Assembly (NCBI GenBank): GCA_026936335.1
Contig: JAPMXV010000055.1
Coordinates: 186,001-250,000 of the forward strand
DNA: 64,000 bases
From: Mantamonas sphyraenae STR306
Taxonomy: Eukaryota > Protista > CRuMs
Reading direction: 5' to 3'
In this document: piece after piece, positions 1 through 64,000 of the stretch
How positions within the stretch are numbered: position 1 is the stretch's first letter
How the letters are laid out: the number at the start of each line of letters is the position of its first letter
Translations under genes and position numbers: made by a program
Notes under the pieces: model-generated
Database searches by the model: none
Seen by the model: only the letters and a program-made list of their open reading frames with translations
Told to the model about the DNA's origin: nothing

Positions 1-911
1 ACCAAGGGCCGTGTCGGCACCGCGACCGGATCGGGATCGGGATCGGGATCGGGATCCGCAGCAACGGCGACACCTGGCGGTGCTGCCTCGGGTGGCAATG
101 CCACAGTGCGACAGGAAAGTGTGGCAAGTATGGTTTCGGTGGGACTTCAGTCGCCCCAAACAGATCGTCGCAAAGACCGTGTTGCAGCGCAACGGCTGGC
201 ATTGCAGTCGAAAGGAGTGGAGATGCACCGAGGAAGCACACCGCCGCGACCCATGCTACTCGGTGAGTACATGGCCAAGTTTGAGGAGATCGATTTCCCA
301 TGGTGCAGCTGGAGGCCAGCCAAGGTGCGGGCCGTGGGCGACACAGGAAGAAGCGCAAGGGCAAGGGCAAGGGAAAGGGCAAGCGCAGGCGCAAGGGAGG
401 CCACCAACACATGAAACATGCAGACGAAGGGGAGATGTTGGAGGAGGAGGAGGAGGAAGAGGAGGGGCAGCGCAACACCACCATCAGCACCACATCCCAA
501 TCCCAATCCCAACGCAGCCCGCGGCAGGCGGTACGTGACCCAGAAGCAATCAGTGCAGCACAGCTGCGATGGAGACACATGGAACATCGTGCTGGTGCGG
601 CAGTGGCCGATGGAAGTTCGTCGTCGCCGCGACGCCGAGGCAGGCGAAGACACAAAGTGCAAGCCAACTTTCCACTGCCGCTCCTGGAGACAGTGTCGGC
701 GAGCGAGCGACGTGTGGGCGAACACAGGGCTGCGTTTGCATCGTCCAAACAGGAGCGAGACTACACTCTGGCAGCCACGCGACAGGTGGAGCGACGCGGC
801 GGACGCACGCTGGATCTCCAGCGTTTGCAGAATGTGTTGCATCAAACCAACGACATGACGGGCAACCGTGCCGAAGAGCGACTCAACGTGCCCCATCTGC
901 CGTTGTTGTGA
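1..911 (+). CDS. 3' part of a hypothetical low-complexity basic/acidic protein; 5' end lies outside the window; probable frameshift at ~294-299
   Basis: Frame 1 is open from base 1 (GS repeat ... LLGEYMAKFEEID). The protein-like reading continues in the 300..911 frame (MVQLEASQG...RKKRKGKGKGK...poly-E...NVPHLPLL*). One extra base in TTTCCC joins the two frames. Confidence 0.5.
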
Positions 912-1000
912 GATGGCGATGATGAAGATGGGTGGCAATGATGGAGAGAAACGGCAGGGGTTGCGACGGCGCAGCCATCCCTCCCACAGCAGAAAAAGCA

Positions 1001-2500
1001 ATGGACAAAATCGCCCAGATGAAGATGCCGACCAGTGCGTCGACTGGCCTGAAGATCCTCGGTGGCCTGGTTGCGTTGGGAGTGACGGTGAACGAGTCGC
1101 TGTACAACGTGGAGGGTGGTTATCGTGCCGTCGTCTTCAACCGCTTCACGGGCGTCTCCCAGGACGTGTATGGCGAAGGCACCCATCTGCGTATTCCCCT
1201 CGTAGACTACCCGTACATCTTTGACGTGCGCACCAAGGTCCGTTCACTTGCTGCCGCCCCCAATCCCGCCCTTTGTCACACCGACTCACACACACACGCA
1301 CACACAGCCGCGCCAGTTCACCTCGCTGACCGGGAGCCGAGGTACGTGGTTACCCTTGGATTGTGAATAACCATGGGCAGAGTCTGGTTTGGGACGGGGG
1401 GGATTGGGGGACTTGCATATGGCCAGATTGGAGGGAAAGGGAGAGGAAGAGCGGACGGAAGCCGCGATTTCAGTCGAATTTCCTGAGGGGGAAGCGCCGC
1501 GTGGCCGGTTTGACTGACACAGAGCACACGTGGACACACGAAACACAGACCTGCAGATGGTGAACATCACCATGCGTGTGTTGACCAAGCCCGTGGTGGA
1601 GAAGCTGCCGCAGATCTACCAGACGCTGGGCCCGCAGTACGACGAGACGGTGCTGCCTTCGGTGGTGCACGAAGTGGTCAAGGGCGTGGTGGCGCAGTTC
1701 AACGCCTCGCAACTGACCACACAGCGTGAACAGGTGAGTTTTGTGTGGCATGGGAGGTATGCAAAACGACGTGAAGGAGGGTGCCGTGGCCCACACAGTC
1801 CATGACAAGGCCGGACGGATGCTGGTGAAAGTGGCCGCATGTGACTGGCTCGATTCCTCTCTTTCTCCTCTCTCTCTCTCACACACACACACACACGCAC
1901 ACTCTCTCTCTCTCTCTCTGTTCACAGGTGTCGCGTCTGATTCGCCGACGCATGATCCAACGCTGCAGGGACTTTCACATTGTGATGGACGACGTGTCGA
2001 TCACACACCTGAGCTTCGGGCGGGACTACGCGGCGGCTGTGGAGGCCAAGCAGGTGGCTGCACAGGAGGCGGAGCGAGCCCGGTTCATTGTGGACAAGGC
2101 CAACCAGACGAAGCGCTCCATCATCATCCGCGCCGAGGGTGAGGCACGCAGTGCACAGCTCATTGGTGAGGCCATCAAGAACAACCCGGGGTTCCTGCAG
2201 CTGCGTCGCATCGAGGCTGCACGTGAGATTGCAAGCACCATGGCAAAGTCGTACAACCGCGTTTACCTCAACTCCGACTCGCTGCTGGTCAATGTCATGG
2301 CTCTGAGTGCCTTTGATCTGGACGAAAACGCAAAGATGGAGGAGGCCATCGCACGCGGTCCCTACGAGGCCGAGGAGAAGGTGACCGGCGCAAATGCCCT
2401 TGCCAACATGTTGGGTGACGAGGGGTCGTCATCCTCATCCTCATCCTCTTCATCGTCGTCGTCCTCTTCCTCCTCTTCCAAGGGCAAGGGCAAAGCATGA
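1001..2500 (+). CDS. PHB2: Prohibitin-2 (SPFH family); exons 1001-1237, 1308-1341, 1549-1733, 1928-2500
   Basis: The spliced protein reads [19 protein letters not shown]...IFDVRTK|[12 protein letters not shown]|[11 protein letters not shown]...[16 protein letters not shown]|VSRLIRR...[11 protein letters not shown]...[15 protein letters not shown]...[23 protein letters not shown]...[11 protein letters not shown]. All three GT-AG introns are phase-consistent. Confidence 0.95.
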
Positions 2501-2539
2501 GCACACAATCCAATCCAATGCAATAACACAAACACCACT

Positions 2540-3871
2540 TCAATCTGCATCATGGCACTCGTCCACACTCTGCTCCCAGGTCTGACGCACATTCTTGTCG
2601 TTGAGGCGTTTGAGCCACTGCTTCCAGGACTCTTGGCGGATGCGTTTGCCGTTGTAGCTGAGGACGACGTGCCACTTGCCCGCGGCAGGGTCCTTGTGCA
2701 ACTCCAGGAGCATGGCAGAAGCATACGGTGGCCATTGGTTGTCATAGGCATCGAATATGTGCAGGAGAGGCCCGAGTGTCGTGTCATGGCCACTGTACAA
2801 CCACAATTGCGGGCTGGTGGGACTCTGGACAGCCATGTGGCCATGGACATGCTGTTCGAAATTGGCCACGAGTTCGTGGACAAACAAACCCATGGTCATG
2901 CGCTGCATGGCTGTGTCCTCCCACATGTGGGCCATCCAGTACTCGGCGGCGTCAAAGATGGCGCGGGCAGTGGTTGTGTTGACGTCGGGAGGCAATGGTT
3001 TGCCATGGTTGGCTCTACAGTTGAGATTGTCGTACAGATCCGTCCACTGCACACGGGCATCGAGTGGCAACCCGAGGGCGGCACGGAGAGCCTTCATGGT
3101 GGGCGAGGCCTCAAACTCCTCCCAGGGCTGTGTTTGTGTCTTTGCGTGCATGAGGGTGGCCACGGCGGGACAGCGTCGCTTGTTGGGAAACAGGTACTCC
3201 TCTTCAAGCTCCACGGTGTGCACAGGCACCACCGTGGGAGAGTTGTCGTCGGGAAACAGACCCTGCAGCAAGGATTCGACACTCTCCACCGTGCGTGGGA
3301 TGTCACTGCTTCGCACACGCACCCTGTGCACGTCCAGAGTGTCGCCGAGGAAGGGACGGAAGCGGTTGCGCAGCATCCGGCCCAAGGCGCGGTGTTGCGC
3401 ACGTCCCTGCGCGGTCAGCTGGCCCGGATAGCACGTGCCGCGCAACTGGCCACCCTGTGTGCTGAGATAGCGTTTGTGAAAGACTCTGTGAGTGGGTGTG
3501 AGTTCTGCCGCGGCCTGGTCGTTGCGTCGGGCCTCAAACTCGTCGGCAATCCAGCTGTTCCACGTGGTCACGCCAAATTCGGGGGCAGGCTGATCCAGGT
3601 AGGCGGCGTCGTAGGGTCCCTGTCGCACGGGGATGGAACACAGCTGGACGGGTTGGCAGTTCCACACGTCGTGTTGGTCCTGGGCGTAGGGCCAGGGACG
3701 GATGGGAGCGCGGTCGCCGTGCCGGATGATGACCTGCACGGCACGCAGTGTGTCGATGCCCTCCACCTGTTGGGTCATGTTTGCAAACGCAGACGGCAGC
3801 AGGGCGGACACACAGACGATGGCCACGCAGGAGAGGCAGGCAAAGAGTGACAACCGTTTGACCTGGGCCAT
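2540..3871 (-). CDS. Secreted/lysosomal histidine acid phosphatase (branch 2)
   Basis: Signal peptide MAQVKRLSLFACLSCVAIVCVSALLPSAFA. Catalytic RHGDRAP motif, GQLTAQG, RSSDIPRTVES and the HD motif YSGHDTT are present. The start could lie further upstream. Confidence 0.9.
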   Translation of the reverse strand: MAQVKRLSLFACLSCVAIVCVSALLPSAFANMTQQVEGIDTLRAVQVIIRHGDRAPIRPWPYAQDQHDVWNCQPVQLCSIPVRQGPYDAAYLDQPAPEFGVTTWNSWIADEFEARRNDQAAAELTPTHRVFHKRYLSTQGGQLRGTCYPGQLTAQGRAQHRALGRMLRNRFRPFLGDTLDVHRVRVRSSDIPRTVESVESLLQGLFPDDNSPTVVPVHTVELEEEYLFPNKRRCPAVATLMHAKTQTQPWEEFEASPTMKALRAALGLPLDARVQWTDLYDNLNCRANHGKPLPPDVNTTTARAIFDAAEYWMAHMWEDTAMQRMTMGLFVHELVANFEQHVHGHMAVQSPTSPQLWLYSGHDTTLGPLLHIFDAYDNQWPPYASAMLLELHKDPAAGKWHVVLSYNGKRIRQESWKQWLKRLNDKNVRQTWEQSVDECHDAD

Positions 3872-4190
3872 GGTGGACGCAGAGGACAACGATTGCTTGG
3901 TGTGTTGGGACGATGCGACGGTGGCTGAATGTTGCAGGTGCCCACTGTGGCCGGGAGCGTCTTCGGGGTCGTCCTGATCAACGGGCAGGTAGCGCGAGGG
4001 GCGGATGATGGGTGAGGGTGGGGTTGGTTGCATGAGGGGGTGCGGGGAACACACACACATGCGCCTAACCCCCTCCCACCCCCTCCATCCACCACCACTT
4101 CCCATCCCCACCTCGTTTCTGCGCTGGCAAAGTGCGCGGCGTGGTGCAACCGTCTCCGCCGAACACTCTTTCGCTTTTTCTTTCGCTCAG

Positions 4191-5800
4191 ATGTCCTCCA
4201 CTGCCATCACGGAACTGCCGGAGGAGACACTCCTGAAGGTTTTCAACATGTTGCCTGTGTCGGACCGGCTGACGTGTCAGCAGGTGTGCAAGGCGTGGAA
4301 CGAGCTGCTGGAGCAGCCGGGGGCGTGGTCCACCGTCGTGTTCACCCCGCTCAAGTACAAGGTAGGCCATCGACGAGGGGCAGATGACGTGGCTCTCGTA
4401 TTGGCTGCCACTGTGTGCACGCTGCACACGCACATGTGGCCTGTAGAAACGCCGGGGTGGCCCGCACACACGCGCTTTTCCTTGAGCCGAGTCGTGTTTG
4501 CCCTCTTGTTTAGCTTTCCCCCACTCACACACACGCACGCACGCGCACACACTCACACGCACATCCACAGCTGTCGAACCAGGCTCTGGAGTCGATGGGC
4601 AGCAAGCTGTCGGCTGTGCACGAGCTGGATCTGCGCGGATGCTTCAAGCTGGACTCGAGTGCGATCGCCTCCCTGATCGCGAATTCTGGCAATGTGCGCT
4701 CGCTCTCGCTGGTCGGCCTGACGAGTGTGAAGAACACGCTGCTGTCCGTGATTGGCGATAACTGTCCCAAGCTCGCCTACCTCGATGTTGTACGTTGTGT
4801 GTGGCCAGGGGAGGCTCGGAAGGGTGGTGGCGTTGCGTGCGGCAGAGAGGTCCACCGCCGCTTTTTTCGCCTTTGCGTCGTCGGGTGCCGTGGAGGGCAG
4901 GGAGGCAGACGAGGGCCTGCAGCACACGCGGCAGCCAGGTGTTTGGTGCATGAGATAGGGCGTGGATGATGTGGAGGCGATGGGAGAGGGCGGTGACGAG
5001 TGGGAGGGACGAGAGAAGAAAGGCTGACACGCAAAGAGGGATGATTGGCTTGTGGGGGACCCAACCCAAAAACGACGGAAAAACTCACCGCATTGCAGTC
5101 GCAATGTACAGATGTGACCGGGACTGGCCTGGTGGAAATGGCCAAGGGCTGTCAGGAGCTGGAGTACCTGGGCCTGCGTGCATTTAGCCACCAGCAACGC
5201 TTCAGCAACTTTGCAAAGAGCGACGTGTGCCTGCCGAAGCTGGCCACGCTGGACATCAGCTCGTCGCAAATCGGCCTGGTGGACCTGAAGCACCTGACAC
5301 CGGAACGCTTTCCGTCACTGGGCAAGCTGGAGATGTTCTTTGCGGCGTCGGTGGCCAACCTGGCCATTGAGAGTGTGACGACCCACTTCAAGCTGTGGTC
5401 GCTGGACATTTCCATGTGTCTGAACGTGAGCGACGACGGCATGACGTCGCTGGCCACCTCTCCCTGTGCCCAGACCCTGCAGTACCTGGATCTGGGTGGA
5501 TGCCACCGTATCACGCCTCGAGGCATCGAGGTGGTGACCCTGTGCTGCGCCCAGATGCGTTGGTTCTTCCTGGACGACGTGCCTGCCGTCAACGACGACT
5601 GCATGGTCAGCATTGCCGGCAACATGAAGCTGCTCAAGCGACTGGACGTGCGCAACTGCAGCATGGTTTCGGACGAGGGGGCCACTGCCCTGGCAAAGGG
5701 CTGCCCCGATCTGCGTCTCCTGGACGTGGAAAACACCAGCTGCACCAAGGATGCCCTGGAGGAGGCCTTTAACGGTTCCAACACTGTCATCAAGCTTTGA
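4191..5800 (+). CDS. F-box/leucine-rich-repeat protein (FBXL-like); exons 4191-4361, 4571-4789, 5099-5800
   Basis: F-box motif LPEETLLKVFNMLPVSDRLTCQQVCKAWNEL, followed by cysteine-containing LRRs (LDLRGCFKL, LDISMCLNVSDDG, LDLGGCHRITPRG, LDVRNCSMVSDEG). Introns are phase 0, GT-AG. Confidence 0.9.
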
Positions 5801-5965
5801 TTGTGTGTGTTTTGTGTGTGTGTGGGCGACAATGGGATTGGATGCAACGGGCGATGAACTGGTTTTTTCTTTCGAAACGGTGCTCCACATTCACTCCTCT
5901 CTGGCTTGGTTTTGGGTGGTGGAAGCAAGGAGGGGTCAGGGGGAGGATTGTTGGACACTTGAGCG

Positions 5966-7506
5966 TTACAGAACCTCTTCGGGGGTGGCACGGCTGACCT
6001 TGTAGTTGACGTTGACGAGGGGCTGGTAACCAAAGATCTCCACCAGACGCTGCATGCACATGTTGCGCTTCTCGTAGTGGCCTCCCTGGCGGTTGAGTCC
6101 CTCGTGGTGGCCCTTCTTGTTCTCAAACTGCAGATGCTCGGTGCGCCCGTCCACGGTGGGACTGGACACGAGAACGGGACCCGTTCGTGTGTGGTTGCTG
6201 ATCATATACGGGAGGACCAGATCCTCGCAGTTGCGTGTCTCGTCGACGAGATCGCGCGCCTCCTTGGGCATTTCGTAGGTGTAGATGTCGTTGAATCTAC
6301 GGTGCATGTAGATGGCCGAATCGAGGACAATGGAGAATTCGGCTGGGTCCTTGCCCAGGTAGACGGCGTCACCAGACGTGCCTTCCGTGTAGCAGTTCTG
6401 CGAATAGTGCCACTTGCCGTCGATTTTGCTGCTGCACTTGTCCGGATAGGTGGGGAACTGCGAGTGACCGCGTGGGTAGAAGCCAATCAGCCGGTCTCTG
6501 TGCTGCTGCCAGATGCTGAAGCCGTATTCCAGGTCTGCAATGGGGATTTCGATGTCGTCGTCCACGTTGAACACACAGTCCGTCTCAATGAGAGCATTGG
6601 GGCGGAAGCGGTTGTTCAGCGTGTTGACCTTTTCCCGCAGGATGAAGAACGGCTTTGAGCCGGCCTCAAAGTACGATGGATCCGGGGGGGTCTCCTCCAG
6701 ATTGTTCCAACTCAGCAGGATTTTGTCGACCTGTGGGTGTTGTGCACAGCCATGTGTGCAGCGACGGGTGGCGCACGGGGTGTTGCGGTCGGCTGTCAGG
6801 AGGAGCATCGCTCACACAAAGTCACGCGCGCAACATACGCTGCCGTGGGCAGGCACGACGATAAGGAGACGGGCTGGGAGAGGGTCCGATGGCATGCGCA
6901 CACGTACCTTTTCGCTCTTGCTGTAGTGTTTGACGAGGCGACGGGCTGTGGGGAATGGGGTGGGGGCAAGGGCGGAAGCCGCCGGTTGGAGCATGCGACG
7001 TCAGCAGCAGGGACAGCGAGACAAAGGCCCATGGCAAGGGTGGACACATGGAACGAACCGAGTTCTGTGCGATCGTAGTTCAGAATGAAGATGGTGAACT
7101 TTTCGTTGTCGTCAATGCCTCGCTTGGCCCAGAATGGGCTCTGATAGAAAGGCAAAGGGTCGGGGTCACGGGTTTTGGTGACTGCCGAGTCAGCGGACTG
7201 GGAAGGGCGGAACAAAAACACTGGGTTGCAAAACAGGCGGGGTTGGTTGCGCAGAGTGCAGAGATGCAACACGGGCTCACAACACGCATTGGTCAAACAA
7301 CGTACGAGGTCGTTGCCATTGGGGGCAGTGATGGGTGCGTTGGTGAGCTTTGTGGGCCGATGGGAGGTGCGAGACGGAAGCGAACCGCCCACAATAAAGA
7401 CGAGGTTGAGCATGATGGAGCAGGCAGCAAGCACAATCATCATCTGTGCATTCTGCTGCACCCAGATGACAAGCTGCATGGGACGCGGTGCCTTCTTGCC
7501 GAGCAT
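5966..7506 (-). CDS. Glycosyltransferase family 64 (EXTL2/EPC1-like), type II membrane protein; exons ~7506-7306, 7197-7059, 6945-6908, 6730-5966
   Basis: N-terminal TM segment (MMIVLAACSIMLNLVFIVG). GT64 motifs KFTIFILNYDR, ILLSWNN, NTLNNRFRP, the DxD motif VDDDI, DRLIGFYPRGH, RNCEDL and HYEKRNMC...IFGYQPL. Confidence 0.88.
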
Positions 7507-7732
7507 GGAGGAGAGAATGTTGGCAAAGTCGGCGCGCACACTCGGCTCTCGTCGTCCGGCACACACGTGCACAAGCCAGCGTGGGGGTCACCCCCCCCCC
7601 CACCCCACCTTCCATCTTCCCTCTTGCACCCCATGTGTGATCAGTACCAGGTGCGCATGTTGCCATGGTGAGAGTGTGTGTGTGGTGCTCAGTGCTCAGC
7701 GCACCGCGTGGCAATCCAAACCAGTGACGACG

Positions 7733-10005
7733 ATGTCTGAATCACCGCCGCCCGTGCCTCCTCGCTACTCGATCATGACCGGTAGCAACAGCTCTGGTCT
7801 GGACGACGATGAAGACGACGCCCCGCCGCCCGTGCCCCAGCGCCAGTCGATCATGGTGAACAACTCGAGCAGCAGCAGCAGCGGGCAATCGAGCTCGTCG
7901 CTGGCCTCGGGTGGTTCCTCCAACTCGAGCCTGGACACACAGGGCGATGGCGAGCTGCAAATCAAGGTCGGCAAGGTCGTCGGCTCCAAGGAGAACCTGA
8001 TTGCCCAGTCGGGTGAATCTGGCAAGAGCGACAAGAAGGGCCTCAAGTCGTTCTTCAGCAGTGCGTTTGCCTCATTTTCCCCTCTCGCCCTCTGCGTGGA
8101 AGCACGCGCCACACACGCTCGTGGCCGCCCATAGACTGACACAACCAACATGACATGCACCACACCTTGCCTGGGGGCTCATTGTCTGCTTCTGAATCTT
8201 GCTGCGTACAGAGAAAAAGGGTATGTTTTCCGCAGGGCCAACGGGCGCCAAGCCGCCATTTTCCCCTCCCATCAAGGCTTGCAGCGTGTGCTGACACGGC
8301 TTTGCGTCCCCACCCTACGCGTGTGCACCCATCCCACAGACAAGAAGAACTTGGACATCGGAACGCCGTTTGATTTCAAGCACAACGTGCACGTGACCTT
8401 TGACACGTCCGGCAACTTTCAGGCACGTTTTGAAATCTCACTTGAAACCCAAATCGCCGCTTGCCAACTTTTGCGAACCGGCCCAGCACCGTGGTATGGG
8501 ACTGACACGGACCACACACACACACACACCCGCTTGCGCACAAACACACGCGCATCGCACACGGGGACACACACACACACACACACGCACACACGCACGC
8601 ACACAGGGTCTGCCCCAGCAGTGGGAGGTGCTGCTGCAGAACTCGGGCATCTCCAAGGACGAACAACAGGAGAACCCGCAGGCCATCATCGATGTGATGA
8701 CGACGTACGACCAGCTGCAGGAGAACCAGAATGCAGGGTACGATTACCTGGAGGATCCGGAGCTGCCGGACAGCGCTGGCAACGAGAAGCTGGAGGACCT
8801 CGTGGACAAAGAGGACCCACACAAGATCTTCACCGACTTTAAGAAGGTGGGCGAGGGAGCCTCGGGCAGCGTGTTCCTGGCCACGCACATCCCCACAAAC
8901 AGCCCTGTGGCGCTGAAGAAGATCGACATGACGAACGAGCAGAACATGAAGCTGGTGGTGGCTGAGATCAGCCACATGAAGAAGAACAAGCACCCGAACA
9001 TCGTCAACTTCTATGGCTCCTATCTCACGGGCAACGAGATCTGGGTGGCTATGGAGTATATGGACGGCGGTAACCTGACGGACATTGTGACCGGCGACTA
9101 CCGCATGAAGGAGAGCGAGATTGCGCACGTGTGCCAGTCGGTCAGCGAGGCGCTGGCGTACATGCACGGCTTTGGCACCATCCATCGCGACATCAAGTCG
9201 GACAACATCCTTCTCAACACAAAGGGCGAGGTCAAGCTGGCCGACTTTGGATACGTGGCCCAGCTCACCAAGGACCAGGACAAGCGCAACTCGGTCGTCG
9301 GTACCCCGTACTGGATGGCTCCCGAGCTCGTGCGCGGCCAGAACTACGACTACAAGGTAAGCTTGGTGCAGAGTGTATGCGTGTGAAGTGCCTGTGTTTG
9401 TGTCTTTGTGTGTGCTTGTGCTTGTGCTTGTGCTTGTGCGCTAAAGGGGAGGAGTACCGTGTGGGTGACGAGACAACGTCTTCATTTTAGAATCACTTTT
9501 GTCGTAGCAGGAAACACCAAACCAAATACGCAGTGACGACAATATTGACATATCACCACTCATAATCCGACACACGATCTCCTTCCATGGTGCCACGGCG
9601 GTGCATGTGTGCGACGGGATGGCGTGTTTTTTTGCGAGGGGGTTTGGGTTGGCGAGTGTGGACACGCTTTTGCTGACGATTCGCTCTCCTTGTATGTTAT
9701 GCACACCTCAGGTCGACGTCTGGTCGCTGGGCATCATGGCCATCGAGATGGTGGAAGGCGAGCCACCTTACCTTGAGCTGCCGCCGATCCGTGCGCTGTT
9801 CATGATCGCCACGAACGGCACACCGGAGCTGCAGCACCCGGAGCGTCTGAGCGCAAACCTGAAGGATTGCCTGGCTTCCATGCTGGCTGTGGACACCGAG
9901 GAGCGCATCTCTGCGGTCAACCTCCTCGACCACCCGTTCCTGGAGAGCGCCTGCGCTCCCAGCGACTTTGCAAAGGTTGTCCAGCGCTATGGCGCCAAGA
10001 ACTAA
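7733..10005 (+). CDS. PAK/STE20-family Ser/Thr kinase with CRIB domain; exons 7733-8060, 8340-8422, 8607-9356, 9712-10005
   Basis: Pro-rich PPPVPPR motifs and the CRIB segment [20 protein letters not shown]|GLPQQW. Kinase motifs [24 protein letters not shown], the STE20 signature GTPYWMAPE, and [19 protein letters not shown]. Confidence 0.95.
8423..8606 (+). other. Non-canonical GC-AG intron in the PAK gene
   Basis: The donor is CAG|GCACGT and the acceptor is (CA)n CAG|GGT. Removing the intron gives the conserved CRIB junction GNFQ-GLPQQW in frame. Confidence 0.75.
8517..8606 (+). repeat. (CA)n microsatellite tracts near intron 3' ends; similar tracts at ~1287-1307, 1879-1902, 38777-38796 and 52297-52345
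   Basis: The CA repeats are directly visible, mostly just upstream of CAG acceptors. Confidence 0.85.
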
Positions 10006-10108
10006 GTGTGCTGTGCTGTGCTGTGCTGTGAAGCAAGGCACAAAATGGAAACAAAAAAGAAACACAAGCAATTCCAGGGTGATTCTCCTTTTCATTCGGT
10101 GTGTGTAT

Positions 10109-11665
10109 CTACGAGGCGGCGACCGAAGAAGCTGCGTCTGCGGCCACGGCCACGGTGGCCTCGCCAATGCGATGAAGGACAGGCATGTCTTTGAGGGAAG
10201 CAGCAGAGGTGTTGAATGCGCCCAAGCCGCCCATGACGGAAAACAACACAATGAGAAAGATGGCAAGGAGGCAGCACATCTTCTTGCGAGCAGCCTTTTG
10301 CGAGCGCACAGCACTCTGCATCTTCTTGACTCCCGAGCCAGTGTACTCGGCGGCCTTCATGACGTTGGACTCGACGACGTTGAGCATCTCGCCCTGCTCC
10401 TCCACCAGCACGGCCATGTCGCGGAACAGTTGGTTCAACTCAATCAACGATTTGGCCAGCTTCTCCATCTCCTCGTGCTGCATCTCAATATTCTGGATGG
10501 CATCGTTGAGTTTGGCCGACGGCTTGTGCGTGATGGCCTCCTTGAAGAACTCCGAGTTGCCACTTTCGATCACGGCGTCGATCTCCTCCTCCGTAGCATC
10601 CGATTTCACTGTTGTTGTGTGGTGTGTGGTGTGTGACGTGGGATGGCACGGGCACCCGCACGTGCATTCCAACATGAGTCAGTGACTGTGATGAGATTTG
10701 GCGGAGGGCGACTGGAACACAAACAACCAGCACGCGCGCGCGAGGCGAGGGGATGCGCGCAGATGGCAGTGTGGGCAATTTCCCCTCTCAAAACGCACCA
10801 TACTTGTACTGGCGTGCAATCTTGTCCCTGTTGCGCTCCTGAAAGGTGCTCTGCAGCCCCTGGTACTCGCCCACGAGGTCGACAAACTTGCGCGTGAGGG
10901 AGGCGTTCATGTTGCTGCGGATGCGGTAGTCGGCGGTGCGTGTCGTGTCGTTCTTCATGGCGTCGTTTTCGTTCTTCATGTCCTGCAGCTTCTTCTTGAT
11001 GCGCTGCACCACCTCGTCTGTTTGTGTCCGGTACGATTCAATCTGCGCGTTGTAGTCTGAGGGGTGGGTGGTGGTGCGGTGCGCATGGAACGCGGTGGCA
11101 CAAACACACGAGGGCGTCGCGGGTGTCCGTTTTAGTCAACACTCTGTCCCACCGTCCATTCGCGTGCACGGGACACATTGCCCATTGGCACACGCCTGGT
11201 CCCTCTGTCTGTCTCTCCCCTTGCCTCCCATGCCCACACACATGTGTGGAGGATGCCCCATGGGCGGTGGTGTGTGGCCGACGGCGACGCCGGGTTGGGT
11301 TGCGTTCCAGCGTCCACACAGCACCCACACACATCACTTCAAGCACAACACGGCGTCCACTCACCATCAATGGCTGATTGGGCCACGGCCGTCATGGCGT
11401 TGTCAAAGGCCGACTGCATGGCCTGGACGTTATTGCGGACAGTGCCCATGTCCTGGTTGATTTCTCGGACGACGTTGAAAAACGCGGCCATCTGCTCCTC
11501 GGCAGGCGACTTTGCGGCGCCAGATGCCTGTTGGCCTCCCTGGCCAGCTTCGACATCGACCAGCTCGATATCAGCGGTGGAGCCGCCCCCGGAGCTGGAT
11601 GATGACGACGACGACGATGCCACGTCTGTGTTTGCGCGCAGTGCTGCCAACCTGTCCTGACTCAT
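10109..11665 (-). CDS. Plasma-membrane-type syntaxin (Qa-SNARE, syntaxin-1/SYP1 class), 3 exons
   Basis: N-peptide MSQDRLAAL and Habc segment ADYRIRSNMNASLTRKFVDLVGEYQGLQ. SNARE motif IEMQHEEMEKLAKSLIELNQLFRDMAVLVEEQGEMLNVVE, followed by ARKKMCC and a C-terminal TM. Confidence 0.93.
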
Positions 11666-11848
11666 CGCGGTTTCTGCTGGCTGCCCCAGCGGGGACGCCC
11701 TTGGAGGAGAAGGGAGGGTTGGAGGCAAGGAGAGAGAGTGAGAGAGAGATGGTGTGTGTGTGAGAGAGAGAGTGAGGCAGCAATTGAATGGTGGTGGCAG
11801 AGATGCCAGAACAGCGCAGTGGGAGGCAAGGTGCACAGAACGACGACG

Positions 11849-13428
11849 ATGGCCGAGGCAACGCCGTTGAGGATTCGGCCAATGGACGACGTGGAGCGGA
11901 TGGAAGCGCCCGAGGCCAAACGACAGCGAGTGCGTGCGGATGGATGGGGCGTGGAGCCATCGTCACATAGCCAGCTGTCACAGGAGGAAGCTGGGAGCAT
12001 GTGTCGGGTGGTGGGCACCTCGTTGCCAAGCCAGATGACTCAGGAGGAGGCAGAGGCATTGTTTGGCGCCGTCGGGGCTGTGACTCAGGTCCAGTTGCAC
12101 AGGGAGGGCGTGAGTGCGGACGATCCTTATGCGGTGGTGACATATGCCAACGCGGAAGATGCGCTGGCCGCCCTTGCCCTCCTTCACGGCCAGCTGGTGC
12201 AAGCATGGTGAGTGCCACGGCAGTGTGTCAATTGCCATGTGCGTCGTTTGCATGCCATGGTTGCCATGTGTCGCCTCCTGATTAGTGTGGCAGAGTGACT
12301 GTCGCTGACACCGCGCCTCTCTCACACAGCATGCTGAGTGTGCAGCGACCCTGTTCAGTGCCCTTCCAGGCGGCCGAAGAGGCGGCCAGAACATGGCAGG
12401 GGGCCTCGGTGACGCTGCGACAACAGGTGATGGCGGCTGTGCGCAGGTTGAATGGACAGGAGGAGGAGGAGGAGGAGGAGGAGGCCGTGGTGGAGGAGGG
12501 CGGGCAAGAAGGCGGAGCGAGCAGCGGGCCGAGCGCACGCGTGTTTGTGGGCAATGTGCCGGTGGACATTGGGAGCATGGATCTGCAGCGTGTGTTTGAG
12601 CCGTTTGGGACGATCCACACATGCACGCTGGTGGGCGAACGCAAGGATGCACAGGGCAACGTGGTGGGGCCACACCAGGGCCACGGCACGCTGGTCTTTG
12701 AAAGCCACGACAGCGCCGCCTTGGCCGTGAGTGCCATGGACGGATTCGACTTTAACGGAACCACACTGCAGGTGCGCATTGTGCCCGAGCAGCAATCGCA
12801 GACAAACAACACACAGCAACAGCTGCAACAGCAGCAGTTGGCAGGCGCTGGAAGCGCAACTCAACAGGGCAATTCGCTGCAGAACGCGGCGATGGTGGCA
12901 GCACAACTGAATGCACAGTTGGGGGCAGGTGTGGGTGCTGGTGGCATACACGGAAGAGGTGCAGGAGGAGGAGGAGGAGGCATGGGGCAGCAACAGCAGC
13001 AGCAGCAGCAACACACATTGAGCTCGGAAGAAAATCTGACGATCAGGGGCTCCTCCCAGCGCATGGCCATCATGCAGAAGTTGGCACGAGGCGATCCAGA
13101 CTTGCGTGCGTCCAGGTGTGTGTTGCTGGCAAACATGGTGACGCCCGAAGGCGTGGACGATTCCCTGGAGAAGGAGATTGTGGACGAGTGCTCCCGCTTT
13201 GGATTTGTCGAGGATGTGGTCATCTACGAGGAGGAGGTGTCGTCGCAGAACAGCCAAGTCAAGATATTCGTGCTCTTCAAGGACAGTGGCGCTGCCACGC
13301 AGTGTCTGCAAACCATGCATGGACGCTGGTTCGACGGCAGACAAATCCACGCCGTCCTGTATCCCGAGGAACGGTTCCGCGAGGGAAAATATAGTGGTTG
13401 GTTGATGCTCTATTTGTCAAATAAGTGA
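11849..13428 (+). CDS. PUF60: PUF60-like splicing factor (RRM-RRM-UHM); intron ~12208-12329
   Basis: Two RRMs (MCRVVGTSLP...; RVFVGNVP...HGTLVF...MDGFDFNG). The PUF60-typical linker IRGSSQRMAIMQKL leads into the UHM VLLANMVTPEGVDDSLEKEIVDECSRFG..VVIYEE..VKIFVLF..MHGRWFDGRQI..YPEERF. Confidence 0.82.
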
Positions 13429-13460
13429 TCATTATGTACACGTTTGGGACTCTGTCTGTC

Positions 13461-15080
13461 TCAGAATCCGTAGAGGCCTTCCTGGAGCAGAGCGTTGCGT
13501 ACCATGGCACGCATGTTCTCCGGGCTGGGGATGCTGTCGCGTGCACGTCCCATGTTTGCGTTGTAGCCGTCGTTGACGGCAAACATGCGCGTGTTGAACA
13601 CGGGACGCCACTCGCCCGGGGAGGTGGTGGTGGTGGAGAATGCCGCCGAAGAAGGCGACACATCCCACACCGAGGACGTGGTGGACGACGTGGACGTGTT
13701 GACACTGCTTGCAGGGCTTCCAGTGTCCATCGTATCCACCATCTCCTGTTGCTGCTTGGTGTGGCTCTCCGACACCAGCGCAGACAAGGCAAGGGCCTTG
13801 GCACTGGCTCGCTCCATCCGCGTCAAACGACGCGTTGAGCTGCTGTCCACATCCTTGCTACTGCGACTGCTTCCTGAGGACGAAGTGGACGAAGACGATG
13901 TGGCCCCAGCCTCCTCCTCTTCCTCCTCCTCCTCCGCTTCATCGCCGTCGTTATCGCTGCCCGATCGTCCCTTCCTGCTGCTCCTCCTGCCCCTTCCGTT
14001 GCGGCTCTTGCTGCGTTTCTGCTTCTTGCCACCCTTGCGCTTCTTCCGGTCGCCTCGTTTGCTGCTGCTGCTGCGTGGCAACTCCACGTCGTCGTCTCCG
14101 TCTCCTCCGTCCGTGGTGGCCTGGGCGTCGTTGTCCTCCTCCTCCACGGGACTCCCTCTGCCGCTGCTGCCGCGGCTGCTGGAACTGTTGCCTGGCTGTA
14201 CAGTGGCCTGTTCCAACAGGGAGGCGCCTCGCAGAAAGTAGCGCTGCTCGCCCACGTACGAGATGTACGCCAGCAGCTGGTCCATGAGCGTTTCGATCTT
14301 GGACACGCTTGTCTTGGAGTCGGACACTTGGATGAGATGGTCGCCCAACTCACCCAACATGGCTTCGACCACGTCCCCCTTGCGTTTGATCGTCAACTCG
14401 TCGCTGAAGCCCTCGGGTACGGGCTGCAGCACAGACTCGATGCCCAGTGCGTCAAAGCACATGGCCAGCGTGCGGTTGCTCGTGCACGACATGCGCATCT
14501 GTGTCAACAGATGAGGCGACAGGAAGCGTCGCGACGTCATCAAAAAGCGCGAGATGCGCTCCTGCAGCACTGCATCTCCGTAAAATTCCCACGCTTCAAA
14601 CATCGACCCCTCGGAGCGGAAGGCCGAGCCCAGCAAAGTGTCACCCGACGACGACGCAGACGGGGAGGAGGAGGAAGCGCCTGATGAGCCCGACGACGAG
14701 GGCGAGGACGAGTGGCTCGACGATGTTCCAACGTGGTTGTAGTCGTCGTCCGGAAGCCACGGGTTGAGCGATGCAGTCAGCAGCTTCAGCTCTTTCAGCT
14801 CCTTCACCTTGGCCAGAATGTCCCCTTCGCATCGCTCGAGGTGCACCCGGTTGATTTCCAGGACGCGTCGTGTTCGTGCGGCCTTGACTGCTGCCGACAC
14901 CGGTGCCTTTCCACGGCGTCGCCCTTTCCGGGAATCGTGCTGTGCTGCCGAGCGGCCGCCCGGCGAATTCGTGCCCCGTCGGCGCCCATAGTACTCCTGT
15001 GTGTTTGACTGTGTCTCTTTGTGTGTGCTGGACAGCCCATCAGAAGGCTGTCCTATTCCTTGATTGCTCGAAGTTTGCAT
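13461..15080 (-). CDS. Stand-alone ribonuclease III domain protein, no dsRBD recognisable
   Basis: RNase III signature variant FEAWEFYGDAVL, then SNRTLA and KRKGDVVEAMLGEL (DxxE). Flanks are basic, acidic and Ser-rich low-complexity sequence. Single 539-aa ORF. Confidence 0.85.
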   Translation of the reverse strand: MQTSSNQGIGQPSDGLSSTHKETQSNTQEYYGRRRGTNSPGGRSAAQHDSRKGRRRGKAPVSAAVKAARTRRVLEINRVHLERCEGDILAKVKELKELKLLTASLNPWLPDDDYNHVGTSSSHSSSPSSSGSSGASSSSPSASSSGDTLLGSAFRSEGSMFEAWEFYGDAVLQERISRFLMTSRRFLSPHLLTQMRMSCTSNRTLAMCFDALGIESVLQPVPEGFSDELTIKRKGDVVEAMLGELGDHLIQVSDSKTSVSKIETLMDQLLAYISYVGEQRYFLRGASLLEQATVQPGNSSSSRGSSGRGSPVEEEDNDAQATTDGGDGDDDVELPRSSSSKRGDRKKRKGGKKQKRSKSRNGRGRRSSRKGRSGSDNDGDEAEEEEEEEEAGATSSSSTSSSGSSRSSKDVDSSSTRRLTRMERASAKALALSALVSESHTKQQQEMVDTMDTGSPASSVNTSTSSTTSSVWDVSPSSAAFSTTTTSPGEWRPVFNTRMFAVNDGYNANMGRARDSIPSPENMRAMVRNALLQEGLYGF

Positions 15081-15306
15081 CTCGTCGACGAGATTTCGTT
15101 CGCGTTTGCGCCTGCTTCAGTTTTCGGTGGGTGCGCGGGAGCGCATCGTCACCCACCCTACTTCTTCTGAAGGACGACCCCATCCTCATTGGTGACACAC
15201 AGTGTGTTCTTGAGGTGCAAGCAGAGTGCCACTGTCTCGTGCACTGCTGCCGACCCATCATCATCATCGTCGCGTGGCATGGGCCAACAAAAACACACGT
15301 GATCCA

Positions 15307-18300
15307 ATGTCCTCAGACGAGGTGACATCATCGTCGGAAAGCACAGTGTATGGGTCGTCCAAGATCTCAGCCACGGTGGGCACCATGGACAAGCCACACC
15401 TGTCGGGCAGTTCCATCACGGCCGGGGTCAGTGGTTCGGCACTGTTGGGTGCCTCTGCCAGGCCGTCGCCGGCCAAGGGCCAGTTGCAGGGGACGACCGC
15501 GGAGGACATGAATGAACTGATGAATGCGTTTGCAGACGTGACGTTCAGCAAGGAACAGCGGGCCATGGAGGGGGAGCTGGAAGCAGAAATCACAAAGTGT
15601 TCGCGGCTGCTGGAGACGCGGGAAACGCACATGGCCATCATGGCTCAAAAGGCAAGCAATCATGGACACGTGAGCAGCAACACAAACATCATGGAAATGG
15701 TGGAGGACACGTCGTTGGGCCTGTCCTCCTCCACTCTCAAGCTCAAGGGCGTGCTGGACTATCGTCAGGAACGGCGGCAACTGCTCAAGGAGCTCTCCTC
15801 GCTGCCGTCCCCGCAGCCATTCCAGAGTCTGGGAGACCTGGTGGTCAATGAGGTACGTGGCAATTCCTGGGGGGGTGGGGGGTTTGGGCACCCAAGGATT
15901 CGACGATGCATGTCCCATCTGCGTGGTGGGGCGGGGCTGCGGTTTGAAAAACGCGCCAAACGGCAACCTGGCACGGTGGCCACTGACACAGGCAATTGGG
16001 CATGCGCACACTCACACGACCATGACCACGTGGAACACAATCACACAGGTGACGCTGGAGTCGGACAATTGGTCGAATCCGATGTACATATCTGCGACAC
16101 TGCTGGCGTTCTTTCGCAGCCAACGGACGGCGATGCTGCACAAGCTGTTCCGGTACCTGACGCGATGGAACACACACTGCACGTCGTCGCAGAGCATGAA
16201 GATGCTGCGCAAGGTGCTGGAGGGCCACCTGAACAAGACAAAGCTGGAGTATGAGGATGCATGCGTGCGTGTGCGACGCATCGAAGACAAGGCCTCGAAG
16301 CACGCGGCTGCACGCACACCCTTCCAGTACCCTCCCATCAACGTGGTGCACCCTCGGGACGCACGCATCTACCTGCGCCATTTGATTCAGCAGCACAAGT
16401 GTGCGCGGCATGTGAAGAAGCTGTTGACCAAGGTGCAGTGGTTGCCGCAGTCGCACCGGCACGACTTGTACGTGCGCACAAAGAAGATGCTGCGTGCCAA
16501 CATGGAGCAGGCGGCATACATGGCCGAAAGTGGCCAGTTGTTGCCATTTCTCACCGACGATCTGGAGCGCGTGCACGAGAGTCTGGAGCCGTATGCGCGG
16601 GAGTATGCGTTGGACATCGATCAGGCGGATCGGTCGCGCCACGAGTTTTCGTACGAGGTCAAGGCCAAGTTCAACGCCAACTTTGACGCACAGGTGGAGG
16701 AGAACTTTGTGGTGGAGTACGATGCCAACCCATTGACGGGCACAGGCACATCGGAGGACAAGCAGAGTGCGTTTGTCGTGCGCAAGCCGAATGAGAGCGC
16801 ACAAGCACGCAAAACAGGCAAGGGCAAGGCCAAGAGTTCGCTGGTGAGGGACCACGCCCAAGAGGAGGAGGAGACAGGCGAGGGTGAGGAGGATGGAGCA
16901 GCAGCAGCAGCAGCAGCAAGCATTGGGGGACAAGGAACAACAGTTGAAAACGGGAAAGGACATGTTCAAGGAGCACCACTACATGGTGGACAACGACACG
17001 CGGCTGGATCAGGTGTACCTGAAGCCCAGCACGTGGCTGGGTTTCCGCACTCTGGCGCCGTCCAAGGACGTGGAGCTGGAGACGCGCATGATGCAACTGG
17101 CCAAACTGAAAAAGGTGGACGACGGCCTGCGCGTGGAGGCGTCGTTCATCGACAGCGACAACAAGCCGTACGTGTTGAAACGGCTGCAGGATCTGTGCAC
17201 GTCGCACCTGTCGCGTGCAAACATCCAACGCAAATGGGTGCGCGGCATGACGGCGTCCAAGATGCTGAATCTCAAGGGGGCGCTGGCTGACGCGTCGCTG
17301 CAGGGCCTCAGTGCAAACGTGGCCAACAACGCCGCCGACGCAGAGGACTTGGAGGCGCTGAAGCGGACACTGGGTCTGGAGAAGAGTGTGACACAGGCAG
17401 AGAAGGATGCGCGGCCCAAGCTGTTGGCCTGGTACTACCTGAGGCACCTTGTGCTGCGCAAGTACAGGCACGATCTGATCCGCCTGCTCAACACCATGCG
17501 TGCGGTGGAGCGTCGGATCACGCTGGAGCTGCACGTCGTGGACAGTTTGGCCGAGGAGCCCGGGTACAACGAAAGCCAGGGCAGTAGCGGCGGCAGCATG
17601 GAGAGCGAACGACCGTACGAGGCACATGTGGACCCGACAGTGTACGGATTGACGGCACGGCAGGTGGCCCACCTGAGCGAAATGGAAAAGGCGGCGGATG
17701 CGTTGACAAGCGAAAAGTATGGGGTCAAGGACGCGCTGGGGCTGCATGTGGTGTATGATGTGGTGATTGAGGACTACGAGGCGCTGAAGTGGGAACTGCT
17801 GCAGGTGGGCTCGCATTTCATCCAGAAGGACCGCGTGGTGGACTCGAGCAGCTTCATGGTGACGGACCGGATTGCGCTGATGGAGGACCTTCTGGAGCGG
17901 GAGATGTACTTTCAAGAGGCGAAGCGGAAACTGATCCAGTGCTACGTGGACATCCTGGACAATGTGGTGGACACGCACGCCATGCGCAAGGTGGCCCAGA
18001 GGATCACGGATCTGATTGCGATGCGGCCGCGCATCGACCTGGAGGCAGACTACTTTTCGGACAGCTACGCGTCGGAGATTGCGTGTCTGGAGCTGGAGAC
18101 GTCGCTGATGCGCAGTGTGATCGACGCACAGCTTGAGACGGAGCGGCGGTCGGTGAACGACGTGTACTACAGCAAGTACATGGGTCCGTCGGAACACGAC
18201 CAACAGGGCTTCCCGGACAGGGTGGAACAGGTGAAAGCCATCCGCGTGACGCCAGACTCGAGTGTGCAGGACGTGTTTGAGCTTGCGCCGTCGCTGGTAC

Positions 18301-20011
18301 ACGTGCTCTCGCTGCCAGACATCATTGACTATGTGCACACGACGCTGCGCGAGCTGCACAAGCCCACGTCTGTGGAGGCAGTGCTTGTGTTGCGCCGCAC
18401 CATTCTGCAGCAGGCGTTGGTGGAATGGCGGCTGCTGGAACAAGAGGAGCGCGTGGCCGCCCTGTCCATGGCCGAATCGTCGTCCACCGCAAGCGGTATG
18501 GACAGTGCCACGGAAAGCGGCAGCGAAAGCGGACACGGCAGCAGCGGCAAGGCGTCGCACCACAGGCAACAGGGCGGGACGTTGCGACCGTCAGAGTCTG
18601 CAGCCTCGTCGTCGTCGTCGTCGTCATCATCCTCCTCGTCCACGTCGGCTAATCACACACAGCTGATTGACCACATCACGAGTGTGGAGCTGCTGGCCAA
18701 GGATGTGACGATGCAGCTGCAGGGGTCGCGTCAGAGGCATGCGGCAGCGGCGGCGAGGTGTCGTCGATGATGCAAGGGACGGCGTACGACGTGGAGGAAC
18801 AGATGCGCAGGATGGGCCGTTCGGTGCCGTCGCTGGCGATGCTGGGCACGCAGCATAGCTTGCGTACACACCTGCTGCGTTTCAGTGCCGTCATGGGACA
18901 ATTGCGGTCGCAGGTACAGTGGACGGCGCATCCGCTGGATCGCAAGTCGGCGGCGTACAGCAGCCTGCAGGCAGGCGCAGAGGCAGAGGACGACGATGCG
19001 ATGGAAGGGGTCGATGGGGAAGAGGACGGCGCTGTGGTGTTGCGTGTGCTGCTGCGCACCATCCGGCTGATTGACCACCGTGCCAAGATGTTGGATGCTC
19101 TTTACGAAACCGACGTGTTGTCGACCATCTACTACGCGCAGGCGCGTGTGGCCAACAAGCGCACGCAGCTGAACATGGAAATCGGGTCGTTCACTCATTT
19201 TGTGGGCCAGGAGAATCCGGAGGCGGTGGCGTTGGACGACGCATGGAACGAGCTGAGCAATCGCCGCCTGGCCATTTCCGAGTTTGAGGCGTCGCTGGCG
19301 TCCTTCGACTTCAACTCGGTGGCCGGCGTGAAGCATCTGCTGAAGCCGAGTGGCATTTCGATGTTGAAAAAGGCAATGCGAGTGCAGCAGGTGGAGAAGA
19401 ACCTGATCATGGCGGGCGTGTATGTGAACCAGATGATGGTGGATCCGCTTATGCGCACCAAGCTGTTCATCGAGGACGTGGAAGCCACGGGCTACGAAAC
19501 GTTCATCACATTGTTTCCGTTTGAGGACTTTGCGCAGTTGACGTCGGGTGCACTGAGCACGAACCGCAAGGCACGGCTGGACGCTTTGCAGCGCATCCGT
19601 CGCACGCAGCTCAAGTTTCTGCAGGAGCACTTTTTCTCTGTGATGGACACAAGGCTCGGGTGCGCAAGAGTGTCCTGAACCACTACCAGGAGCACAGTGT
19701 GGGCATCCTGCAACGATCGAGCGAGGTGTCGCGTCGTCTACTGGACCTGAAGCTGCACTGTGTGGACATGTACACGAGCGACGTGCTGGACGTCGTGCGA
19801 CGGGAGCTGTTGCGCGTGCAAGCGGAGCACGCATACAAGCAGATCCGGCACAAGATGGCCATGGTGCCAGACACGGGCGTGGACGAACGCATTTTTCTCA
19901 TGGACCACGATGAGTTTGAGGCGTATGCTGCCGCCAGTATACAGGTGGACAAGATGGGCCAGTTGGTGGGCGGCGTGGGCGACCTTGGCAGCGGATCGGG
20001 AGAGGCAGGGG

Positions 20012-20045
<34 letters not shown>

Positions 20046-23000
20046 AACGTCTTCAGAAAAGACACTGGGTGCATCTGTGATGGACCGGGGTGCGGCCGAG
20101 GTGGAGGTGCGCAGTGTGCTGACGTCGGACGGAGGGAGTGTGATGAATGCGTTCTACGTGCCGATGGCACACACGCTGGTGGGCAGCACGCCCGGGGATT
20201 CGATGGCGTCGCAGACGCGTGCGATGGGCTACCTGGCAACGATGTCGTTTGCGCTGAGCGAACTGCTGACGCTTGCGATTCTGAACGTGAAGCTGTCGCA
20301 CGCGGTGGTGGACGTGCGCGGGTCGAACCTGGCCCTGCGCGACGTGCCGCTGGAGTTTGCCAAGCTGAAGGCGGAACTGAAGAATCTGAACAACACGAGC
20401 AACCCACAGGAGATGTGTGAATACCTGCTGGAGAAGCGTGTGCTGATGTTTCGCAAGACGGTGTTGGTGCTGCACGAGCTGTGGCGTCAGCTGATGGACG
20501 ACGGCAGCGCGCAGGCGGCGGTGGTGCATGCAGAGATCCGGGATCTGCTGCGTGGCCAGCAGTACGAGAACGTGCACATGGTGGACATGGCGGTGGCAGA
20601 TGTGCGCGACCCGGTGGGGTTGTTTGCCAATCTGCACGCGTTGCGTCAGACGGGCCCGTTTGCAGGTGCGTTGCCGCTGCGCAACTACGACAACCAACTG
20701 AGCATGTGCCTGTCGCAACTCAACCAGGCGAATCTGAACTATGTGCACACGCACATGATGTCGCTGGACTTGAACGTCGACGATCTGTTTGCGGCGCACG
20801 TGGTGTACCCGAGCAGCCAGCCACACGACGCCATGGACCTCGAGCGTGCCCTGGTGGACAACATCCTGGTGAGTCGCCACCTGACCCAGTTGTACCTGTG
20901 TGCACGGCTGGGCGAGCGGAACCTTGCCGATCCCGAGGTGTATGCGCGTGCGCGTGCGCTGTACCGTGGCGTGATTTGGATGCCGACGGTGGAACGGCTG
21001 TGGAACGACGAGGTGATTCCCACCGCAGACATGGAAACGCTCAAAGGCGAGGGCAACCTGCGCGACCCCGAGTTCCAGAGCGACAAGGTGATGCAGTTGC
21101 CGTGGCGTCTGCGCGAAGAGGCTCTGCTGAACTCGGTCACGCGACAGCTGGACCTTTTGCTCATGCAGAGGAGCATCGAGTCGCTGGAGCAGTTCCGCGC
21201 GCGGCTGGTGGACGAGATGCACTTTGACTACGAGACGGCGACGGGCAAGGAGAGGAGCGGGAGCAGTGTGGGCCAGATTGGCGTGGATGCGTACCTGGAC
21301 AAGGTGGCGTTCCTGCAACGGTTTGCAGAGGAGCTGCTGGAGCGTGCCGTGGAGACGCGTGGCGAGTCGGGCCAGCGCATGTACATGTTGGATGAGGAGC
21401 ACGTGAGTGGGGCGCTGCAAATGCTGTCCAGCGACCTGTACGAGTACGGCGAGGGCCGGCTGCGTGTGGAGAGGCAGCAGCACGGGGCAGAGGTGGCAGA
21501 GCTGCAGCGACGTCTGTACGTGGCGGAGCAGACGCAGGCGCACTACGCACGGCAGCTGGCAAAGCAAAAGGAGCAGGAGGGGGTGCGAGTGGAGGTGGAA
21601 GTGGCGGACCGTGGCCTGCAGCTGATCTTTGAGGTGCATCGGATGAACCGGGAGCTGTTTCACATGAAGAAGGAGATGGAGCGGCAGGAGCGTGTGGTGC
21701 GTGAAAAGGTGCGTGCTGAGTACGAGGACCTTGTGCGGGAGCTGAACTCGCAGCTGGTGAGCATGAAGGCGAACTTTACGGAGTATCGCAACGAACTGCA
21801 CGAGGAGATGCTGCTCAAGGTGTTCAAGAGCAAGCAGGAGGCGTTGAAAAAGCTTGTGGAACAACCGTTTGTGCCGATTGAGCTGAAGAGAGGCCTGATG
21901 AAGACGAAGCGTGCGGACGAGGAGATCCAAAACCTGAAGCAGAGCAACGGGGAGCTGCAACGAGTGATTCTGAAGCTGCGCACGTTTATGCGGCTGAAGG
22001 ACATCGGGCTGCGACGATGGCACGAGAAGCAGGTGTCACAGCTGACGAGCAGCAGGGACAAGACGGAGGAGCAGCTGTGGGGCCAGCGGGAAATGCACTC
22101 GGCCAAGGAGAAGCTGCTGCGTTCGCAACTGGCAACGGCGATGCACGCGCTGGCAAACGCAGAGCGGGAGGTGGAGAGCCTGCGACGGGAGGTGGGCATG
22201 CAGCAGTTCAAGAAGAAGCAGCTTGTGCGAACCAAGGTGAAGCAATCGACGGAATTGATGGAGCTGGAGACAAAGATTGCCAAGTTTGAAAAGTACCAGC
22301 ATGTGAACGTGGACCGGATGCTGGGAGACCTGCAGAAGAAGGACGCGGAGATCAGCAAGCTGCGTTCACAGGCCAACTCGCTGCGGAGCATCCTGGAGGG
22401 TCGCAGCACGTCGTCGCTGTCGCGTCCGATGACGGCAGGGTCTGCACGGAGCATGGAAAACACACAGAAGCGATTGGAGCGGGCGCTGTCGCACGAACGG
22501 CGGATCAAAATGGAGGCGTTTGCGAAGCTGGACGAGCTGCGTGACCAGATCAGTGCATGGGAGATGCGCGATCAGGAGGTGGACGCGGAGTTTGGGTCGC
22601 ATGCGGTGATGTGGCAGCGCAACTACGACGAGATCAACAACCACCTACAGCTGGTGCTTCACGAGAACGAACTGCTACGCAAGACGGTGCACGAGCTGGG
22701 CGTGGAGGATCCTACGGAGGGCGGATTTGGAGCAGGAAGCAGCAGTGGAGGAGGCGGGTTGGAGACTGCGTTTGGGCTTGCGTACGCACCTCCCAGGCCC
22801 GGGAGTGTGGCGTCGGATAGTGGTGTGTACCGTCGTGGAGGCGGGAGTGCGGGAGGGAGCGGAAGTGGAGGTGGGAGGAAGATGCGGATTAGCAGTGCGC
22901 GATCGAGCGGAGGTGGGAGACGTGGTGGAGGGATTGGAAGTGGGAGCGGCAGTGGGATGGGCAGGACGCCAAGGAGGATTGATCAGAGGCCTGTGAGGCC

Positions 23001-23217
23001 GATGAGTGCGCCAGGCGGAGGGGGCGGAGGTGGAGGTGGAGGAGGTGGAGGTGGTGGTGGTGGGAGAAAGGGAAGCAGTAGCAGCCGGTTGGCGCGAGGC
23101 AAGGGAGTGACGAGGCCAATGAGTGGGAGGAGCAGCGCAAGTAGCAGTGGGGGTGGGAGGAAGAGTGTGGGCAAGGCCAAACTTGTGTTTGATCCGCTGG
23201 GCACGAGTGGCTGGTGA
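15307..23217 (+). CDS. Giant coiled-coil protein, CCDC162/DUF4549-like (~2,570 aa); intron 15853-16048; three apparent frameshifts (~16925-16957, 18722-18725, 19631-19635)
   Basis: Five consecutive + strand ORFs join through one GT-AG intron and single-base slips. The N-terminal region (DYRQERRQLL...RYLTRWNTHC..LEYEDACVRVRRI..VVHPRDARIYLRHLI..VQWLP) and the C-terminal region (ADRGLQLIFEV..VREKVRAEYEDLV..FTEYR) resemble CCDC162 as I recall it; no search was run. Confidence 0.65.
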
Positions 23218-24026
23218 GCAGGTGGGACGAGATGAATGCATTTCCAACACACAGATCCGCGTCTATTGGAGTTGTCAAGAGAGGCAGAAGGATCCCATAG
23301 GATGCCCTGCCAACAAGAGCGGGAAAATGTGGTCGCGTGCGTCGAACCATCTCGATCCGACAAATTGACAAACGACAACTTTTTGACATGCGACATGCAT
23401 GGCTCTGTTCCCAGGGTCAGCTGGGGGGTGAAGGCGGGCGACGTGCTGAGGATCAGCGCAAGTGGGTGTCGGTGGGGCTGGCGAATTCTCAGCAGCCTGC
23501 ACAAGTTCACGTGAGCTTTCTTCTCTTCTTCCCTCCCCACTCGAGCCGGATCGTCCCATTCATCTCTCGCTGTGCAGCTATGCACGAAGCCCACAGACGG
23601 AATGTTGGGACAGCTCCTGGGTGACGTGGAAAGTGAAGACGGAGACGCAAGGGATGAAAGTTGGCAGTGTGGAGGCGTTGCAACGACAAGTACGGCTAGA
23701 GACGGTCAATGCCACGTGCACGTACCGCCTTTCGCGTTGGGAACATGTGCAAACAAGCACAAACAACCGCTTGGATCGATACGATTGCCGACGGGTCGCA
23801 CGATGCATGTGGTGCCCGCTTGAGATTGTTTGGCACCTGAAGAGTGGCATGCAGTACACGGCTTCCACGGCACAATACTGTGTCCCAACTTGTGTGCGAG
23901 GATCAAAAGAACCATAAAACACCTTGAGACACCCAACATCGATGCATTCCATTTACACGGTGGAGAAAGACGAAGTGTGGCGATTTTGCCTTTTTCGCCC
24001 CGAACCGTCCATTCTTTCTCGACATC

Positions 24027-27000
24027 ATGTTCAGTGCCAAATTTGTCTTTGTTGCACTCTTCATGACATGGTCGAGTTTTCTCATTTCGACGACCTACGC
24101 AAACACCACAGGCGTGATCCATCAGGAGATTGCTGTGGATGAGAGCGTGGATGATGATGTGCTTTTCTCTGATGCGCCGTATTCGCTTTCCACGAGCGGC
24201 GTAAACGGCGCCGAGGCGTTTGGCAGCGAAGCCGCCGCCGCTGTGGCCGCCAATGCCGCGCACGCAAGTCATGGACCCAAAATGATTGTGCGCACGATCA
24301 CCAAGGGAGCAGTGGTCACCCATGAGCTGTTCACCAAAGTCAACCCGGAGCTTCACGACCAAGCCAAGCTGCTGGTGCGACCCATCAACCAGCTGCGTGC
24401 GAACGGTGTTCTCAGCATGACCAGCTCGCACATGTCCCGTGTCATGGGCCACGCCATCAGCAAGGCCGGTGCGTCCGGTTCGAGCTCGTTGGAAATGCAG
24501 CACGACGAGGCTCAGGAACTCCTCGACACCCCGGCTCCGAACGAGGACGTGGAGGAGCGCCAGAAGGCCGTGGACACACATGCGACCCAGATCCGAGCTG
24601 TCAAAGCGCACGATTTGATCAGCGATCCAGATGCGATTGCAGATGAAGCCGGTGGGTGCGCGAGCTGCCGTTTCTTCCGACCCTTCCTTTTCGTTTCCCT
24701 CCCGCGTTTTCGTGCAAAAGCTACATTTTTCGTCGTGTTTGCGGGTCCCACTTCCTCCACCCCCCCCCCTTTGCGCACGAATGTCAATCGATGCTGACCC
24801 ACGGCGAGAGCAGGTATCGTGGAGGTGTCATGTGCATTCATGAGGGGCCACCCGGGCCTGCGCAAGGGATCGATGTTCTCGCTGAGTTCCGGTCTGTTCA
24901 AGCTCCTGCACGTGTCGGCACCGCGTGGCGCCGCTGCGTACTCTCCCTCCACTCAGGTGGAGTGTGGCGATGCGCAGACGGCCGCTAAGCGCGTGTACCA
25001 CCTGATTGTGCACCGTGCAGATATCGAGGACGCCGTAAAGGAGGGTACCGTCCGCATCGAGCTGACAGGCATTGACCCCACCGTGACCAACGAATACCCT
25101 GCGGTCCAGGAAGGAAACAAGGCCACTCCTGCAGACGCACGCCTCTTTGTTGGACGCAACCGTGAGGCAGCGATTGAGCGGGCCAAGCAGGATGTGGCCA
25201 AGAAGCAACTGGAGGAGAAGGAGGCTGATGAAGGCGACGACGAGGACGTCGACGATGCCCTGGCCACCCTCACCGACGGCAACAGCAACAGTGGAGTTGT
25301 TGAATTCTTTGAAAGCGCATGGGACATTGCCAAGAAGGCCTGGAATGCACTGGGCGGCAACATCGACGGCAAAATGGACCTTGGTCCCAAGCTGAAGCTT
25401 GTCATCCACGACACCCAGTTGCTGAATGTCAAGGTGAAGAAGGTGGACGTGTTGGTGATCGCTGAAGAGGTCAAGGTCACGGTGCACCCGCGCCTGATCC
25501 TGTCCTTCAAGCTGTCCAACTACAACCTGGAGCGTGCTGCAGTGAAGCAGATCGGCTCTCTGGACGTCTTTGCTCGTCTGTGGGTCCAAGTGTCCCGTGG
25601 CATCGAAATCAAGGATGACAAGGACCTGTTCAACGAAAAGCTGGCCTCGCCCGAGCTGAAGATCGGTCCGATCAAGCTGTCGGTTGTGATCCGTGCCCGC
25701 GCCACCGTGGGTGTGGATCTGGCCGTGCGTGCTGGCATCCAGACGCGTCTCAAGGGCTCTCTGGCCCTGCTGGTGTCCGGTGGCGTGGAGTTCAACAACG
25801 GCAAGTGGGGCGTTGGCGTCAAGATCAAGCTCAACCACAACCTGGAGCCGCCCGAGAAGCCGCAGCCGTGTGGCAGCGCACGTGCAGAGGCACGTGCCCA
25901 CGTGCACCTCAGCTTCAAGGCTTACGATGATGCTGGCCCATGGGCCGCGCTGGAGCCGTACCTTCGCATCGAGTTCAAGCCGCAGGGCATGTCTCCCTGC
26001 GTGGCACCCAACCCGACCTCCCTGTCCGACCTCAAGAAGATCCCCGAATTCAAGGCCAAGGTGGAGGCAGCCATGGGTGACGTTACGGGCCAGCTGCCCA
26101 AGCTCGAAGCCGAAGTGCGTGCCAAGCTGGAGGCGGAGTTGGGCAAGCTGAAGGGCATCGGAGTGGACCTGCTGACGAGTCTTGCGGGCATGTCCATCGA
26201 CGACTGGATGGCCAAGCTGAAGGGAGTGCGCCTGGGCACCCTGGGCAGGATGAAGGGCGTCAAGGCCGATGCCGATCTCAAGGGACCCCAGCTGGAGGCC
26301 TTTGAGATCATTCTGCGTACGGTGAAGCAACTGTTCAACCTGGTTGCCCGCCTGGGCAACCCCAAGATCAAGGATCTGGACTTTGACTGGAGCCTGGAGA
26401 AGAAGGAGACAGACACGGGCGATCCCGAAGACAAGAACCGACTGATTGTCTTTGGCGGCATCCGCTCGCGTGCGGGCTTCTCCATCAAGATTGTGGACTG
26501 GACGCTGGCGGAGGAGGATTGGGATCTGGTCAACACCGAGGGCGAGATCCTTGTGTTGGAGTTCAAGCTACCCTTTTTCACCGAGGAGGAGAAGAAGCGC
26601 ATTCTGGTCAAACGACGAAAGTACGAGTACCAGAAGGTGGCCGTGCAGACGCAAGCACGCACCAAGGCCCACGCCGAAAAGACGGAAGCCATGTTGCGTG
26701 ACAAGGCTCGCCGTGCCAAGCTGATCGAACAAGCAGTGCGCAGTTTGCACAGGGCCGGCCAGACCCTCGGCCGTGCAGCCATTGCAGCCGTCAAGGGCCA
26801 CTATCGCGCCCTGATCCAAGCCATGCAGGCCGTGGGCCAGAAGTTCATCAAGTGGCTGGCCATTCAGGTCAAGTATGCTGGTGAGCAGAACGAAGAGCTC
26901 ACGCGTGCTCTCTCCGAAGAGTACAAACTGTACCACAAGCACGGTCACTTCTACAACGATGTTCAGGACCGACGCAAGTCCCTGTTGGCTGCTGACGAGG

Positions 27001-30000
27001 ATGACGAGGAGGAGGAGGAGGAGGATGTCGATGATGTGGAGGAGGAGGAGGAGGACGACGACGACGTCGACGAGATGTCCACTTCGTCCATCTACGACGC
27101 CGACTACGACCTGCTGACCAACCCCGCAGACAAAAAGGCCCAGGGCAACGGTGCTTCGAAGCAGAAGAAGGAGTACAGCTTGGATGTGTTGTTCGCGCAG
27201 CTGCGTACCGATGTTGCGCACTACAAGAGCTTCGTTTCTCGCGGAGTGAGCGCGATCCAGAAGAGGCTCAACAGCGAAAAGAAGAACTTGAACGGCAACT
27301 CGTCGTGGCACGTCACGTATCGTAGCCATTTCAAGCTCAATGTCCAGTATATGACACGGGATCTGGAATCAGCGAAGAAGCTGCAGAAACTGTGGACCGC
27401 GGACGATGATGTGGATGATCTGCTGATCTCTGCGCTGCAGGCGTACTACAACCAGCTGCGCGCGCGTCAGGTGCACAACAACAACCCTCATCAGGTGCAT
27501 GCGTACGAAACCATGGTGAACATCCTGGACACCTTGCGTGTGCCGGCAAAGTTCCAAGTGGACGCGGTGATCAGCCAGCTGCATCGCCTGTGGACCGACA
27601 TGCGCCTGCAAACCGCAAGCTGGAAGCGACCGACAAAGTCGCGCGATGTGTTTACCGTGTGGCTGCGCAAGGAGGTGAAGGAACACGCACGTGTGGCAGC
27701 CGAGGCCAAGAAACACGCCAAGTCTGCGTACTGGAAACACACCGCCAAGGCTGCGTGGTTGCGCGTTGTCTACGTGGTCGGCACATGGTTCCATGAAATT
27801 GCCAAGGAGAACGCACCGTACTATTTCGCGCAGCACGCAACCATGGTGCACACCGCAATGGCAGGCTATGCCAAGACGGGTGCCAGCGCCTACTTTGTAC
27901 AGGCACGCTTCCATCGCATGTACAGCATGCAGCAATCCCTGCGTTTGTTCCACACCTATTGGGTGTACCCGTCGACCAAGACCAACAACGTCGTCAAAAA
28001 CCTGGCTGAACTGGATTTGTTCACCGTGACCCGCTCGCGTGCCAATGAGCTCGCGCTGGCCACCCTGCTCCACGCATGGAAGCAGATGGAAGGCCCTTCG
28101 CTGTTGTACCGCCAGAAGAACTGCTATGGGTGCGCCAAGGACGCAGAGTACTATCGATACCTGCACCGCAACCAAGCCTTTTTGCCCTGCGCTGATGCAA
28201 GGTTCCATGCGGTGCAGCAGACCCCAGGCACCAAGGCGGCTGCTCTGGCGCATGCACGCGCCACGTTCATCTGCTTCCGCTACCGGTACTACGACAAGGG
28301 CACCAACTACCAGGCACGCACAAAGCTACGCAGCGAGCTCGATGCGTACGAGTTCCAGGTCAGTGAGCTGGAAGGCAAGATGCGCGCAGGCTCGTTTCAG
28401 GCAGCCTTGGACAAACACCTGAATCGCTTCTGCGGCAGTAGCTGCTCCGTGGTGCGCCAGAAGCGTGCCGAGATGCAATCGCTGAAAGCCAAGATGCCCA
28501 CGCTGCGCAAGCTGGCATCCCGTTCCAAGGAGGACCTGTACCGTCTCCGAGCTGCCGAAGCACGCCTAAAGCTGTACAAGTACACCATGTACGACGAGGG
28601 TGGCATGAACACGATCTACAACTACGCGCATGTGCCGAAGTACCTGAACATGTACAGGATGAAGTACTACGAACAGTTGGAACTGCTGCAGAAGACGGGT
28701 CGTGCCGAGTACGACTTGCGCGCCAAGATGTATCAGTACAAATGGCGAGAGTATTTTGCCCAATCAGTCATCTCATATGACGGACTCCAGTATGGTGAAC
28801 AATTCTACGCCGCCCAAATCAGCCAGATTGTACGCGAGGCCAAGGCGCGTGCAGAAGAACTGAAGAAGAAGGCAGTCGTGGCACGTGATGAGGTGACGAC
28901 GATGACGGCAGCCCTCAAGGCTGCACAGGCCAAGTGGACCGCAGAGGCGTCGAAGGAGGACAAACTGTACCGCAACGCACAGGCCAAGAAGCTGTGGTCG
29001 GTGGCAGAGCAACACAAGCAGCTGCGCAACCGTGCACGCCTGCTGGCGACCATGCAGAAGAAGATCCCAGGCTCGTTTGCACACAAAGCGCTGCTGTACG
29101 AGGCCAACTCATGCAAGCACGCAGCCAAGGTGGCACACACAACAGCGATCAAGGACAAGCTGCCCACTATGCACATGAAGCGTACGTACCTGGACGCGGT
29201 CATCCGCGTGGAAAAGGCCAGCAGCACCATCTACGCACTCAAGCTGAAGCTGTTGCTGCAGACCAACACGCAGGAGAGGTCATACCTGGCCCAACAGATT
29301 GCCAAGAACCAAAAGGTGGTGGACAAGGGTTTGGGCTTCTCGGATCCGGTCAAGGAAAAGGAGACGCGTGTCCAGGCGGAGCACGCAGGTGCACGCCAGC
29401 GGTACTACACCCCGATTGCCAAGGCATCCAAGTACAACGCGGCCATGGCCAGGTATTGGACGCACAAACAGATGGAGTTCAACCTCATGGTGCGCTACTA
29501 CCGTGAGACGTGGCGTCATGATCTGCGTGCGTACGCAGAGGTGTACCACACGCGAGCCCTGGCCAACATGGCCCAGGCCGAGCTGACCAAGGCCAAGAAG
29601 AACGAAGTCAAGTATTTGACGCTTTCGGTGGAATACCACAACACCCTCGCCGCCGCTCGCTTTGCCTACAAGGTGTACATTGAGAGCAACCACACCGACC
29701 GTGCCCAGTACCGCCAGTTCGAGGCCCTGGGCAAGAAGGCAGCTTCCGTGCGTGCAGCCATGAACAAAGCCAACCCGTACTATCACGCGGGTGAGATTGA
29801 GAAGTACCGCAAGATGGCCGCCAAGGTCTCTGCCGAAGCCAACGCTGTGCGCAAACTGCAAAACCGAAAGCCAACGCTTGCGAGACACTACAAGCTTGCA
29901 GAGTTGGATTCTCGCCGGGAGTTTTACCATTCGTACTACCTGTTCTATCATGACACGCGCAAGCAGTGGCTGCCGTTCGAAGCCAAGTACTACGACAATG

Positions 30001-32402
30001 GCTCCGAGTCGTACAAGCGTGCGTTCCAGATCACCGACGGCAAGGCCAAGGGCACGCTGGACGGCAAGCAGCACCTGTACCTGAAGGAAGAACAGGAGGC
30101 ATACATGGAAATGGGCAAAGCGTATCGCCAGCTGGCAGAAGCGATGCAGGTCAAGGATGCGGTGAACCGACGCGGAGCCGTGCAGGCCGCGTCGAATCGC
30201 GTCCGCGATGCACACAGCAGGTTGATGGAGGCCATCGGACGCGATGAGCAGCGCTATAGCCAGATGATGATTGCCACGGCCAACTACCAGAAGAAGTACG
30301 CAGAGACCAAGCGTGCGTTGCTGCACGCCACGGACGCCAAGAGAAAGCGTGTGCTGAACCATCGTGTGAAGTACTTTTATAATCTGATCATGCAGACACG
30401 CACGATGCAGGACTTTTATCGCCACATGCGTCGCACATGGTTGCGCGAAAAGGCACAGGCCCACTATCACATTGCGCGCGAGCACGAATTCCTGGCGGAT
30501 GAAATCGAACATGGGAAAAAGTGGCTGCATCTGCGTGCGCTGGAGAACAAGTGGCTGGCTGTGATGTTCCAGCGCATGGCAAAGTCGTCGGAGACGGGCA
30601 AGGCACCGGTGGGGGTGAAGGATGCGCAACACCGTGCGCAGCACTACGCGGCACAGGCCGGAGCGCATCGCAACCAACCCACGGGTGCAGAGGCACAACT
30701 GGAAGACATGCGCAGGCACATGACCACCCTTCTCAACCGTCTGCACAGGGCCATGCACAATCTCAACACGCTGTCCGAGAACGCAAGGCGCAAGGCAGCC
30801 GCAGCCATTCTGGCGGCTGGCAAGATGCAGGATCGCGGCTCCCACGAGGCAAATGATGCCGAACGGGCGCGCGTGACAGCTCTTGAGAACGCCAGCAAGG
30901 CGGCCAACGCAGAGGTGGTCAAGGTGCACAAGGAGATTGAGGACATCAAGCGTCAGATGAAGATTCTGCACACGCGCATGGAGCAGCACATGAAGAAGGT
31001 GCTTGCGGCGTCTCACGAGCGTGGCAAGGAGCACCTGAAGATTGCCAAGGCGGAGGCGGTGCGTGCTGTGGAGCGTGCGCTGGCGGACGGACCGGTGCAT
31101 GTGATCCGGGAGCTGGTCAAGCTGGCCAAACAGGTGCGTGGCATGGCTCACGTCCTGCTGGCATCGCTGAGTCACAAGACCAAGCTGTCGTCCGAGGCAC
31201 GCAAGAAGCTGGAGAGCAAGCTCAAGGGCTACGTGATCTGGGCGACGAATGTGGTGCACAAAGACTATGAAGTGGCCAAGGAGATCCGCCTGATGACGGC
31301 CAAGTACGGCATGAAGGCAGACGAGTACATTTCCAAGGACGTGCGTCCCAAGAGCTACTACGAAAAGGAGAACGCCTCGGAAGTGCAGCGCCTCACGCGC
31401 CTTCTCCTGGTGCAGCAGAAGGAGCAGAAGCTGCGCCATGAGGCAGCCAAGCGCAAGCGTGACCTGGAGCGTGCCAAGCGTGAAAAGGCAGAACGTGAGG
31501 CGCGCCAGGCGTACCTGAAGAAGAGCTACGAGGCACGCATGAAGGCGGCACGTGCCAAACGGGAGGCCGAGCAGAAGATCAGGCGCAAGGAGGCTGCACT
31601 GAAACGGGCTCAGGAGGCACTGGAGCGCAAGAAGAAGCAGGAAGCGTTCCTGAAGAAGCGCGAGGCGGAAGCAAAGGCAAAGGCAAAGGCAAAGGCCATT
31701 GCAGAGCAGAAGAAGCGTTTTGCTCAGCAACAGGCGGCCCAAAAGATCAAGGATGCCGCCAAGCGCAAGGCTGCCGAAGCCAAGCTCAAGGCTGAACTCA
31801 AGAAACAACAGGCGGAGAGGTTTGCCAAGATTGCTCGTCAGGACCAGCTGCGTGCCGAAGCCAAGGCCAAGTTGGCCAAGGCGGCTAAGGCTGCTGCTAA
31901 GAAGGCTGCTGCTAAGAAGGCTGCTGCAAAGAAGGCTGCTGCTAAGAAGGCTGCTGCAAAGAAGGCTGCTGCAAAGAAGGCTGCTGCTAAGAAGGCTGCT
32001 GCTAAGAAGGCTGCTGCAAAGAAGGCTGCTGCCAAGAAGGCTGCTGCCAAGAAGGCTGCTGCAAAGAAGGCTGCTGCTGAAAAGGCAAAGAAGGTCAAGA
32101 AGGCCAAGAAGGCCAAGAAGGCAAAGAAAGCCAAGAAGGCAAGAAGGCAAAGAAAGCCAAGAAGGCAAAGAAAGCCAAGAAGGCCAAGAAAGCCAAGAAG
32201 GCCAAGAAAGCCAAGAAGGTCAAAGAAAGCCAAGAAGGCAAAGAAGGCAGGCAGATGCTCGCGAACTGGTTGCGTCTGTCGCCAACAGCGCAACGGGAGC
32301 TTCACATGCCGCTGTCCCGTGGGCAAATCGTCCAAGAAGCATCCTCAATGCGTGTGCCGACAGCAACGCAGGGGCAACTTTGCCTGCACGTGCAGGGTGT
32401 GA
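24027..32402 (+). CDS. Giant secreted protein (~2,737 aa): signal peptide, beta-rich domain, long helical region, KKAAA/KKA tail, Cys-rich C-terminus; intron 24652-24813
   Basis: Signal peptide MFSAKFVFVALFMTWSSFLISTTYA. The intron G|GTGGGT...GCTGAC...CAG|GT joins in phase to the 2,527-aa ORF. Strong coding-like codon bias. Confidence 0.85.
31899..32248 (+). repeat. Coding tandem repeats: 12 x 15-bp AAGAAGGCTGCTGC(T/A/C) (KKAAA) at 31899-32078, then 9-bp AAGAA(G/A)GC(C/A) (KKA) units
   Basis: The array is directly visible. Variation is mostly at synonymous third positions. Confidence 0.95.
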
Positions 32403-32509
32403 GGTGCAACGTCTGTGACATCCGAAAATGGACCCATTCTCATTCTCTCAAAGTTGCAATGGTTTGAATGTCGCCGCAATCGCGCCCCTTTTTGTCACGA
32501 CAATCCAGC

Positions 32510-33457
32510 TCACCTGCCTCCAGAATTCCCTCCCCCAAAGGTCAGCCAACACTTGCTGTTCTTGTTTTGGATGTCCTGCAGATACCACCCGCAGGATGGG
32601 ACCACCACCACCACCCAGAAGATCACAAAGGCCACCACGAGCCCAAAGAACAACGCCAGCGCCGTATACAGTCTGGACGTCCGCCTGCCATTCTCTGCCA
32701 GCAATCCCAGCCCCCTCTCCCCTTCCCCTGCACTTTTGCCCTGAACCAGAAGCGGCTGGCGGATGCCTCGGTTCAAATAGTGCGACAGATCCGACACGGG
32801 TTTCTCCACATATTGCGACGGCTGCAACGCGTGTCAGTGCCACTCTTTGGTGCGTACCACCCCTTCCCCCCCTCCCACTGGCCTTTCTCTCTCACCCTTC
32901 CTTCCATTCCGCCTACCTTTTTCATCCGTGTGGTGTCCAGTCCTGCATAACGTTGCACCAGCGACTCGGCAAACGGCGCAAAGTCCTGCTGCAGCTCCAC
33001 TGTGACATGTGTCAGCCTCTCACTCCACCCCAACCCCTTCCCACGCATCACTTGCTTACTTGTGAGCACACTTCGGTAGTCTACGTCTGTGTAATGGCCC
33101 TTGAACCGCGTCCACAACTATCCAACCTGTGAGCCTCCTTGCCATTCGCCCTCCCGGCCCCTGCCACGCCACCTACGCAGCCCCCCCAAGCCTCAGCCTT
33201 ACCTCTTCCAGAAACTTGAACGACAGAAACTGTGGATACGCAGGGTTGCACACCACAAGAAAGGTGAGGTCTTCGTCGGAGACCAGCACGTCCACGCGAT
33301 GCGCAAAGTACTTGTACGACGCGTACTTTTCCGCTGTGTTGATGTGTGACAGCACGCCGTCGTGGATGACCACCTTGAAGTTGCCTGCATGTTCCGTGTG
33401 CTGCACCAGTACCGTCTCCCCGTACGCAACAACGGCCAAGTACAGCATGGTTGCCAA
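32510..33457 (-). CDS. Longin-domain protein with C-terminal TM and no SNARE motif (~235 aa); exons 33457-33203, 33117-33060, 32999-32917, 32821-32510
   Basis: VAMP7-type longin MLYLAVVAYGETVLVQHTEHAGNF...YFAHRVDVLVSDEDLTFLVVC..YPQFLSFKFLEE|LWTRF...MELQQDFAPF. All introns are GT-AG and phase-consistent. TM LALFFGLVVAFVIFWVVVV followed by CGW...C. Confidence 0.8.
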
Positions 33458-33519
33458 ACCACCTTTTCTTCTGTGCCCGCCCTCGCCCCACCTCTCTCAC
33501 CCCTCTGCACCCCACATCT

Positions 33520-36500
33520 TCACAGCATGCGTGCATGCCTTCCAGGCACCGACGAAGGTCTCTTTCTCCTGTCCATCGCTCCAAGGATCCTTGCTTCCAA
33601 CGCATCGCCAGACCGCGTTCGAGTCACATGCCGCCCGTAGTTGAATTGCATGTGTTCGCCTCGACGCATATCCATCATGCTCTTTGGTCTTCCCTGCGGG
33701 GGTCGTACAGGTGGGGTTGGTCTCACACCACTGCTGCTCCCGACTCGCCCGTGCTCGTGTTCATCATCCTCCCTGCTCACCACCATCCTCTTGCCCTGGT
33801 CCTTGCCATGGCCGGCATTGCTTTCCTGACTGTTCCTGCTGTGTCGGCTCCTCTCCTCCACTTCTTCCCTCTCCTCGACCTCTCGTGATGACAGCAAAAG
33901 CAGCTCCTCGGTGCTATCCCTTGCAATGCGCCGCCGCACGCCCCCACCACTCCGTGTGGGTCGTCTGCTGCTGCGTGTTGGCGCCATCGAGCGAAACAGA
34001 GGTGCGCTGGTAAGCCGCAGGCGCTCGTGATCCCCCTCCGACCCGTTTCCAATGCCCAGAATCGCTTCTTCCCACTCTCGGCTGCGCCTGCTTCGCACTG
34101 TGTGTCGAGCGCGCACCATGTCCAGCTCCTGCTGTCGTCTACTCTTCTCGCGCACTTTTTCTTCGTGCCACTGCGGCTGGTACAACGCGTTTCCCGTCCG
34201 ACGCGCAAGCACCTGCTGGAAGCGCCTGCTCGGCGCTTCCAACGTCGGTACTTGCCGTGTTTCCACCACCAACCGCTGTCGCGTGGGACGACTGAACCAT
34301 GCAAAGCCCGCTGTCTTGTTTCGCACGCTTCCGCTCTGCGTGCCAAAGTTGTCAGGAACTGCTTCCGCCACCCGTGCGCCGCCTCCAGCCACACCGCCAG
34401 CACCAGCCCCCAGCAGAAACTCCACGCTCTCCACCTCTTCCAGAGCCTCTTGTGCCACCGCCAATGCTGCCTCCTTTCCATCCTGCCGCACCAGATCGCT
34501 AAACTCCCTGCTCATCACCGTTTCGCCGCCCTCGCTCAGCGCCAGCGCTTCCGGCCGCGTCAAATCCGCCAATCGGATGCGCTGCGACCTACGTGCCGCA
34601 CGTGCCTCCACCTCTGCCCAGTCCTCTTCCACGTCAAATTCAATCTGCACATGCTCCTTTGCAAACGACACGCTCATTGGCCGATCGCCACCGCGCAGCC
34701 GACGCCGTTCCTCCTCATCGTCCTCATCGTTCTCGTCGTCCTCGTCGTCCTCTTCCTGCTCGGGCACATCGGTCAGAAAGAACCCACTCTTTCCAGCTTT
34801 CTCCCTTTTGCCTGCTCCTGCTCCTGCTCCTGCTCCTGCGCCTGCGCCTGCTCCTGCTCCTCTTGCTTGGCCATCGCCGTCTCCACACGCTTCAAACTCC
34901 GACGAAGCAGATCCTGCTGGTAGCGAATGGCCAGCAACTGGTCGACGCCAGACGAAGCTGGCTCCAGGTCATCCGGGAGTTCGGCCACATCCAGTGCAGC
35001 CCGCCACGGCACAGCCGGCTGGATTTCCACCGGATGCCATTGGTCGTCCAGTGCCTCCTGCGACGTCACCACAAACAGATCCATCGGCGTGCTTTCGTTC
35101 GAATACACGCCAATGTTGGCACAATGCAACCCGTCTCCTTCGGGTATCCTCTTTGCAACCCCTCGACTTGCGCTTGTGTGTCTCCAGAACCCTCGAGGAT
35201 CCCAAAACAGCTCGTGTGCATCCACGTGCACTTCTCGAGGCGCATCCACCACTGCTCTTCCCGCCCAATCCTCGCTTCCACTCCTGGCCATCTGCTTGCT
35301 CCCTCCCACTCTCCTCTTGCCCTTGCCCTTCCTTTTCTTCCCCCTCGTGCTTCTCTTGTTGTTCTTGCCTCGTGCTCCGTCGTGCTTCGTTGCCAACCGC
35401 TCCAGCGTCGCCTTCAGATCGTTCGACGCCTTGCTCTGTTCCATGTGCTGATTAAACTCGTGTGCCGTGGCACTGTGTCGCTCCTGCAGCATGCGTAGCT
35501 GCACAGTGTTGACCAAACCACCCAACCCTTCGTCCTCCACCTCCACCTCCACCTCGCCATGCGTCCTACCGCGTCTTTGGTGTCGCCCAGACCCGTCTTG
35601 GTGGTCCTCGTTCACATCCTCTTCCTCACTTCCATCCGAGTACTGGCTCAGGTTTGTCGGCGGTCGCACCAACGCTCCCGACGACGTGGTCATTGCACCC
35701 AGCGGGAGCAGGGTCACGCGTGTGCCCTTGACACCCACCACCACCCACCTGCCATCCTTGTACAGGACGACATCGTGCAACGCAGGCACTGCCATTCGCG
35801 TCACAAACTGTCTGTCTTCGCCTGCTGCATCCTCCGCCCCAGCATGGCCCACCAACGACCCAGCCCTGCTGCTGCTCCTGCTGCTGCCTCCTCCACCACT
35901 CACCATGCCACTGTTGCGCATGGCCAGCAGACCACGCACCTCCTCGTCTCGCTCCTCTTCCTCGCCCAACTCAAGCTCGTCCAGCAGCAACGCCATGCCA
36001 GGCACCGCCGAACGGAAGGACGGGGCAAACGACAGCCATTTGCACAGCTGCACTGCGAACCAGTAGTCTGGGTTGCCGTCCACCTCGTGATTGGGCGTCT
36101 GTTCCGTCTGTTCCGCCAGTTCCTGTGCTTCCTGCGCTGTCAGGAACCGGTGCACATGCCCGCTACCATCCATCGGCAGCTCCCGCACAAGCACAGACTG
36201 CCACACAGAATCGGCCACCAGCAGACGTGCTCCCTCTGCCCTGTCCTTCTCGACGCTGTCGTGCAACACCGCCATCACCGCCGTCTGCATGTAGTCCGGC
36301 AGTTTAAAGTAGTACTGCAGCGATGCCCGGCTCACCTGTCCTTCTGCAAGTCGCCCCACCGCCTCCACCACCACTTTGGACGGCACTTCGAATCGGGCAT
36401 ACGCCACCATCATCAGAAACAAGAGCTCCCGCACCTGGCTCTCACACCCTTCCAGCTCTTCCAGCGCAAACTTGCTGTTCTTGAACATCGTGTACTCGCC

Positions 36501-37746
36501 CAGGAACGCCCCACGCCGCATTCGGCTCGAGTACCGATACTCCAGCTTGGCAAACGTTGCAAAGTCGGCCGCAAGAAACTTGAGCCGACGTACGTCGACC
36601 ACTGTCCCGAAAGAGAGAGTGTGATGTGAGTGGTGGGTGGTGGGTGTGGGGGGTGTGTGTGGGGTGTGGTGTGTGTGTGTGGTGGTGTGTGGGCCATCGC
36701 TGCATCCTCCTCTCCTACTCACATCGACTTGTCGACGGCTCAATGGAGTATTCGTTAAAGAAGCGTGTGCCTCGCTTGCTGCATACAAACCGGTGGTGCT
36801 TCAGGTACTCGCGTGTGCCCACACTGATCTGGTCTCGAAACAACACCGCCTGGCCAGTCACCGCAAAAAACGCACACCACGTGTCAGCCACACCCCAATG
36901 GGTCATCGCAACCCACCCGCTTGGCAACACACTACTCACCATCGCGGGTATCCTGTGGCACAAATCCTCGCAATAGGCGGCGCTAAACTCGCGTTCCCGT
37001 CGTGAGACAAACTGGCCGTCCAGCACCCACAAACTGGGCAACATGTGAATGACCACAGCTCGGTCTGTGGCCACCAACCACCACCATCGTCATTCCGTCA
37101 TCAATCCCCATTGCCATGTGTCAGTAACCTCCCTCCCACACACACTCCCACCCTCTACACTCACAGTTGTCCAACGCCTCCAACTCTGGGTTGCCCCGCA
37201 GCGTAAGGTGTACAATCTGCATGTGACGTAGTTTGATCAACTCGTCAATGTGAAGTTGGTTGTCATGCAACCACAATCCGCCCAGGATGGCAAACGGGAT
37301 CAGGCCGTCCAGCTTGCTCAGCCGGTTCCGCGAGAGATCCAACTGCCACAGCGCATGCAGGTCCCGCAGACTGTCCCGTGGCAACTCAGTGAGAAAGTTG
37401 TCGTGCAACACCAGCACATTCAGGTTTGGCATCAAATCCAGATTCTCCAGCCGTTCTGCGCCGCCTGTGTGAGTGATTGATTGAAGAATCCGCGCGGTGG
37501 CCAAACGGCTCCAACTCCCCACCGTGTTTTCTCCGGCCCTCCACTGTCTTGACACCCTCCACACCGCCACCAAACACGCAACATTGTCCACGCCATGGGC
37601 CCATCCCATGTGTTTTGCCATGCATGAATCCCTCTTCCCTGTGTGCTCGCTCACTCACCGATCTTCTGGCCCGCAAGGTTGAAGTACTGCAGCTTGTGCA
37701 ACGGCAGGCGAGACCGTGCTTCCAAAGCACTCTCTGTCAACCTCAT
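33520..37746 (-). CDS. Leucine-rich-repeat (SDS22/LRRcap-type) protein with a long unknown C-terminal region; several introns; frameshift at ~34803
   Basis: The start MRLTESALEARSRLPLHKLQYFNLAGQKIG is spliced to LENLDLMPNLNVLVLHDNFL..LDLSRNRL..LWLHDNQL..LTLRGNP and the LRRcap YRAVVIHMLPSLWVLDG. It continues into ORFs 34773-36788 and 33520-34767, which join with one extra G in AAAAGGG. Middle exon boundaries are uncertain. Confidence 0.65.
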
Positions 37747-37900
37747 CCTTACACACACACACACTCTCTCTCTATCTCTCTTTGTGTGTCCCTCTTGTTG
37801 TTGATTGCCACTCCAACCGGAAAACACCCCCAATCGCCTTGTCGGCCCCGCCGCCGGCAACGCTTCTGCTCTCACGGCTCTTGTCTTTGACGATCCAATC

Positions 37901-40785
37901 ATGTGAGTTCACCTCCTTCCTTTGCCTTCCCTGCTCCTGTGTCTTGTCCTCTCTCCTTACACGTACCTTGCCCCCCCCCCCCCACCCACCACCACACACC
38001 ACACACCTGTACCTACAGGGACTGGGAAGACGATTGGGAGAGCCTCGAGTTTGGTGCGGAAGATGCGGCCAGCACCAAGGCAGCCAGTGCCAAGCAGGTG
38101 GGTCGCAATGTAAAGTCATTCCTGGCCAGCCACAACGTGAATGTGGACCGGGCCGACCTGATCCGCAAGAAACGGCGGTGTCGCAATCTGTTCCTGCAGA
38201 AGCGCCGCCTTCACCTGGACGCCGTCTACCACTCCACGTCCGTGGGTCAGGTCAACGCCATCGACAAGTTCCCGGAATTGGTGGCCCAGTATGTCACCGC
38301 AGAGGAGTTCAAGGAGATCACAAAGGCCACTGGGACCAAGGCGTTCATTCGCAAGTGTGGCGGCGTGGAAGTGGGCAAGCGGGCCAACAATGCGGACCAG
38401 AATCGCCACCCCATCCCACCGTACGACAGCACACGTGTCATCCTACGTGTCCTCCCCGATCCACCCCTCACCGCCGACGAGTCCAGCGCGTCTGTGTCCA
38501 CCAGCTCTGCATTGGTAAGCTGTGCGACGGGCCTGGCCCCTTTGCTTCGCTCGCGGGAAACGGGAGAAAAACCCCAGCGGGCTCCGGCTCTTGTGTCCGG
38601 CCCTGCGGTCCCTACATCCACGCATCGCCCGTGCATGTGGCCACAGTGTGTGGCCAGCGAGAGGATGCAACCTGTGGGAGGGGTCCGAAGAGTGTAGAGA
38701 GGCGTGTGCGTGTGGCAGAGGCAAGTGTTTTTTCCCGGCGGCAACCGGAGCGTGCAACTCACGAATTCGGGTGGCATCACACACACACACGCACAGACGT
38801 CGGGCCCCAGGTTGTTGGCGGGCGACGGGAAGAAGTGGCAACTGGATGGAGAGGTGGAAGGTGGGTTGAATGAGGAGTGGGGCGTGGCAATGGCATCCCA
38901 TGGGAACAAGGTCAGCAGTAGCAGCAGCAGCAGCAGCATGGGCAGCCGGAGCGAAAAGAGCGTGCTGAGTAGCGGGAGCAGCACAAAGAGCACAGGAGGC
39001 AGTAGCACGGGAGGCATGGCACAGGACGACGAAGACACAGACACAGTGTACACAGACATGACGGACGAGACCATCGACTCTGTGGATGCATCGTTCATGC
39101 CGCTGGAGGGGACGCGAGACAATGGAGCGGATGCAGACTACATCAACGCCAGCTACATCACCAGCTACGACAAAGGGTTCAACAGGTACATTGCCACTCA
39201 GGCACCCCTGCCACACACCATCGGACAGTTCTGGCACATGGTGTATCAGGACAAGAGCAAGATGTTTGTGTCGCTGGTCGATGTCTCGGAGGACCAGTGC
39301 ACCCAGTTCTGGCCAAGCAACGTCGGTGACTCGGAATACTACCAACCCATCATGGTCACCTTTGTCGACGAGGTCCGTGTCCATGAACGCATCACAAAGC
39401 GACGCTTTCGCATTCGCAAGCGTCCTGCTCCGCAGCAGCGAAACGGCGGCCATTCCGCGGCGGCTTCCGCCGGAGAGTACGTTGTCCTGGACGACCTCGG
39501 TGACATGTCCGCACGCATGGACAGCATGCAATTGGGCGGGTTGGGCGGGTTGGGCGGGTTGGAAGATGGCATGGCCTTTGGTGGAGGCGCTGGTGGCGAC
39601 GACGGCGACGATGGCTTTGGTTCCCTGGAGTTTGAGGTTGGCCAGGACGGCTCGGCGACCAACAACGAGGATTTGCAGGACACATTCCTCACCTTTGACG
39701 ACGACGGCGAAGACTTTGCGTTTGAGATTCCGTTGGATGGGTTGGATGGGGGCGACGGAGGTGCAGGGGCAGAGGCAGGGGCAGAGACAGAGACAGAGGA
39801 GGAGGAGGAGGAGGGTCAGCAGGGCTGGGGTGAACCCATCGAGGTGATCCAGTGGCACTACCACCGATGGTCGGATATGACGGCACCGTCAGATGTGGAG
39901 TCGCTGTTGGCGCTGATTGCATTATTGGACCAGGAGGAAATGTGTCTGTACGACGACCAGTTGCCGGCAGACGACGAAGGCCACGCCAGCCGACGCGAGT
40001 CGGAGGTGATGGAACTGGAGGCACAGCACCAGCTTGTGGACAAGCTGGTGGACAAGCTGGTGGATGCCAAGTGGAAGCCACAGGGATGGGCAGACGCAGC
40101 AGCATCAGCAGGAGTAGCAGAAGCAGTAGCACACAAAGAGGAGGGACGAAGGAGACCCAGCAGCGACGACTATGACGACAACGACAAAGACGAGGCATCA
40201 TCGCTCACCACCACCCTTGGAGGAGGAGGAGGAGCAGGAGGTGACGGCACTGAGGAGCAGGACAGGAGGAAACAAGGGGCGCAACAACAAACACCACTGG
40301 AGGACGAAACGGAGGAATTGGCCAAGGTGGGGGGAACAAAGGATGGACAGCACAACAAGATGAAAGGCGAGCAGCAACTGGACGGCGATCACCAAACACC
40401 ACAGCACGAACAGCAGCAACTGCTGCAACAACAACAACAACAGCAACAGCAACAGCAACAGCAACAACAGGACAATGAGGAGGATGAGGATGCAGAGACA
40501 GGACCGGGGTTCAAACGCAACGATGACAACATCCCACCCATTGTCTGCCACTGCAGCGCTGGGGTGGGGCGTGCAGGCACATTCATTGCTGCACATTTGG
40601 CATGTAACTACCTGCGCGACTACCACAGTGTCACGGGCAGGCACCAGGACAGCATCAACATGGCCCAGCTTGTCTACGAACTCCGCTGCCAGAGGCCCTT
40701 TATGGTGTACAGGGAAACCCAATATTCATCCCTGTACGACATTGTGTACAATTACAGCGTGTTTCTGGCAGAGAGTGATCCATGA
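37901..40785 (+). CDS. Classical protein tyrosine phosphatase with large low-complexity inserts; introns 37903-38018 (splits the ATG) and 38515-38796
   Basis: Motifs NRHPIPPYDSTRVIL, DYINASYI, YIATQAPLPHTIGQFWHMV, CTQFWP, WHYHRWSD, the P-loop HCSAGVGRAGTF and LRCQRPFMV..QY. Confidence 0.9.
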
Positions 40786-40855
40786 CACACAGCAATGCAA
40801 TGAGATTCCCCTCACCCTCACTCAGCCACCCCAACCCAGCGCGTTTCCCCTTCCC

Positions 40856-41917
40856 ATGTCCACTCAAGCGACCGCATCGGAAGCACAGCAACCTACAGGT
40901 GAAGCTGAAGTTCCAGTTGCTGCCCAATCCACATCTGCCGCAGAGACTGGCGAGGCAGCTGCACAAGGAGAGGAGGAGCAGGCTCAGACTCAGAGCCCCT
41001 CCCAGCCAACGCCTGACAAGAAAAAGGCAACCCAGAAGCAAACGAAGCGAAAAGAGCCGACGGCACACGACTTGCTGATTGAAGCAATGGTGCGTTCGAC
41101 CTCCTCCATGGTTGCCAGCACCATCACAGCACCGCTGCGACGCGTGCAAGTGGTGCACAAACTGCAAGCGGTCAATCCCGAACTGATCACCGCCCCTCCC
41201 ATGGGCTACCTGGACATCGCCTCCACCATTGCCTCCACCCAAGGGCTGTCGTCATTTTGGGTTGGCACCGACACAAAGCTGCTGCGCACGCTCATCCAGC
41301 AGGTCATGGGAGTGTTTGTCGCCCCCAAGCTCAAAGACGCCGTCCTGCAGCTTAGGAAGGAATCGGCATCTTCACCAGGTCCCATCCGCACCACAGTGAC
41401 CGTTCTTGCCGGCGCCATGGCACCCTGTGCCTCTTTGTTGCTGCTGTACCCGATCGATGTGGTGTACACCCAGCAGCTGAACAACCTGGACCCCAACCGC
41501 CAGCTGGGCATGTGGGCCATCCTCACCACCATCATCCAAAAGGATGGCTTCAAAGCCCTTTACCATGGCTTCACCCTCTCCCTCATGGGCATCATTGCCT
41601 ACCGTGCGTTGTACTTTGGTCTGTACGATCTTTCCATCTCCCTCCTGCCTCGCAAATCACCCGTTCTCATCCGCTTCATCCATGCCCAGCTTGTCGTCAC
41701 TCTGTCTGGTCTCGTCACCTATCCCATCAGCTACCTGATGCAGGCCAAGCAGCTCAACGCCGGCCAGAGCAGGCCCGTCGTTGCCGAAGACGTCATTTTC
41801 AAGCATGGTCCCTTTGTTCCCTTTACCGGCGCGTTTCACAACGTCCTCAATGGCTTCATCAGTGCCATCATCCTTGTGCTGTGGGACATGTGGAAGGAGA
41901 CCTGGAACAGGCCCTGA
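40856..41917 (+). CDS. Mitochondrial carrier family protein, divergent ADP/ATP-carrier-like
   Basis: Three carrier repeats: TITAPLRRVQV..QGLSSFWVG; LAGAMA..LLLYPIDVV..DGFKALYHGFTLSLMGIIAYRALYFGLYD; AQLVVTLSGLVTYPI..GAFHNVLNGFISAIILVLWD. N-terminal acidic extension. Confidence 0.82.
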   Translation: MSTQATASEAQQPTGEAEVPVAAQSTSAAETGEAAAQGEEEQAQTQSPSQPTPDKKKATQKQTKRKEPTAHDLLIEAMVRSTSSMVASTITAPLRRVQVVHKLQAVNPELITAPPMGYLDIASTIASTQGLSSFWVGTDTKLLRTLIQQVMGVFVAPKLKDAVLQLRKESASSPGPIRTTVTVLAGAMAPCASLLLLYPIDVVYTQQLNNLDPNRQLGMWAILTTIIQKDGFKALYHGFTLSLMGIIAYRALYFGLYDLSISLLPRKSPVLIRFIHAQLVVTLSGLVTYPISYLMQAKQLNAGQSRPVVAEDVIFKHGPFVPFTGAFHNVLNGFISAIILVLWDMWKETWNRP

Positions 41918-41925
41918 CCCAACCA

Positions 41926-44172
41926 ATGCATCGTCGACGACTCGTTCACCCAGCATTCCCCATCCTGGTTGTGCTCTGCCTCTTGCTGCACACCATCCCA
42001 CACGCCTCCGCTGCCCATTCCTCCTCCTCTCGCAGCAGCAAAGGCGCCTCCGACAGCCGTGCCAAAGGTCCGTTTCTCAACCGTTCCCGTGTGGCAAAAC
42101 GTGGATTTTTCTCCCTGCCTCCTGCCACCTGCTTTTGCAACCACTCCCCTGCATGCCACCATCCACTTGCATCCTTGCCACTCGCGTTTTTCACAGCCGA
42201 CGGGGCCTCGCCGGCCACAGCGCCTGTTTCTGTCTCGCGACACCCTCCGTGCCCTGCCCCTGAGCACGGTCTAGTGCGCCTGTCCAGAAGATTCCACATT
42301 TGCGCACCCTTCTGCCGGCCTCGCATGCGTGCCCAGAGCGCTCAGCGCACATGGGACATCGTCCGCCGCATGACCAATCCCCTTTGCCATCCTGTCTGCA
42401 TGGTCTCATCCTTCCTCGTCGCACCTCCGACGGGTTGCCACGGCCTTGTTTTCCATCCTTCGCGTGCATCCCTCACTTTTTCCCGGCCTCCAGACAGCAA
42501 ACTCGGCGTGCGTATGCCCGCCTGGGCCACGCTGCCACGCCACAAATGCACGCGGGGCATGGGCACTCACAACGGCTAGCCACTCACACCCGATTCCATG
42601 TTCACAGACACGCACAGCCAGCGCGAGGAGAGCTCGACACAGGGGCGCCCGGCCAACGTGAAGCTGGTCGATCCTGACGCGCAGCAGGGCCAAGAGCAGG
42701 CCAAGCAAGTCTTGGAAGCCACCAGGCTTGGCAAGCTGTCGGAAGACTCTCGCGGCACAGGCGACCACACACGGCGTGGAGCGACCCCTTCGTACGTCAG
42801 TGGCAACGGAGCACACGCGGGAAGCAACAACAACAACGGCAACGGCAACGAACGAGACAGCGCACACAACGGCGCCTCGACCGGCACATCGGGTGTAGAC
42901 TCGTCTTCATCATCCATGCAGGGTAGAACGACCCCCACCTCGTCTTCTGCCATGGTCGATGACGACACCGTGTCTGGGGGCACGGGAGCGGGCAGTGGGG
43001 CGTCGTCCGGCATGACCACGGGAGGCGAGAACGGCAGCGAGGAAAGCGGTGCCGATTCGCTTGTGTTTCTGGTGGTCATCTATCTGTTTGGGTTGGGCTA
43101 CCTGTGTGCATCGTCTGTGCGCAAGCCCAAGCATCTGGCGACCAGTGATGCCAACGCAAAGCCCACACACTCGTACCTGCTGTCGTTTGGCATGCGCATG
43201 GCCTCCACGACCGTGTGTGGCTTTGATGGGCCCGTGGTGTTTTGGCTCACCCTGTGGTTCTCCCTCAACATCGGCCTCACCATCCTCAACAAGGCCATCT
43301 TCCGCTTCTTCCACTTCAACTTTCCAATCACGGTCTCCCTCGTCCACATGGTGGTCAGCGGCGTCTGTGCAAACTACAGTGTTCTCACCTACCAGGATCG
43401 CATCCCTCGGGCACGCCTCGACACACGTGGCTACCTTCTCATGCTTGCCATGAGCCTCCTGTTTAGCAGCAACATCATGCTGGGCAACATGAGTCTCCGC
43501 TATGTCTCGGTCTCCCTGGTGCAGGTGGTGCGATCCCTCATCCCGGGCATCACCATCGCCCTCTCCTACGTCCTTCTGGGCAAGCGCTACAGCACCGAGA
43601 CGGTGATGACCATTGTCCCTGTGGTCGCAGGGGTCGCCCTCGCCTCGTACGGCGAAATGGGCTTCCACATGCTTGGCTTTATGATCACCATCACCGTGTG
43701 CTTTGCGTCATCGCTCAAGACAGTCATGAGCAACAAGTTCCTTGTGGGAGCACGCAAGTTGCACCCCATCGACTTTCTCAGCCACATGGCACCCATGGCC
43801 GCCATCCAGCTCCTGGTCATGGCTTGGACCATGGGTGAGTTTGAAGAGATCTACCGCAACTGGCAGTCGTACAACAACTTCAAGACTGTGTTTGCCATCC
43901 TCCTCAGCGGCTTCATGGCCTTTGCCCTCAATGTGGCCAACTTTATGACCAACAAGTACACCTCTCCGCTCACCGTCACCGTGGCTGGCAACGTCAAACA
44001 CATCGTCACCATTCTCCTTTCCATTGCCGTGTTTCGTAACCCAGTGACCCTCCTCAACGCCATGGGCACTCTCGTCACCGTCATCGGCGCAGCCCTCTAC
44101 TCTCGCTGCTCCTACAAGGAGAAGCAGATGCAGAAGAAGCTGGAGCAAAAGGACAAACTTGTCAGTGTGTGA
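41926..44172 (+). CDS. Triose-phosphate/nucleotide-sugar transporter family protein (SLC35E/TPT) with a long, probably signal-peptide-bearing N-terminal extension; main exon 42608-44172
   Basis: TPT motifs WFSLNIGLTILNKAIF..FNFPITVSLVH, NMSLRYVSVSLVQVVRSLIP, GVALASYGE and TSPLTVTVAGNVKHIVTILLSIAVFRNPV. Upstream exons 41926-42067, 42197-42268 and possibly 42494-42511 are in phase but inferred. Confidence 0.75.
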
Positions 44173-44298
44173 TGGCTGTCACACACACACACACACACAC
44201 ACATGACCGAGCTGCGCCGTGCAAAGTTGAGGCCGGCCAGCCATACCAACACACACACACACACCCACACACACTGCAAGGAATGAACCATCCATCCT

Positions 44299-45614
44299 TC
44301 ATTGCACACAACACTTGCTAGACTCTTTCAGTTTGAGATTCAGCATGGGGATGTCGGGCATCTCATACACAATGGCGGACACAACAAACTTGCCCGCCGT
44401 GGTCAGCGTGAGGCCATCCTGGTCAGGAACCACTTCCAAATAGATGGTGTCGTTCTCCTTGAGCCACTTGTCATACGTGGCAGCAATCTCCTTGACGGTG
44501 GCCACCGCTTCTGCATACAGCGCCTTGAGGTCGCCCTGCTTGCGGGAACTTGGCACGTCGATGCCCTTTGCCTCAGCCAGGGCGGCCTTTGCCCAACCCA
44601 GAGCCTCACCATACTCACTTTCCTTGTCCCACTTGTGTGTGGCATGTTGCATGAAGCCACGAGCACGCCACAGCTGTGCCGAGACGCGTGCGTAGTTGAT
44701 GATGTCCTTGTTGATGGCACCGTCGTCGTTGTCTAAATCCTGCAGGTTCTGTGCGTCGGCAGCAAACTGTTCCGCCACACCGATGCACAGGGCGGCGGCC
44801 ACCCGTGGGCTCTTGTTCTCACGTAGGGCCTTGCCGGCCATGAGGGCTTGGGCCATGCTCAGGGACAGGGTGCTCATGGTGGTCATCAGCAGTTTGGAGA
44901 CGTCTGTGATGGCATCCCGTGTGTCCTCATCCATCCACACCCCAAAGTTGCTGTAGGCAATGTGGTTGAAGATGCCAGCGCCCCTGCGCAGAAGCTCCAC
45001 CGCTGCCGTTTCGGCTTGGTCCACCTCCCCCTGGCCACACCTTGCCATTGTGTCTGCCGCTGCAGAGATGTGACAAACGGCGTATGCTTGCAACACCATG
45101 ATCAGTTCCAAGGAGAAGCTCAAGGATTGCACGCTGGTGGCCCCCTTTTTCGACTTTTTGCTGCTTGTGCTGCTGCTGCTGCTGCTTCCGCTGCTGCTGC
45201 TTCCGCTTGTGCTCGACACCATGCCTTCGCTCAGGTACATGGTCCATTCAAACTTGCCCCGTTCCAATGCACCAATGTCCATGCCGCCACCCACCTCTTC
45301 CAGCTGCATGGTGTGTCGACCCAGGCGTTGTGTGCCGTGGGAAAGTCCCCCAGTCTCCCGTGTCAGTTCACTCCCCATCGCATCCCGTCCCTCCCACCGG
45401 CCCCACAGCCACCACATACCACAGCCACCAGTGATGGTAGGTATCCTTCGATGGCTTCCACCACCTGGTCCGGTCCATATGCCAACGCCTGCACCACGGC
45501 GCTGCGTTTGGCCAGGAAGCCTTCCATGGCTTCCCTGCTCTCCTTGTCAAGCTCCTTCAGGAATTTCTTATAGTCCACATTCGATGTGCTGGGCAGTTTC
45601 AACCTAAGCAGCAT
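44299..45614 (-). CDS. BROX: BRO1-domain protein with C-terminal CAAX (BROX-like); one intron
   Basis: Stand-alone BRO1 fold motifs (IEGYLPSL, FEWT, SFSLELIMVL, LLRRGAGIFNHI, LSLSMAQAL, YGEALG, KENDTIYLEVVP), ending in CCVQ*. Confidence 0.75.
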
Positions 45615-45734
45615 GATGATGATGATGGTGGTGGTGATGATGGAAACCCTGCTTTTTGTTGTTGTTGAGTGTGTGAGGTGAGTGTGTTGGTGTGTGTGTG
45701 GTGTTGTTTTGCTCCGGCCTCCGCATGATCATTG

Positions 45735-47505
45735 TCAAATCTCCTCTGCATAGTTACCAGGGAAGAAGCCCAAGCGATCACCCACGACACCCTTCCACCA
45801 TCCTGACGGGTCCTTTTCCAACACGGTGACAATGTCCCCTGCGTTGAGGGAGAGTTCGGTGGGGGTCTCCCCGACAAAGTCGTACAACACCCTGGCCTGG
45901 TTGACATGCTCGTTGGATGCCTTGCGTGGTGTCCCCACCATGGTTTTCATGCCTGTGCCTGCATCGCCACCCATGTCACTGGACATGGTGGACATGCCCG
46001 ACCCCGTTGACATGCTGCTGCCCAGACTCGACACCGTGCCTGGTCCCACTGTGCTTGCCCCTCCCGAGTTGAACGATGCCGGCATGTCTGCGTCGGGCAT
46101 CACCACGTTCCGTTGGCAGAACCCATCCAAATCCGCTTGGATGTCGATGGCATCCACCTTGGCGCGCATCTCTTCCACCGTCGCCTTCAGGTCGTTCACA
46201 CTCTCCACAAGAACCACAAACTTGGCCATCGCCTCACTCAGTGTCTGTTCCCGTGTCTCTTCAATCTCCTGCAACTGCTCAAGGATCTGTGGCAGCGAGT
46301 CAGAGTACGTCGTGTACTTTAGGTTTGCCAGTGTCTCCTGCTGGTTTCGCCACTCCTGCAGCGCTCCAGCCGCACTCTTTTCCGTCTTGTCCTTCTTTGT
46401 ACTCAACTGCAACGGGGTGAGGGGTGGGAGGGGGGGGGAGTGGGAGTGTGTAAGCGACGCAGGGGGGGGGGTTCATCCTCCAGTTGTGTGAGTCCCACAC
46501 GGGGATTCTGCGCCGTGGAAATCATCCCACCGCCCTGAAAACACACCTTTGCTCGTGCATTGAACGACTTGTTTGTTGCTGCTTCAAAGTCTGCGGCCGC
46601 CTTTTCGGCCTTTTGCGTCTCCTGCGTGTACTTGCTGTGTGCCTGTGCGTGTGGGTGGGTGTGTGTGCGTGTGGGTGGGTGTGGGGACGGGTGTCGTGTG
46701 GGCGTTTTCCCTCTTCCACCGCTCCCACCACTCTGGTTCATAACCTTGTCCCCCCCACTGCATCCACGTACCTTGCTCACGTTCGACTCTTGGTTGCTCA
46801 GTGCCTTGAGCAGTTGGTCGCCTGTTTTGATCAGCTGTGTGGAGCCACAGGTGCAGCAACGACCCGGTGTCAGCTCCGATCCGTCGTGCGCTCTTTGCAC
46901 GTGCACACGCCACCTGGCACCCGCACAGCCAAGGTGGACCTCGTGTGTGTGTTTGTGTGTGTGTGTGGTCTGTCTTTGGGACATCCCCTTGGGTCGCAAA
47001 CCTACATTCTCCCGGTTGGCTTTTGCCCCCTGCGTAAACTCGAGAATGAACTCGGACACGTTGTTTTTCAGATCGTCTGCAAACTGTTTGTGCTGCTGCT
47101 GTGTCGCCATTGTCTCCTCCTTCACTGTGTGCCATGCATCTGCAAGTGTCCCCATCTCCTCCTTGCCATTGTCTTCCCCGTGCAGCGATTTGAGTGCCTT
47201 TGCGTAATCCTCCTCAATCTGTGCCTGTGCGTCAGTGCCTGTCATGCCCCTCACCCACCCAATCTCCTTTTTCACGCATACACACACACACACAACATGG
47301 CCGCTTCTGCAAAACGTACCGAGGCACGCTTGGCCATGTATCGGGCAATCTCCTTCGCCGAGTGTTTCCAGTCCACCGTCTGCTTCTTGACCGCCTCGAA
47401 ATTGTACTAGAGTGAGGGTGTGTCAGTGTGTGATGGGCACAGGAGGCGGGGGAGGGGAGGGGGGTGGGTTGTGTATCGTACGGTGAGGTCTGTGGCGAAG
47501 CGCAT
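45735..47505 (-). CDS. F-BAR (FCH) plus C-terminal SH3 protein, multi-exon
   Basis: Spliced N-terminus MRFATDLT|YNFEAVKK..AKEIARYMAKRAS|IEEDYAKAL..MGTLADAW. Later LPQILEQLQEIEETR, and the SH3 ARVLYDFVGETPTELSLNAGDIVTVLEKDPSGWWKG..GFFPGNY. Confidence 0.88.
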
Positions 47506-47651
47506 GACGACGATTTGTTTTGAGACGCTCGCGCGTGGATTGGAGAATGTGATTGCATTCATTCCTGTTGGCACGGGGGTTGACATGGATGGCAACAGAG
47601 TGCAAGCATGGCCGAACTCTGACTGCCATTCGAGCTGCCTGTGAGACGGTT

Positions 47652-49396
47652 TCACCACACCATTCCCACGACCACGCAGGCAACCACCCACGCCACAACG
47701 CCACGTACAACCCTGCTAGCACCGCTAGTCTCCGTCTCCTTCTTCTTGCCATTGCTGTTGTTACCATCATCGTTCTTGCCGTTGCTCTTGGTCCCTGGGC
47801 AACGCACACGCACGCTCTCCTTGGCCGAGAGCGTCAAGCACGACTCCACGTCGCCCTCCTTGAGCGGGAAGCCCAGCTTCTTCACCAATCCCTTGCCATT
47901 TGCACCACCCACGCAGTATGCGCGCAGCAGACCGGTGTTGGTGTTGTTCAGCATCGAAAACGTCTGCGCAATGCCTGAGCATTGCGACGAGTTGGTGAAG
48001 AGCTCCACGGTGACGTTGTTGTTGTTTTCCACGTGGATTGGGACGGGCATGCAGCTGATGCCCACGCCTGCAGAGCAGTTGGACAGCGTTCTCGAGTGCA
48101 GCAGCTGTCCGGTGCAAGTGCTGCCTTCGTACGTCAGATGCACGGGCATTCCGTTGGCATCGCAGCCCTGCTTCGTGCTGTAGGTGTTGAACGATGTGCA
48201 GCCCACCTCGCTGTCCCACGCCGCTGTGGCGTTGGTCGGATCACCGCATGTGGCCGACTTGAAGTTTGTCCACGGTTTCACCACGGAACGCGGCACAATG
48301 GGCATCTTGGTGTACGCATTCGGCTTGAAATCTGGCCAGTCTCGGCCACACAAGTACTTGCCGAGCAGTTCGCTGTTGTGGTCGTAGAACTGGTCGGTCA
48401 CTTGCACAATCTCGCCTGTGCAGTCCTTGTCGGCATACAACTCCACGCGCACGGACCCATCGTCTTCACAGAAGAGACGGATGGAGGAGAACGAATCCAT
48501 ACCGACCAGTTGACCGCGTGGCAGACATTTGCCCTGGCGGGCAATGACCAAATCCACAACCTTGCTGCCGTTGATGGCAAACATGGGATCCAACGGCTTG
48601 TCCTGGATCACAAGCACAATCACGGGTCCGGTCATGGGGATGCCGCTCTGGCACACATGGTCGATGTACGAGGCGTTGTACCCTGTGCCCACGCGCGAGC
48701 ACATGTTTTGCTGGATGGGCTTGGCAGCCTGGAACCCCGTGGCCGGCAGCTTGTACTTGCCATTCACCTGAGGCACAGTCTCTTGCATGTACTGCGAGAA
48801 GCACAGTCGCAGCTCTTGCAAGTTGAATCCTCCGCCGCGCTTCTGCCATTCGATGCCAGCGACCTCGGATGCCATGCCACACGACTCTGCAGTTTCCCAC
48901 AGCATGCGAGAGTAGCCGTACGGTTGGTCGGCTGTGGGTGCTTGTGGGCGGGTCTTCCATCCGTCGGGGATGGCGTCAAACTTCAGATTCGGCCAGCTGT
49001 CGCCGCAACGCGCAAAGAAGAGCTGCGTGTGACCGGTGCGCTCCAACCGCTTCACCTCATCGTCTCCATGGATGACTTGGGCCGTTCCACTGCATCCGGC
49101 GCCACTGTAGAGGGTCCACTGGGGGCGGTTGTTGACGCAAGCGTATCGGTACCAACCTTGCTGCTCGAGCCGGAGCCAGCCCCATCCGTGACCAGTGCTT
49201 GACCGTCACTCTGGCCACCAGCCATGCCATGGTCCATCGTGGCTGCAAAGTCCTCTCTGGTGTTGGTTCGAGCCAGCTCGAGCAAGTCACCGTACGCCCG
49301 GTGGGAAACACCCTCGTGGATCAGCGTCAGGGCGCCCAGACGGACTGGTCGAATACACCCTGACCCGAGCCCCCCCCGACACCACACACACCACAC
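47652..49396 (-). CDS. Cys-rich, probably GPI-anchored surface protein; 5' end uncertain; frameshift at ~49180-49183
   Basis: Recurring C-x(9-11)-Y/F-x4-5-C-[ST]-G modules (TLYSGAGCSG, VELYADKDCTG, LTYEGSTCTG, VELFTNSSQCSG) and N-glycosylation sequons. The C-terminus SGAS plus hydrophobic tail resembles a GPI signal. No signal peptide was located. Confidence 0.6.
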
Positions 49397-49411
49397 ACCA
49401 CACAGCTCATC

Positions 49412-49804
49412 TCACCCTCCTGCCTTCTTCTTTTGTGCCAACTTGGCTTCCAATGCGGCAAAGGCATCCATGGAGGCCTCCACACGCTGTGTCTGAGGGT
49501 TGGACACGGGTTCCGGCTCGGGTTTGCCCTTCTGCTTGGCCAGCTGAGCCTGCTGGGCATTGTATGCTGCCATTTGTGTGTTGTACACCACCCACACACA
49601 TGTGTCACACCCTGTGCCACAGCATTCGTATGGTTCGGGTTCCCTCGGTTTCTCCAGCAATGTTTCCGTCGTGGTGGTGGTGGTGGTGGTGGTGGTGGTG
49701 GTCGCCGCCGAGCTGAGTGTCCTCGTCGTCTGATGGCTCACACATCCCTCCCACACACCGCCGACTGCTCGAGACATGCCCCCACGGCCGAGTCGAGCCC
49801 ACAT
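49412..49804 (-). CDS. Oxidoreductase-like domain protein (Oxidored-like/OXLD1 type)
   Basis: Motif PREPEPYECCGTGCDTCVWVVY and C-terminal SMDAFAALEAKL. The N-terminus is Thr/Arg-rich and may be a mitochondrial transit peptide. Start codon uncertain. Confidence 0.8.
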   Translation of the reverse strand: MWARLGRGGMSRAVGGVWEGCVSHQTTRTLSSAATTTTTTTTTTTTETLLEKPREPEPYECCGTGCDTCVWVVYNTQMAAYNAQQAQLAKQKGKPEPEPVSNPQTQRVEASMDAFAALEAKLAQKKKAGG

Positions 49805-49872
49805 TCGGCGAGTGAATGTGTGAGTTGTGTCTGGTCACCGCGCGCACGTGTGTGCAACCCCCCCCCTACAAC

Positions 49873-51917
49873 ATGCTACTGTCCATCATTGTGCAAACTG
49901 CGCAGGGTGACAACCTGTTTGTCATTGCGTAAGTGTTTCGTTGCCTCTGCTTACTTGGACGTCGACGTCTTTTGGCCACGAGCAGTTTGTCGGTTCGTTG
50001 ATCTCCGCTCTCTCGACACACACTCACTCACGCTTACTCTTCCCCCCCTCCGCCACAGCCGGGACAGCGTGCCACTGGCTGCCTGCCAGTCGGCTGCACA
50101 GGATTTTGCCGACACTGCGTTTCTGGAGACGGCACAGGATTATGTTAAAGGGTATGGTGGCATACGTGGCGGGCTACGGGTGCGGGTGTGAAGAGGGAAA
50201 TCTGACGCGTTTGTTGGCGCCCTGAACGACACACAGGCCTCGAAGCGCACCCCCGAACCATGTGGAGGGGTACAAGATGTTGAATGATCTGTACCAGGTG
50301 CATTACAAGCTGTGCCACAGCGATGTGTACGTGCTGGTGTTGTGTCAACTGCAAGACAACGCGTTTGTGGGCCAGCAAGCCTTGGCAGACACTCTGACTG
50401 TGCTAAGCCGTCACACAAAAGACCAAATCACCACCAAGGCCCTGTGCGGCCTGGGGAAGGCGTATGCACACGTGTATGCTGAACTGGAGGAGCTACTGTA
50501 CGGGCAACAACAAGCAGCAGGTCAGGCTGAACAACAACAGGGACATGGACAGCAACAAGTGTTGGCACCCGGATGGGAGGATATCATGAACGGAGCCAAT
50601 GAGAGCAAACTGATGTCACAGAGTGCATACGGCTTGTCGTTTGCCATGCCCACGTTTGAGGCAGCGTTTGAGGAGGAGAACGAGGTTGACATGGCGTCCA
50701 ATGCCATCTCGTTCAACACACCCATGAGTGGGCTGAGCAGTTCAGTGAGTGAGGATGTGCTGAACAACCTGACGTCGCTGGAGGGTGAACCATCGTTCAG
50801 TCTGGAGGAGACCACCGCCTCGTTGACACCGGTACTGAGTGTGGTGGACACCCCGGAGATGGAGTCGCCTGTGGACACACACCTGGACACAGGCAAGGTG
50901 GCCGAGGGAACAGCAGACGGGCCAGAGGAGGATGGTACGCAGCACGAACGCAGCAGCAGCACATCGGAGGAGCCACTGGAATTGGAGGTGGCAGTGGCGG
51001 ACAGCACAAAGGAGCAAGTGGAGGAGGACAAGGAGACAGAGACAGTATCAACATCCACAACAGAAGGAAGTGCTGGTGGTGCGGGTGGTGCATTGGAAGC
51101 GGTATTTATTGTAAAGGAGAACCTGGCGACAGAGCACAAAGAGGGCAAGGTGAGCAGCAACACCGTGATGGGCGACCTGTTTATGCAGGTGACGGCTGGT
51201 CTGCAAGACAAGGAGGACAAAGAAGAGGTGGAAATGGTGGTGCGGGTGGAAGCGTCGGTGGAGGGCAGCGTCGGCTCGTCGTCGTCGTCGTCGGCACACT
51301 GCATCAAAAAGGCGCTGCTGCGAGCCAACAACGCAGCAGTGCGCAAGATGGAACAGAGCAGCGGCGGATGGGTGCTCAATGTGCACACAAGTGCAGGGGA
51401 GGCACGTGCAGGCGTGGTGTTGCTCAAGTACAAGGTGTCGGAGTGTGGAGTGGAGCCCCTGCGCGTGGTTGCCAAGTGGAAGATGGGCCAAGGGAGTGCC
51501 AGTGTGATGGTGCAGTACATGCCCCATGGGCGTGTGGTCACCCAGGACTTGGAGGACATGCAGGTGTTGGTGCCCGTCCATGGCCAGGCTACGGGCAAGA
51601 ACAAGAGTGCCCCACGCATCAAGTGGACAAGCAAAACATCGGCCATGTGGGAGGTCGACAGGGTGCCTGCAGGTGCAAAGGCACAGGTTCTCCAGGCCTT
51701 GTTTGAACTCACCCAACCTGGCAAAGCAGACTGCATCAAGACACGCTACAACGCTCCAGGCTTGTCTTGCCTCGCTCCGGTGATCACCCTCCAAAACGGT
51801 GTCCAGGCTCAGGTCCAACAGTCCCTCAAGGTACTCCTCCAAACACACCCTCCATCCTCCACAGAGGCATCAGCAGCATCCGAATCATCATCGTCATCAT
51901 CATCATCATCATCGTGA
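49873..51917 (+). CDS. TSET/TPLATE complex medium subunit (TCUP/TML-like): N-terminal longin-like domain plus muniscin-type mu-homology domain; introns ~49929-50058 and 50152-50236
   Basis: Spliced N-terminus MLLSIIVQTAQGDNLFVIARD...YQVHYKLCHSDVYVLVL...NAF...ITTKALCGLGKAYAHVYAELEELLYG resembles TML as I recall it. An acidic linker precedes the MHD IVKENL..VMGDL..LLKYKV..PLRVVAKWK..VMVQY..LEDMQVLVP..SAPRIKW..MWEV. Confidence 0.7.
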
Positions 51918-51964
51918 GACTGGGAGAGTGCGTCGGCGCTGCCAAAGGGAACCCTGCAGCGGAG

Positions 51965-53715
51965 ATGGACGAGGATGACAAACCCAAGCTGCAGCCCAAG
52001 GCACAAGCTCGCAGACGCAAGAGCACAAAGGGCAAAACCAAAAAGGGAATGTATGTTGGTTGTGGAATGGCATGGACGGGGAGGATTTCAATGGCTTTGG
52101 GTTTTCGCGGGAACGGGGACGCGGAACTGACGCCGTGGGGTCATTGCACGCACACACGGGGATGGGGGATTGTGTGCACGTATGGAACATGTTGCATGTT
52201 GACCACATAGTGCACAAATGGGAGCGAGTGAGAACATGAACAAGCAGACTACGCGCGAGAGTAAGTGGGGGGCAAGGCATGCGACGGGTGAGCAAGGCAC
52301 GCACACACTCACACACACACCACACACACACAACACACACACACATGGACACAGAGCAAAAGTCACGCAAGGCAATGAAGCAGACGGGTCGTCGGCCTCG
52401 GCAGACTGTGCAGGGACAGGTGATGTTTGACGCAGGGGCTGAAAAGAGCAGGCGGAACACAACGACGACGTATTCACGGCAAGCGTCGGTGCAAGTGGTG
52501 GGAAAGTCGTTGACAGAACTGTTGCAGGAGGAGAACAAGGCGGAGGGGGCTGTGTATGGGTCGGGTGGAGGCGAAGGAGGAGGAGGAGGTGGAGGTGGAG
52601 GACGCAGCGGAGGGACGTCGGGTGAGCGATCGTCCACACGGAACAACACGTCAAGTGGAAGCACGTCCATGCGCATGCAGTACGAGTTGGATGAACACTC
52701 GAGTGATGAGGAAGAGGACACATTGGATGCAGAGGGACGGTATGCACCCATCACCCTGCCCCTGGACAACACAGCGGGGGGTGGGAACAGCAGCCGAGGT
52801 GTGGATGCGGATGGCAGCAAGCAGGAGGGCATGGAGCTGGAGGATGACGAGGAGAGGGAACAGGGAGACGACGCCATGGAGACAGAGGGCAAGAACAGGC
52901 GGGGCAAGGCAGCACCGTTGTTGGGCAGTGCCACAGAGGCACAGGCAAAGGCGCTGCGTGCCACGGCCTCGTTCTCCGAATATTCTTACCAGGACGAGGA
53001 CGAGGGTAGCAATCTGCCTCTGCATGACAGCGATGGCAACATGTTGCCCAATGGCTCCATGGTCCTTGTGCAGTTGCCCATCTGCCTACCGCTGCGTGCC
53101 TCCAAAGACGCAAAGGCAAGTGCACGCGCCATCGATCGCGTCCGCTCCACACACTCCCTCAGCACGACGTCAGCCTCCACTGCCGCCGGTGTTGCACGTG
53201 GAGATGCAACAACATCATCGTCATCGTCATCGTCATCGGCGTCCTCGTCATCGTCGTCCTCCTCTTCTGGCAGCACCACGACGACAACCACCACCAGCAC
53301 GAGCTCCTCCTCGGAATCGTCGTCGTCCTCATCTTCCTCGAACAACAACACAGGCATGGCCCTGGAAAACACAAACAACACCAGTGCCTCGTCGCTGGAG
53401 CTGCAGGCTGTGGACGCCATGACGGCCATCCGCACACACCCTGCCGAGTGCAAACCAACCATTTCCGACAGCATCCCCAGCGGCCAGTTTGGTACCATCC
53501 GCTACTACAAGAGCGGCAAGGTGCAGATGATTGTGGGCGATGTCATCTTTGACTTTTCGGAAGGCACCCAGACCCAATGCGCCGAAGTCGCCTCGATCAT
53601 CCAACCGCCGCCACGAGGGCAGACTCAGGGCGACCTGGCTGTCCTTGGGCAGATCAAGCAACGTGTTGTGGTCGACCTGGCTATGGATGACATGCTGGAG
53701 AAGGCGATGGGATGA
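51965..53715 (+). CDS. POLR3D: RNA polymerase III subunit RPC4 (C53); 3 exons
   Basis: N-terminal KPKLQPKAQARRRK, then YAPITLP, LVQLPICLP, and the C-terminal domain GQFGTIRYYKSGKVQMIVGDVIFDFSEG..LAVLGQIKQRVVV. Both introns are phase-consistent through a small middle exon (52211-52260). Confidence 0.85.
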
Positions 53716-53899
53716 GGGCGATGGAACCATGCAGTAAATTTTGATTCACATAGAAATTGTTTGTTTGGACGCGTGTGTGTGATTTGTGTCTGAATCAAAA
53801 AAGAAGATGTTGGTCGCATTCCATCGCTGGAGCACGTGTCCATCAAGGTCGACCAAGGTCGATGTGTCGTGTTCTTCCATCCATCCATTCATTGGCCCT

Positions 53900-56800
53900 C
53901 TACACGGGATCATCCTCGTCCATCTGCGCAAACTCGCTGTTGGGCTCCTCCTCCCAGTCCTCTGTGGGTGTCACAGCACGGTATCCCAGGAAGGAGTCGA
54001 CGGAGGAGTCCCCGGTTTGTGTATGCGTGCCAAGGCCTGCGCTGATGGGCCTTGTGCCGAGCTCGTCCCATTGCATGCTGTGTGAGGAGACTTCGTCCTC
54101 GTCATCGGCTGGCAACTCGTGCACACCCATGCTCGAGTGGGCGCGTGCGGTGTAGCCCATGGAGAAGAGACTCCGTTCGCTTGCGTTGCTGTGCAGTGTG
54201 TGACTCGACTGTGGTCGCGCAGACGTAGTGCCTGTGGTGCCACCTGCAGCTCCGCTGCGTCCCACGTCGTTCCAAAACTCGCCTGCGCCACCGCTCTCGC
54301 TGAGGTCTTCATCTGTGATCACTTGCGATGTGTCCAGTGGCCTCACTCGCCTCCTCCCGACCCCGTTCTGCTTCATGACCGCGCTCAGCGGCGACAGGTC
54401 GTCGTTTGAGGATGGCGAAGCATCGCCTGCCTCACCAGCGCCTCCACCCGCGCCAGCGTCCCTGTCTTTGCCCGCAGTCCCCCTGCTGCTTCCAACCCCG
54501 CCTGCATCTACACCTCCTCCACTTCGTCCGTTTGCACGCAGACTCTGGTTGTATGCGGCCCTGTGTTGCAGCGGGGAGCCTACAGCGTTGTCGGGAAAGC
54601 GTGCCTTCTTCTTGCGAGCCCTTGCGCGATTCCTTCCCTTGTGCATGGTCTGGCGTCCCTGTGCGAGCACCTGTTTGCGTCTGGGAATGAGAGGGGAGGC
54701 TCCCATGCTTGTGTCTGTGCGCAGGTCTTCGTCTTCGGGATCCGAGAGGGCGCCGTCGTCCTTCAGACTCAACGAAAACAGACTGTCGGACAACTCATCG
54801 GTGGTTGTGTTGGTGGCTGTGCTTGTGTCCCATCGTTCCCTCTTGCCTGTCATGTTCTGTCCAGGCAACAAAGGAGGCAACGGACGCACATGGCTACCCC
54901 GAACGCCCTGCGACTGCTGTGTCGTTTGCTGCTGCTGTTCCTGCTGCTGTTGTCGATCTTGTTCATGGTGATGGTGATGATGATGATGATGATGATGATG
55001 AGAAGGTGGATCAGGGTGCTGCTGTGGCGTATGGTGGTGCAATGCTTGTCCCGCTTGTGTGTGCTGCTGATGCGATGCCTGTACAATCACCTGTGGGCCG
55101 TTTGCGCTCGTGTGTGTCCCTGTGCCCATGTGAATCAACAGGTCGTCTGTGCTGCTGCCGGTGCCGGTCAACGATGCCACTCCCATTGCACTCTGTGCAC
55201 GTGTAGGTTGTGCGGCAACGACCACACTCCCTGCCTCCCCATCCTCCGCCACCTGCAATCCATACCGCCTGGCCTCAAAGTGAAACTCCATAGGGATCTG
55301 CAACGAGTTGGATCGCTTCGTGCGCATTGGAGGCGGCGTGCTTGCCTCTCCACGTCTCTCCCCACCCGCATGGTTCACATCCTCCCCCGCATTGGTGGTG
55401 GTGGTGTTGCCGCCGCCGCCCATGGCCTGCTGCAGTGTCTTGCGTGCCCGTGGCGACGGTGACTTTTTCTCCGACGACGGCGACTTGCGTCCCAGGTTGT
55501 GTGGTGAACGCGACCGCGATCTGGACCGCGAGCGCGACCTGCGTCCGCCTGCACCTGCAGCTGCATCTGCCGCAGCTGCAGCTGCCAACATGTCTGCGGC
55601 AGCGACGGCAGCACTGGATTCACTGCGTCCCAGATGCACATGTGGGGAACGTGAGCGGCGTGAGGTGGTGCTTGTGCTGCTGCCCACACTGCTGGCTCCA
55701 TCTGAAGATCGCCTGCTGTGTCCCATGGGAGAACGAGACGTGTCTCTTCCCGACGGTGGGCTTCCTCCATCCTCGTCCTCCACCATGGCGTCGTCTTCCA
55801 CCACGGGTGTCACAATGCGTGGCAGACTCGTTGCGCTTTCGCTCTTTGTCTTGCGCACCTTGGGTCGTGTGGAACTGCCTGAACTCGTGCTACTGATGCT
55901 CATACTGCTGGTGTCTGACATGACACTGCTGCTGCTGTTTGTGTTGTTGTTCTTGCTGCGTGTGTTCAGGCGTCCTTCCAACCCCTCCTCCCGCACCTTG
56001 CGATACCGTCGCACGCGTGACCGTGTCTTTGGCTGCTTCCTCAGACGGAACTCCTCACTCATCGACTCCATGGTGCTGTTGACAAACTCCCGGTCGTAGA
56101 TGGACGACCCCGACACACGCCTGGGTTCCTCCGTCGTCTTCTCCTCTATCCGCCTCCCTTCCGACGATTGCGGTCGTCGTCGATTCCCTCGCTTGGTGAT
56201 GCTACTGGAGTCACTCAGCTTCCACGATGTGATGTTCAGGTTGTAGTCGTCGTCACCACCACCGAGGGTGGAGGCACCACCACCACCACCAGCACCCACA
56301 CCCCACCCGTACTCCCTGTCATCGTCATCATTGGTTGACACCCCCTTCAATGCACGCTCCAATGCCTTTCCCTGTTGCTTGAGTGCATTGATGTCCTGCA
56401 GTCGCCGTGTGTGTTCGTCGTACCCCAGGCCGGCACTGGAACGTGCGCTGCGTTCCAACCCCTCCCACGTGATCGCCTCTGCAGGATATACCTTCTCCTC
56501 ACTGTCCGTCTCCACATGGAACGAGTACGGGTTCAGCTTGGAGGGTGGCGTGGCGCCTGCCTGCACGCTGCTCACAATGTCGCTGGCCACCTTTTGCTTC
56601 ATCTGTGCCAACGCCTCGGCCGGCGTTTGTTGACTCCTCTTGGGCAGCTTCCAGTGCACCATCATGCTGTCCAACTCTGCTGCCTCTCGGTCCTCGCTGC
56701 TCTCCTCCACAAGCATCCCCGACTGTTCGCTCTCCTTCCGTTCCTTGCTGTTGCGCCGTCCCTTGGCACGTCCTCCCGACCCGCGCCGCGAGCCCGCGGA

Positions 56801-57193
56801 ATTGCCCTCTCTCCTTTGCGGCTTCCGTGCCTCCCCTCGGCCGCCAGAGTCACCGGTGCCACTGCGTGCGTTGCCCACTCGTCGTGAAGAGTCGCCCGGC
56901 CCCTGGTTCATACTCAGGTCCAGCAGCATGTCCATCGAGCCGTACTCCCCCAGCAGGGCATTGCTTCCGCCCGTCAACACTTCCACACCCCCCGCTGCTT
57001 CGTACACCATTCCATCCACTTCAATCGCCAGGGCGCTGTCCATCCCTCTCAAGTCCAATTCCTGCACGTCCGATTGTCCCGTGCCGCTGATCCCGCCGCT
57101 GTGAGGCACATCCCCGAACAAAAGTGAGTTGTCCAAATCTCCCAGAGTCCCCGCGTCCAGCGCTTCGTTCAGCGCTTGGTCAAACTCTTCCAT
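53900..57193 (-). CDS. Hypothetical, largely disordered Ser/Arg/His/Gln-rich protein (~1,100 aa)
   Basis: Long uninterrupted ORF with a probable start at MEEFDQALNE (57193). Contains an RSRSRS tract, poly-H and poly-Q; no recognisable domain. Confidence 0.7.
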   Translation of the reverse strand: MEEFDQALNEALDAGTLGDLDNSLLFGDVPHSGGISGTGQSDVQELDLRGMDSALAIEVDGMVYEAAGGVEVLTGGSNALLGEYGSMDMLLDLSMNQGPGDSSRRVGNARSGTGDSGGRGEARKPQRREGNSAGSRRGSGGRAKGRRNSKERKESEQSGMLVEESSEDREAAELDSMMVHWKLPKRSQQTPAEALAQMKQKVASDIVSSVQAGATPPSKLNPYSFHVETDSEEKVYPAEAITWEGLERSARSSAGLGYDEHTRRLQDINALKQQGKALERALKGVSTNDDDDREYGWGVGAGGGGGASTLGGGDDDYNLNITSWKLSDSSSITKRGNRRRPQSSEGRRIEEKTTEEPRRVSGSSIYDREFVNSTMESMSEEFRLRKQPKTRSRVRRYRKVREEGLEGRLNTRSKNNNTNSSSSVMSDTSSMSISSTSSGSSTRPKVRKTKSESATSLPRIVTPVVEDDAMVEDEDGGSPPSGRDTSRSPMGHSRRSSDGASSVGSSTSTTSRRSRSPHVHLGRSESSAAVAAADMLAAAAAADAAAGAGGRRSRSRSRSRSRSPHNLGRKSPSSEKKSPSPRARKTLQQAMGGGGNTTTTNAGEDVNHAGGERRGEASTPPPMRTKRSNSLQIPMEFHFEARRYGLQVAEDGEAGSVVVAAQPTRAQSAMGVASLTGTGSSTDDLLIHMGTGTHTSANGPQVIVQASHQQHTQAGQALHHHTPQQHPDPPSHHHHHHHHHHHHEQDRQQQQEQQQQTTQQSQGVRGSHVRPLPPLLPGQNMTGKRERWDTSTATNTTTDELSDSLFSLSLKDDGALSDPEDEDLRTDTSMGASPLIPRRKQVLAQGRQTMHKGRNRARARKKKARFPDNAVGSPLQHRAAYNQSLRANGRSGGGVDAGGVGSSRGTAGKDRDAGAGGGAGEAGDASPSSNDDLSPLSAVMKQNGVGRRRVRPLDTSQVITDEDLSESGGAGEFWNDVGRSGAAGGTTGTTSARPQSSHTLHSNASERSLFSMGYTARAHSSMGVHELPADDEDEVSSHSMQWDELGTRPISAGLGTHTQTGDSSVDSFLGYRAVTPTEDWEEEPNSEFAQMDEDDPV

Positions 57194-57384
57194 GTCGTTG
57201 CCTCTGCGGTGTGTGGTCGTGTGGCAGCAGCTCTCTTGTGGTTCGAAAGGGTCTGGTTGGGGCGGAGACTGCGCAATGGAAGGCCGTTGGAAAGTTTTGT
57301 ATTGGGTGCATTGGCAGTGTGGGCAGTGTGTGGCATCCACTCGCAAGGTGTCCCTCTGGCAGTGTACATTCCCGTTGTCTCCAC

Positions 57385-58714
57385 TCACTCCCCACCACGC
57401 AACCTGACCCCATTGAGACTGGCCAACCCATGCAGGCACCGGATGTCCGTGAGTGCATCATTCAAATCCGCCCCTGCTCCATCAACTCCTTCACAATGTC
57501 TCCATCCTGTTTGAAGATTGCCCACATGATCGGCGACCAACCCGTCTCCGTTCTTGCGTGCACATCCGCCCCTCTGCTGAGCAACAACTGCACCAATCCC
57601 ACCGACCCGGATGTTACTGCCCACACCAACGGACCCGCCCCATCAGTCCCCACCCCATCGATGTGTGCGCCGTAATCCAGCAACAAGTGTGCCGTTTCCT
57701 CCTGTCCACTCTGGCAAGCAAGCACCAAAGCCGTCCCCCCACTTGCCTTGGCTGCATTTGGATTTGCTCCTGCCTTCAACAGTGTCTCTGTGACCTGCCT
57801 GTGTCCCTCGTGTGCGGCCTCCATCAACGCAGTGGCCCCGTGCCTGTCTGTGACATCCACAGGCACCTTCCATTCCAGCATCATCTCCACAATGGCATTG
57901 TGTCCTTTGCCTGCCGCTCGGAACATGGCTCTCGCCACATCATCAGCCCCCTCACATCCTCCAGCACCGAGCCTCCCACCTGCTCCATCAGCAGTGCAAA
58001 CACCTCTGCGTGTCCGTTCTCGGCAGCGTTGCCCAACGCAGTGTGACCCACGTTGTCTCTCTGTGTCACCGATGCACCAGCTTCAAGCAACAGTGTCACC
58101 ATGTCCGTGTGTCCCGTGTTGGCAGCCATTTGCAGCGCCGTCTCGCCAAACTCTGTGCTCCAGTTCACATTGGCGCCATGCGTGAGCAACAGACGCGCAC
58201 ATCCAAGCAGAGGCCGTCCCGCCGCAATCGTCAACGCCGTCCATGCGGGCTCCCACTCCGCGTCGGCAGGCGCCCCGCGTACCAGCAGCTGCTCCAGCAG
58301 TTCCTCATCCTCCATGTGCACCGCCTTCATGACCATGGATGCCATGGTCTCCTTGGACAACGCACGTCCATGCTTGCTGCAAGCATCCACCAACGCAAGC
58401 ACTGTCTCTGTGGGTCCTTCCCCCACAGCTTGCAGCAGAAAGGTGTCGTCAAACACCGTTGCCCCGTGAGCAATCAACAACACTGCAACCTTGGTGTGTC
58501 CTTTCTTGGTCGCTTTCATCAGTGGCGTGTCACCTCTGGAGTCCACACACTCCACGTCCACGCCATGTTGGAGCACCACCTCTGCCACCACCATTTGTCC
58601 GTGTTCAGCCGCACACAACAATGCCTCCTGCAGCTCCCTCTCGTTGCTGCTCTCCACACAACCCATCACAGTCTCGTTATCCCCCTCCTTTGCTGCCACC
58701 AGCAACTCTTCCAT
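57385..58714 (-). CDS. Ankyrin-repeat protein; two apparent frameshifts (57947-57951, 57471-57474)
   Basis: Ankyrin repeats GDTPLMKATKKGH, GETALQMAANTGH, GHTALGNAAENGH, GATALMEAAHEGH, GGTALVLACQSGQ and GWSPIMWA. One extra G in each G-run restores RGADVARAM and EQGADLN. Confidence 0.85.
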
Positions 58715-58891
58715 GTGTGTGGTCGTTTCGTGTGTTATACTTTTTGTTTTGGATCCCTCTGCGCTCTGCGCTCACTCCACCTTCCACCGCACCTCTTTCT
58801 TCAGAGCTTCTCTTCCACACACACCCACACCCACCTGCCGCATGGTTTTCCCCATGTCCCCACCCCCTTCCCCCCCCGATGTGGCTCTGCT

Positions 58892-60605
58892 TCACGCAAC
58901 CATGACACCCAACGCTTCCTCCTGCCAATGCTGCTCCCACGTCAGATCACGAAAGGAGACCACCCCACGAGCCAATGTGTCCAGTTGCACCTGACCCATG
59001 CGACTGGACGCACTCTGCCCTGGATTCGAAGCCAGCAGCTGCACAAACTGTTCGCTCAGCTCCTCCGCCGAGTTGAATGTCAATCCATTGGTACCATCTT
59101 CCACCAACTCATCCAGACTGTCCATGGATGGTGTTGCATATCCTTTGTCAGTCACATTCCGAATTCACCAAACCTTCACCCTTTCCCTTCCCCTGAAACT
59201 TACCACGCATACTCCTTCGCACACACAGGCACCCCACACGCAAACATATCCACCACTTTCATGGGCAGGTCGAGGCCCGACGAGCTCGTATGCAGACACA
59301 CCCCGAGATCTGCACACCCGAGCAGCCGTGGATAGTCCTCCGTGCGCAGAAACAGCGTGGTAATCGCACAATGATTCAAACTCAGCTTGCTGATCCGCTC
59401 CACATACATCTGCTTCTGGGGTCCCTTTCCCGTAATCACAAACAGGATGGGTGCACAGTGCAACTCCTGCACATCAATCATCTCGTCCAGTCTGCAAATC
59501 GCCTCCAACAGAATGCCAAAGTCCTCATCCGGTGTCCAGCTCGTGCTGCTCACCACCAACTGCACCCTGTCCTCCCTCCACCTTGCCCTTGCCTCTCCTT
59601 GAACCATTTCTGTCATCAGTGTACTCTCCATCCTCACCACCTCCTCCCCGTCCTCTCCGTCTTCCCCATCATCATCGACACCCCACCCCAATGTCTCCAT
59701 CCCCGATGCTCCCAATTGGCTCTTCAACTCGTTGTGCAGGTGTGCAAACAGGGTGTGTGCCGTCGCTGCGTCGCTGCGTCCGAAATGAGCAGGGGCGCGG
59801 TCGTACAACACCACCGCCTCCACCTGGCCCTGTGTGCGTGTGTGCAGATCCTCTTTCATGGCATGGGTCACACACAGGTGCTTCCACGAGCCATTGGCCC
59901 CGTATGAAAACTCAAGGTACCTGTACAGCCGCACCATCCAGTGGTCCGGTCGCAGGTTCATCGCCAGCAGGGTGTATCCGTAGTTGTGCCAGTCCAACAC
60001 CACACGACTGCCACGCAGCCAGGAGACCACCCACACTACCATCAATGTGGGCACCGATGGCGGGTTCTGTGTGAGAGAGCGTGTGTGAGTGTGTGAGTGA
60101 CGCGCGGAGGGACCCCAACCGCGACGGAATGAGCTGACGTGTGCGGGTGGGAAGTGCCCCCCCTCCCTTGCTTCACACGCCCACCCAAAGCCCTCCAACT
60201 CCCCCATCGTGTCACAAACTGTGATGTGTCACACAAAGCACTCACCTGTACAACAATGAGATCGAGGGAGCGCATGGTGGTCATGCACGTGTAGAAAAGC
60301 TGGAGCACCAGCAGGAGACCCTTGAGGAGGACAAAGAAGGGGTAGAGGAGACGAGACGAAGGACGCCATCCATCGAGAGGCACACGCATGCGACATTGGG
60401 ACACGTTGTCCATGGCCTCAAGGGTGGGTTTGAGGGAGGCACCTTGGTAGCCTACGCAGCACACCTCGTGTGCCCCGTGCTGCGCCAGACACAGGGCGTG
60501 GTTCTGCATCCTGGGACTCACACCAACGTCGCCCAAGACCAAAACCATGGCATGGACGCCAGCGAGGGCGGGTTCATCGTCGTGGGTGGTATTGGCTGTG
60601 GCCAT
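58892..60605 (-). CDS. ALG1: Chitobiosyldiphosphodolichol beta-1,4-mannosyltransferase; exons 60605-60246, 60066-59204, 59117-58892
   Basis: Motifs VLVLGDVGVSPRMQNHA, VQ|NPPSVPT, LDWHNYGYT, VLYDRAP, VSSTSWTPDEDFGILL, ITGKGPQK, YPRLLGCADLGVCLHTSSSGLDLPMKVVDMF and CLDELV..NG. Confidence 0.96.
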
Positions 60606-60642
60606 GGTCCTCTCTCTCTCTCTCTCTCGCTGTCTCTCACTT

Positions 60643-63600
60643 TCACCTGCCAACCCCAGCAATGACGTGGCCCCGCCGGCGTTGTGTTCGACCCCACCAC
60701 ACCTGCCAGGAGCGTTCCACCAGCGCATCCTGATGCCACTGTTGCACACGCAGGGCTGCATCGAGAAGCACCCTACGGGCCATGGTCCAGCGACGCCACT
60801 CACGCATGGCCCTGCTGAGATGACGCATGTCCATCACACGCCGTCGGATGGCATCGCTCAGGTGCACCTGTACGCCACGTTCCAACAGACGCACCGATCG
60901 ACGGAGCAGACGTTGGTGCAACAGATCCTTCCAGCGTCGGAGGGCTGTGCGCAGGTGTGGGATCCCCTGGCGCACAAAGCGATGCCTCGAGGCATGGAGG
61001 ACAGTGTGCAGACGACGACGTGGCTCCTCGTCGCCCCATTGATTGCCATGGATGAGCACACGCAGGACCAGCCAAGCGTAGAATGCCTGCGCCTGCACGC
61101 TGTGACGACGGTACAACATGGCCACCAACACACGCGTCTGTCCCATCTTCACACGCACCACCTGGTCAGCCCACGCCTGAAACAGACGCGCCTGCACCCG
61201 TTGGTGCTGCATGCCTTGAATCTGTGACACAACGCCACGGAACCGTCGATGCTGACCCAACACCCATTGCCACACACGCAACGCACGTCTCCCCGCCTGC
61301 CCCATGGCATGTCCATCCGCATCCGCTTCCAGTCGTCCCACCTGCCCGTATGCCTCCACCCACCTTTGCCACGCCTGCTCCACACGGCTACGTTGCACCA
61401 CCGCCTGCCAATGCGTGGCCGCCATCTCGTTTCGCCTGCGATTGGCACGCCGACGTGCCACGTACGCCTGCCACACGGCCATCACACGCCTTTGGTTGGC
61501 TTCCTCGTTGAACGACGCCGCCAGCAGTAGGGAAAGCCCCAGCTGGCGTGCCACCTGCACCTGATGCCACCAGGCGTGGAGCACGGCGCGTGCCAATCGA
61601 CGCGCTCCACGCGCACGTCCGCGACGCACCTGCGATTCCAAATGGTGTTTGTGCAGCCACAGACGCAGGTGGCGCATGCCCAGGTGGTGGTGAGCCATGC
61701 GTTGGGCAGAGAGAAGGAGCACGTGCATGCGACGTGCGTGTCGTGTGGCCTCCTGCCATGTGGCAAGGGTGCGTGTGGCCGTGACGAATCGTGCAAAAAG
61801 CTCCGCCTGCGAGTGGGCCTCCGTCTGCGCTTGGCTATGCCACACGTACGCACGCCACGAATGCCACGCCCGCCACATGGTTTGGTGACGCAGATGGTGA
61901 ACCGCCCTGTTCAGCAACAGTCTCGGACGCACCGCACGCGTCCAATGCACCCACGTGCGTGTCAGACACATGCGACGTGCCACACGCACCCCACGCCACT
62001 CGTTTCGCCACACTTGCCACATGCGCCACGCCAATCGACTACGCCACACGGCGTTGGCACGCGACTTGGTCTCTGCCTTGCCACGACGGTACCTGGCGTG
62101 TGTGTGCCACGCACGCAGCACCACCGTTGCCACGTGGCCACTGTGGTGCAGTTGTGCCTGGTGCGCCTTGCGTTGATCCACCGTGTGCATGTGCCACGCC
62201 CCAAACACGCGTCCACACAATCGAGTGGCATGCATCCGTGTGCCCAGCTGGCGGTTCTCCATGTGTTGTCGCCACCGCACCAGTGTCAACCTGCACCGAC
62301 GCTCCACATACGACTCTTCCCACTGCACACTGCGTCGTGCCACCTCCTGTCGTCTTGCCATCCCTCGCGTCCACCCTCGCCACGCCCGTCCAATCACACG
62401 CCGCCTCCGCTCCCGTTCCCTCTCCCTCTCCCACCGCTGCCCACGCATGCGTGCATACCACACGCGCACCACCCTCCGCTGCCTCTCACGCAACACACGC
62501 ATTCCCTTGCGTCGCAGCCGTGAGTGCATCTCCACCCGTCCCGTGTACGCCCTTCTCCACGCACGCCACACACCTGCCGCCATCCGTTCCCGGGAAACCC
62601 TTCCTGCCTGTGTTTCCATGGCTGTTTCGCGCTCCCTGTTCCTGTGTGCACCTACCCACCTCTGCCACGTCTGTGTCATGCGTCGATGACGCACCCACTC
62701 TGTACGTGTCCTCTCCATCCTCCTGTCTGCCCACACCTCTCTCCATTGCCTCCACGTCGAGGCCATCCGCTGCTGTCGTTCCTGCGCCTCCACCTGTCGT
62801 TCCGCCTGCGCCGCACGCACACTGGCATGCCACACCTGCACCATACCACGCAGTCGCACACGCATCCGCTTTGCATGCACACGTGTGGCCATGTCCTGTA
62901 GCTGCCACATCCCGTGCCACTGCGTCACACAGGCATGCGCCACTCGCAGTGCGCGTCGCCTCTCCGCCGCCCGCAGCCGCCGTTGCAACGTGGCTCGCCA
63001 CCTGCACATGGCCCAACTCTTGCGCACAATCACACGCATGCGATGTCTTTCGGCTCGCTCCTTGTTGTGTCGGTGCGTTTGCTGCAACTCGGGCAACAGT
63101 CGCCACTGGGCAAGCATACTCCGTGCCACACTGCGATTCAACAGCACCATGGCCGCTTCCATGTCTGCACGTGTGTGCACACGCACTCGCCACTTGTAAT
63201 GCCACAATTCCACGGCCACCTTGGCCAGATGGGCGTTCATCAGCCCTTGCAACGATGCCACTGCCTCCTCGCGTGCCTCGTATGCAATGGACACACTTAC
63301 CCACGCACGCAAGTAGCGACGCCGTGTCACCCGGTCGCCCATCACCTCTGCCTTGCGACGTGTCTGTCTGCGACCACGCAACAGCAACCACATGCGATGC
63401 CAACGGTGCACGGCATGCACCAACATGCGTGTGCGCACGTGTGCATCCGCCTGTTCCTCCATGCGACGTGTGTCCCTGTGTGTGGTGACCCATGCACGCC
63501 AGTCGCCAAAGCAATCGGTGAGCAGACGCACATTGACACGCACGTTGAGCTTGCGGATCATCGCCAGTCGCATGATGGCCACCTTCCACGTCAGCCACGC

Positions 63601-63969
63601 CTGCATCAGCTCCACGTAGTGCACTGCACGTCCTGTCTCTCTATCCAGCGTGCCCAGTAGTTGGTGGTACGCGTGGTTCTGTCGAAACACCATCATCCCA
63701 AGTCGCATCTCGTGTTTCACCACCAGCGAACGCAACAACGCAAGCTTAAACTCACTCCCCTCCCACGCCATCTCCGCATCCCTGTCTGGCTTCCCACCAC
63801 CACCACCACCACCACCACCATTGCTCCTCCTCCTCCCTCCCTGTCCTCTTGTTGTTGTGTTCCTGTGCCTCGTGCAACACCCTGTTCTTGGATTGTCCCA
63901 GGGACCCACCCACCACAAAGCCAATCTGAGCCCGTTTGCTTGCCTGCTCCCTGTTGTGTTCCCATCCAC
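60643..63969 (-). CDS. Sfi1-like centrin-binding repeat protein; 5' end uncertain
   Basis: 1,108-aa helical Arg/Trp-rich ORF with many regularly spaced L..(F/W)..W repeats (CFGDWRAW, AVHRWHRMW, VFGAWH, AWHSWRAY, LFQAWA, AFYAW), typical of Sfi1 repeats. Confidence 0.7.
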   Translation of the reverse strand: MDGNTTGSRQANGLRLALWWVGPWDNPRTGCCTRHRNTTTRGQGGRRRSNGGGGGGGGGKPDRDAEMAWEGSEFKLALLRSLVVKHEMRLGMMVFRQNHAYHQLLGTLDRETGRAVHYVELMQAWLTWKVAIMRLAMIRKLNVRVNVRLLTDCFGDWRAWVTTHRDTRRMEEQADAHVRTRMLVHAVHRWHRMWLLLRGRRQTRRKAEVMGDRVTRRRYLRAWVSVSIAYEAREEAVASLQGLMNAHLAKVAVELWHYKWRVRVHTRADMEAAMVLLNRSVARSMLAQWRLLPELQQTHRHNKERAERHRMRVIVRKSWAMCRWRATLQRRLRAAERRRALRVAHACVTQWHGMWQLQDMATRVHAKRMRVRLRGMVQVWHASVRAAQAERQVEAQERQQRMASTWRQWREVWADRRMERTRTEWVRHRRMTQTWQRWVGAHRNRERETAMETQAGRVSRERMAAGVWRAWRRAYTGRVEMHSRLRRKGMRVLRERQRRVVRVWYARMRGQRWERERERERRRRVIGRAWRGWTRGMARRQEVARRSVQWEESYVERRCRLTLVRWRQHMENRQLGTRMHATRLCGRVFGAWHMHTVDQRKAHQAQLHHSGHVATVVLRAWHTHARYRRGKAETKSRANAVWRSRLAWRMWQVWRNEWRGVRVARRMCLTRTWVHWTRAVRPRLLLNRAVHHLRHQTMWRAWHSWRAYVWHSQAQTEAHSQAELFARFVTATRTLATWQEATRHARRMHVLLLSAQRMAHHHLGMRHLRLWLHKHHLESQVRRGRARGARRLARAVLHAWWHQVQVARQLGLSLLLAASFNEEANQRRVMAVWQAYVARRRANRRRNEMAATHWQAVVQRSRVEQAWQRWVEAYGQVGRLEADADGHAMGQAGRRALRVWQWVLGQHRRFRGVVSQIQGMQHQRVQARLFQAWADQVVRVKMGQTRVLVAMLYRRHSVQAQAFYAWLVLRVLIHGNQWGDEEPRRRLHTVLHASRHRFVRQGIPHLRTALRRWKDLLHQRLLRRSVRLLERGVQVHLSDAIRRRVMDMRHLSRAMREWRRWTMARRVLLDAALRVQQWHQDALVERSWQVWWGRTQRRRGHVIAGVGR

Positions 63970-64000
63970 TCTGGTTGGCCATTTGCTTGCTGCGTCGCTG

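Follow-up and report, generated by a model that had tools for sequence, protein, structure and literature searches.

The interval 24027-32402 (+ strand) of the window, i.e. the whole stretch of 64,000 nucleotides that was analysed, harbours a giant secreted-type protein gene of Mantamonas sphyraenae, which consists of two exons and encodes about 2,736-2,740 residues, and the N-terminal head of this protein is homologous, as judged from profile searches, to a large uncharacterised family whose members are mostly prokaryotic and are secreted proteins or lipoproteins. Mantamonas is a bacterivorous, deep-branching flagellate of the CRuMs, near the base of Amorphea, and its cell biology is almost unexplored. 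We tentatively favour the reading that the giant protein is a secreted binder of polyanions, probably those of bacterial prey surfaces.

In the preliminary description, the interval was regarded as a single gene. Both ends of this gene are retained here; however, the interval is not one open frame but is interrupted by an in-frame TGA at 24795-24797, which lies in a GT-AG intron of 162 nt that had been overlooked. The gene and its upstream region are made up of the following parts:

23218..24026, no strand: upstream non-coding gap of 809 bp, from the stop of ORF 19660-23217 to the ATG, presumed promoter and 5' UTR
24027..24651, + strand: exon 1, with ATG at 24027 and GT donor at 24652; 208 codons and the first base of a split Gly codon
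24652..24813, + strand: intron, 162 nt, GTGGGT...CTGAC...GCAG, containing the TGA at 24795-24797
24814..32402, + strand: exon 2, uninterrupted frame, 2,528 codons and stop

The gene is a real two-exon eukaryotic gene. Besides its GT-AG ends, the intron shows a branch-like CTGAC and a tract rich in C, and its flanks are found joined, with their spacing unchanged, both in ORFs of the paralogues and in M. plastica proteins derived from cDNA; the predicted splice of 24652-24813 would remove the TGA and join the two exons. The open frame of exon 2 is far longer than chance allows, and residues 79-177 of exon 1 (the pre-region) are conserved in the paralogues and in M. plastica proteins. Another intron, at 37903-38019, is similar in style. 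The upstream gap, previously put at about 810 bp, measures 809 bp from the ORF stop at 23217 to the ATG; it is single copy in the genome, gave no match in an Rfam search, and is presumably the promoter of the giant gene.

The protein has a signal-like start, in accordance with the N-terminal signal peptide that had been assigned to it.

24027..24101, + strand: predicted signal peptide MFSAKFVFVALFMTWSSFLISTTYA, read by eye from the translation

By this reading MFSAKFVFVALFMTWSSFLISTTYA opens with a basic n-region, continues with a hydrophobic core of 15 residues and has T-Y-A ahead of the likely cut, and the M. plastica relatives begin with peptides resembling it. Entry of the protein into the secretory pathway is thus supported by the predicted signal peptide, by the M. 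plastica signal peptides, and by a Mantamonas-specific, co-varying Cys pair in the head. No signal for a transmembrane segment or a hydrophobic C-terminal anchor is visible in the translation.

The head of the protein contains the following features:

24816..25100, + strand: small N domain of the head (exon-2 residues 1-95, motif ADIEDAVKEG), conserved in at least 8 paralogues
25212..25256, + strand: first acidic linker EEKEADEGDDEDVDD, read from the translation
25296..26576, + strand: beta module of the head (exon-2 residues 161-587), from alignment A1, the AF2 model and the profile search
25869..26000, + strand: span between the conserved Cys pair, C352 (25869-25871) and C395 (25998-26000)
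26010..26435, + strand: helical insert, about 140 residues, interrupting the beta module, from the alignment and AF2

The beta module is a unit of about 290 residues with long strands, which in the window protein is split by the helical insert. The earlier reading of this region as rich in beta strands is borne out by its period-2 hydrophobicity power (57, versus at most 11 at helical periods) and by the long strands in the AF2 model (pLDDT 69.8); in the head models the strands are about 20-40 residues long. In alignment A1, which holds 16 copies of the beta module, all from the M. sphyraenae genome, the residues G124, G139, G163, P186, Y210, G214, P215 and G388 are invariant. Both C352 and C395 are present in 13 of these 16 modules and both are absent in the other 3, whereas they occur in 0-1 % of the prokaryotic rows; a C352-C395 disulfide is presumed. 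The insert is seen in the alignment only in the window gene and its C19 paralogue, and it distinguishes the window gene from the prokaryotic relatives; AF2 places helices at module residues 244-354, and the VIA matches of the insert are generic helical bundles only.

The preliminary description had proposed an AlphaFold and Foldseek check, which was applied here to the head. Its model was long-stranded and it matched solved folds at noise level only, and the comparison of head models by VIA likewise stayed within noise. A prokaryotic relative was modelled with confidence (pLDDT 89), and this model, too, has no match above noise among the solved folds. Two explanations draw upon the weak structural rows. 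According to the first, which we regard as quite improbable, the beta module of the head inserts into membranes or forms pores, and the protein acts as a cytolysin on prey membranes, with the long hairpins forming or joining a beta pore. With the beta pore formers and outer-membrane barrels the head shares long antiparallel up-and-down beta hairpins, its strands are of the length given above, the weak rows are enriched in MACPF/CDC, gasdermin, RCD-1 and leukocidin pore states and in outer-membrane barrels, and in several paralogues cationic amphipathic helices directly precede the beta module. However, all of the pore-type structural matches are at noise level (TM ≤0.12; Z ≤6.8 with rmsd 4-13 Å) and no family sequence signature is present, as sequence searches find no MACPF, aerolysin or leukocidin family; further, the prokaryotic relatives resemble modular surface lipoproteins and not toxins. 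With a shared fold taken as TM >0.5 or Z >8, membership in the MACPF/CDC, aerolysin, leukocidin and gasdermin families was rejected (TM ≤0.12, Z ≤5.5, rmsd 11-25 Å, no Pfam match). According to the second explanation, which is very unlikely indeed, the protein binds lipid or another hydrophobic ligand, and a curved amphipathic sheet together with amphipathic helices wraps the lipid, as in large lipid transfer, TULIP and apolipoprotein-type proteins. Foldseek ranks microsomal triglyceride transfer protein first (E 0.015; VIA Z 5.9), Z values of 3.3-4 are reached by Takeout, JHBP, Der f 7, P47 and the ApoB beta barrel, and paralogues give matches to ApoLp-III and phasin that are below threshold. 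However, every one of these scores lies under the noise level or the curated thresholds, no lipid-transfer family is found by sequence, and the polycationic tail is left unexplained. Membership in the large lipid transfer/TULIP group was rejected (microsomal triglyceride transfer protein: TM 0.12 and rmsd 6.1 Å at the E and Z values given; JHBP/Takeout: Z about 4).

The gene is not a singleton, a point that the preliminary description had missed: a paralogue search of the genome (25.06 Mb, 78 contigs, about 59 % GC) reveals a head family with 26 matches in at least 15 giant genes. The head, viz. the N domain and the beta module, is found in M. plastica transcripts as well. Most members of the family are net-basic and their C-terminal ends are diverse. 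In the tree, all 22 Mantamonas modules form one group (SH-aLRT 98), within which orthologue pairs of M. sphyraenae and M. plastica are interleaved; the expansion of the family is older than the split of these two species. No M. plastica orthologue of the window member was seen. The sole full-length paralogue of the window gene, C19, is frame-broken, requiring at least 4 frame changes.

No family in Pfam, NCBIfam, PHROG, PADLOC or the PDB covers the giant protein, and in this respect the architecture is as unfamiliar as it had first appeared. A profile made from the 16 Mantamonas modules matched 3,031 cluster representatives, 791 of them at E≤1e-10. The top five matches are from Mantamonas, and the best matches from outside the M. 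sphyraenae genome are M. plastica transcripts. Prokaryote-type proteins are matched as well, with E values from 1e-35 to 1e-17 and alignments spanning about positions 51-310 of the profile, and the named non-Mantamonas members (n=3), from Streptomyces rimosus, an FCB-group bacterium and an archaeal MAG, are all prokaryotic. Among 145 profile matches, an N-terminal hydrophobic stretch is present in 110 and a lipobox-like Cys in 51. The gene neighbourhoods of the bacterial relatives include T2SS, pilin and FG-GAP genes. The columns that are invariant in A1 are nearly invariant in A4 too, with core motifs GPVPV, Y..AGP....(E)PY and a closing G.(R)G hairpin. In this unnamed family (A1/A4) the parts of the head follow each other as in Mantamonas, viz. 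a probably related small N domain with a motif like A-x-L-E-D-A-[IV]-K-x-G and then a long-stranded beta module with GPVPV, Y..AGP....EPY and G.RG..G, and in the shared layout a constant N-terminal head is combined with a variable C-terminal part. The likeness of the head to uncharacterised bacterial surface proteins, which had been suggested earlier, is thus upheld by the profile E values of about 1e-35 for the best matches outside Mantamonas, the lipobox-like signals, the bacterial gene neighbourhoods and the named prokaryotic members. For the N domain, the comparison with the prokaryotic N domain by hhalign gave a probability of 66 % and E 5.7e-5 over only 28 columns, and an HMM-to-sequence search was not significant. 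The Mantamonas proteins differ from their prokaryotic relatives in being 2-5 times longer and in having the pre-region, the acidic linkers and the conserved Cys pair. Their C-terminal parts are long and basic and lack Pfam domains, whereas those of the relatives vary and carry FGE-sulfatase, Fib_succ_major, fn3, PKD, VWA and other domains. The prokaryotic head family is distantly related to Pfam DUF7223 (PF23865), with matches in 18 of 124 relatives that stay below the gathering cut-off of 27 bits (best E 1.1e-6); for DUF7223, the window protein gave no match at E≤1 and the genome none.

Because the head is homologous to prokaryotic secreted proteins and lipoproteins, an ancient transfer of the head from a prokaryote, raised as a possibility in the preliminary description, is plausible, and the Mantamonas copies form one group. 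Most likely, an ancestor of Mantamonas would have taken the head from a prokaryote, and the intron and the disulfide would have been gained afterwards.

The remainder of the protein can be divided as follows:

26994..27074, + strand: acidic hinge, 27 residues of D, E and V
27213..31415, + strand: basic middle region (exon-2 residues 800-2200), presumed helical from composition and periodicity
31416..31898, + strand: charged K/A/E/R tract, net +22 to +28 per 100 residues, leading into the repeats
31899..32078, + strand: (KKAAA)x12 array, exactly 12 units
32088..32248, + strand: KKA array, containing a frame-shifted block RRQRKP/RRPRKP at 32142-32219
32271..32393, + strand: two CxC-x9-CxC motifs, CVCRQQRNGSFTCRC and CVCRQQRRGNFACTC, at 32271-32315 and 32349-32393

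The acidic hinge that had been noted is confirmed and consists of 27 D/E/V residues. After it the protein continues for 1,738 residues with a net charge of +217. The middle region is rich in the residues that had been named for it (A 13.9, K 9.6, Y 6.3, H 4.4 and M 3.4 %), its P+G content is low (4.4 %) and it shows a 3.6-residue periodicity, from which it is presumed to be helical. However, of the helical Tyr/His/Lys-rich rod described earlier only the composition and the helical periodicity are sustained; the heptad signal is not dominant, and a search for internal repeats in this region of about 1,400 residues found none. Its only relative is the C19 paralogue (30-38 % identity); none was found outside the M. 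sphyraenae genome. The count of 12 KKAAA units is exact, and TRF describes this array as period 15 with 13.3 copies and 94 % matches. The KKA repeats and the two copies of CVCRQQRxGxFxCxC were also located as described. Within the KKA array, the 9-nt AAGAAGGCN repeat drops one A and the frame is restored about 80 nt further on. A copy of the K/A/E/R tract is present at the C10 locus, which is also the third locus carrying the CxC-x9-CxC pair.

The tail shares with histone H1 tails and with Chlamydia Hc2 (Pfam HC2, PF07382) the character of a K/A-rich, low-complexity polycation, which brings up the explanation that the protein is an intracellular binder of nucleic acid or chromatin with a misread signal peptide, or else that the gene is decaying or mis-assembled and without function. 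In its favour, broken frames are seen in the nearest paralogue, and a -1/+1 frame excursion in the KKA array. However, this explanation is very unlikely, as the N-terminus is hydrophobic and signal-like in common with the relatives, the co-varying Cys pair is specific for Mantamonas, no linker-histone globular domain is present, the frame of 2,528 codons is intact and the head motifs are conserved. Membership in the linker histone H1/HC2 group was rejected, since neither the window protein nor its tail matches Linker_histone or HC2; the tail copy at C10 is the only one matching HC2 (50.5 bits, cut-off 40). Moreover, H1 and Hc2 differ from this giant protein, which lacks the winged-helix globular domain and possesses Cys motifs and a predicted signal peptide. 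The likeness is one of composition, and it should not be interpreted as evidence for common descent.

The C-terminal motifs had been described as a duplicated Cys knot, which is incorrect, as they are two CxC-x9-CxC motifs. Peptides of the protegrin/tachyplesin type are cationic, disulfide-laddered beta-hairpin peptides with about 4 residues between the Cys pairs. The motifs are similarly Arg-rich, and their two CxC pairs are so spaced as to allow C1-C4 and C2-C3 bridges across an antiparallel hairpin with an N-G/G-N turn. However, their loop is of 9 residues and they end a protein of 2,700 residues; this likeness is read from the spacing and the Arg content, and searches of the PDB and Pfam with the CxC-x9-CxC motifs yielded no sequence or structure match. 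Alternatively, the motifs could bind metal.

If the protein is a secreted binder of polyanions, it would enter the secretory pathway and act outside the cytosol, i.e. at the cell surface and in its surroundings, or else inside secretory or food vacuoles. The constant head may provide binding or anchoring, with the variable C-terminal part as payload, as in the prokaryotic relatives; since no fold match is above noise, this binding role for the head is suggested only by the analogous modular layout. In the window member, the payload would be the long polycation, binding polyanionic surfaces. In a helix, the Lys residues of KKAAA face all directions and the array is not amphipathic, which suits the binding of polyanions rather than the action of classical membrane-lytic peptides. 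In a bacterivore, the most likely target would be the bacterial envelope of the prey, with its LPS, teichoic acids and acidic lipids, leading to capture, clumping or killing of the prey, and the two Arg-rich motifs may fold as disulfide-laddered beta hairpins like the cationic hairpin peptides. The target is an inferred one, nothing links the protein to prey over the cell's own matrix, and the features observed do not discriminate among the functions put forward in the preliminary description (extrusome, scale, cyst wall, adhesive, prey binder, mineral precipitation). A structural or matrix role is somewhat unlikely but has to be weighed seriously: the protein would then be part of a coat outside the cell, of an adhesive used in gliding, of a layer in cysts or scales, or of the condensed, extrusome-like content of a secretory organelle. 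In this role the polycation would pack on acidic partners and would be neutralised in transport by the acidic hinge or by pro-regions. The giant size, the acidic and basic blocks occurring together, the fast-evolving repeat arrays and the many net-basic family members with diverse C-terminal ends are in accordance with such a role. However, the translation shows no transmembrane segment or hydrophobic C-terminal anchor, the middle region lacks the repeat structure typical of fibrous matrix proteins, and by a word count the term 'extrusome' is absent from the Mantamonas genome paper (PMC10492846).

A bolder form of the polyanion-binding reading, which we consider unlikely to hold as a whole, is that the prokaryote-derived head has been expanded into a giant secreted arsenal, in which a new beta fold docks on or inserts into bacterial envelopes and swappable payloads capture or kill the prey, the payload here being a 1,700-residue polycation tipped by two hairpin-peptide-like motifs. 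If this is true, it would constitute a new antibacterial or prey-handling system in a deep-branching eukaryote and would provide the first functional handle on about 3,000 uncharacterised prokaryotic proteins. If the transfer and the action on prey are both true, the family would show how a surface module of bacteria came to be used by a bacterivore against them, or for the needs of its own surface. The family makes up about 90 kb of the 25-Mb genome (an estimate from 15 genes of about 6 kb each), has no counterpart among curated domains or solved folds, and ties Mantamonas to thousands of uncharacterised proteins that are, where named, prokaryotic. Independently of function, two of its features can be tested, viz. 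a confidently modelled and apparently undescribed beta domain, and a natural polycation in which H1-like repeats are combined with paired CxC motifs.

The gene at 24027-32402 does not consist of a single open reading frame (ORF). The ORF listing and the translation place an in-frame TGA at 24795-24797, and there are two ORFs in the same frame, viz. 24027-24797 (256 aa, starting with ATG) and 24819-32402 (2,527 aa). Reading of the DNA indicates the following canonical intron:

24652-24813, forward strand: intron of 162 nt (GTGGGT...CTGAC...GCAG), C/T-rich with a poly-C run

Its excision keeps the frame and splits one Gly codon. The homologies to exon 1 (residues 79-177) and exon 2 are contiguous in one ORF in several paralogues, and the same continuity, with a spacing of about 71-73 residues, is seen in cDNA-derived proteins of M. 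plastica. Due to this continuity, the splice predicted at 24652-24813 is independently and well supported. In the database searches of the window protein the two exons were used separately (window:24027-24650:+ and window:24816-32399:+). The intron at 37903-38019 resembles it: in both, the donor is GTG.GT, the C/T-rich body contains at least 10 consecutive C and the acceptor is CAG. This common style may be the general one of the genome. The genome searched, in which the window lies on contig 55, comprises 25,061,354 bp in 78 contigs with about 59-60 % GC, in agreement with the figures published for the FALCON assembly of Mantamonas sphyraenae (25.06 Mb, 78 contigs, 59.19 % GC; PMC10492846). 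Since the genes flanking the window gene are eukaryotic and the gene itself has an intron, it does not represent bacterial contamination.

Most features of the protein given in the preliminary description are seen in the translation. They include a signal-like N-terminus, a beta-rich region (period-2 hydrophobicity power 57, with long strands in the AF2 model), an acidic hinge of 27 residues of D/E/V, a middle region rich in A, K, Y, H and M (13.9, 9.6, 6.3, 4.4 and 3.4 %, respectively, with P+G at just 4.4 %), exactly twelve KKAAA units together with KKA repeats, and two CVCRQQRxGxFxCxC motifs at the C-terminal end. The rod shape proposed for the middle region is putative; the periodicity of this region is of 3.6 residues rather than heptad, and it has no internal repeats. 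The part following the hinge carries a net charge of +217 across 1,738 residues. Within the tail, the RRQRKP/RRPRKP block (window 32137-32222) arises from an out-of-frame reading of a 9-nt AAGAAGGCN (KKA) array, where one A has been lost and the frame is restored about 80 nt on. This array is strongly basic in both frames, and the excursion may alternatively be an assembly error in a homopolymer run; a decaying gene is one of the less likely readings. In the Arg-rich CxC-x9-CxC pair, the Cys residues are in the register that would be expected for a two-disulfide hairpin. An EGF reading of these motifs was rejected (E 1.3), and so was a CaaX/prenylation signal at the C-terminus, as the final Cys occupies position -3 instead of -4 and a signal peptide is present.

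The window gene is not a singleton but a member of a gene family. When the genome was searched in six frames with the head, 26 matches were obtained, spread over at least 15 genes; the open frames concerned are all 900-2,800 codons long. The family members have in common a pre-region, a small N domain (consensus ...GSVFSIPSGLYKVT...YHL..NADLEDAVKDATV...) and a beta module of about 290 residues, in whose alignment eight Gly, Pro and Tyr positions are invariant. They are mostly net-basic (maximum +395) with basic C-terminal ends, and no Pfam domain above cut-off was found in any of them. The M. plastica members have clear signal peptides at the start and, in several cases, K/R-rich tails at the end. 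Two loci bear the closest relation to the window gene:

G000:C19:234438-242687, forward strand (contig 19 of the M. sphyraenae genome; extracted loci L009 and L029): closest paralogue, colinear with the window gene along its entire length (head to tail)

L037:1495-2346, reverse strand (extracted locus on contig 10, G000:C10, about 286.6 kb): tail-only ORF of 283 codons, a copy of the window-gene tail alone

The contig 19 paralogue is 46-54 % identical to the window gene in the head, and only these two genes have a helical insert of about 140 residues within the beta module and a common middle region (30-40 % identity). It can be read through only with four or more changes of frame (N domain, about 237.0 kb, about 239.6 kb, tail), and the tail has CTCTC/CTCKC motifs in another frame; it is thus either a pseudogene or a carrier of assembly indels. 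The contig 10 ORF shares with the window gene the EAFLKKR...AKAKA lead-in and both CxC-x9-CxC motifs, whereas its repeat, (AKKAHAKRLA)x13, is unlike that of the window gene. It matches Pfam HC2, the histone-H1-like protein of Chlamydia, with 50.5 bits (cut-off 40), and this above-cut-off match belongs to the contig 10 ORF. This ORF and the 3' part of a HECT-like ORF are arranged head-to-head; the contig 10 ORF is either a separate gene or a gene fragment.

The head had also been likened to bacterial proteins, and this likeness is supported. When a profile of the 16 beta modules of M. sphyraenae was scored against 1.84 billion cluster representatives, 3,031 matches were obtained at E<=1e-3, 791 of them at E<=1e-10. 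Five M. plastica transcripts from EukProt head the list (1e-145 to 1e-75), after which the scores drop to about 1e-35 and the proteins, of 250-1,300 residues, come from metagenomes. Among the non-Mantamonas matches listed (from the best 150 of the 3,031), 134 of 145 begin with Met, a hydrophobic stretch is present at the N-terminus in 110, and a lipobox-like Cys in 51. Two relatives were traced to contigs with bacterial neighbourhoods (genes for a type II secretion ATPase and platform, pilin, and FG-GAP and MopE proteins). The relatives with an organism name are entered as 'hypothetical protein' and derive from Streptomyces rimosus, an FCB-group bacterium MAG and a Candidatus Proteinoplasmatales archaeon MAG; a look-up by source covered 20 of the matches listed. 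The N-terminal part of the relatives carries a small domain ending in ...T..ASLEDAVKEG..., which in a profile-profile comparison aligned to ...HRADIEDAVKEG... of the window protein with a probability of 66 % and E 5.7e-5, over 28 columns only; this is suggestive, but not conclusive, of a small N domain common to both. The C-terminal domains of 110 relatives are very diverse and of extracellular type, including FGE-sulfatase (11), Fib_succ_major (10), CarboxypepD_reg (10), fn3 (10) and PKD (9), as well as SpaA, SdrD_B, beta-propellers, MopE, RCC1, VWA and Lcl_C, and due to this diversity the general layout is one in which the head is constant and the C-terminal payload varies. The Mantamonas family is built in the same way, with payloads of its own. 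Pfam DUF7223 was matched below cut-off by 18 of 124 relatives; it had no match in the window protein or the rest of the M. sphyraenae genome, and no mention of it was found in the literature. DUF7223 is the closest named entity, through a below-threshold match to some relatives only. These proteins, about 3,000 cluster representatives in all, make up an uncharacterised family in which the lipoprotein-type head is constant and for which no solved fold is found above noise. A word-index protein search with head residues 1-710 and middle residues 800-2200 gave nothing passing among 8,000 candidates and is uninformative, as it missed known relatives too; the same search with the alignment of the prokaryote-type relatives gave 4 matches only, and a related-locus search of genome contigs with P0006, a compact relative, gave none.

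An unrooted tree of 133 modules (246 columns, quick IQ-TREE, LG+C20), with the relatives drawn from the best 150 of the 3,031 matches and with several rows compositionally deviant, places all 22 Mantamonas modules on the same side of a branch with SH-aLRT 98, with M. sphyraenae and M. plastica modules interleaved as orthologue pairs. These two results point to a single origin, followed by expansion before the divergence of the two species, and they support that the family is old within Mantamonas; expression of its M. plastica relatives is likewise supported. As the relatives comprise thousands of prokaryote-type cluster representatives versus one eukaryotic genus so far, we infer that the head was probably transferred from a prokaryote to Mantamonas. 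Since then, the Mantamonas copies appear to have gained an intron (window gene) and a Cys pair. The latter (C352 and C395 of exon 2) is complete in 13 of the 16 copies, wholly absent in 3, and found in 0-1 % of the prokaryotic rows. This all-or-none pattern is that expected of a disulfide and hence suggests passage through the ER.

Searches for known families and folds bear out that the head, the middle region and the whole architecture are outside characterised families, by both sequence and predicted structure. Apart from the C-terminal domains of the head relatives, nothing above cut-off was found in Pfam, NCBIfam, PHROGs or PADLOC for the window protein, its paralogues and the relatives (the sub-threshold matches being DUF7223, ApoLp-III, Phasin and Baculo_PEP_C). 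The PDB gave no match by sequence or by profile, Rfam none across the window, and the ESM Atlas searched by features low scores or nothing usable. The AF2 model of the window beta module, from the alignment of 16 paralogues (pLDDT 69.8, pTM 0.44), has an N-terminal helix and very long beta hairpins, with the insert as a helical bundle. That of P0006 residues 27-392, from a 124-row alignment (pLDDT 89.4, pTM 0.80), consists of a small beta domain and, after it, about 14 strands of about 15-25 residues each, arranged as an up-and-down meander. Foldseek found nothing above noise in the PDB (best E 0.015, TM 0.12, microsomal triglyceride transfer protein) or in BFVD (best E 0.007, TM 0.12). VIA-align, in a wide and a second look at 48,161 chains, reached a best Z of 6.8, within the stated noise band of 7-8, and its matches to the window model are dominated by the helical insert. 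The ESM Atlas searched by shape returned only uncharacterised bacterial clusters (best TM 0.30 for the model and 0.50 for the match). The small N domain scored Z 4.5-5.3, within noise, against baseplate hub pieces of phages and T6SS. The weak fold rows consist of lipid-wrapping sheets (MTP, JHBP, Takeout, ApoB), barrels of the outer membrane, and MACPF/CDC and gasdermin in their pore states. What they have in common is a curved antiparallel sheet, and we read the predicted likeness as one of shape rather than of family; pore-forming and lipid-binding roles are less likely readings. An inverse-autotransporter or outer-membrane-barrel head was rejected, as the barrel matches are at noise level and a member occurs in Streptomyces, which lacks an outer membrane. 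On this predicted and sequence evidence, we rate the architecture as probably lying outside known kinds. Orphan giant secreted proteins are no rarity in protists.

It is supported that the window protein joins a conserved head to an extremely basic C-terminal part that is specific to the lineage, and its sequence supports that it is made for the secretory route; a nuclear role is less likely. By analogy with the modular prokaryote-type relatives, the head would serve as a constant binding or anchoring module. The polycation would bind polyanions. Mantamonas is a small gliding bacterivore, and for such an organism the most economical target of a polycation would be the envelope of its prey (for capture, clumping or killing). 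We hold the resulting reading, a secreted polyanion binder directed at the prey envelope, only tentatively. Its main rival, a structural, adhesive or granule-matrix role, we consider somewhat less likely, although such a role would account just as well for the large size, for the pairing of acidic with basic blocks and for the rapid evolution of the repeats.

Within the family, the genes at G000:C47:28335-34865 and G000:C49:374319-380855 (2,177 and 2,179 codons) are near-identical where compared, and those at G000:C75:114088-121779 and G000:C55:406898-414352 (2,564 and 2,485 codons) are highly similar; both pairs could be recent duplications or uncollapsed haplotypes. The ORFs on contigs 47, 49 and 32 and the M. 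plastica protein P0003 have a common Cys-rich end, ...W[ST]KCP.GYA[LM]HA[VF]...GAGGLN[ND]L...CC..., which has no Pfam match and which we take to be reminiscent of dermatopontin-type motifs. Two beta modules each are present in the genes of the contig 75/55 pair and in the M. plastica protein P0001.
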